Notes under the pieces: model-generated
What the model was told of the DNA's origin: nothing
Seen by the model: only the letters and a program-made list of their open reading frames with translations
Databases searched by the model: none
Made by a program: the position numbers and the translations under genes
In this document: positions 1 to 38,589 of the stretch, one piece after another
Layout of the letters: every line of letters starts with the position of its first letter
How positions within the stretch are numbered: position 1 is the stretch's first letter
DNA from: a virus
Lineage: Duplodnaviria; Caudoviricetes
Virus record (IMG/VR): IMGVR_UViG_3300033076_001091
Coordinates: 1 to 38,589 of that record
DNA length: 38,589 nucleotides
Strand: one strand, 5' to 3'

Positions 1-10
1 GTGTTTTCAT
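1..10 (-). CDS. Probable 5' start of a gene running off the left edge (ATG AAA ACA C...)
   Basis: Minus-strand ATG at 10..8, 29 nt downstream of a variant of the recurrent upstream motif (40..48). Only 3 codons are visible. Confidence 0.4.
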
Positions 11-96
11 CTATAATCTTTTAATACTTTTTTCTACTATATAAGTATTAAATATTTCCGTAAGTGGAATTTTTTTACGGGTTATGGGATGAAAAC
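3..96 (-). other. Multi-stem inverted-repeat element in the intergenic/leader region
   Basis: Perfect inverted repeats 3-11/88-96 (GTTTTCATC/GATGAAAAC), 20-29/43-52 (TTTAATACTT/AAGTATTAAA) and 58-63/75-80 (CCGTAA/TTACGG), nested as a three-way junction. Confidence 0.5.
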
Positions 97-111
97 CACA
101 TTATTTTACAT

Positions 112-1353
112 TTAGATATCTCCATATGTTTTTCCACTAATCATTTCCGTTGGTGCCACCTTATCTAAAATGATTTGTATTTCATTCACTAAGTCCTTTT
201 CCTCCGAATCTACATCGAATAAGAACGAGTCATAAGTGTATAGTATCAGCTTCGTTTTTCTCCCCTCTAACAAACGATTTAACCTTTGGATAACATAAAC
301 ATTCGTTTCGGTTTCTAAGGCCTGCAAATAGTAGTTAAACACCTTCTGCGGGTTATGGTTATCTATCTTTTGGAACGGAATTCTCTTACCCACTTTTGTT
401 TCCAAATATCCATTGATTAGGAATCCTTTATATAACTTCTTAATGAATTCATCTGTCTTTTGAAAAAACGGAATTTCTAAATTCTCCACATCAATCCCTC
501 CATACAATTGTTGGAATGTTAGTTTCTTACTATTAAGGTAATCCTCATCACTCAATACCTCTTTTCCGAAATATTGTTTTCCTAACCATTCATGTGCGGA
601 TGTTTCGGGTATCACCTCTCCCACTAAACGAGCTATCAGACGAACGTGATATCCATCAAAATCGAACTGAACTAATTCTCCTAACTTAGATATGATATAA
701 TCCCTACTACCATCCGATTTATTTAGTGCCGAATAGTTTGTTCCACCGAAGGTATTTGAGGGTCTTCCTGTCGTTGTAAAGTTGTTGTATAGGGAATATT
801 CATAACCATATGTTGTAGGGATACCATTACTCTCAATTTTTTGGAATTCCGGTAGGACAAGGGAATTGTAGAAGTCGTAACCCCCAACCCCCTCCGTATT
901 TGCATACTTTAGGTTTTCATTTACAAAATCTACTACTCCCTTTATAATAGTAGTAATTGGTATAAAACTCAAATCATCTTTTCCTCTATAACCCTTTGTA
1001 AAATTATTATATAAGATATCATATTCATAATGCTTCATTTCTTTTAAATGATACAATACATCTACACTATGAACATTAGATAATTTAGATTGATGAAGAA
1101 ACCATTTACTATCAAAGATAAATTTAGGGGCTTCGCTTTTTTGTAGAACTTCTAAGGGAACTGATAAGCAATCATTATGCCCATTTGTAAGAACATAGCA
1201 ATCTTCTCCAATAAAAACAAAAGCACCCAACAATTTGTTTAATATTGGGTGCTCTTTTCTATTTGAAAATAAAGGGAATATTACACTTCTTTCGGATGTG
1301 TATTTATTTAGGAATTCCTTTCCAGTATCTTTGTTTTCTACGAATTTCACCAT
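112..1353 (-). CDS. Family A DNA polymerase-like protein, shortened (~413 aa)
   Basis: TTTGRPSN (TGRLSS motif), motif A QFDFDGYHVRLIA, motif B SKKLTFQQLYGG, motif C LYTYDSFLFD. Start moved from the ORF-track TTG at 1362, which lies inside the promoter -7 box, to ATG at 1353. Confidence 0.85.
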   Translation of the reverse strand: MVKFVENKDTGKEFLNKYTSERSVIFPLFSNRKEHPILNKLLGAFVFIGEDCYVLTNGHNDCLSVPLEVLQKSEAPKFIFDSKWFLHQSKLSNVHSVDVLYHLKEMKHYEYDILYNNFTKGYRGKDDLSFIPITTIIKGVVDFVNENLKYANTEGVGGYDFYNSLVLPEFQKIESNGIPTTYGYEYSLYNNFTTTGRPSNTFGGTNYSALNKSDGSRDYIISKLGELVQFDFDGYHVRLIARLVGEVIPETSAHEWLGKQYFGKEVLSDEDYLNSKKLTFQQLYGGIDVENLEIPFFQKTDEFIKKLYKGFLINGYLETKVGKRIPFQKIDNHNPQKVFNYYLQALETETNVYVIQRLNRLLEGRKTKLILYTYDSFLFDVDSEEKDLVNEIQIILDKVAPTEMISGKTYGDI

Positions 1354-1359
1354 AGGAAA

Positions 1360-1390
1360 CAAATATACGAAATATTTTTAAGAATTCCAA
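1360..1390 (-). promoter_or_regulatory. Bacteroidota-type housekeeping promoter
   Basis: Minus strand TTGG (1390-1387), 19-nt spacer, TATATTTG (1367-1360); exact match to the TAnnTTTG -7 consensus. Confidence 0.75.
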
Positions 1391-2160
1391 TATTTTTCTT
1401 GCAAAGGTTTTAATTCAATTGGTTCTCTTTTCATATGAGCTCCCTGATTGAAATATGCACCTCTTTTTAAATAACCTCCTAAAAAGTTTCTTCTGAAACG
1501 ATTTGAGTTATTTGGCTCTGAGCCATGCACACAATGTGAGTGTAACAATACTACTTGCCCCTTTCTTAAATATCCTTCAACCTTACGGAAATCATGACCT
1601 TCTGGCATTACACAAGGTTTGCCTCTTTCATTTCTCCAAAATGTAGGATTTGTTTTTGTTCTTTCCTCATCAACTTCAATTGGTAAAACCGGTAATCTAT
1701 GAGAACCTTCATAGTTCCATACTGCTCCGTTTTCAGGATCATGATTATCTAATGCCAATGCAGTGTTGATGATTTCATTATGACCACATCCAGTGTAAAA
1801 TGCATTTTGATGCTGGTCTCTTCCTAATTGTCCAGGTGGTTTGAAATATGCCCATGTTTGCATACCTACAATTTCACCCTCCATTAAGAATTCACATGCT
1901 TCAATGATTTTCGGATGAACGAATAATTTTTCTAATTTTTCTGAGATTTTATGAGGATAAGCAAATGGATCCCATTCTCCCCATTCTTTACCATCTTCGG
2001 TTGTAGTGTTTTTTCTATCTTGACGTAATCTTTCCAATTCGTCATTTATTTCATCACACTCTTCTTCGGTAAGTAATTCTAAAACTGTAAAACCTCTATA
2101 CCTCCAATCGAAGGTCATTTGTTGGATTTCTAAATCCGTTAGATGTTTGAAATTTCCCAT
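1378..2160 (-). CDS. Phytanoyl-CoA dioxygenase (PhyH)-family Fe(II)/2-oxoglutarate oxygenase
   Basis: GFTVLELLTEEEC N-terminus, YFKPPG, HQN metal motif, ALDNHDPENGAV..EGSH, GQVVLLHSHCVHGSEPNNSNRFRR. Confidence 0.85.
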   Translation of the reverse strand: MGNFKHLTDLEIQQMTFDWRYRGFTVLELLTEEECDEINDELERLRQDRKNTTTEDGKEWGEWDPFAYPHKISEKLEKLFVHPKIIEACEFLMEGEIVGMQTWAYFKPPGQLGRDQHQNAFYTGCGHNEIINTALALDNHDPENGAVWNYEGSHRLPVLPIEVDEERTKTNPTFWRNERGKPCVMPEGHDFRKVEGYLRKGQVVLLHSHCVHGSEPNNSNRFRRNFLGGYLKRGAYFNQGAHMKREPIELKPLQEKYWNS

Positions 2161-2191
2161 AACATTAATGTGTATAACTTTTGTTTAATTA

Positions 2192-2223
2192 TAAATATAC
2201 TACAATTATTTTAATTTACCAAA
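2192..2223 (-). promoter_or_regulatory. Bacteroidota-type promoter overlapping an ATATTTATA motif
   Basis: Minus strand TTTGG (2223-2219), 19-nt spacer, TATATTTA (2199-2192); ATATTTATA at 2198-2190. Confidence 0.65.
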
Positions 2224-2240
2224 TCTTTCTATGATATTTC

Positions 2241-2621
2241 TCATTTATGAAATTGTGTTAAATTAACTAAATATAGTTCTATATCTGGTAATTTTTTAGC
2301 CGCTTCTATTATTGCTAATCTATTAATAGTTTTAACTGAAGGTATATATGTTCCATTATCCATATACTTATCTTCTAAGTTTCCCGTTATCTTCCAATTT
2401 ATTTCCACTCCATTCCAATAAGTAGTATTTGAATAATCTGAATATACATCCGCATTTATTTCAAAAATTGGAGATCCACTTGTCCCCCTTCTTTGTGTAA
2501 AATATCTTTTAACAAATCCAATATTATAATCATGTTGTGTTGGATTTGGGAAATAAGCCTTCGGTGGTTTATTCTTTATAGAAAGATTATTAAGTTTTTT
2601 ATATTTCTCTATCTCTATCAT
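2241..2621 (-). CDS. Hypothetical phage protein, last gene of the tail/baseplate operon
   Basis: 126-aa ORF translationally coupled (TAATG overlap) to the upstream 707-aa gene; no motif recognised. Confidence 0.7.
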   Translation of the reverse strand: MIEIEKYKKLNNLSIKNKPPKAYFPNPTQHDYNIGFVKRYFTQRRGTSGSPIFEINADVYSDYSNTTYWNGVEINWKITGNLEDKYMDNGTYIPSVKTINRLAIIEAAKKLPDIELYLVNLTQFHK

Positions 2622-4744
2622 TATTTATAAAAAGGTCTATATTTTGCTTTAACTTCGGTTGTCCAAAGTTTTCCATCAACTTTATGAGTTATTTCTTCAA
2701 CTTGAAAAGCTCCTTTTGAAGTTGAATATTGTTGAGGTAATCCCTTTACTCTAAATAGATGACCAACTTGAAAACCACTCATTCCTAATGTTGTAAAGGT
2801 AAATTCAACTGGCAAAGGTCTTCCATTAAATACCTCTTTATTACCACCATAAACTTGCTTAACTTTTATTTCGTTAAATTTTCGTTTATTTAGATATTGA
2901 CCACATATAGCCCATTCATCCATATTACCATTTCCAATATCTCCTTTTTTTACAATTTTAGGATTAACTAATATTCTAACATTTCTTCTAAACTCTACCC
3001 ATAATCTTTTAGGGTCAGCTAATTGTTTTGCTGCGTTTTCTAAAGCCTCTTTCTTTTCCTGAGGAGTCATTCTTATTAATATATTATCCTTTTTATCGGA
3101 AAATACTCCTGTTGTTAATTCATCAACTGCTGTGATTCCGGATGTTGCAGTAGATTTTTCCATAAACACTTTACTAGCCATAGCCTTTGGTATATCCAAA
3201 TTAAAGTTAGCCTCTAAGAAAAAACTGTTTGGGCCATATAAATTAAAAGTTTTGATATCACCTCCTTCTCTACCATTTCTAATATTAGTTAAATTTGAAT
3301 CAACTATCAACATCTTTTTACCATCATTATTCGGCCCATCCTCTCTGATTTGAAAATCCCAAAATCCATTTACAGCATTTGACATTTTTTCTAAAATTCC
3401 ATCTAAAATTTCTTTAACTGGAATTGTTTGGTTTTTTAATGCATCCATTGCAATGTTATTTTCAATATAAACATCTCCTAACCAACCATGAGTATCAGCT
3501 GCTAATGTAATAGAACCATCTTCGGTTGAAACAACAGTTGAAGTTTTTTTAGGAAAACTTCTTCCGTTTATAGATGTATCAATTGTAGATAATCCTGCTA
3601 TTGAAGTTCCATCAAAAATAGCCATATCTTTTAGATAATTCAATGTTTCTTTATTTGGTATAAAAATTTCATCACCATTTGAAAAAATACCTGGAAAAGA
3701 ACCAACATATACATTTGATATATCAATTGAAACATCAATTGATCCTTTTTTAGAAAATTGAACTCTAGTTTGATTTAGTAATTTAATAAATGCATCAAAA
3801 CTCAAATACTTATTTCCATTAATAGGGCTTTCCGCATCAACTGCTTGAAAATTTGTTCCCAAATATGTTAAATCTCCACTAAACCATCCTTCTGTTGTTT
3901 CTGATTTAGCTTCTTCTATAAGTGATTCGTTATAATTAATAAAATCGGAATCAGGTTTGAATTGCGATTCTAATGCCAAAGTTTGAGCAGTTCTTAATTC
4001 TTCTGGCATTTGATTGAAAAAATATGCAAAATTTATCTGAGGATTATTACCATCTTCATATTTGGTCATTATATCCGGGTCATATGTTTTTGGCTCTATC
4101 TTTTCTCCCTCTTTACTAACACCTTCAGATGTTCTTCCAAAAAGAATTTCACCCATAGATGCTAATTTAACTTGAACATTAAACTCTTCACCTGCTATTG
4201 TGGATTCTCCTCCTGTAATAATTCCTACAAAATTATCATAACATCCATTATTTTTTTGTCTAATATCTAATAATGATTTTGTATTTCTATTATATAAATT
4301 TACATTATCAGCAGTAGGTAAAATTGGTCCGATTGTTTTTCCAGAGGCCAATGAATAATTCCAACCCCATTGTATAAAACAACTTATACCCGGTTCTAAA
4401 AAATATTCTTGAATGATTGATAATTGATCGGGAGAAAAACATTTAATATTAACTGTACATCTTCTTAATGTTCCTCTACTTGCAAAATCTACTGAGAAAT
4501 CGGTGATTACTGGATTAGGTCTAAATCTCCATTCTGAGCCAGGTAAATTTCTATAAGCATCAGATGATTTACCATCAAATAAACTTGAATACGAATCAGT
4601 TCCAATTGTATATTGATTTCCTAAATTTGATGTTATTTTAATCCAAGGCACTAATTTAGATAGTTGAACATTATTATTAGATGTTCTTTTTTCTAATTCA
4701 GTTACTATAAATGAATCTATACTTTTATAAAAAGGAAACGCCAT
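2621..4744 (-). CDS. Putative baseplate hub protein (gp27/late-control-D-like)
   Basis: 707 aa; follows the LysM-like gene; C-terminal FTTLGMSGFQVGHLFRV..FQVEEITHKVDGKLWTTEVKA resembles hub C-terminal barrels. Confidence 0.55.
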   Translation of the reverse strand: MAFPFYKSIDSFIVTELEKRTSNNNVQLSKLVPWIKITSNLGNQYTIGTDSYSSLFDGKSSDAYRNLPGSEWRFRPNPVITDFSVDFASRGTLRRCTVNIKCFSPDQLSIIQEYFLEPGISCFIQWGWNYSLASGKTIGPILPTADNVNLYNRNTKSLLDIRQKNNGCYDNFVGIITGGESTIAGEEFNVQVKLASMGEILFGRTSEGVSKEGEKIEPKTYDPDIMTKYEDGNNPQINFAYFFNQMPEELRTAQTLALESQFKPDSDFINYNESLIEEAKSETTEGWFSGDLTYLGTNFQAVDAESPINGNKYLSFDAFIKLLNQTRVQFSKKGSIDVSIDISNVYVGSFPGIFSNGDEIFIPNKETLNYLKDMAIFDGTSIAGLSTIDTSINGRSFPKKTSTVVSTEDGSITLAADTHGWLGDVYIENNIAMDALKNQTIPVKEILDGILEKMSNAVNGFWDFQIREDGPNNDGKKMLIVDSNLTNIRNGREGGDIKTFNLYGPNSFFLEANFNLDIPKAMASKVFMEKSTATSGITAVDELTTGVFSDKKDNILIRMTPQEKKEALENAAKQLADPKRLWVEFRRNVRILVNPKIVKKGDIGNGNMDEWAICGQYLNKRKFNEIKVKQVYGGNKEVFNGRPLPVEFTFTTLGMSGFQVGHLFRVKGLPQQYSTSKGAFQVEEITHKVDGKLWTTEVKAKYRPFYK

Positions 4745-4749
4745 ATAAT

Positions 4750-5028
4750 TTATATGTTATTTAAAATATCAAATTTATTTTTAGGAATTCTTAATTGTAT
4801 TCCACCTTCTAGTCCAATATTAACATTATTAATATTATTAGCAGTTGCAATTATCCACCATAATCTACTATCACCATAATATTCGTTTGCCAATAAATCT
4901 AATCTATCGGTTTCTTGAGTGATAATATAGATATCATCGTCTTTTTTAGGAATAGTTTTAGGTATTGAAGTTTTTAATACTTTCTTACCATCTGCCAATC
5001 TTTTAATATTTTTAGTATCGTATCTCAT
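4750..5028 (-). CDS. LysM-like baseplate protein (tail X/gp53-like)
   Basis: ITQETDRLDLLANEYYGDSRLWWIIATANNI...GIQLRIP. Confidence 0.85.
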   Translation of the reverse strand: MRYDTKNIKRLADGKKVLKTSIPKTIPKKDDDIYIITQETDRLDLLANEYYGDSRLWWIIATANNINNVNIGLEGGIQLRIPKNKFDILNNI

Positions 5029-5029
5029 A

Positions 5030-7114
5030 TTATTTTCCCGTTCCTATTTTTTTACCATATCCATAAATATTGTAATCAGTAGTTGATTTTGTTTCTATGA
5101 AAGTTAATCCCACACTTGCATTTATAAACTTAGGAAGTTTATAATTATCCATATTATAATTACCTTGATCGGTTTTAATAGTATGGGTTTCAGTTTTTAT
5201 GTTACTTTTACCAGTTGATTTATCATATAGTAAAGTATTAAAACTACCCGAATCTATTGTATTATATTTAGTTTGGAATGATGTGCCAGATTTGTTTGTT
5301 ACATTTAACTTACTTTCTATTATTTTACCACCTTTTCCATTTTCCTTCGAATTTTCTTCTCCGTTTAAAGCTCCTCCGTAAAAATTATTATTAAATGGAG
5401 ATTCCATTGCTCCAGAAGTAGTTTTTAACATACCTCCTCCAATTTCCCATAGGTTTTCATTATCTTCAATTGAATAAGTTAATGAATCTAAGAAACATGC
5501 TTTATTTACATATAAATTGCCAAATGTAAAATATAAAAGAGTAGGTTCAATTATACCCGCATTATATTGATATGGGTATGCACAATGTGCTAAGAATTCC
5601 AATCTTCTCCACATCATTACTAATTCAGCTTGAGACATTGCATATACTTTTAAATTAAAAGTAAGTTTTCTTTCTACTGAAGTATAACTATAAAAATTAA
5701 ACGGAGAACCTAGCATTCTACTATTTTCCCATCCAGGAGTAAATGATTCATTTAATCCACTTACTAATGAACGAAAATAAACTGTTCCACCATCATTAAC
5801 TCTTTCAAATCTTAAAGGAATCAAATCTACTTCATCTAATGTTTTACCATTATATTTTAATGTGGATTGCTCAGATTTGCTCAATCTACCAGTTTGATTC
5901 AAAACATCTTTAGTAGAAAATAATCCTCTTCTACTATCTAATTTATTTGAATAAATTGTTGTATTATTATTATGATATGATTTCTGTGTTTTATTAAGTG
6001 AATATCTATTTCTATCTTCTTGCCAATTTGCTCTATTTAAAGATTTTGGTCTAATGATATCTAATAAACTTTGATTTTGGTTTAATATTGAATCTCCTCT
6101 ATTATCCAATATTTTACCACTATCACCATATGGTCCCAACATTCTTTTAGCATCATCTTTGATAGGAGTGTTATATTTTGCTACTAAATCTAATTGCGTT
6201 GGTTCTCCAAATTTTTTATGTGCATCATTTTCAGATAATCTAAATGCATAAGTTGATTTATTTGCAAATCTTAATGATTGCCCAAATACACCACCATTTG
6301 CACTTCTATCATATCCGTTTGTTATAGATACTACATTTAAATCATAAGAAGAACCAGCATCAGCTAATGTAGCATTTCTCATTGAATATGTGTAACTTCC
6401 TACATATTCTCCTTCTGAATAATAATATTTTTGTTGAAATCCTTCTACTTGTTCTGTATTTGGGTTATCTATTCCAAAGCTACCAGATGTAACAGGAACT
6501 TCTTTGTCTCCCAATAATATATTTCTAACAAATCCTTTCGCTATATTAATACCTTGCCCCAAAGATTGTTTTGCAATTTGTTGAGGAGTTCCACCACCGG
6601 TTGATTTTAAATATCTACCCAATGCCGTTCCTCTTGCATCTCTTTTTATATTACCCAATGCAATCATTCTATTAGGAGTTTTTGCATCTTTAAATTCTTT
6701 TGTATTGATTACATATGTAGGAAAAACATTTTGAGGAATTCCTAATAATTTATTTGCAGTATCTCCAACTTTTTGAATGAACTTACCAATCTTTCCTAAA
6801 CTAATTTGATTAGCTCCGTTTTTAGATTGTTTCATCGCATCTACATCAGATGTTCTTTGTGTTCCTATTCTTATTATTTCTGTTCCATATAATGCAGGTT
6901 CATTTACCAATCTATATGGTCTTAATCCACTTACTTCTTGTTCTAATTGAGTTTCTGTTTTTGGATCAAACATTTTTTCTGCCATTGCTCCCAATCTATT
7001 TTTTCTATCAATAAGAAATTGGCTATCATCGGCATTTCCCGTTGTAGCCTTAGATTGAGGAATCTGCTTTGCTAAATTAGATGAATTAAATAATTCTAAT
7101 AATGTTTTTCCCAT
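5030..7114 (-). CDS. Baseplate tail-tube initiator-like protein with long N-terminal extension
   Basis: C-terminal half FRSLVSGLNESFTPGW..YSYTSVERKLTFNLKVYA..PTLLYFTFGNLY..FLDSLTYSI..WEI..LPKFINASVGLTFI is typical of tube-initiator domains; lies directly after the tape measure gene. Confidence 0.65.
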   Translation of the reverse strand: MGKTLLELFNSSNLAKQIPQSKATTGNADDSQFLIDRKNRLGAMAEKMFDPKTETQLEQEVSGLRPYRLVNEPALYGTEIIRIGTQRTSDVDAMKQSKNGANQISLGKIGKFIQKVGDTANKLLGIPQNVFPTYVINTKEFKDAKTPNRMIALGNIKRDARGTALGRYLKSTGGGTPQQIAKQSLGQGINIAKGFVRNILLGDKEVPVTSGSFGIDNPNTEQVEGFQQKYYYSEGEYVGSYTYSMRNATLADAGSSYDLNVVSITNGYDRSANGGVFGQSLRFANKSTYAFRLSENDAHKKFGEPTQLDLVAKYNTPIKDDAKRMLGPYGDSGKILDNRGDSILNQNQSLLDIIRPKSLNRANWQEDRNRYSLNKTQKSYHNNNTTIYSNKLDSRRGLFSTKDVLNQTGRLSKSEQSTLKYNGKTLDEVDLIPLRFERVNDGGTVYFRSLVSGLNESFTPGWENSRMLGSPFNFYSYTSVERKLTFNLKVYAMSQAELVMMWRRLEFLAHCAYPYQYNAGIIEPTLLYFTFGNLYVNKACFLDSLTYSIEDNENLWEIGGGMLKTTSGAMESPFNNNFYGGALNGEENSKENGKGGKIIESKLNVTNKSGTSFQTKYNTIDSGSFNTLLYDKSTGKSNIKTETHTIKTDQGNYNMDNYKLPKFINASVGLTFIETKSTTDYNIYGYGKKIGTGK

Positions 7115-7116
7115 AA

Positions 7117-9642
7117 TTATCGTCTTCCTGTTGTTGGATCTTGATTAACGTTAGCCGCTACTGTTCCCGTAACTTTTCTTCCATCTATATAAACTGCAAT
7201 TTTTCCACCTATTAAATCCGAATGTAAAGCTCTCATTTCTGATAACAATTCGTCATTACCTCCTCCACCACTTGCGGCCGCAGTTAATATTTCTCCACCC
7301 CCAACTGCTGCAAATGCTCCAACTGCCGCCATTGCAGGTATTGCAGTTATACCAGCTATTGAGAACATTCCTAATGCCGCTGCTAATGATGTAAATGCAC
7401 CGGCTAATGCAAATACTCCTAATGCAGATTCTATATTCATTAATGGTAAAATCATTTTAAGTGCTTCCCCAACACTTGTTATTATAGAACTAATACCTCT
7501 TCCGATTGATTCTACTACACCACCTATTGCCTTTCCTATTGATTCAACCAATGGTGCTAATAAACTTAATGCATATGTTAAAGGAATTAATGCTACTCCA
7601 AGTGCTCCCAATAAAAGTATTCCTTTGAATGCCGCTAATCCCGCATTTCCAAAACTTTTTAATCCATCTCCTAATGCAGTTAAACCTTTTCCAGCAGGAA
7701 CACCTAAAAGTGCAATTCCAGCTAAACCAACTATACCAGCTGTCATTAATATAAATGCGGGTGCTGCTCCAAATAATAAAGTCATTGCACCCTTAAAAAC
7801 ATCTTTTTCAGCCATTGCTTTTAATCCACTAGCCAATTCTTTTAATGAATTACCACTTCCTTTTTCTTTAGGAGCAGCTTCCGTTTTTGCGGCGGATTCT
7901 TGAACTTTCCCCGCAATATCAGTTCCACCCGCGGCTCCACCTCCAAATAATTTTCCAAACATTCCTTTTACAGGTTTTGGAACTAATGAACCTAAAATAC
8001 TTTCACCTTTAATTGCAGCTGCTGTCATTTTAGCTCTCAATAATTCTCCAACTAAAAATGTAGCACCACTTGCAATAGGACCCCCAAACTTATCTCCAAT
8101 TGCTCTAGCATAATCATTAAGTTTTCCAAAATAACTCATTGCTATTCCGGTAGTAGTATTTAAATTTTCTTGATTAGCAACCATTTGTTTTAATTCACCA
8201 ACCGATACACCCAATGCTTCTGCAACGGCTTTCTTTTGATAAACATCCATTTGGTTAAATTCATCTATACCACCAACTTGATTTAATATTTCTTTTGTTG
8301 CTCCTTCTATATCTTCTGCATAAGCCAACTCTCTAGCTCTTGTTAAGTTTAAATCTCTACCTAACATTGCACTTGCTTCTAATTCCTTTTCGATAGATGA
8401 TTCAAAATCTAAAAGATTATCAGCAATTTTAGCAGTTGTTCCAATTGATACACCTAATTTAGCTGCCTGAATTGCTGCATTAGCAAAGTTTTCTCCCGTT
8501 CCTTTTGAATACATCGCCATTTCTTCGGTAGCACCTGCCATATCCTTCATTACCTGAGATGGTAACACACCATTCATTCTTGCAGTGCTTCCAACTGCTG
8601 ATACCATATCTTCTCCTACACTCTGAGATAATCCTTGTAAATTACCAAATGAATTTACTAAGGTTGCCGCTTCTTCTCCTCCGATACCTAAACTTGTCGC
8701 AAGAATGTTAGTGTTTAATTGTGCTCCAAAAGTGGCTTTATTTACATTACCACTTAATTTAGCCATAGTAGATAATGTTCCGGCTGCATCATCAAACACA
8801 AATGAAAGAAGTGCAGTAGAACCGATGAACATACCGGTTTGTCTATTAACCTCTGCCATAGATTCCACAAACTTACCAGCAGCTGCACTCGCCGCAACAA
8901 TCATTGCCTGTGGAGTTTGAAGAGTCATTCGGATTGTATCCAACGTTCCTCTTATGGTTTTTTTCATTTTATCATATGCCTCTATTTGTCCAGCTATTTG
9001 TTCTTTAGCTTCGTTTGAAATAGTTGCATACTTTTCCGCATTAGCAATCAATTCTTGTTGAGATGATAACATACTTCTCAACCCCTCTGCTTGATCATCA
9101 GTTATTTTATTTGATGCTAAAGCACTTGCTATTTCTTTTTCAATATTTACAACACTTGCATCATGTGAATCTCTTATAGCATTTTGTAAATCTAATTGAG
9201 AAGTATCAGTTTCAGCTAATTGTTGTTGTATTGATTGTAATTCATTTGTCTTGGAAACAATATTAGATATGATATTAACTTGGTCTTCACTAGCCTGAGT
9301 TCTTGATATTATGCTTCTTAACTCTTCTCTACTATTATCAATAACATCTCTTTGTGAATCAGTTAAACCACTATATATAGAACTAATTGATGCTAATTCC
9401 TTTAATTGATCTGAAAATACTTTTGTTGTTTCACCGGCTATTCGATTACCTTTATATTGTGCATCTACCTTTTTTTCTTGAATTTCAAGTAATGCTCGTT
9501 CTCTGGTTTCTAAATTTCTAAGGATCGTAGCTTGTCTATCACTAAGCTCATTTCCATCAGCTTGCAATTGAAGTTCTCTTTCCTTTAATCTATTTATGGA
9601 TTCCTGAACCTGTCGTAATTGTTCTAATTCCGATGATGCCAT
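7117..9642 (-). CDS. Tail tape measure protein
   Basis: 841 aa; helical Ala/Gly-rich; coiled-coil N-terminus; hydrophobic C-terminal segments; ends IAVYIDGRKV; canonical position after tube and chaperone genes. Confidence 0.85.
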   Translation of the reverse strand: MASSELEQLRQVQESINRLKERELQLQADGNELSDRQATILRNLETRERALLEIQEKKVDAQYKGNRIAGETTKVFSDQLKELASISSIYSGLTDSQRDVIDNSREELRSIISRTQASEDQVNIISNIVSKTNELQSIQQQLAETDTSQLDLQNAIRDSHDASVVNIEKEIASALASNKITDDQAEGLRSMLSSQQELIANAEKYATISNEAKEQIAGQIEAYDKMKKTIRGTLDTIRMTLQTPQAMIVAASAAAGKFVESMAEVNRQTGMFIGSTALLSFVFDDAAGTLSTMAKLSGNVNKATFGAQLNTNILATSLGIGGEEAATLVNSFGNLQGLSQSVGEDMVSAVGSTARMNGVLPSQVMKDMAGATEEMAMYSKGTGENFANAAIQAAKLGVSIGTTAKIADNLLDFESSIEKELEASAMLGRDLNLTRARELAYAEDIEGATKEILNQVGGIDEFNQMDVYQKKAVAEALGVSVGELKQMVANQENLNTTTGIAMSYFGKLNDYARAIGDKFGGPIASGATFLVGELLRAKMTAAAIKGESILGSLVPKPVKGMFGKLFGGGAAGGTDIAGKVQESAAKTEAAPKEKGSGNSLKELASGLKAMAEKDVFKGAMTLLFGAAPAFILMTAGIVGLAGIALLGVPAGKGLTALGDGLKSFGNAGLAAFKGILLLGALGVALIPLTYALSLLAPLVESIGKAIGGVVESIGRGISSIITSVGEALKMILPLMNIESALGVFALAGAFTSLAAALGMFSIAGITAIPAMAAVGAFAAVGGGEILTAAASGGGGNDELLSEMRALHSDLIGGKIAVYIDGRKVTGTVAANVNQDPTTGRR

Positions 9643-9645
9643 CTA

Positions 9646-9855
9646 TTACAAATTTTTTAAAAATTTCTTAAACTCTTCCGCATCTTTCTGCATTTTTTTC
9701 ATTCTCTCAATAGCAGCAGGAGGAAGTTTTGCTGTTTCAGCTTTTTTTATAATTTGGTCAGCAGCTCCTTTTTTTAATGTATCAAAGAAATCAGCTACAA
9801 ATTTATCAGCCATTGAAAACAATCCTTCGTTTTTAAGTGATTTATTATTCTCCAT
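9646..9855 (-). CDS. Small helical hypothetical protein
   Basis: 69 aa; own upstream ATATTTATA motif; stop 3 nt from the tape measure start. Confidence 0.75.
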   Translation of the reverse strand: MENNKSLKNEGLFSMADKFVADFFDTLKKGAADQIIKKAETAKLPPAAIERMKKMQKDAEEFKKFLKNL

Positions 9856-9876
9856 TTTGGGTTATTATTATACTCA

Positions 9877-9885
9877 TATAAATAT
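9877..9885 (-). promoter_or_regulatory. Putative late promoter ATATTTATA
   Basis: Exact motif 21 nt upstream of ATG 9855, immediately after a terminator. Confidence 0.65.
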
Positions 9886-9891
9886 TGGAAT

Positions 9892-9920
9892 AAAAAATAA
9901 GGGGATATAAATCCCCTTAT
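9892..9920 (-). terminator. Rho-independent terminator
   Basis: Minus strand ATAAGGGGAT-TTAT-ATCCCCTTAT followed by a T run, right after the stop at 9922. Confidence 0.85.
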
Positions 9921-9921
9921 G

Positions 9922-10146
9922 TTATCTCATTCTTACTTTAGAACCACCTGGTGATGGTCGTTTTTTAGCCTTTTCTATTTCTTCATTTTCCTTTTTCTTA
10001 TGGTCTATCAATTTTTTAAGATAGAACCTTCTCCAATGTATCGGCATGGTATAAACATCTTTCCAAGTAAATCCATTACCAAATTGAACCATACTCCATA
10101 ACTCTTCATGAAGAATAGTTGAATAATTAGTTGGAAGGGTAAAAAA
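9922..10146 (-). CDS. gp51-like / tail chaperone 'T' segment; probably a frameshift extension of 10127..10888 (absent from the ORF track)
   Basis: Open frame of 74 codons: FFTLPTNYSTILHEELWSMVQFGNGFTWKDVYTMPIHWRRFYLKKLIDHKKKENEEIEKAKKRPSPGGSKVRMR*. First ATG at 10092 would give 56 aa. Confidence 0.8.
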   Translation of the reverse strand, partial: FFTLPTNYSTILHEELWSMVQFGNGFTWKDVYTMPIHWRRFYLKKLIDHKKKENEEIEKAKKRPSPGGSKVRMR

Positions 10147-10888
10147 AGTTAATCCCGAAAGGGATATCTAGTGCCTCCGTCTCACCTGTTACATCTGAAG
10201 TAAATTCAAATTTTAATTCTAAATCTGGTGTAATTTCTTTTACATAATTTCTAAATGCTCTACTATCTTGTGCCTTAAAACTATTAACTACCCATCTATT
10301 GATATAAGTTCTATCGGTATTACCATTTATTTCTAATATCATATGTTTCAAACGAGTTGTTACTTCAGATGGATTATTACCTTTAGATAGTTTTTCTAAC
10401 GCCTGAATTTCAGAAGTTATATCACCTTCATCTTTATGAGTCAATAATTTGAATTTTAATTTTGTTCCATCAGATGGTAAAGTGAAATCATATTTATTAT
10501 CTCTTCTTAATTTAGTGTAATCTATATCTTTCGTTTTAACTGCTCCTAAATCAATTGAAGTTTCTTGTCTTTCTCCACTAAAAGGATCAATAATTTCTAC
10601 GTTGTAATTAGGTCCATATCCTAATATTCTAGTTGCTAAGAATATAGCATTTTTATCTCCTAATATTAAATCATCAATAGATGTTCCTACTACTACTGAT
10701 TCTAATAATTTATCTAATACTATTCCTTTTTTGATTAAATTTTGAGAAGAAAGAATATCTTCTTCTTTCGCGGTCATATATTTTAGTGTGATTTTTCCAC
10801 TTGCTAAAGGATGACCTTCTGGATAACATAAACCTTGAGATGGTAAATCAATAACTTCCGTTGGGAAATCGTATTTTTGTTCTTGCAT
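10127..10888 (-). CDS. T4 gp26-like baseplate hub assembly / tail assembly chaperone
   Basis: IDLPSQG..ITLKYMTAKEEDIL..DKNAIFLATRILGYG..FTLPSDGTKLKFKLLT..DIPFGINFF; located between tube and tape measure. Confidence 0.8.
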   Translation of the reverse strand: MQEQKYDFPTEVIDLPSQGLCYPEGHPLASGKITLKYMTAKEEDILSSQNLIKKGIVLDKLLESVVVGTSIDDLILGDKNAIFLATRILGYGPNYNVEIIDPFSGERQETSIDLGAVKTKDIDYTKLRRDNKYDFTLPSDGTKLKFKLLTHKDEGDITSEIQALEKLSKGNNPSEVTTRLKHMILEINGNTDRTYINRWVVNSFKAQDSRAFRNYVKEITPDLELKFEFTSDVTGETEALDIPFGINFFYPSN

Positions 10889-10908
10889 AATAAAACTTAT
10901 TTTGTGTA

Positions 10909-10917
10909 TATAGATAT
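10909..10917 (-). promoter_or_regulatory. Putative late promoter variant ATATCTATA
   Basis: One mismatch to the motif; 20 nt upstream of ATG 10888, just after a terminator. Confidence 0.45.
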
Positions 10918-10937
10918 ATATAATCTTTTTGGAAAAT

Positions 10938-10967
10938 AAAAAAGTAGTAGAGATTTCTCCCTACTAC
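10938..10967 (-). terminator. Rho-independent terminator
   Basis: Minus strand GTAGTAGGGA-GAAA-TCTCTACTAC-TTTTTT. Confidence 0.85.
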
Positions 10968-10995
10968 CCCATATATTTACAAACACAAATCTTTC

Positions 10996-11265
10996 TTATG
11001 CCATTTCAATCATCGAAACCGGAACATTATAAGAAGCAAACCCACCAATTACTCGTAAATTAGCTTTTGTTCGATTGATTTTAGTAATCTCTAATTCTTT
11101 ACCGATTAACTTAGGATGATTGACAGTAACTTTCATACCCACATTTAAAGTCACTTTCTTTTGAAGTGATTCGATATTACGTTTTTGTTTGATTAACTCA
11201 ACAACAATCTGATTGATATTACGCAATTCTGATACTGATAATTTTGATAATTCTGAAATGTTCAT
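10996..11265 (-). CDS. Small basic hypothetical protein (N-terminal helix plus SH3/KOW-like barrel)
   Basis: 89 aa; LNVGMKVTV..EITKINRTKANL..YNVPVSMI pattern. Confidence 0.7.
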   Translation of the reverse strand: MNISELSKLSVSELRNINQIVVELIKQKRNIESLQKKVTLNVGMKVTVNHPKLIGKELEITKINRTKANLRVIGGFASYNVPVSMIEMA

Positions 11266-11294
11266 ATCTTTTATAGTTTAAATTTTAAAGTTTA

Positions 11295-11585
11295 TTACAA
11301 ATACATATTAGCTTCGGCAGCCCAACTTTCATTCACTAAATACCAATAGGGAGTGTTTAAGTAAATGATAACATAACCACTATCATTTTCATCCAAATTA
11401 AGAATTCCTTTCTTAACCAAAGAACCCAATGCACCTCTCACACTTTTGGTTGAAATTCCAATATCCTCACTAATATCTTTCGCATCTACATCGGAGAAAC
11501 CTGGTTCAGCATATAACATTGAAACATAACTTTCCATTACTTTCAATTCCAATTCAGTTAATTCAACATCAATTTTGTTTTTCAT
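11295..11585 (-). CDS. Winged helix-turn-helix protein
   Basis: VDAKDISEDIGISTKSVRGALGSLVKKGIL. Confidence 0.75.
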   Translation of the reverse strand: MKNKIDVELTELELKVMESYVSMLYAEPGFSDVDAKDISEDIGISTKSVRGALGSLVKKGILNLDENDSGYVIIYLNTPYWYLVNESWAAEANMYL

Positions 11586-11609
11586 ATCTTATCTCTTTTG
11601 ATTACATAA

Positions 11610-11640
11610 TAAAGGTAGTAAATAAGTTTGAATTTTCCAA
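11610..11640 (-). promoter_or_regulatory. Bacteroidota-type promoter of the two-gene insert
   Basis: Minus strand TTGG (11640-11637), 19-nt spacer, TACCTTTA (11617-11610). Confidence 0.65.
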
Positions 11641-11694
11641 GCCTTTTATCAATTATTTTTCAAAATTTTTTATTGAAAATCAATGATTTATGAC

Positions 11695-11725
11695 AAAAAA
11701 AGGGAATACCATTTCTGATATTCCC
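11695..11725 (-). terminator. Rho-independent terminator after the tail tube gene
   Basis: Minus strand GGGAATATCA-GAAA-TGGTATTCCC-TTTTTTT. Confidence 0.9.
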
Positions 11726-11748
11726 CTTTGAATTTATATTGAGAGTTA

Positions 11749-12240
11749 TTAGAATTCTAAGATTGCATAATCATAAGTCAAAGTGATTGAGATTTGTGCA
11801 GGATCCGTAGCATTACTCCAATCCAAGTCACCGAAGTTAGCTTGAGATATAAATGCTCCTTTTAGTTTCCATTGTTCAATCTTATCACCTACTGGACCTA
11901 ACATATAGAAATCCACATCTTTCTTATAGAATTCTGCGTATCCATCTCTACCTGTTAAAGATTCGTGCGATGCTCTCACCCATTCCATTACCGCCTGTGC
12001 TCCAGATGGAACGATTGGGTCGTAAAGAGTGATTTCTAAATCTTGCCAATCACCTTTACCTTTTAACTTTCTTTTTATGTTTATATGGTCTAATACTACT
12101 GTTTCAAATTGTAAAGTTGGTCTATTACCAGCTTTTACCAAATATGAAGGAATTCCATCTACTTCAAAAACGAATCTATGTTTCATTTTTGGTTCGAAAT
12201 TCGTATAGAACATCTCGTTAAATTCTAATACTTCTGCCAT
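11749..12240 (-). CDS. gp19: Tail tube protein (T4 gp19-like)
   Basis: FEPKMKHRF..WQDLEITLYDP..VMEWV..YKKDVDFYMLGPVGDKIEQWKLKGAFI..GDLDW..ITLTYDY; directly after the sheath gene. Confidence 0.92.
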   Translation of the reverse strand: MAEVLEFNEMFYTNFEPKMKHRFVFEVDGIPSYLVKAGNRPTLQFETVVLDHINIKRKLKGKGDWQDLEITLYDPIVPSGAQAVMEWVRASHESLTGRDGYAEFYKKDVDFYMLGPVGDKIEQWKLKGAFISQANFGDLDWSNATDPAQISITLTYDYAILEF

Positions 12241-12258
12241 GTTATGTTATTCTTTTTA

Positions 12259-12267
12259 TATAAATAT
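12259..12267 (-). promoter_or_regulatory. Putative late promoter ATATTTATA
   Basis: Exact motif 18 nt upstream of the tail tube ATG. Confidence 0.65.
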
Positions 12268-12280
12268 TACTTTATTCAAA

Positions 12281-14566
12281 TTATACATTAAAAGTTGCCC
12301 CTGTTGGTAAAATGTTGAAATCAATTGTAATGAATTCAGCAGTTTTTGCAGGTTGTAAGAAGATAGAACCAGCTAAAATGTTTCTATCAATTACATCTGG
12401 TGTATTATTTGATTCATCCATAACCACTCTAAATGCATATAAACCTTGTCTTTGTTGAACACTTTCTAAGTAAGGATTTACTGTATTTAAAAATTTAGCT
12501 CTAGTTTGTGCAGTATTTTGTTCGAATACTAAGAATCTTGAAGTAGATGCTACATACTTTTTCAAGTTAATTAACAATCTTCTTACATTGATTCTATCTA
12601 ATGCAGATGCAGTATCTTGTAATGTTTTCTGTCCGAATGCACTAATACCTTGTCCAGGGAAAGCCGCGATTGGATTTACCTTTCCTTCGTATAATGTATC
12701 TCTTTCAGATTGAGTTAATCTATTTACTACTTGAACTGCTCCAGCGATACCACCTCTATTCAAACCAGCAGGTGCGAACCACTCAGCTCCTAATCTATCG
12801 TTTTGTGCAAAAGTTCCGGCCATTAATACTGAAGGTGGAACTGTTACTAATTTATTTGTATTTACATCAACTGTCTTAATCCATGGGTAGTAAGTTCCAG
12901 CATAGTTTGTATCTTCTCCTAATGCTTGCTCAACTACTTCTGCAATTGTAGCATCAGCACCAGCAAAATCAGCAATGTAGAATACATCTTCTCTAGCCTC
13001 ACAAACATCAATAGCTTTAGTTGTTACATAAGGATGGAATTGTCTAACAATACCTGGAGTTACTAATAGGTTAATATCAAACTCATCTGGATTAGAAATA
13101 GCATTTAATGCTTTAGCATATGCTATTGAACCACTTGCGGTTGAAGAAGAACAATCAAATCCTTGAGTGTTTGAACCAGCGATATCAGAACCCTTCTTAA
13201 TTGAAATAGTTGGGTCTTGTCCGTTAAATCCACCTTGTAATCCAACTACAAAGTTTCTCATTGCCAATTGATTTGAATCAGATGTTTCAGCTGAACTTAA
13301 ACCGATATTAAATTCGTTTGTTGTTCCAACTGCACTATCTAATGCAAATATTTTATTAGAACCAGTTGTTGCATTTGCAGGTAATGGTTTTAAGTAATTT
13401 ATGTTATTTGCAATATCAAAGTTAATACCACTTGAGAAAACTGAAGAACTAAGAGATGCAGATGTGTAAGTTATTGTAGGGAATGTTGATGGAGTAGTAA
13501 CATTCACTGGAACTGAATATCCTTCATGTCCAAATGGAATAGCTGTTAATGGATAAGTTCCTTCTGCTCCTACTTCTATTCTAATATACTTACTTCTATT
13601 TGTATAATCACCTGTTTCAGTAATTTTACCATTTGCATCAATTGATGTTGTTCTATCACCAATTCTTCTACCAATAAAGTTAGGAGAATTAGGGTCTAAA
13701 TCTAAGTTGTTATATTGCTCATATACAGTCTTTCTTTTATCAGTATCATTATAATCTCTAACTAATAAAGAGAATGTTCCGTATTTAGTTCCATCTGAAG
13801 ATTTAACATTTGAGATTTGAATTTTAAATCTCTTATTCTCAGTATCTCCATCAGCTAAAGTATGAACTTTAAATAAGTTATATCTAGTTCCACTATAAGT
13901 TTGAGATAATATCCAAGGTGTAGTTGCATTACTATAATCAGATGTAAAATCTTGTACTGATGCTGAAGCAAAACTTAATGAGATTGCAGAGTTTGAAATA
14001 CCTGCAAAACTTGCACTTAAGTTTGAACCAGCTTGTCTGATATCGAAGAATGTATAAGAATACATTTTCTTACCAAAGAATGGATTTTCACCGAAAATAT
14101 CATCGATAGTGTTGGAATCAGCTGTAAGAATACTTGCACTCACAGGTGATATTGATGAACCACTTACTCTAAATGTTCCGTTTGTTCCCGCAGTAAATAA
14201 AGGAGCAGGGTTATTAGAACTTGTAGATGGTGCTAATACACCAACAGTCGTATATCCATTACTAGATGAAGCGATGATTTCGTATGAATCAGTTAATTCA
14301 TATCCACCTAAACCAGCAACTCTTACGATTGTTACTGAACCAGCATCTCTCAAATAATTTTGAACTGCATAACCCGTATAATAATCTTTAGGTGTTCCAA
14401 AAATTGATTCATATTCTGCCTGAGTTTGAATCAAAGTAGGAAGAAACGCAGGCCCCTTTTCTGTCGGACCAACTACTGCTGCACCTATTTGTGATATACC
14501 TTGTGGTAAGAAAGAAAGGTCGTTTTCTCTCGTAAATACACCAGGTGATACAATTTTTTCTGCCAT
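12281..14566 (-). CDS. gp18: Contractile tail sheath protein (T4 gp18-like)
   Basis: SPGVFTRENDLS N-terminus; YYPW, WFAPAGLNRG, GQKTLQ..ALDRINVRRL, FEQN, QPAKTAEFI. Confidence 0.97.
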   Translation of the reverse strand: MAEKIVSPGVFTRENDLSFLPQGISQIGAAVVGPTEKGPAFLPTLIQTQAEYESIFGTPKDYYTGYAVQNYLRDAGSVTIVRVAGLGGYELTDSYEIIASSSNGYTTVGVLAPSTSSNNPAPLFTAGTNGTFRVSGSSISPVSASILTADSNTIDDIFGENPFFGKKMYSYTFFDIRQAGSNLSASFAGISNSAISLSFASASVQDFTSDYSNATTPWILSQTYSGTRYNLFKVHTLADGDTENKRFKIQISNVKSSDGTKYGTFSLLVRDYNDTDKRKTVYEQYNNLDLDPNSPNFIGRRIGDRTTSIDANGKITETGDYTNRSKYIRIEVGAEGTYPLTAIPFGHEGYSVPVNVTTPSTFPTITYTSASLSSSVFSSGINFDIANNINYLKPLPANATTGSNKIFALDSAVGTTNEFNIGLSSAETSDSNQLAMRNFVVGLQGGFNGQDPTISIKKGSDIAGSNTQGFDCSSSTASGSIAYAKALNAISNPDEFDINLLVTPGIVRQFHPYVTTKAIDVCEAREDVFYIADFAGADATIAEVVEQALGEDTNYAGTYYPWIKTVDVNTNKLVTVPPSVLMAGTFAQNDRLGAEWFAPAGLNRGGIAGAVQVVNRLTQSERDTLYEGKVNPIAAFPGQGISAFGQKTLQDTASALDRINVRRLLINLKKYVASTSRFLVFEQNTAQTRAKFLNTVNPYLESVQQRQGLYAFRVVMDESNNTPDVIDRNILAGSIFLQPAKTAEFITIDFNILPTGATFNV

Positions 14567-14602
14567 ATTTTTTTTAATTTAATTTTCTTTGTTATTTCAA
14601 TA

Positions 14603-14611
14603 TATAAATAT
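14603..14611 (-). promoter_or_regulatory. Putative late promoter ATATTTATA
   Basis: Exact motif 36 nt upstream of the sheath ATG. Confidence 0.65.
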
Positions 14612-14630
14612 AAAAATCAGGTGGGAAACG

Positions 14631-14885
14631 TTATTCTGCTGATGGAGTAAATTCTCCGTTATCCAAATTCACTGTCCCAATTCCATAAATTTCTTTTAAT
14701 TTATCAAACAATTGAGTTTCTCTACCTTTAATCTCTTCTAAAATAGCAAAGTTTTTATTGTTTTCTATCTCTAATGATTTGATTTCGGCTTGAATAGAAC
14801 CGATAGATTGATAAATTTGTGAATATTCCGCTCTTAACTGACCAATTTGTTGTAACTCGTCTTCCGACAATTTTTTAACTTCCAT
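14631..14885 (-). CDS. Small coiled-coil protein (possible assembly chaperone)
   Basis: 84 aa; heptad pattern; C-terminus LKEIYGIGTVNLDNGEF. Confidence 0.75.
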   Translation of the reverse strand: MEVKKLSEDELQQIGQLRAEYSQIYQSIGSIQAEIKSLEIENNKNFAILEEIKGRETQLFDKLKEIYGIGTVNLDNGEFTPSAE

Positions 14886-14919
14886 TGTAAATGTTATTTA
14901 TGTAATAAAAATATATATC

Positions 14920-14928
14920 TATAAATAT
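14920..14928 (-). promoter_or_regulatory. Putative late promoter ATATTTATA
   Basis: Exact motif 34 nt upstream of ATG 14885. Confidence 0.65.
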
Positions 14929-14988
14929 TAAGATTTTTTCCATAACCCCAATATTTAAGATACATATTAAAAAATATTTCCAAAAAGA

Positions 14989-16275
14989 TTATCCAGTTGC
15001 ACTACTTCCATAAGCAGTTGTCAAACCACCGAAATTGGTCTTAGCTCTAACATAAATTACACCCGCAGTTTTATAATCATAAGTAGCTGCACTAAATGAT
15101 GTAGGTGCATCCAATATAGTAGTAAATCCACTATCTGATGCAATTTGAATATCAAATGAATAGTTTGCTGATATCGCAGTTGAACCAGGTGATACCACCG
15201 CTGAGTTTAGAGAAATTGTAGTTCTCTTATATGTTTCTCCACCTATTGTTACAGTCGATACTGATACAGTCGGTGTAGCCGAAATAGAATATCCTGCGAA
15301 TGAATTAGAACCTTTATTATGAGTTACAAATCCATTTACAATATATGTATCTACTTCTTCAACATCAATTGATACAACTTCTAAAGTAGAATTTTGAACT
15401 TGATTTTCTATCACTTCCACTTCTTCAACGTTGTTATCACCTAATACTTTAATAAATTTATCTCCACTTTGAACTAATCCCAATGGTTTAAATTTATATA
15501 CCGATTCATTTACATCCCAAACTAACATAGGATGTTCTCCATTACCTCTAACTGAACCACTTGCAGTAGTTACAATATTCCATCTATCTACGAATGTGTA
15601 AGCAACTCCAACTACTACTGAATCAGTTAATACTCCACCTGGAGTAGCATATGTCCAATCATAAAAGTTAAAATCAGTAAGTTGATTTACATGAGGAGGA
15701 TAATATGATTTAAGTATATCACCTTCTATTAAATCTCCCGCCTTTTTTGTAGTTCCATCTGCTAATAAAATATCTTCATCTAAATGCAAACATAAACCAC
15801 TTGCACCAGCATAGTCATCTACATTATAAACCGTCTTTGTTTTATTTACATTATATCCAGTTGCATGATCATTAAATCCATCTGCGAATTTTACACCAAT
15901 TGTTCTAGCAGTAGGTGCAACCAATGTTGCAGAGTTACCGATTGCAGCAGCGGTTACGGATGGATTATATGGGGGATTGGCTTGAAAAGAAAATTCAGAA
16001 GGTGCATCTATTGACCAGCTAAAATTTGAACTAACTGATCCAACTCTTGATAAAAAACGGCTACCAACATCGGTAAATCCTAATGTGAATGTTTCTGATG
16101 TTGATTCTTTGACATATGTAAAACCACTAATTGCATCTACCGAAGCAATACTAAATTCAGACATTGCAATTGGCCCAGTTGTTGTCCCAGCTGCAGATGA
16201 TAATGATTTTGCCGCAGCTCCTGTTGCTCCTTGCAAATTAGATAATGATAAGGTATCCCCTGATGCTCTAGCCAT
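14989..16275 (-). CDS. Hint (intein-like) domain-containing putative virion/adhesin protein
   Basis: Hint domain residues 162-320 (nt 15792..15316): CLHLDEDILLADGTTKKAGDLIEGD, block B NGEHPMLV, terminal VVSIDVEEVDTYIVNGFVTHN followed by Lys; FN3-like C-terminus. Confidence 0.85.
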   Translation of the reverse strand: MARASGDTLSLSNLQGATGAAAKSLSSAAGTTTGPIAMSEFSIASVDAISGFTYVKESTSETFTLGFTDVGSRFLSRVGSVSSNFSWSIDAPSEFSFQANPPYNPSVTAAAIGNSATLVAPTARTIGVKFADGFNDHATGYNVNKTKTVYNVDDYAGASGLCLHLDEDILLADGTTKKAGDLIEGDILKSYYPPHVNQLTDFNFYDWTYATPGGVLTDSVVVGVAYTFVDRWNIVTTASGSVRGNGEHPMLVWDVNESVYKFKPLGLVQSGDKFIKVLGDNNVEEVEVIENQVQNSTLEVVSIDVEEVDTYIVNGFVTHNKGSNSFAGYSISATPTVSVSTVTIGGETYKRTTISLNSAVVSPGSTAISANYSFDIQIASDSGFTTILDAPTSFSAATYDYKTAGVIYVRAKTNFGGLTTAYGSSATG

Positions 16276-17281
16276 TATATATTTTTAATAATTTTTCTTT
16301 CCAATTTTGTTTATCACTAAACTTATGTATTAACTGATTTTTTAGAGAATCAAACTCTATTTTTCGGTCTTCATATGATAAGTCTATGATACTTCTATAA
16401 ATATCTACAAATTCTTTTTTATTACTAGCTCTAAACTTATATTCTATTTCAGGACACCATTCAGTTTCCAATATTGGTAATTTTCCCCAATCTATATTTT
16501 GAAAAATTGAGTAACCAAACGGCTCAGCAGTAAAAGCGGAGTGAGAAATTCCCCAATCCATTTCATAATACTTTTCGCTGAACTGACTTTCATATTGTAT
16601 CTTTTTTAGTTTAGAAAAATCTAAACTCTTTTCTTTCAACCATGTCTTTTGAAATGGTCTTATATTAGTGAATAGATATCCTTCTAAACCATTTAAATAA
16701 TGTGGATTTTTTCTACTTTCACACCTACTTGTAAATCCTATTTTTGTAGATTCGGATAAAGGTTTGTTTTTTACAAACTCATAGTATGAAGGTATATTAA
16801 TATATCCATTAAAAACATCTTCATATAAGTTATATAATCCTATCCAAACTTTATTCTTAGCATTTATCAATACTTTATCTTCCCATTCTTTTGAATAATG
16901 AGGAATCCACCCAAATTCCGTATCGGATAATCCACTTTGAACATATACTCTACTTAAATCATTATGAATTATATAACTATGTAATTTGTGTAAGTTATCT
17001 TCTATTAATTCTAATGGAGTATAATGAGCATGAAGAATATTTACATTTCTACATTCTCTAAATTTTTCTTCAAAAATATCTTTGTGATTTCCAGATTCAT
17101 CATTATACCAATAATGTTCAATTGGTATTTCAAAATTAAAATCAGAGGGTTTGTTTCTATAAATAAGTAAAACCGGTTGAGTGTCTAAGTTGTTACTTAT
17201 TTCACTCAACCAGTTATTTACCCAAATATCTACTCCCGTATTGATTTTACCTATTCCTGTGGTAAAATATACATCAAACAT
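16268..17281 (-). CDS. GT-B fold (GT4-like) glycosyltransferase
   Basis: N-terminal TGVDIWV loop, ILHAHY, IGFTSRCESRKNPH, AEPFGYSIFQNIDWGKLPI. Confidence 0.75.
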   Translation of the reverse strand: MFDVYFTTGIGKINTGVDIWVNNWLSEISNNLDTQPVLLIYRNKPSDFNFEIPIEHYWYNDESGNHKDIFEEKFRECRNVNILHAHYTPLELIEDNLHKLHSYIIHNDLSRVYVQSGLSDTEFGWIPHYSKEWEDKVLINAKNKVWIGLYNLYEDVFNGYINIPSYYEFVKNKPLSESTKIGFTSRCESRKNPHYLNGLEGYLFTNIRPFQKTWLKEKSLDFSKLKKIQYESQFSEKYYEMDWGISHSAFTAEPFGYSIFQNIDWGKLPILETEWCPEIEYKFRASNKKEFVDIYRSIIDLSYEDRKIEFDSLKNQLIHKFSDKQNWKEKLLKIYNG

Positions 17282-17284
17282 TTA

Positions 17285-20200
17285 TTATAAACCTTTTTGT
17301 TTCTTCAAATTTTCAATCTCAACTTTCATATCGTTGATTTGAATTTGTTGTTCTTTAATACCTTCAATTAATAAAGCAACTAACTTATCATATTTAACTG
17401 CCTTATATCCACTTTCTCTTGTCTGAACTAATTGTGGTAACACTGCTTCAATTTCTTGTGCAATTACCCCAACATCGTTTCCTTCATATCCGTGCTCAAT
17501 TTTATTTTCTTCTTTCCAATCAAATGTATTACCACTAATTTTAGAAATTTTCTCTAAAGGATTTTCAATAGGTTTGATATTATCCTTAAATCTTCTATCT
17601 GAAGAAGAGTAAGCTACAACGTCATTAGTTGCATCAATTCTACCCGCAGTAGCAGATGCCGCCATACCAACTCCTAATGAATTAAACTGAACATTAGATG
17701 AAGTTGCAACAGCCTGTCCAATTGAGATTGTTACTGCTCCAGTTGCTCCACTTACACTAACACCCGTTCCTGCAACGTTTGAAGTTACACCGGCGTTTGT
17801 TAAAGTTACCGAACTACCTAATGATACTGCTCCACCACCACTTAAACCAGTTCCAGCAGTTACAGTCACCGAAGAGTTAGCTAATTGTCCGTTAGTAATT
17901 GCCGCAGTTCCACTTAAGTTAGAAGTTGTTAAACCTGTAATTTGAGAAGAACCTGAGATTATACCAGCGCCCAATCCACTTATATCAGTTGCCGCTAAGG
18001 TTACTCCACCCGTTCTTGTGTTGAATGAAGTTACACCGGTATTTGCAATTGTAACTGCACCACTACCATTATATGATGTTCCACTTAAACCAGTTCCAAT
18101 TGTTAAAGTTGCTAAGTTAGAACCTAATGCAACTCCACTAATTGTAGAGTTAGCCAGTTGAGCATTTGTTATAGATGCGTTTGGTATCTGCGCAGAACCA
18201 CTAAATACTCCAGTTGATGATAGTATTGTAGCCGCAGTAATTGAACCACCCAATGCAGTTGAATTACCTGCAATAGTGATTGTGCTATTTGCCAAATTAG
18301 CATTTGAAATACCCGCAGTTCCACTTAAGTTTGAGTTTGTTAAACCACTAATTGTATTTGAACCCGCTGCAATAGTTTTATTTGTAAGAGTTTGAGAACC
18401 CGTTACTGTCGCAATTATAGCCGTATCAACTGATAATGTTCTAGATGCTGCAATCGTTCCTCCTCCACTCATACCTAATCCAGCTAATATTGAAACCGAA
18501 GTATGATCAACGTGCTTATTAGCATCATAATTAGTTGTTGCATTATGGTCTATTTGAGATGAACCACTAAATGCCCCAATTGCATTACCTATTGTAGCCG
18601 CAGTTATTGTTCCACCTAATGCAGTTGATTGTCCAGCTATTGTAATTGCATTGTTTGTTAAAGCAATTGTTGGAGTTGCACCTTCACCACTATTATTTGA
18701 TAAAGTAATACCACTACCTGCTACTAACGAACCAACATAATCACCGGTTGTATCTACTCCTAATGCTACTGAATTTGCACTAATTGTAGCCACACCATTT
18801 GATGCGATTGTAATATCACCACTAATACCTGAGAATATTTGTGCTCCACCCGAAACCAATGTTGTTCCAGTTGCAACTAATGAGCCCGTTACAACCAATG
18901 AACCACTAATTCCAATTGCGTTACCATTGTATTCAGTTATAATTGAATCGTTCAAATGGTCTCCTCCTGCACTTCTTGCAATCTTACCATTTGTCAATGC
19001 AACTTCATCACCTAATGAACCCGTATTTCTAGGCCCCATTATTAACATTGCCCCACTATATCCAGATCCACTTGCATTTTGATAAATCCATCTATTATTT
19101 AACGAATCCCATGCTAATGAAGCAGTTGCATTAGATGAACCACTATCATATACTTTTAATCCACCAAATCTTTCAGATGGTTCATTAACATTTACTGAAA
19201 TGTAAGATGTCTGAACATTCAATTGTGATGAAGTTACATAAGTAATAGAAGAAGAACCATATACAATTAAATTCTGAGAAATATATAACGAACCCGTTAC
19301 GTTTTGGTCTCCAACAAAAGAATTTGAACCAGTTGTTGCATATCTACCTTCAATAATATCTAATCTATTATTTTGTGCCAAATCAGTTGTTGCAATAGAA
19401 CTACTTAATGCTGTGTTAGTAGAATCATTTAATGTAGCAACCGATGCACTATATGTAGTATATCCAGTTGTTGAAGATAAAGTAATTTGAGAAGAACCAC
19501 TTATCACTCCATCAGTATTCAACTTAGATTTAATAGTTGTATTGATAGAAGATGTAAATGTATTCAATGATGAAGTTGAAGTATGTATTGCACTAATGTT
19601 TGTATTATTAGATGCAGTATATGAGTTTATACCACTATTGTAAGTGTTTTGAGAACTCGTATATGCATTTAATGAAGATGTTGCAGTATGAATTGCATTT
19701 ATCTTTGTATCATTTGATGCAGTATATGTATTTAAACTTCCAGATGAGGTTTCTAACGCTCCTAATCTATTATTCTGAGTTGTATTAGTTGAATCATTTG
19801 ATGATGTATAAGCATTAAATGCGTTTCTTATACTACCACTTTCAGCTTCTAACCCACTTAATACAGGAGATAAAGATGCGGTATATCCATTGAAAGTGAT
19901 TCTTATACTTCCACTTTCCGCTTCTAATGAATTCAATCTACCATTTTGAGTTGTATTAGTTGTATTATTTGAAGCAGTATAAGAATTTATAGATGCACTA
20001 AAATCATTTAAAGATTGCGTCGTAGCTTCTAAAGCTCCTAATCTATTAGTATGTAATGATATATTAGTATTATTAGATGCAGTATATGAATTTAATGATG
20101 CAGTTGTATTTTGAATCGCAGTTAATTGATTACTCTGAGATTGATGATTTGCATTATTAGAAGATGTGTATGCATTATATTCTGCTTCTAAAATAATTCT

Positions 20201-21283
20201 GTCTTCGTTTGAAATAGTTCCAGCTTTCCAATAGTTATTAGTATTATCCCATAATAAAGAACCGGTTTCACCTGCTCCAGAATCCAATACTTGAATACCT
20301 CCATTACTAGCCGCACTTCCATTTAATTGAACTACATTATCTCCAATATTCAGAGTTGTTGAATCAATAGTAGTAGTTGTTCCTTTAACATTTAAATCTC
20401 CTTTAATTGTCACCGCAGAACCTGTGAATTGAATTGCACTTGCTACTGATGATGAAAATGCTACTAAACTACCACTTACTGTTTCTAATGCCCCTAATCT
20501 ATTATTTTGAGTTGTATTAGTTGTATCGTTAGAAGAAGTATATGTGTTTAAACTAGCAGTTGTGGCCTCTAAAGAACTTAATTTACTATTTTGTGTTATA
20601 TTAGTAGTGTTATTAGAAGCAGTATATGCGTTCATAGAAGAACTATAAGTTTGGAACGCTTGCCCAAAACTAGCAGTTGTCGTTTCTATTGAATTTACTC
20701 TACTTAATAAAGAAGATGTAGTAGTTTGAATACTATCCAATCTACTATTAACTGAAGAACTATATTGTTGAGCGTTTCCGAAACCAGCAATTGTTGAACC
20801 ACTTAATTGACCAGTTACTTTAAAATCACCACTTGCATTAGAAGAAAATGTTCCAACAACTGTATTTGTTCCTGGATCAACTACTTTAATTGAACCCGTT
20901 GAAATATATAAATCTCTCCAAGCCGCAGTTACACTACCTAAATCAAATGCGTTTGTTGTTTGTGGAATTAAAGATGAACTTAAATTCGCAGTAACTGTTA
21001 CTATATCGGATGTTTGATCACCAATTGTAATATTACCACCTAATACTAAATTACCTTTTATTTCACCATTTCCTGTTATATGTAAAGCTCCACCACTAAT
21101 AAATGATGATGCTGATACTGATAATACATTTAATGATGATGATTCACCGGTTGTTGCTAATGTAATATCACCAGCTGCTCCACCGATTTGTAGAGTATTT
21201 AAGGTGCTATTTACATATGGCTCACCAAATGATAATGAACCCGATTTGTCTGCTGTCGAACCTCTTCTAAATTTAAGTGCCAT
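17285..21283 (-). CDS. Long fibre protein with C-terminal intramolecular chaperone (peptidase S74)
   Basis: MALKFRRG..LSFGEPY N-terminus; Ser/Thr/Asn-rich coiled-coil and beta repeats; SSDRRFKDNI..GVIAQEIEAVLPQLV..AVKYDKLVALLIEGIKE. Confidence 0.9.
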   Translation of the reverse strand: MALKFRRGSTADKSGSLSFGEPYVNSTLNTLQIGGAAGDITLATTGESSSLNVLSVSASSFISGGALHITGNGEIKGNLVLGGNITIGDQTSDIVTVTANLSSSLIPQTTNAFDLGSVTAAWRDLYISTGSIKVVDPGTNTVVGTFSSNASGDFKVTGQLSGSTIAGFGNAQQYSSSVNSRLDSIQTTTSSLLSRVNSIETTTASFGQAFQTYSSSMNAYTASNNTTNITQNSKLSSLEATTASLNTYTSSNDTTNTTQNNRLGALETVSGSLVAFSSSVASAIQFTGSAVTIKGDLNVKGTTTTIDSTTLNIGDNVVQLNGSAASNGGIQVLDSGAGETGSLLWDNTNNYWKAGTISNEDRIILEAEYNAYTSSNNANHQSQSNQLTAIQNTTASLNSYTASNNTNISLHTNRLGALEATTQSLNDFSASINSYTASNNTTNTTQNGRLNSLEAESGSIRITFNGYTASLSPVLSGLEAESGSIRNAFNAYTSSNDSTNTTQNNRLGALETSSGSLNTYTASNDTKINAIHTATSSLNAYTSSQNTYNSGINSYTASNNTNISAIHTSTSSLNTFTSSINTTIKSKLNTDGVISGSSQITLSSTTGYTTYSASVATLNDSTNTALSSSIATTDLAQNNRLDIIEGRYATTGSNSFVGDQNVTGSLYISQNLIVYGSSSITYVTSSQLNVQTSYISVNVNEPSERFGGLKVYDSGSSNATASLAWDSLNNRWIYQNASGSGYSGAMLIMGPRNTGSLGDEVALTNGKIARSAGGDHLNDSIITEYNGNAIGISGSLVVTGSLVATGTTLVSGGAQIFSGISGDITIASNGVATISANSVALGVDTTGDYVGSLVAGSGITLSNNSGEGATPTIALTNNAITIAGQSTALGGTITAATIGNAIGAFSGSSQIDHNATTNYDANKHVDHTSVSILAGLGMSGGGTIAASRTLSVDTAIIATVTGSQTLTNKTIAAGSNTISGLTNSNLSGTAGISNANLANSTITIAGNSTALGGSITAATILSSTGVFSGSAQIPNASITNAQLANSTISGVALGSNLATLTIGTGLSGTSYNGSGAVTIANTGVTSFNTRTGGVTLAATDISGLGAGIISGSSQITGLTTSNLSGTAAITNGQLANSSVTVTAGTGLSGGGAVSLGSSVTLTNAGVTSNVAGTGVSVSGATGAVTISIGQAVATSSNVQFNSLGVGMAASATAGRIDATNDVVAYSSSDRRFKDNIKPIENPLEKISKISGNTFDWKEENKIEHGYEGNDVGVIAQEIEAVLPQLVQTRESGYKAVKYDKLVALLIEGIKEQQIQINDMKVEIENLKKQKGL
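17628..17671. repeat. 44-bp exact repeat shared by the two fibre paralogues
   Basis: GTTGCATCAATTCTACCCGCAGTAGCAGATGCCGCCATACCAAC, also at 26711..26754. Confidence 0.9.
19104..19153. repeat. 50-bp exact repeat shared by the two fibre paralogues
   Basis: GAATCCCATGCTAATGAAGCAGTTGCATTAGATGAACCACTATCATATAC, also at 27323..27372. Confidence 0.9.
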
Positions 21284-21313
21284 CTATTTTTATTTTAATT
21301 CTTTTTTATATTA

Positions 21314-21322
21314 TATAAATAT
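21314..21322 (-). promoter_or_regulatory. Putative late promoter ATATTTATA
   Basis: Exact motif 30 nt upstream of ATG 21283. Confidence 0.65.
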
Positions 21323-21347
21323 TGTTTTTGTAACTATTAATATTTTA

Positions 21348-22079
21348 CTAAGGTATTAATAATAATTTAGTATAACCATCTGGAATAGCAGAAGTATTAG
21401 AACCTCCAAAAGGATTTGCATTTGCTACCGCAGAAAGGGCAGATGTTGGAATTGTAAAATTACCAGTATAAACTCCCAATCCTTTTACTATTCTAAAGTT
21501 AGTTATATAACCTCCATATTGCTCCGATGCCAATCCTCCTACTTTTGCACCAATCACAAAATTATTTGGTGAATTGGTGGTAAGATTAGCCGTATTAGCA
21601 GTTCCTCCACTATTTTGAATAACTCCATCATAATATAAATAAACTCTACCACTAATACGAACTAATGCAAAATGTCTCCAAGCATTTTTTTGACTTAATC
21701 CAGTTTTAAGAGCCGATGGAGCCGAATTCCAAACATAAAATGTACCGCTTTCAATACTTACTCCAAATAGGGCTGAACCCGCTCCGTACCAAAATATTCT
21801 TGGAAACGAATTCGTATCAGTTTGATATTGAAACCATTCGATAGTATAATCACCTGTTCCAAATGCAAATCCATCTTGCCCCGCTGCATAAACATATGAG
21901 GTTGAACTATTTGGAAATGAATATGAATTACCACCTCCACTAAATGGAGATTGTGCAACAGTCGTTATACTACCAGCTATTGTAGGAGATGTTACTAATG
22001 TTCCAGATGGAGCACTTCCTCCTCCCACTACTATTGTAGGTTGATGATTATTAAACGCTATGGCAGTAAATAAACCCAT
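21348..22079 (-). CDS. Concanavalin A-like lectin / LamG domain protein
   Basis: FGTGDYTIEWFQY..WRHFALVRISGRVYLYYDG..GYITNFRIVKG..YTGNFTIPT..TKLLL. Confidence 0.85.
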   Translation of the reverse strand: MGLFTAIAFNNHQPTIVVGGGSAPSGTLVTSPTIAGSITTVAQSPFSGGGNSYSFPNSSTSYVYAAGQDGFAFGTGDYTIEWFQYQTDTNSFPRIFWYGAGSALFGVSIESGTFYVWNSAPSALKTGLSQKNAWRHFALVRISGRVYLYYDGVIQNSGGTANTANLTTNSPNNFVIGAKVGGLASEQYGGYITNFRIVKGLGVYTGNFTIPTSALSAVANANPFGGSNTSAIPDGYTKLLLIP

Positions 22080-23626
22080 TATTGTATTTGTCTAGCTCCG
22101 GTTGAAAGGATTGTTGAATTATTAACCATCATCATTGAAACTATATCTACCGCACTTCCACTTGCACTTCCGGTATTGAATGATCCAGAAGGAAATTTAA
22201 ATCCACTATCCCATCTTACACTTCCAGTTGTTGATTGTTGTGTTAATACTAAGTTAGCAGTTAAACCTGGTTGCATATTAGATGCAGTTATATGAGTTAT
22301 AGATGATGAAGGAATAGTTAAAGTAAAGAAAGTTCCTCTTGTGAAATCAATACTTGCAGTTCCACTTGTCACACTTAATGCTACTACATTTCCCGCTACA
22401 CTTCCAGTCACCGTCAAACTACCACTTATTATCTGAGAACCTTTGGTTGTTAATGAACCTGTGATTGAATAAGAAGAAGATAATTGATTTGTACTTTTCC
22501 AAACACTTCCACTTTTCATTAACAAATCTCCATACGAAGATGTTGTTGTAGTATCTACTACATCATTTACTTCACTTAATTTACCTTTTAATTGAGGTCT
22601 TACTAATAAAGTTACATTATTACCATTTATAGTCGTTACTGCTGCTATTCTTGATTTTAAAGCAGGTGCAGTTGGTGAAACATTTGTCATTGCTCCCGCA
22701 ATAGTTGGGTGTGGATAAAGAATATCACCTTCTACCCAAGTTTCACCTGCAGGTTGTATATGTGTTTTACTTACATTTCTAACATATCCAAACCAAGTTG
22801 CAAATCCAGTTCCATTATTTGGAATATTTTCAGTTAAAACACCAACAATGTAATCTGCAGGATATGTTCCATCTCCAACTGCTTTTACTACTGAAATTCT
22901 ATTTCCAAAACTTACACCAGAAGGATTAACCATTACTAAATCTCCATCTTGTAAATCTGCACCACTTTTATTTACAACAGGCGGATAATACAATTCTTGT
23001 CCCATTTGAAGAGTTGCATTATTACCCATTTGTAAATTAATAGTTCCATCCTGAGTATTAGCCCACATTGAATATGATGGAGCAGTTGTTATTCCAGATG
23101 ATGTGTTAAAAGTAATAAAATCTGCTGAAAGAGATCCAGTAAAAGAACCACTATATAATCCTAATATTCTACTATCAACTGAAGAACTAAAATTAGTTAC
23201 GTTTCCAATTCCTACTATACTTCCACTATATCCATTTGCAGTTATATATCCAACAGTCGTATCACTTGCTACAATATATAAACCATTTGCCGCAGGTATT
23301 AATTGTGTTTGTCCAGTTGAATTACCAAACCAACCAATTTTACCCGCTTCAGTTCCAACTAAGGGTAAATTATTAAAATCAATTAAATAAACAGTCGAAC
23401 CTGTTAAAAAATCATTAATTGGAGTTTCATCTGGAATATTAAAATCCCAACTATTGTTAGGTAATCCATCATCTACTACAATTCCCGTTAAATTTGCACC
23501 ATCTCCATAAAATGAACCAGTAAATGCACTTCCAGAGAATATGGATGCGGTTACGTTTAAATCTACTTCTAAATTACTAAGGGATGCATCCGAACCACTT
23601 ACGATGACTTTTTTCCAATTTGGCAT
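22079..23626 (-). CDS. Virion structural/fibre protein with capsid-cement-like middle domain
   Basis: MPNWKKVIVSGS N-terminus; NKSGADLQDGDLVMV..GVLTENIPNNGTGFATWFGYV..EGDILY..GAMTNVSPTAP. Confidence 0.6.
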   Translation of the reverse strand: MPNWKKVIVSGSDASLSNLEVDLNVTASIFSGSAFTGSFYGDGANLTGIVVDDGLPNNSWDFNIPDETPINDFLTGSTVYLIDFNNLPLVGTEAGKIGWFGNSTGQTQLIPAANGLYIVASDTTVGYITANGYSGSIVGIGNVTNFSSSVDSRILGLYSGSFTGSLSADFITFNTSSGITTAPSYSMWANTQDGTINLQMGNNATLQMGQELYYPPVVNKSGADLQDGDLVMVNPSGVSFGNRISVVKAVGDGTYPADYIVGVLTENIPNNGTGFATWFGYVRNVSKTHIQPAGETWVEGDILYPHPTIAGAMTNVSPTAPALKSRIAAVTTINGNNVTLLVRPQLKGKLSEVNDVVDTTTTSSYGDLLMKSGSVWKSTNQLSSSYSITGSLTTKGSQIISGSLTVTGSVAGNVVALSVTSGTASIDFTRGTFFTLTIPSSSITHITASNMQPGLTANLVLTQQSTTGSVRWDSGFKFPSGSFNTGSASGSAVDIVSMMMVNNSTILSTGARQIQ

Positions 23627-23800
23627 TTAATACTACGATTTGAGATTTAGTATCGTTGGAAAAAGGAGTTGGATAGAATATAAGATTGACACAATAAGGA
23701 TATCACCCATTATGAGTCTTTTTGTAAATCTTTATGTAAATCTTCTATCGCGGTTGGTAACACATTTTTGTGCCCACTTCCCTTTCAGGCCAACAATATC
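23627..23800 (-). ncRNA. Candidate cis-regulatory structured RNA (riboswitch-like 5' leader)
   Basis: GC-enriched 53-nt core 23798..23746 with a GAAA-tetraloop hairpin; a downstream antisense segment 23672..23651; a hairpin abutting the AUG (see findings). Confidence 0.6.
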
Positions 23801-23803
23801 AAC

Positions 23804-23812
23804 AATAAATAT
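23804..23812 (-). promoter_or_regulatory. Putative late promoter variant ATATTTATT
   Basis: One mismatch; sits between a terminator and the 5' end of the structured leader. Confidence 0.55.
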
Positions 23813-23832
23813 TATCTTTTTTTAATAAGAAT

Positions 23833-23860
23833 AAAAAAAGGGTAGATTAACTACCCTTTT
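23833..23860 (-). terminator. Rho-independent terminator (possibly bidirectional)
   Basis: AAAAGGGTAG-ATTAA-CTACCCTTTT with T runs on both strands; the stop codon of 23847..24107 lies in the loop. Confidence 0.85.
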
Positions 23861-24107
23861 CTTTTTTTTCTAAATATCTCTTTTGTAATTTGAGAATGAT
23901 ACTATAAATTATTTCTAATTCTATACCTTTAAATGTTGAATTTTTGATTAAATTGAAGAGATATTCAAACTCTTCTATTGTTAAATCAACACCATTTACT
24001 TTTTCTTTTTTCGGAGATTGTTGAGCTTCTTCTTTTTCTATTTTTTCAACAATTTCTTCCGTTTGTTTTTCAATTGGTTGCTTTCCAACTTTAGTAAAAA
24101 TACCCAT
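23847..24107 (-). CDS. Small hypothetical protein
   Basis: 86 aa; charged N-terminus; LTIEEFEYLFNLIKNSTFKGIELEIIYSIILKLQ. Confidence 0.75.
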   Translation of the reverse strand: MGIFTKVGKQPIEKQTEEIVEKIEKEEAQQSPKKEKVNGVDLTIEEFEYLFNLIKNSTFKGIELEIIYSIILKLQKRYLEKKEKGS

Positions 24108-24126
24108 AACCTATTTTATATTTTAA

Positions 24127-25155
24127 TTAAACGTATATATAAATTTCTCCGGCTTCAATTCTCATATTACCAACTTGTTGATACGCAGGGATATCAGTTG
24201 TTACTACCGCTGCCACATAAGCATCTGGTGCAAATGAAGTTGCAGATGAATCAAATGATCCACTAAAACCCCATCTTAATGTTCCCGCATCAAATGCAAA
24301 TGCATGTCCAATACCACTTCCTTCATCCACTACCAAACCCGCTTCATCTGGATTTGTTGAACCACTATTTAAAAGAATGAATTTATCTTCAACTGCTAAA
24401 TTAGCTACGTTTAAGTAAGTTAAATCTCCATTAACATTTAAATCACCACTTACTGTCAAATTACCATTTGCAGTAGCATTAGCACCACTTAATGTGAATA
24501 CTGAATTACCAGCAGAAGATTTAATATCATTACCAGTTATTTGTAAATCTCCTCTAACTTCAACATCTGTTCCATTTAATTCTATTGCAGTTGCAGTTGA
24601 TGAACTGATAGTATTACCAGTTACTTTAATATCACCTGCAAAAGTAGTTAATGTATTAGAAGTTAAAGTAATATTTGTATTACCGTCTGATGCTAAAATA
24701 TCGTTTCCACCTACTTTAATATCACCAGCTACTTCAACATTAGTTCCGTTTAATGTAATTACCGATGCACTTGCACTATTTTTAATTACATTACCACCGA
24801 TTTGTAAAGTTCCAGTGATAATTGGATTAGATACTAAACCGATAGTTACAGTCTGACCGCTAACTCTCGTATCAATTTCATTTGCATCACCTGTGATTGT
24901 TAGGTTTTGAGTTTTTAAGGAAACTGTTCCAGTAGAAGCATCAGAACCGCTGATGTTTAATGTTGAAACTAAACCTGTTAATGCACTACCATCTCCACTA
25001 AAAGAACCTGTGAAAGAACCTGATAATACTGTGTTGGATTGGTTTGTACCAATTACGTTATATCCGGATGCACCAACAACTACTGCATTTGATGCAGAAA
25101 CTATTTGTAGTTCCGCAATACTACCAGATACTATGACTTTTTTCCACTGTGCCAT
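24127..25155 (-). CDS. Virion fibre-like protein with 28-30-aa beta repeats
   Basis: MAQWKKVIVSGS N-terminus; four G(D/T)(I/L)x(V/I)xGNxIxxS repeats; NLAVEDKFILLNSG module. Confidence 0.65.
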   Translation of the reverse strand: MAQWKKVIVSGSIAELQIVSASNAVVVGASGYNVIGTNQSNTVLSGSFTGSFSGDGSALTGLVSTLNISGSDASTGTVSLKTQNLTITGDANEIDTRVSGQTVTIGLVSNPIITGTLQIGGNVIKNSASASVITLNGTNVEVAGDIKVGGNDILASDGNTNITLTSNTLTTFAGDIKVTGNTISSSTATAIELNGTDVEVRGDLQITGNDIKSSAGNSVFTLSGANATANGNLTVSGDLNVNGDLTYLNVANLAVEDKFILLNSGSTNPDEAGLVVDEGSGIGHAFAFDAGTLRWGFSGSFDSSATSFAPDAYVAAVVTTDIPAYQQVGNMRIEAGEIYIYV

Positions 25156-25201
25156 TTTAAATTATTTACTTTATGAGTTTGGGGGTTATATTAATAACAC
25201 A

Positions 25202-25210
25202 TATAAATAT
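25202..25210 (-). promoter_or_regulatory. Putative late promoter ATATTTATA
   Basis: Exact motif 46 nt upstream of ATG 25155. Confidence 0.6.
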
Positions 25211-25235
25211 ATAACTTTTAGTAAAACCTAATACT

Positions 25236-25901
25236 TTATCCAATTCCAACAAAAAATTCTCCAGATGAAGAATAAAACATACCTCCACTTACTACGGAAG
25301 GTGCAATTTGTTGAGGTTGTAAGGTTATACTACCACTTATTATAACATCACTATTTTTAAAAATAGTAGTTTGTTTATTTACATAATCGCCATATGAATT
25401 TCCTATTATTAATTCAGAATTTGAACTTTGAGAAGTGCTTAACTTATTAAAAATTAATTCACTTCCACTTACAATTTGCCCAAATATTAATGATGCACTT
25501 ATTGAACCCGTTACCCAAAGTTTTCCACTATCATCTAGTTTTAATAAATCAGATTGAGTATCAAAAATTTTAAATGCAGTTCCTCCATCGCTTACCGATG
25601 CAGTTACATCACCACTTGCAATTTGATTTAATTGCAATCCAACAACTCCACCGGCTGGTATATTAATTAATCCACTTGCATCTCCAAAAAAACTTCCACT
25701 AAAAGAACCGGTATATGATCCAGAATATGATTCTAATACATCTATTCTATCATTTAAAGATGAAGAGACGGTATTAAATCCTTCTCCTCTGGCACCTTGA
25801 GGCCCAGCAGCAATCACCTTTACAATCCTAGCACCTTCAACGGGTTCAGTTACTACGACTGTATTGTTTTCACTATTTATGATTACTTTATTACTAGCCA
25901 T
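25236..25901 (-). CDS. Putative virion structural protein
   Basis: 221 aa; short collagen-like GPQGARGEG; SGS/TGS motifs shared with neighbours; C-terminus GGMFYSSSGEFFVG. Confidence 0.6.
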   Translation of the reverse strand: MASNKVIINSENNTVVVTEPVEGARIVKVIAAGPQGARGEGFNTVSSSLNDRIDVLESYSGSYTGSFSGSFFGDASGLINIPAGGVVGLQLNQIASGDVTASVSDGGTAFKIFDTQSDLLKLDDSGKLWVTGSISASLIFGQIVSGSELIFNKLSTSQSSNSELIIGNSYGDYVNKQTTIFKNSDVIISGSITLQPQQIAPSVVSGGMFYSSSGEFFVGIG

Positions 25902-25903
25902 TA

Positions 25904-26311
25904 TTAAATTCTAGTTACTTCTCTTTTATTTAGTATAGTTCCCTCTAATAATCTATAAACCTCATCTCCGCTATATAATTCAATATCATATACGGCTTCT
26001 TCAAAATTAAATCCAGCAGTTGTATCGGCGTGTAGATATACCAATACCGCGCCACTAATTGCAGCTGCGCTTCCAGTTCCCGCACTTCCACTAAATTCTA
26101 AATAACTTCCTGTTCTTGCAGCAGAAGATGTTATTAATGGTAAGGTTGCAAAAAGTTTATTTTTGGTATTATCTGCATAATCAGAACGAATTTGCATTTT
26201 GGCATCGTATCCCTGCAAATCAATATATGATCCAGAAGCATCCGTATATTCAATACCGAATCGATACGTTGCTCCTTGTTCTATTGTAAATGAATATTTT
26301 CCAGCTGACAT
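25904..26311 (-). CDS. Small Ig-like fibre adaptor (BppU-N-like)
   Basis: YSFTIEQGATY..IDLQGYDAKMQIR..AVYDIELYSGDEVYRLLEG. Confidence 0.65.
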   Translation of the reverse strand: MSAGKYSFTIEQGATYRFGIEYTDASGSYIDLQGYDAKMQIRSDYADNTKNKLFATLPLITSSAARTGSYLEFSGSAGTGSAAAISGAVLVYLHADTTAGFNFEEAVYDIELYSGDEVYRLLEGTILNKREVTRI

Positions 26312-26341
26312 CTGAATTAATAAATTGTTTGTTTAATCTAC

Positions 26342-26350
26342 TATAAATAT
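26342..26350 (-). promoter_or_regulatory. Putative late promoter ATATTTATA
   Basis: Exact motif 30 nt upstream of ATG 26311. Confidence 0.65.
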
Positions 26351-26379
26351 GATAAAGAAAATATAATCAAATATTTTAA

Positions 26380-29300
26380 TTACTTTCCTTCTTCCAATTT
26401 ACTAATTCTAGCTTCTAATTTTTCTATTGTAGATTGTTGTTCTTTAATACCTTCGATTAACAATGCTACTAATTTATCATACTTAACCGCTTTGTATCCA
26501 CTTTCTCTCGTTTGAACCAACTCAGGAACTACTGCTTCAATTTCTTGTGCAATTACTCCAACATCATGCCCCTCATATCCATGTTCAACATTTGGAATCC
26601 AATCAAATTCATATCCTCCGATTTCTTTAATTTTTTGAATAGGAGAACCGATTTGAATAATATTAGTTTTGAATCTTCTATCTGAAGAAGAGTAAGCCAC
26701 AACATCATTTGTTGCATCAATTCTACCCGCAGTAGCAGATGCCGCCATACCAACACCAACCGAATTAAACTGAACATTTGATGTAGTTAAAATAGGTTGA
26801 TTTATATATGTTCCAAATCCTGTTGTAGATGCTATTGAAACCTGCGATGAACCCGATACAACTGTATTAGTATTTAATTGAGTTTTAATTCCACTACTCC
26901 AATTAGTAGTAGCAGTTGCATCAATTTGTGATGAACCACTTACTGAACCTATTGGTAATAATGAAGTAACTTGCGTAGATCCAGATACAACATTATTTGA
27001 ATTTAATTCAGTTTTAATCCCAGTTGCCCAGTTAGTAGTAGCAGTTGCATCAATTTGTGATGATCCACTCACCAACGATGTTCCAGTTGATACAATTGAT
27101 CCTGTTATTGTTAAACTACCACTTATACCAATTGAATTAGAAGCAGTATATTCAAATATAATTGAATCCCCAATATGGTCTCCACCAATTGATTTTGGTA
27201 TTCTACCATTTGTTAATGATGGTTCATCTCCTAACGAACCGGTATTTCTCGGTCCAGAGATAAACATAGCTCCATTGTATAAAGCACCACTAACATTTTG
27301 ATATACCCATCTATTGTTCAATGAATCCCATGCTAATGAAGCAGTTGCATTAGATGAACCACTATCATATACCTTTAATCCTCCAAATCTTTCAGCAGGT
27401 TCAAAAACATTTACTGATATAAATGAAGTTGCAACTTGTAATTGAGATGATGTTACATATGTGATTGAAGAAGAACCATAAACCACTAAATCGTTTAATA
27501 CATAAAGAGAGCCTGTTATTCTTTGGTCTCCAACATAAGTGTTAGAACCAGTTGTTGCATAAGAGCCGGTCTTTCCATTTAACGAAGCAGTTGTAGCATA
27601 TAATGAAAATTTAGCCGCAGTTAAATTAGATATATCCGCATTATTAGAAGATGTATAAGAATTAAGAGCAGTGTTATGAGTATTCTGAGAACTTGTAAAT
27701 GCGTTTAATAAACCTTCTAATACAATTTTTTGTTCCGAACCATTTATACCGGCTTTCCAATAATCATTTGTAACATCCCATTTTAAAGATCCAGATGTTG
27801 TGCTTCCACCAACTGCATCTCTTACTATAATACCTCCATCAGATGTTCCACCTGCGTTCAATGAAATGATATTATCATCTAATTGAATTGTAGTAGAGTT
27901 AATTGTAGATGTTGTTCCTTTAACTAATAAATCACCTTTAATAGTTACTGCCGAACCAGTCAATTCTATTGCACCATTAAATGAATTTGTAAATGAATTC
28001 AAAGCAATTAATGATGTATTAGCAGATGAACTGAATGTATTCAATGAAGCCGTTGAAGTATGTATTGCACTAATATTTGTGTTGTTAGATGCAGTATATG
28101 AATTCAAACTAGCAGTTGCAGTAAATATAGCAGTATTCTTAGTATCTTGAGAAGATGTATAACTATTCAAACTACTTGTTGAAATATGAATAGCAGTTAA
28201 TTTACTATCTACCGATGATGTATAAGTTTCTAATGAAGAAGTATATGCTTCAAACGTAAATGAATCCAAAAATCCAGTTCCTGCAACGAATTGATTAATT
28301 CTATAATTGAAGGATTGTGAAATCTGAGATAATGATGCAGTTAATTGTGATGATGATACAAATAAACTAGCAGTTGCAATGTTCAATGAAGCAGTTGTGC
28401 TTTCTAATACATTCAATCTACTATTTTGAGAACCAGTTGTAGAATTAACTGATGCAGTAAATGAATGTATTGAACCGCTCCATACTCCGAATTCAGTTTC
28501 AGAAACATAAGAAGCATTTAATGAAGAACTAAATGTTTCTAATGCACCAACTCTTGTGTTGAATGATGAACTTGCTACTAAATAAGAAGAAGTATGAGTA
28601 TTAAATGCATTTCTAATACTTCCACTTTCACTTTCTAATGAATTTAATCTACCATTTGCAGAAGATGTAAATGTATTTAAACTACCACTTGCAGTTTCTA
28701 ATAATGCAATTCTACTATTTTGAATTCCATTAGTAGAATCATTTGAAGCAGTATAAGAATATATCGATCCAGAAAAAGTTTCCAAACTACTAACTCTAGC
28801 TTCTTCTGCTGCATTGATTGTAGCAATAGAAGAACTAAATGTTGTATATCCAGTTGTAGCAGTAATATCAATTTGAGATGAACCACTTACTACTCCATCA
28901 CTATTTAATTTATTTTTAATAGTTGTATTAATAGAAGAAGTAAATGAATTCAATGATGCAGTTGCAGTATGAATCGCACTAATATTTGCATTATTAGATT
29001 GAGTGTAATTGTTAATAGAAGAACTATATGTGTTCAAAGTATTTCTAATACTTCCACTTTCATTTTCTAAATTAGTTAATCTAACATGTGCAGATGAAGA
29101 AAAAGTTTGAAATTCACCATTTAAAATTATTTTTTCTTCACTACCTAATTTTCCAGCTATCCAATAATCATTTGTAGTATCCCATAATAATGATCCCGAA
29201 ATTAAAGAAGCACCACTTGCATCTCTTACAACTAAACCACCATTACTTGCACCAGTTCCGTTTAATGCAATTATATTATCACCCGTTTCAATTGTGGTTG

Positions 29301-30297
29301 AATTTACGGTCGTAGTTGTTCCTTTTACTAAGAAGTTCCCTTTAATAGTTACATTTGAACCTGTAAATTCTATACCAGTTGCAACCGATGAAGAAAATGT
29401 TAATAAACTAGCACTTGTTGTTTCTAAAGCAGTTAATCTATTATTTTGAGTTGTATTAGTAGTATTATTAGAAGATGTATAAGAATTTAAACTTCCTGTC
29501 GTATTTTCTAATGATAAAATTCTTGCATTACTAGCAGAAGTAGTTGTTGCAACTGAAGAACTATAAGTAGTATAACCAGTTATAGAAGTAAATGTAATTT
29601 GTGAAGAACCACTAACTACATTTTCTGCATCCATTTTACTCTTAATCGTATTGTTGATTGAAGAAGTAAATAAGTTTATACTTTGTGTTGCAATATGAAT
29701 TGCATTTATATTCGTTGTATTAGATGCAGTATAAGAATTTAATGAAGCTGTTGTAAAATAAATCGCTCCAATTTTAGAATCATTGGAAGCGGTATATGAA
29801 TTTAAACTACTTAAATCTTGTGAATTAATTCTTAAATTTAATGAAGATGAAAAATCAGATACATTTCCAACTGCATCAATTACATCAACTGAAGCAGTTG
29901 TTGCATACAATCTTTTCCAATATTTTCCACCACTACCTAAATTATATTGAGTATTAGCATTTGGAACTAAATCGGAATTAAAATCGGCAATGACAGTAAT
30001 AGTATCTTGAACGGCATTATCTCCTAATTGAATACTACCACTAATATAAACATCTCCTCTAAAATAAGCATTTGATGCAGTAATATCTCCGGTTAAAGAT
30101 AATGATCCAGAGTTAGCTAAAGAACCACTCCATTTTGATGCTGATGAAACACCGGTATTTAATTTTACCAAAGTTATTTCTTCACTACCACTTGCACCAA
30201 ATACTACGCTTTGACTATCTGCGTTAAAATATGGTTCTCCGTATGATAGAGTTCCTTTAGAACTACTACTACCTCTTCTTATCTGGAATGTTGCCAT
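26380..30297 (-). CDS. Long fibre protein with C-terminal S74 chaperone; paralogue of 17285..21283
   Basis: MATFQIRRG..LSYGEPY; the same repeat modules; SSDRRFKTNI..GVIAQEIEAVVPELV..KYDKLVALLIEGIKE. Confidence 0.9.
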   Translation of the reverse strand: MATFQIRRGSSSSKGTLSYGEPYFNADSQSVVFGASGSEEITLVKLNTGVSSASKWSGSLANSGSLSLTGDITASNAYFRGDVYISGSIQLGDNAVQDTITVIADFNSDLVPNANTQYNLGSGGKYWKRLYATTASVDVIDAVGNVSDFSSSLNLRINSQDLSSLNSYTASNDSKIGAIYFTTASLNSYTASNTTNINAIHIATQSINLFTSSINNTIKSKMDAENVVSGSSQITFTSITGYTTYSSSVATTTSASNARILSLENTTGSLNSYTSSNNTTNTTQNNRLTALETTSASLLTFSSSVATGIEFTGSNVTIKGNFLVKGTTTTVNSTTIETGDNIIALNGTGASNGGLVVRDASGASLISGSLLWDTTNDYWIAGKLGSEEKIILNGEFQTFSSSAHVRLTNLENESGSIRNTLNTYSSSINNYTQSNNANISAIHTATASLNSFTSSINTTIKNKLNSDGVVSGSSQIDITATTGYTTFSSSIATINAAEEARVSSLETFSGSIYSYTASNDSTNGIQNSRIALLETASGSLNTFTSSANGRLNSLESESGSIRNAFNTHTSSYLVASSSFNTRVGALETFSSSLNASYVSETEFGVWSGSIHSFTASVNSTTGSQNSRLNVLESTTASLNIATASLFVSSSQLTASLSQISQSFNYRINQFVAGTGFLDSFTFEAYTSSLETYTSSVDSKLTAIHISTSSLNSYTSSQDTKNTAIFTATASLNSYTASNNTNISAIHTSTASLNTFSSSANTSLIALNSFTNSFNGAIELTGSAVTIKGDLLVKGTTSTINSTTIQLDDNIISLNAGGTSDGGIIVRDAVGGSTTSGSLKWDVTNDYWKAGINGSEQKIVLEGLLNAFTSSQNTHNTALNSYTSSNNADISNLTAAKFSLYATTASLNGKTGSYATTGSNTYVGDQRITGSLYVLNDLVVYGSSSITYVTSSQLQVATSFISVNVFEPAERFGGLKVYDSGSSNATASLAWDSLNNRWVYQNVSGALYNGAMFISGPRNTGSLGDEPSLTNGRIPKSIGGDHIGDSIIFEYTASNSIGISGSLTITGSIVSTGTSLVSGSSQIDATATTNWATGIKTELNSNNVVSGSTQVTSLLPIGSVSGSSQIDATATTNWSSGIKTQLNTNTVVSGSSQVSIASTTGFGTYINQPILTTSNVQFNSVGVGMAASATAGRIDATNDVVAYSSSDRRFKTNIIQIGSPIQKIKEIGGYEFDWIPNVEHGYEGHDVGVIAQEIEAVVPELVQTRESGYKAVKYDKLVALLIEGIKEQQSTIEKLEARISKLEEGK
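26901..27070. repeat. Internal duplication encoding VSGSSQIDATATTNW twice
   Basis: TTAGTAGTAGCAGTTGCATCAATTTGTGATGA at about 26903 and 27032. Confidence 0.8.
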
Positions 30298-30322
30298 TTA
30301 TAATTTAATTGTTGAATTCTTT

Positions 30323-30331
30323 AATAAATAT
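30323..30331 (-). promoter_or_regulatory. Putative late promoter variant ATATTTATT
   Basis: One mismatch; 25 nt upstream of ATG 30297. Confidence 0.55.
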
Positions 30332-30359
30332 AAAGGTTAAAAAAATAATATGATTATCC

Positions 30360-31466
30360 TTAACCAATCTTTGTTATTTTAATATATCCACTTCCACTAT
30401 TATATGTAGAAAGATTTGTAATAGCACTTCCACTAAATGTAGATAAACCATCATAATTTCCATCAGATGTTGATATAGTATTTGCAGATGAAGTTATATA
30501 AGATCCGCCACCTCCTCCGGCATCAGCCGTAGTATTTACGCTACCATAACCACCGCCACCGCCGGAGTATCCACCACCTCCACCTCCATCGATAATACCA
30601 TTACCAGACCCACCTCCTCCAAATCCACCCCAAGAGGATGCATAAGTTGATGGAGTTCCCCACGATGATGCAGCGCTACCACCCTTTGAACCACTTATAA
30701 ATGAATTACCACCTTCACCATAAGTTGTGCTCGTAAGCGGTCTTGTGTATGTTCCATCTCCATTTTGTCCATTTCCATTAAATCCTGCTCCCGCACCGCC
30801 ATCATAACTATTTACGGATGTAGTCGATGAACCACTAATGTGAGAACGACCACCCATACTTCCCGTTCCTCCTGGAGCACCATAATATGATGTAGAACCA
30901 GCAGTTGTTGTTACTCCATTTTTTCCAACTTGTAATGAATTTGCATTAAATCCAGTGTATCTAGCAGTTCCGCCGCCACCTCCAGCTACAAATAATGGAG
31001 TTTGAGTTGATCCCGAAAGTGCAACAAAAGTTCCACCTCCGCCACCCATACCCATATAAGATCCAGATTGATTAATATTTACTCCATTTGCATCGGTGTA
31101 TTGACCTACAACCATAGTTAATTTTTGGCCCTGAGTTAATGCAATTCTTCCTTTTATAATAGCACCCTTACCATACCCTATTGAAAAATTATTTATAGGA
31201 ACACCGGCTCTACTACCTGCTAATTCTATTTCATAAGTTGCAGTTGCAGGAACTGTCCAAACTTGATATCCTAAAAATGCACCGGTTGTAAAATATGATG
31301 CATTTGAAAAATAACTACCAGATGTTGAACCCGTATAAGCAGCTAATAGAGCAGAACCGGAAGGTCCGAATGGCCCAGTTGTTCCAACATTAGTAAAAGT
31401 AAATGAACTAAATGGATATAGTTGATTCGGTGATATATTTAAACTTCCTACAAATGTAATCGCCAT
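30360..31466 (-). CDS. Glycine-rich (ALK/LTK-like, polyglycine II) putative adhesin
   Basis: YQVWTVPATATYEIELAG..GKGAIIKGRIALTQGQKLTMVVGQ..GGGGGTFV..PLFVAGGGGG..GGFGGGG..GGGGGYSGGGG..GYIKI. Confidence 0.8.
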   Translation of the reverse strand: MAITFVGSLNISPNQLYPFSSFTFTNVGTTGPFGPSGSALLAAYTGSTSGSYFSNASYFTTGAFLGYQVWTVPATATYEIELAGSRAGVPINNFSIGYGKGAIIKGRIALTQGQKLTMVVGQYTDANGVNINQSGSYMGMGGGGGTFVALSGSTQTPLFVAGGGGGTARYTGFNANSLQVGKNGVTTTAGSTSYYGAPGGTGSMGGRSHISGSSTTSVNSYDGGAGAGFNGNGQNGDGTYTRPLTSTTYGEGGNSFISGSKGGSAASSWGTPSTYASSWGGFGGGGSGNGIIDGGGGGGYSGGGGGYGSVNTTADAGGGGGSYITSSANTISTSDGNYDGLSTFSGSAITNLSTYNSGSGYIKITKIG

Positions 31467-31467
31467 A

Positions 31468-34400
31468 TTATACTAATCTTTCAATTGAAATCATATTATT
31501 ATTAAATCCTGAACCCAATATCATTGTAATTCTCCACGAGATTGTGTTTGATGTATCCATTATTATCCACGTATCAGTTGCACCGGCAGTTCCGAAGTTG
31601 TATCCGGATGCTAAATATGTAGGAGTAGATGTTATAGATAATGGAGATGATGCATTAATAGTAGTTCCTACGACAGTACCAGCTTGTGAATATATTCCAC
31701 TACCATAAACACTATATGTTACGCCAGCCGAAGTTGTTGAAAGTTGCAAACTTTTATTTCCCGTTGAAGGAAGTCTTGCTTTTAAATCACCCAATGTTAC
31801 ATCAATACCTAAATTTACTAATCCACTTGCTTTCCACATTAATTCACCACCTACACCTGCAGGTGCTTTACTCAAATCAACAAAAACACCTTTTGCGTTA
31901 GCACTACCTTCAAAAACTCTATATCTATTTTGCCAAACATCAATTGTTACACGATTTTGTAATGTAGTATTTGTTACAGGAATTGCTAAATTGATTTCAC
32001 CACCTTCATCCCCACCTCTACCATCTACACTTAATGCTGAAACATTAAAGTTCGCAGAACCACTTACTAACAATGAACCCGTAATTTCTACATATCCATT
32101 ATTTTGAACATATAAATTACTACCACTTGTCAAATATAAAGATGAACTATTCGCATTTAATGATGAACTAATAATTGTTCCACTATTAACCGTCAATGAA
32201 CCTGTAATTGCCTGATTTCCGTTAAATTGATTTGAACCAGTTGTTGCATATGAACCGGTTTTTGAATTCAATGAAGCAGTTGCAATATAAACATTACTTA
32301 ATGCAGTATTTGCCGAAGAAGTAAATGTGTTTATACTTGATGTGAAACTATTAAAAGATGAAGTAGTTGCAAATCCACTACCATTTACTACCGCATTTAT
32401 TCTACTATCAAATGAAGAAGATGTTGTAGTATATGATGATGTAAAAGTATTCAATGATGCAGTTGCAATATAAACATTACTCAATGCAGTATTTGCAGAA
32501 GAAGTGAATGTATTAATTGAACTACTAAATGTATTAGATGAAGTTGCAAATGCATTAAATGAAGAAGTTAATAATAAACTACTTGTATTAACATTCACTA
32601 CTGATGATGTTGTAGCAAATCCTAAATTAGTTATTTGCCCACTGCCACTAATTACATTTGGAGATATTATTGCACTATTACCATATTCTAAAACATTTAT
32701 AGTTGCATAATCCCCACCATCCGCTAAAATATTATTATAATAGATTGAATATGTATGAGAACCAGTTTCACTATTACTTACATATACAATCGGAGGTAAT
32801 GGTGTATGATAATTTGCAATATTAAAATAAAATGTTTGAGATGCAACTGCAACACCATCTCTTAATAATTGTGCAGTTCCAGTTCCAATAGATGACCTCC
32901 ACCCACTAGTATTTACAGTCACTATGATTGCACCACCACTACCTGTATATGAAGTTGTCCAAGCAGAAGCACCAGTGTAAGATGCATTATCTAATATTCT
33001 TGTTAATGTTGGTTGTGCAAAAGTAAATCCATTTTGAAGAGGAGTTCCATTATATGTAAAACTACCACTTAATAACAATGAACCACTAATTGTTTCAGTT
33101 CCTATAAATGTATTTGAACCCGTAGTTGCATAACTTCCGGTTTTACTATTCAACGAAGCAGTTGCGGTATAAACATTACTTAACGATGTATTAGCCGATG
33201 AAGTAAATGTGTTTATACTTGCACTAAATGTATTAAATGTTGAAGATGATAAGAAAGGGGTTACAACAGGTAAATTTGCAGTTAGAGCAAATGAAGATGT
33301 TTCACTTTCAGTAATCCAACTTCCACTTACACTTTCAATTTGATTTAATCTATTAACTAAACTTGCAGTTGAAATACTTGCAGTATAAGTGTTAAATGAA
33401 GATGTAGTTACTAATGAAGAAGTATCTATACTCAATACCGAAGATGTAGTCGCATATCCTAATCCACTAATTTGTGAAGAGCCACTAATTACTCCGTTTG
33501 TTGCCTGAATTGATCCACTTATATAATCAACTCTTAATCTATTAGCTGATGGGTTATATAATATGTTTGAAAAATTATCAGTATAAGTTTGTAAATATCC
33601 ATTTGAACCACTTGCCACAAATACCAATGAAAATTCACCATTTGTTGAAGAATTTTGAGTAGCTACTAATCCAGCATATCCCACCATCATAGATGATGTG
33701 AGTGAATTTCTTACAAATGATCCAGTTAATTGTATAGATGAACTATAAACTCCGCTTAATGATGAGGTATAAATGTTAAAAGAAGATGTTGTCACATAAT
33801 TATCAACATCTACATATCCCTCTAATGCATCCAATCTACTATCTATACTTGCACTATCTACTAAATAAGATGCAGTAAATTGATTTAATGATGAACTTAT
33901 ATATCCTAAATTATCAGTAATACTATGTCCGGTTCCGGTATTAATTATATTCGTATCACCGATAATAATATCTAAATAACCATCGGTAACTAATCCGTTT
34001 CCTGCGGTTGCAGAACCTTTATAAACATTACCATCTGCATTAAGAACAATATCCGAATCAGTAGCATGTAATGTTATAGCACCATTTGTAATTGTTTGAG
34101 ATGTAAATGTAAAATCCGCAATATCTGCTGATGTTGATATAAATCCTAAATCAGTTATTTGAGAACTTCCACTTATTAAATTATTTGGAAGAGAAGTTAA
34201 AAAACTACCAGTTTCAGCTTCAGTTATAAATGAAGATGTTTGAGATGATAATATAAAAGATCCCGTTTCAGTTTTTAACAAATAACTTCCACTATTATTT
34301 TCCAAAGAAGTTAATCTACTATTTTGAGTTGTATTAGTAGTATTATTCGAAGATGTATAAGTGTTAAAAGTAGAACTACTTAAAAATGGAGTTAGATTAA

Positions 34401-34785
34401 TTAATTCTAAATTATCAACTCTACTATCAAAACTAGCACTATCAGTTTTGTAAGATGATGTAAAAGTATTGAAAGAAGAACTTAATAATAAAGAAGATGT
34501 ATTTATTGTTTGAACCGATGCGGTATATGCTTCAAACGATGAAGTTGATAATTTAGTTGCAACATTTAATGTTGATGCACTTGCAAAAGCATTTAAAGAA
34601 GATGTAATCGCAGAAGCGCTTCTTAATAATTCTATATCAGTTGCAAAGGAGGGTTCTAAACTTGCACTAACAAATTCAACTACTCTTTGTAAGGTAACTT
34701 TTTGTGTTTCATTATTATCTACAACAGGTAATATACTACTTGTTGTTAATTGTGAAATAGTGCTTAATTGTGAAATTTTTGGCAT
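31468..34785 (-). CDS. Long Ser/Thr-rich virion fibre protein (no S74 domain)
   Basis: 1105 aa; KISQLS..ILPVVDNNETQKVTL N-terminus; three SINTFTSSANT(A/S)LSNVY(I/T)ATASLN repeats; YATTGSN modules shared with the other fibres. Confidence 0.75.
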   Translation of the reverse strand: MPKISQLSTISQLTTSSILPVVDNNETQKVTLQRVVEFVSASLEPSFATDIELLRSASAITSSLNAFASASTLNVATKLSTSSFEAYTASVQTINTSSLLLSSSFNTFTSSYKTDSASFDSRVDNLELINLTPFLSSSTFNTYTSSNNTTNTTQNSRLTSLENNSGSYLLKTETGSFILSSQTSSFITEAETGSFLTSLPNNLISGSSQITDLGFISTSADIADFTFTSQTITNGAITLHATDSDIVLNADGNVYKGSATAGNGLVTDGYLDIIIGDTNIINTGTGHSITDNLGYISSSLNQFTASYLVDSASIDSRLDALEGYVDVDNYVTTSSFNIYTSSLSGVYSSSIQLTGSFVRNSLTSSMMVGYAGLVATQNSSTNGEFSLVFVASGSNGYLQTYTDNFSNILYNPSANRLRVDYISGSIQATNGVISGSSQISGLGYATTSSVLSIDTSSLVTTSSFNTYTASISTASLVNRLNQIESVSGSWITESETSSFALTANLPVVTPFLSSSTFNTFSASINTFTSSANTSLSNVYTATASLNSKTGSYATTGSNTFIGTETISGSLLLSGSFTYNGTPLQNGFTFAQPTLTRILDNASYTGASAWTTSYTGSGGAIIVTVNTSGWRSSIGTGTAQLLRDGVAVASQTFYFNIANYHTPLPPIVYVSNSETGSHTYSIYYNNILADGGDYATINVLEYGNSAIISPNVISGSGQITNLGFATTSSVVNVNTSSLLLTSSFNAFATSSNTFSSSINTFTSSANTALSNVYIATASLNTFTSSYTTTSSSFDSRINAVVNGSGFATTSSFNSFTSSINTFTSSANTALSNVYIATASLNSKTGSYATTGSNQFNGNQAITGSLTVNSGTIISSSLNANSSSLYLTSGSNLYVQNNGYVEITGSLLVSGSANFNVSALSVDGRGGDEGGEINLAIPVTNTTLQNRVTIDVWQNRYRVFEGSANAKGVFVDLSKAPAGVGGELMWKASGLVNLGIDVTLGDLKARLPSTGNKSLQLSTTSAGVTYSVYGSGIYSQAGTVVGTTINASSPLSITSTPTYLASGYNFGTAGATDTWIIMDTSNTISWRITMILGSGFNNNMISIERLV

Positions 34786-34791
34786 CTTATA

Positions 34792-35682
34792 TTATTCTGC
34801 TATTAATTCGTTTCCAAATTCATCTTGTAAAGGATCACCAAATATATCATTGGATTCTTTTTCTATTCTATCACCTAATATCACATTACCAAATTTATCC
34901 AATGGTTTTTCCAATGATGTTGTTAATCTTCCATTTACATCGTAACCATCTCCTCCTTGAACTAAAACCTCATTTGATACAACCACTTTACGAATACTAA
35001 ATCCTTTCTGAGTAGTAGGTTGATTATCATATCTCTTAGGTAATAAGTATGCATTTACACTCAATGTGCAATTTGTTCTTATTATTCTTTCTGAACCACT
35101 GCCTATATCTTGTTGATTATCAAAATTACCAACTACTACTCTAAATTTATAATTACCACTTTCACCCCAATATTGCTCATTTGCATATTGGAATTGTTCT
35201 ATGATTTTATTATTATGTTCCGTATATCCTGTCCAAAAAACTACTTCATATGTTAAAGTTACATAGTTAGGCATTCTCACATCATATGCTTCAAATCTTC
35301 TCTTAAAATCCGGATTTAATAATGAGAATCTATCATATGCATGTTTTTGAGAATATTTTTTTACAGTCGGATAAGTTACTCTATAATCTTTTAAGAATTT
35401 CATTGATTCATTTTGCTCAATAGAATTTCTCTTAAACATAATAATTGGAAGTTGAATTTTTCCCAATTTATCTTTTAAGTATCCATCTTTTTGTGCAGAT
35501 TTCCATCTTTCTGCATTTCCATACAAAAGAGGAATTTTAACTTTATTACCATTTTGTTCCACCTCAGGTATTAAATGTTTTTCCATATAGTTTGCAATAA
35601 TAGAATCAACATCCAATAATGATATTTCTAACATTTTGGATTCATCCTGCTTTACTATTTTAGAAAATTCTTTATCTGCCAT
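34792..35682 (-). CDS. Tail terminator / sheath stabiliser (T4 gp15-like)
   Basis: KVKIPLLYGNAERW..KIQLPIIMF..MPNYVTLTYEVVFWT..IIEQF; follows the neck genes. Confidence 0.75.
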   Translation of the reverse strand: MADKEFSKIVKQDESKMLEISLLDVDSIIANYMEKHLIPEVEQNGNKVKIPLLYGNAERWKSAQKDGYLKDKLGKIQLPIIMFKRNSIEQNESMKFLKDYRVTYPTVKKYSQKHAYDRFSLLNPDFKRRFEAYDVRMPNYVTLTYEVVFWTGYTEHNNKIIEQFQYANEQYWGESGNYKFRVVVGNFDNQQDIGSGSERIIRTNCTLSVNAYLLPKRYDNQPTTQKGFSIRKVVVSNEVLVQGGDGYDVNGRLTTSLEKPLDKFGNVILGDRIEKESNDIFGDPLQDEFGNELIAE

Positions 35683-36137
35683 TATCTAACAATTTGTTCT
35701 AAATCAATCGTAGTATTTCTACTTAAGAATGCTTCACATATAACCGAAAATTTATTATCACCTATACCACCTATCCACTGGTCTTCTCTTACATTTGAAA
35801 TCTCATAATAAGAACCATCCATATAAACAACATCTCCAACTTCTGGATAAAAATTATTTTCTATTAATGTATGTCTATTGAAACGGAAATTAGAAGTTCT
35901 ATTAGTATCAGCTCCAAATCCTTCATAATTAGTTTCAGTATCACCTCTTTCAATCATACAATAAGTTTCCATCCCTTTATAATATTTCTTATCAGTAGAT
36001 TCACCATAAAGATTATATGCAGTTTCCAATACATTAACTTTAAATAATGTAACTAATTGCTCCATTACATCATTTACCATTTCTGTTGAAATCTGCTGAA
36101 AAAATCGTATGTCTCTCGCTGAATTAAATCTTGGCAT
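35682..36137 (-). CDS. Neck / head-closure protein (T4 gp14-like)
   Basis: YNLYGES..EGFG..FYPEVGDVVYMDGSYYEI; lies between gp13-like and gp15-like genes. Confidence 0.7.
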   Translation of the reverse strand: MPRFNSARDIRFFQQISTEMVNDVMEQLVTLFKVNVLETAYNLYGESTDKKYYKGMETYCMIERGDTETNYEGFGADTNRTSNFRFNRHTLIENNFYPEVGDVVYMDGSYYEISNVREDQWIGGIGDNKFSVICEAFLSRNTTIDLEQIVR

Positions 36138-36138
36138 A

Positions 36139-37296
36139 TTATCCTACATATATTGCTAAAGGAACTTTTTGTAACATTTCTAATTGTTGTTGAGCCTCAG
36201 CTGCTTTATTTTCAAACTGAACTTTTCTACTTACCTCTTCTAAGTTTTCTCTAAGTTGAGTAATTAAGTTTTCTTTTTCAGTTGTTGCCTCCGCTCTTAA
36301 TTGAGCACCATCTAAAGTTGTTTCACCACCAGGAATAGGAATAGTGTTATATTTTTCCCTGATAGCTCCTAACAATTCTTTTGATAATGCTAATGTATAT
36401 TTTCTAATCCATTGCTTACCCACATCATTAATCTTTCTATATGGAATAAAATTATATTTGATATTAGAGTAATCCGATACAAGATTAGGTCTAACCGAAG
36501 TTGAATTAGTTTCAAATTCATCTCTAACAAAATACTCAAACCAAATTATTTGATCAGTTGTTGGAATAGGAAATATTTGTAATTGATTATTTACAATATT
36601 AAATGTATGTGCAGATTTGCGAATTTGGTCATTAAATTCAATAGCTTGAATTCTAAGTAAATCTTCGTAGAAAGGTAACAATACGAATTGGGTTGCAGTA
36701 GAAAATGAGCTAAAACCAAACTCTTGAGTAATATTTAGAGTTCCCATACCACTAATTGAATACGGATCAAAGAAACGAGATAAAGCCGGTTTGGGTTCAA
36801 AATAAACTTTTGTTACTTCTATTCTACTACCACTCTCATATACATCCGCAAATAATTCTTTTAAATCGTAAGATTGTGTATAAGCACTCGCACTTACAAA
36901 TCCTCTTTTGATATCAGTTGCACCGCCTACTCCTGCCAAAGTTCCATAAGCATCACTTATTTTTACAATGTTAGGAACAAATGAACCTTCTACTAATTGA
37001 CCTGTAAAATTGGTTGATGTAGATTGACCCGTTAAAACAGGCAAATTGTTACGAATATTAAACTGATTTACTTGCGCAGAATATTCCGAAGTTGCTTCTT
37101 CTAGACAAGCATAAAACTGCTCATCTATTAATTCTACATCAATAATAGGGTATCCTAATCTTCTAGCACACCATAAGGATACTTTTGGAGCATCATCCGA
37201 AAAGTAACTATCGTCATCATAAATACCGAATGGAGTTTGTCCAGTCGTAAATGAAGATGATCCAGGATAATGGTTTATTGTTGAATTTACCGACAT
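36139..37296 (-). CDS. Neck protein (T4 gp13-like)
   Basis: WCARRLGYPIIDVELIDEQFYACLEEA..WIRKYTLALSKELLGAIREKY..IPGGETTLDG..L. Confidence 0.85.
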   Translation of the reverse strand: MSVNSTINHYPGSSSFTTGQTPFGIYDDDSYFSDDAPKVSLWCARRLGYPIIDVELIDEQFYACLEEATSEYSAQVNQFNIRNNLPVLTGQSTSTNFTGQLVEGSFVPNIVKISDAYGTLAGVGGATDIKRGFVSASAYTQSYDLKELFADVYESGSRIEVTKVYFEPKPALSRFFDPYSISGMGTLNITQEFGFSSFSTATQFVLLPFYEDLLRIQAIEFNDQIRKSAHTFNIVNNQLQIFPIPTTDQIIWFEYFVRDEFETNSTSVRPNLVSDYSNIKYNFIPYRKINDVGKQWIRKYTLALSKELLGAIREKYNTIPIPGGETTLDGAQLRAEATTEKENLITQLRENLEEVSRKVQFENKAAEAQQQLEMLQKVPLAIYVG

Positions 37297-37313
37297 TTCG
37301 TAATTTGTTTGTC

Positions 37314-37322
37314 TATAAATAT
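37314..37322 (-). promoter_or_regulatory. Putative late promoter ATATTTATA
   Basis: Exact motif 17 nt upstream of ATG 37296. Confidence 0.65.
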
Positions 37323-37343
37323 TAAATTACGAAATAAAGATGG

Positions 37344-37709
37344 TTAAGATAACTCTTTAATTAAATAAAGTGTGGAATATATTAATTGATCCACATTATC
37401 TATTTGATTTTGTATATAAGATTCTTTAATCGGTTGTCTTTTGATTTCTACTATTTTCAATATCTTTTCAAAATATGCAATTACCTGTTCTTTGGATTCA
37501 AATTGTTCTAAACCGGTAATATTTTTGTATTTAATTATACCATATTTACCTTGCCAACTTTCTGCTAAGCCATCTATAATATCCACAATTTCGTTGTAAT
37601 ATGTATCTAATGCTTTGTGAATTGCAAATGAACCTTCACCTTTTGCACCTAAGTGAAAAGTATGAGCCTGAGTTCTACTATGAAATAATACTGATAAAAT
37701 TTCTTCCAT
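37344..37709 (-). CDS. Ferritin/Dps-like four-helix bundle protein (DUF5856-like)
   Basis: QAHTFHL..HKALDTYYNEIVDIIDGLAESWQGKYG..QNQIDNV..LIYSTLY resembles the Dps H..H..D..E..D..AE spacing. Confidence 0.75.
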   Translation of the reverse strand: MEEILSVLFHSRTQAHTFHLGAKGEGSFAIHKALDTYYNEIVDIIDGLAESWQGKYGIIKYKNITGLEQFESKEQVIAYFEKILKIVEIKRQPIKESYIQNQIDNVDQLIYSTLYLIKELS

Positions 37710-37712
37710 ATC

Positions 37713-37721
37713 TATAAATAT
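37713..37721 (-). promoter_or_regulatory. Putative late promoter ATATTTATA
   Basis: Exact motif only 3 nt upstream of ATG 37709. Confidence 0.55.
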
Positions 37722-38368
37722 TACTTTTTAATTAAAAACGCATTTGGAAATATCTGAACGTTTTCCGAAGGTATGGTTTCCCTTTCTATTAGTTCATTCA
37801 TTGCTCTTAAAACCGATGGATATGCATCTATATCATCTCCTCCCATATATCCTCCTTTTTGAACTCTGCTCCACCAATTATCAACATCTAATTTAACTAC
37901 TTCATAATTATGGTCTCCATCTATATAAACAAATTTAAGAGATTCTTCTTCATACCATTTCCACAACCATCTACTATCTCCAATCATAAGGTTTATATAA
38001 CTCTCTACCCCACATAGTCTATAATGAGCTTTTATTAATTCATCAATTGGAATATTTGTAAGTTCTTTTGAAAATCGGTAATCATAAAAAGATTTTGGGT
38101 GATCACCTCTTCTAACATCCGCATCTATTTGCCAAAGAGAATCTATTGTATCAAATTTTATTCTCTTACCACTTTCTTTTATTAGCGATGCCATATAAAT
38201 TGTAGATTGACCAAAAAATGTTCCAATTTCAACTATGGAATCACCATCTTCCAATTTATCAATCATTATATTATAGATATCCTCTGCACATCCTATCCAA
38301 CCCGGAACGTCTTCATAAGTCTTAATCTTCCCGATTTCATACTTATCCTTTATTGTGTGTAACCTCAT
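37721..38368 (-). CDS. Class I SAM-dependent methyltransferase (Methyltransf_24-like), ~215 aa
   Basis: IVEIGTFFGQST, TIDSLW, FVYIDGDHNYEVVKLD..GGYMGGDD. Start moved to ATG 38368 because the ORF-track start at 38413 lies inside the terminator. Confidence 0.85.
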   Translation of the reverse strand: MRLHTIKDKYEIGKIKTYEDVPGWIGCAEDIYNIMIDKLEDGDSIVEIGTFFGQSTIYMASLIKESGKRIKFDTIDSLWQIDADVRRGDHPKSFYDYRFSKELTNIPIDELIKAHYRLCGVESYINLMIGDSRWLWKWYEEESLKFVYIDGDHNYEVVKLDVDNWWSRVQKGGYMGGDDIDAYPSVLRAMNELIERETIPSENVQIFPNAFLIKK

Positions 38369-38391
38369 AAATTTAAATATAAAAAAGACAT

Positions 38392-38418
38392 AAAAAAGGG
38401 GATGATTACTCACCCCCT
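38392..38418 (-). terminator. Rho-independent terminator after the major capsid gene
   Basis: Minus strand AGGGGGTGA-GTAA-TCATCCCCT-TTTTT. Confidence 0.85.
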
Positions 38419-38460
38419 AATTTATTTTTTATGTTAATTTATTTAACTGAAATCCGGAGA

Positions 38461-38589
38461 TTACAAGTTAGCTAAATCTTTTACATAAATCTTACCATAG
38501 AACTCAGGTCTTACGATCTTCTTAGCGTATCTTGTCATAACACCTCTTCTTGGAGTGAAGTTATCTGGGTCATACACTAATGGAGTCAT
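38461..38589 (-). CDS. gp23: Major capsid protein, C-terminal fragment (T4 gp23-like; truncated by the window edge, not in the ORF track)
   Basis: Translates MTPLVYDPDNFTPRRGVMTRYAKKIVRPEFYGKIYVKDLANL*, matching the gp23 C-terminal DP.nF.P..G..TRY motif. Confidence 0.88.
   Translation of the reverse strand: MTPLVYDPDNFTPRRGVMTRYAKKIVRPEFYGKIYVKDLANL

Follow-up and report, generated by a model that had tools for sequence, protein, structure and literature searches.

A conserved three-way-junction leader ahead of a phage virion fibre gene and its possible role as a translational switch

How is a virion fibre gene controlled when its AUG lies 178 nt from the end of the nearest upstream TATTTAT word, although 12 of the 17 copies of this word on the same (minus) strand are found 4–47 nt before a start? 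A preliminary description of the locus had remarked on this distance, which is indeed unusual, and proposed that the intervening leader works as an aptamer, an anti-aptamer and a start-sequestering element. The window (the whole stretch of DNA analysed, 38,589 nt) is a 38.6-kb piece of a virus record, about 20 % complete, on the minus strand of which an aquatic, T4-like myophage has its late structural genes (tail sheath, tube, baseplate and fibres). The nearest cultured phage sharing this gene order is Flavobacterium phage vB_FspM_immuto (hereafter immuto) and, judged from immuto only, the host may be Flavobacterium-like. All features of the leader and of the neighbouring genes given below lie on the minus strand.

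The gene behind the leader (22079..23626) encodes a 515-aa protein of MPNWKK type, probably a virion fibre or decoration protein. It has no match in Pfam or PHROG, but the Atlas points to capsid-cement and tail-fibre C-terminal clusters, and the immuto orthologue is annotated as “putative tail fiber-like protein”. A LamG lectin gene (21348..22079; PF13385, E 9.5e-11) overlaps the fibre stop codon and is likely to be translationally coupled to the fibre gene. Upstream lie a conserved gene for a small two-helix protein (23847..24107), a helical hairpin with no PDB fold match and no Atlas family, and a paralogous structural gene of MAQWKK type (24127..25155), the leader of which is devoid of the core described below.

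The leader follows a probable terminator, as had been proposed: an intrinsic-terminator-like hairpin (23833..23863) ends the small upstream gene, and two such hairpins were found versus 0.3 expected in shuffles. The TATTTAT word (23805..23811) is likely a late promoter element. In its degenerate form, TA[CT]TTAT, it precedes 171 of 208 homologous cores by no more than 70 nt, and in 118 of these it stands 11–16 nt from the conserved GG. If the word is a promoter, its position just upstream would make the core the 5' end of the mRNA. The sequencing runs consist of contigs only; the RNA run holds a fraction of 0.18 of the short sequence words looked for, and the leader lies outside its coverage. 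As a whole, the leader has an unremarkable folding energy compared to shuffles (z −1.06). It also contains a reading frame of 25 codons (23710–23633, minus strand) that ends 6 nt before the fibre AUG; a leader peptide was rejected, since the AUG of this frame is found in 10 of 15 relatives and missing in 5, and its stops differ.

The first 53 nt of the leader form a conserved core (23746..23798) that the preliminary description had recognised as a GC-rich island and drawn as a three-way junction. Both points hold. The core has a GC content of 45 % versus 32 % window-wide and is the sole strong match to the model within the window (63.2 bits); its folding energy equals that of shuffles (z 0.02). 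The sequences quoted for the core (23798–23746), for a downstream antisense strand (23672–23651) and for a hairpin close to the start (23654–23629) were all found in their places. The consensus fold begins with P1a (about 5 bp), a 1-nt bulge and a GG/CC step, followed by P2, a linker RAG, P3 and a single A. The 5' strand of P1 (23790..23798; P1a, bulge and GG) is the predicted target of an anti-P1 strand discussed below. P2 (23780..23789) is the hairpin CCU-GAAA-GGG in the window; it starts with a C-G pair and its loop is free, relatives exchanging it for long stems. The linker AAG (23777..23779) has an invariant A and G and reads AAG in 201 and GAG in 8 of 209 cores (49 and 3 in the 52 protein-anchored ones). 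P3 (23755..23776) comprises UGG/CCA, a 2-nt bulge and a variable hairpin; its consensus is UGG/CCA or UAG/CUA with a free hairpin, and the UAG/CUA form may have a single origin. The junction A and the 3' strand of P1 (CC and GCGAUA; 23746..23754) complete the core, and the GAUA of this strand is also the start of a long downstream stem. Two closing stems had been considered for the junction: UAUUGU/GCGAUA is the conserved one, with a bulged U and the GG/CC step to be added, while GUUGG/CCAAC is not a conserved stem. Likewise, AAG alone is the linker of what had been read as a purine linker AAGUGG, its UGG being paired with the core's own CCA.

The invariant bases are all at the junction, and both loops vary. 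In immuto GA/UC replaces GG/CC. GNRA loops are frequent among the cores. A role of the GAAA loop as tertiary contact was rejected, other loops and long stems taking its place. At positions 23773 and 23758, the first base of P3b and the second bulge base, G with A changes to A with G in 25 of 209 cores; this double change may reflect a pair or triple of non-canonical kind, next to a near-invariant U.

The core is real and more widespread than first described. Pattern and protein-anchored searches yielded 209 distinct cores in 453 instances. A 19-nt pattern found at least 119 stretches, 118 with the entire core and a single chance match (L062). Lack of conservation or covariation upstream of homologues had been named as an outcome that would count against the proposal; the core is both conserved and covarying. 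In 55 diverse copies 96.7 % of the cells are paired and 11 of the 17 pairs have changed on both sides, a value reached by none of 500 shuffles, with slid controls at 27–47 %. In the set of 209 the paired fractions of P2 and P3 are biased because the parser demanded pairing there; in P1a, 782 of 836 cells are paired, versus 29–46 % when slid. Several compensations arose repeatedly: on a tree built from 71 columns of neighbouring protein pieces, which covers 185 of the 209 rows and leaves many forks open, the changes that are forced amount to at least 4 for the P1a G-C pair, at least 10 for the P2 U-A pair and at least 5 for the double change to A at the first P3b base and G in the bulge.

This pattern also bears on the idea that the element acts as DNA, i.e., as a recombination or module-exchange site before a hypervariable gene. 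The element does adjoin a gene with a highly variable body, and mobile endonuclease genes insert alongside. Selection at the DNA level nevertheless fits poorly with the retention of G-U pairs on the mRNA strand (in 172 of 209 cores for a P3 pair and in 101 for a P1 pair), with the frequent GNRA loops, and with the presence of one copy per genome without a partner site; we consider such a role hardly credible.

The core is tied to one gene. Among the best 80 of 545 confirmed fibre N-terminus loci, 76 fit the strict grammar, and the two leader types that make up the remainder reach model scores of 61 and 30 bits. The core always stands ahead of a fibre gene of MPNWKK type, including that of cultured immuto, whereas the starts of the paralogous MAxWKK gene lack it (0 of 20). 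Nine of ten large genomes possess one strong copy; the tenth, Mel-JY01, has neither the core nor an MPNWKK gene behind the small ORF. Outside phages, a strict pattern scan of GTDB for cellular homologues gave 0 matches. A looser pattern gave 63, of which four were strong, each preceding an MP[NS]WKK start; these are probably phage contigs within bins. The bins in question (L549, L555, L568 and L589), labelled Pelagibacter, Bifidobacterium, Flavobacteriales and unnamed, carry contigs of this phage group and are probably mis-binned. In two sets of 151 Bacteroidota genomes, some of them shared (37 candidates scored per genome), the best foreign match reached 28 bits, and the weak matches inspected were mostly within ORFs. 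The Bacteroidota and GTDB scans were filtered searches, in which weak relatives may have been overlooked.

The preliminary description could not assign the leader to a known class, and Rfam 15 agrees: the window and 8 relatives gave no match at the gathering score, and at E up to 10 there were 16 chance matches and no fitting riboswitch over the core. Glutamine-I (glnA, RF01739) and the SMK box (SAM-III), which we take to be small three-way junctions with a few words in common with the core, gave no model match at E up to 10, and their folds need pairing other than the P2 backed by covariation. The size of about 50 nt, the invariant junction and the intergenic place in a phage would suit a small ribozyme that cleaves itself, or a site at which a nuclease cuts the late transcript between the small gene and that of the fibre. 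We nonetheless find such processing very improbable: no Rfam ribozyme model matches, few unpaired bases are conserved, the terminator and the promoter-like word already part the two genes, and cleavage requires neither a fixed proximity to the start nor an antisense strand.

No description of the motif was found in the literature searched, PMC5737381 included; the core may be an unnamed one among the 8,495 candidates of PMC10690425. Structured leaders in front of a single phage gene family have precedents in the T4 gene 32 leader, in GP20-a and GP20-b (RF02991, RF03003) and in the gp32/GP20 candidates of PMC10690425. Regulation in cis by a phage protein is shown for gp32 and proposed for the others. 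The core differs from all of these in fold, gene and phage group, and has no Rfam match. It shares with riboswitches a conserved, covarying, aptamer-like fold in a 5' UTR and, with phage operators that bind a protein, structure placed where a single family of phage genes starts. Our verdict is that it represents a new leader family of a known kind, to which one lineage adds a predicted expression platform that gives it a testable polarity.

The preliminary description also noted a loose resemblance to c-di-GMP-II riboswitches. As reference we used Rfam RF01786 (clan CL00127) and the structures PDB 3Q3Z and 22MT, which, like the pocket residues, are described in PMC13715770 and PMC7288161. The comparison was a fair lead, since the strand that lines the pocket can be aligned with both strands of P3, with the bulge and with the 3' junction. 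Both RNAs have a three-way junction, lie in a 5' UTR and share a helix UGG-N-C / G-N-xx-CC that carries a bulge of two bases, with two purines and then the CC of P1 behind it. The place of U37 is occupied by U in 209 of 209 phage cores, and the 40-68 pair is G-U or A-U in 207 of 209. The likeness is real but local, and the core is not a c-di-GMP-II riboswitch; the features that define this family are absent. Natural c-di-GMP-II RNAs have a pseudoknot P4, with its 5' strand in the P3 loop, and a UGA/GAG K-turn between P2 and P3, whereas the phage core is nested, has a plain hairpin as P2, and lacks both A13 and any unpaired base between P1 and P2. Within the matching strand, the place of A69 is 175 A, 32 U and 2 G in the 209 phage cores versus 22 A and 4 G in 26 natural copies, and that of A70 is 157 A, 26 G, 25 U and 1 C versus 24 A and 2 C. 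A U at either place was found in 0 of these 26 parsed natural copies (3 of 29 remained unparsed); the window core has U at the place of A69. Finally, the place of G73 is A in 208 of 209 phage cores and G in 23 of 26 natural copies; a change from G to A here reportedly moves specificity towards cGAMP. The RF01786 covariance model, which recovered 33 of 121 Bacillota genomes, had no match to the core, and the phage-only distribution is another difference from c-di-GMP-II.

Could the core nevertheless be the aptamer of a new class of small-molecule or ion riboswitch, switched off when bound, with c-di-AMP or cGAMP as a named candidate? Its invariant bases cluster at the junction with variable loops, the pocket strand of c-di-GMP-II has counterparts in its P3 strands and 3' junction (U37, the 40-68 pair, bulge, CC, two purines, CC), and in the window lineage it is part of an aptamer/anti-aptamer layout with a transcription window of about 70 nt. 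Such layouts and windows are typical of kinetic riboswitches. In 61 Flavobacteriales genomes, a group relevant to the window through immuto only, GGDEF genes were found in none and genes for c-di-AMP cyclases (DAC) in 45. This makes c-di-GMP an unlikely ligand and, if a cyclic dinucleotide binds at all, c-di-AMP or a defence cGAMP the likelier one. A c-di-GMP-II variant that binds cGAMP isomers exists (PMC13715770). Against a small molecule stand the bulge bases that vary to U, as they do in none of the 26 natural c-di-GMP-II copies, the missing A13, K-turn and pseudoknot, the lack of cellular copies in the genomes searched, and the single target gene without a metabolic link. On balance we regard a small-molecule riboswitch as rather unlikely. 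Its boldest form, which we rate as quite improbable, would be a phage-only riboswitch class in hundreds of large aquatic Flavobacterium-type phages, the pocket of which is a de-knotted relative of c-di-GMP-II retuned to c-di-AMP or defence cGAMP; host signalling would set the dose of a receptor-binding fibre and its lectin in virions, and the window lineage would have gained a full expression platform on the first codons.

What the core might do to translation can be considered first for the common, short leaders, which lack the extension and hold 201 of the 209 distinct cores. In these the last C of the core is 12–27 nt from the start. Forcing the core to fold costs a median of 2.0 kcal/mol, and its pairs then overlap the region from −15 to +15 in 135 of the 201. 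Since the core ends so close to the AUG, a folded core may crowd or block the ribosome directly in these roughly 200 relatives. In the 66 short leaders without overlap the forced core shifts the cost of opening the start by a median of 0.2 kcal/mol only, which argues against simple occlusion there. The 78 leaders with a Shine-Dalgarno (SD)-like word have a longer spacing, and their P1a ends −6 to +8 nt from this word. SD-led and SD-less relatives in G295–G317 both have the core.

In the window lineage about 120 nt separate the core from the start. Eighteen distinct long leaders of this kind were found, with the core 114–126 nt from the AUG, confined to one lineage. The analysis covered fifteen of them, since L517 and L524 are truncated and L535 is a near-copy. 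Being close kin with 85 % column identity, they are not 15 independent tests. The extension comprises a long imperfect hairpin (23672..23749) closed by GAUAGAA/UUCUAUC, the predicted taker of the 3' strand of P1a. This hairpin of about 80 nt was a claim of the preliminary description, and the 7 pairs of its closing stem are invariant in 15 of 15 leaders. It encloses an inner hairpin (23688..23718) conserved with its mismatches, with 86.7 % of cells paired and 0 compensatory changes; U-U and A-A mismatches are kept and the 3' strand is near-invariant, features that might mark a second binding site or a pause site. Next comes the antisense strand (23651..23672), made of an anti-P2 U-run and the anti-P1 sequence CCAACGAUA (23659–23651). 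The anti-P1 pairing has 98.5 % of cells paired, with one-sided changes only. A third antisense helix, UGG/CCA (23672–23670), had been proposed and is not supported: CGA takes the place of CCA in 6 of 15 relatives, and in the alternative state predicted for L004 the helix P3 is retained. Within the antisense strand, the switch strand UUUUUCCAA (23656..23664) has two predicted partners, either the P1 5' strand or codons 3–6 of the fibre gene. The second had been overlooked: UUGGAAAAA (23610..23618), lying within these codons, complements the switch strand, and its synonymous sites are fixed in the lineage. Between the two is a weak hairpin (23629..23654) that ends 2 nt before the AUG and contributes −2.4 kcal/mol alone. 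Codons 1–7, 11 and 12 are invariant in the 15 long leaders, while 8–10 and 13 onward vary; among the 201 short leaders no more than 109 have AAU as codon 3, codons 7, 11 and 12 vary, and codons 5–6 are nearly fixed.

Two exclusive states are predicted from these elements. When folded freely, the P1 5' strand pairs with CCAAC-N-AUA (P>0.5) in 14 of 15 leaders, the long stem captures the 3' strand of P1a, and P1 is disrupted. When the core is forced, the switch strand pairs instead with UUGGAAAAA, so enclosing the small hairpin, and does so with P>0.5 in 14 of 15 leaders. Opening the region from −15 to +15 then costs 6.5–11.1 kcal/mol with the core held versus 3.2–9.0 kcal/mol free; the cost is higher with the core held in 15 of 15, by 2.1–5.3 kcal/mol. 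Mean unpaired probabilities over the same region are near-equal between the states in most relatives, and opening energy alone differs. For the window the opening difference is 4.18 versus −0.01 ± 1.12 in 250 dinucleotide shuffles of the extension, none of which is as high; the folding of the core is thus coupled to the opening of the start site more strongly than in any shuffle. The coupling was equalled by 0 of 120 shuffles for L012 and by 1 of 120 each for L004 and L127. The energy gap between the states (7.9 in the window) is reached by 12 of 250 shuffles. Two leaders depart from the model: L522 remains closed and L529 has no coding pairing. Compensatory pairs within the extension number 0 of 30, and although 94.7 % of the cells in the open-state helices are paired, the shuffle control is not exceeded. 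The proposed layout of aptamer, anti-aptamer and initiation site is thus backed in part, by core conservation, by computed two-state folding in 14–15 of 15 leaders and by the shuffles, and lacks a compensatory pair in the extension or a second lineage.

In folding of successive prefixes the closing pair of the core has a probability of about 0.6–0.75 up to 120 nt (with a dip at 108) and is gone by 132 nt, falling from about 0.7 to 0.03 after the long stem has been transcribed. The off state is 4.8–8.1 kcal/mol above the free ensemble, so that control should be kinetic or need strong binding.

One other long leader is of interest here. L304:2729–2914, known from two identical records, has a leader of 128 nt, a GUG start and an unrelated extension sequence. 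In the predictions its long stem also captures P1a, and its tail pairs with both P3 strands. The coupling is weaker (1.75; equalled by 5 of 120 shuffles). Further relatives of this extension were searched for and none was found. A separate origin is not supported, L304 being placed, with weak support (64), as sister to the window lineage.

We suggest that the fibre leader acts as a translational switch: as long as the core is held by an effector, most probably a protein of the phage itself, the switch would be off. The logic of the switch, as modelled, is the part we would call reasonably probable; the reading as a whole, effector included, has in our estimate not quite an even chance. The core would fold first, at the 5' end of the late mRNA. 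If an effector such as unassembled fibre or a partner of it held the core, the switch strand would lie on codons 3–6, the small hairpin would form and the start codon would be closed. An unbound core would refold, the long stem taking the P1 3' strand and the switch strand the P1 5' strand, and the start would open. The time open to the effector for binding would end once the long stem and the anti-P1 strand have been made. In the window lineage the extension would thus relay over 120 nt a signal that the short leaders pass on directly, and both the fibre gene and, via coupling, the LamG gene would be controlled. We infer this direction of control from the predicted folds. The predicted exclusive helices, the aptamer predicted to fold first and the bound state predicted to be off recall aptamer/anti-aptamer translational riboswitches. 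These differ from the phage leader in that here the first codons would be sequestered at a non-SD start, and most members of the phage leader family have no platform.

The leader might also need no effector. A fold at the 5' end of an mRNA could simply set its stability or a fixed low level of translation, the extension serving as folding timer or constitutive escape. The core does begin a few bases past the promoter-like word, 14 of 15 long leaders are predicted to be open at equilibrium, and inserts behind the core must be tolerated, since homing endonuclease genes have inserted there. Yet a stabiliser or damper needs stems only; it would require neither invariant bases at the junction nor a bulge kept at 1 nt, nor a double change that recurs beside the 2-nt bulge, and an escape device would not retain a start-closing hairpin and a pairing with codons. 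We judge this explanation unlikely, a shade more so than a small-molecule riboswitch.

As for the nature of the effector in a switch that responds to one, we favour a phage protein: the element occurs in phages only, once per genome and in front of a single structural gene, and phages seldom carry known riboswitches, of which a 2017 survey found almost none while asking about undiscovered classes (PMC5473149). The near-invariance of junction bases among distant phages would suit a small-molecule ligand no less than a protein, and the case for a protein stays, by our estimate, somewhat below even. No candidate RNA-binding protein emerged among the small upstream protein, bS21 and RegA. The ribosomal protein bS21 is present in 15 of 24 related phage records but absent from immuto and from five records that are at least 90 % complete and have the core (on bS21 see PMC9723584), and is not supported as effector. 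RegA was found in 0 of 15, in a search that included no positive control, and is not supported either.

The leader family deserves attention as an abundant, phage-only, strongly covarying element tied to a single virion fibre gene. The long-leader lineage provides a first handle on its logic, as it predicts that the folded core is off and names the strands involved, while the cultured pair of immuto and Flavobacterium sp. LMO8, with the short form, makes the effector and any effect on virion make-up testable. With a host signal as trigger, phages would use RNA to tune the virion parts that recognise the host; with a phage protein as trigger, the leader would be a new operator for assembly feedback.

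A number of minor observations were made in passing. Homing endonuclease genes or their remnants lie directly behind the core in L003:1216–1461 (minus strand), L334:674–853 (plus strand), L117:2–262 (minus strand) and the L429 leader. The inserted genes take over the start that belongs to the core, two of them beginning with MPNY, and the fibre gene then has a new SD-like word. The site behind the core appears to be an insertion hot spot. Elsewhere on the minus strand of the window, a 416-aa ORF (112–1362) has no Pfam or PHROG match and may, to judge by its motifs, be a piece of a family A DNA polymerase. A structural protein of 428 aa (14989–16275), with a weak PHROG match only, has a C-terminal stretch that ends in THN and is reminiscent of Hint domains or inteins. 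Lastly, the gap of 271 nt (9855–10127) between a baseplate-hub-like gene and a 69-aa ORF contains an apparent short, unlisted reading frame followed by a terminator, in the manner of tail assembly chaperone regions.
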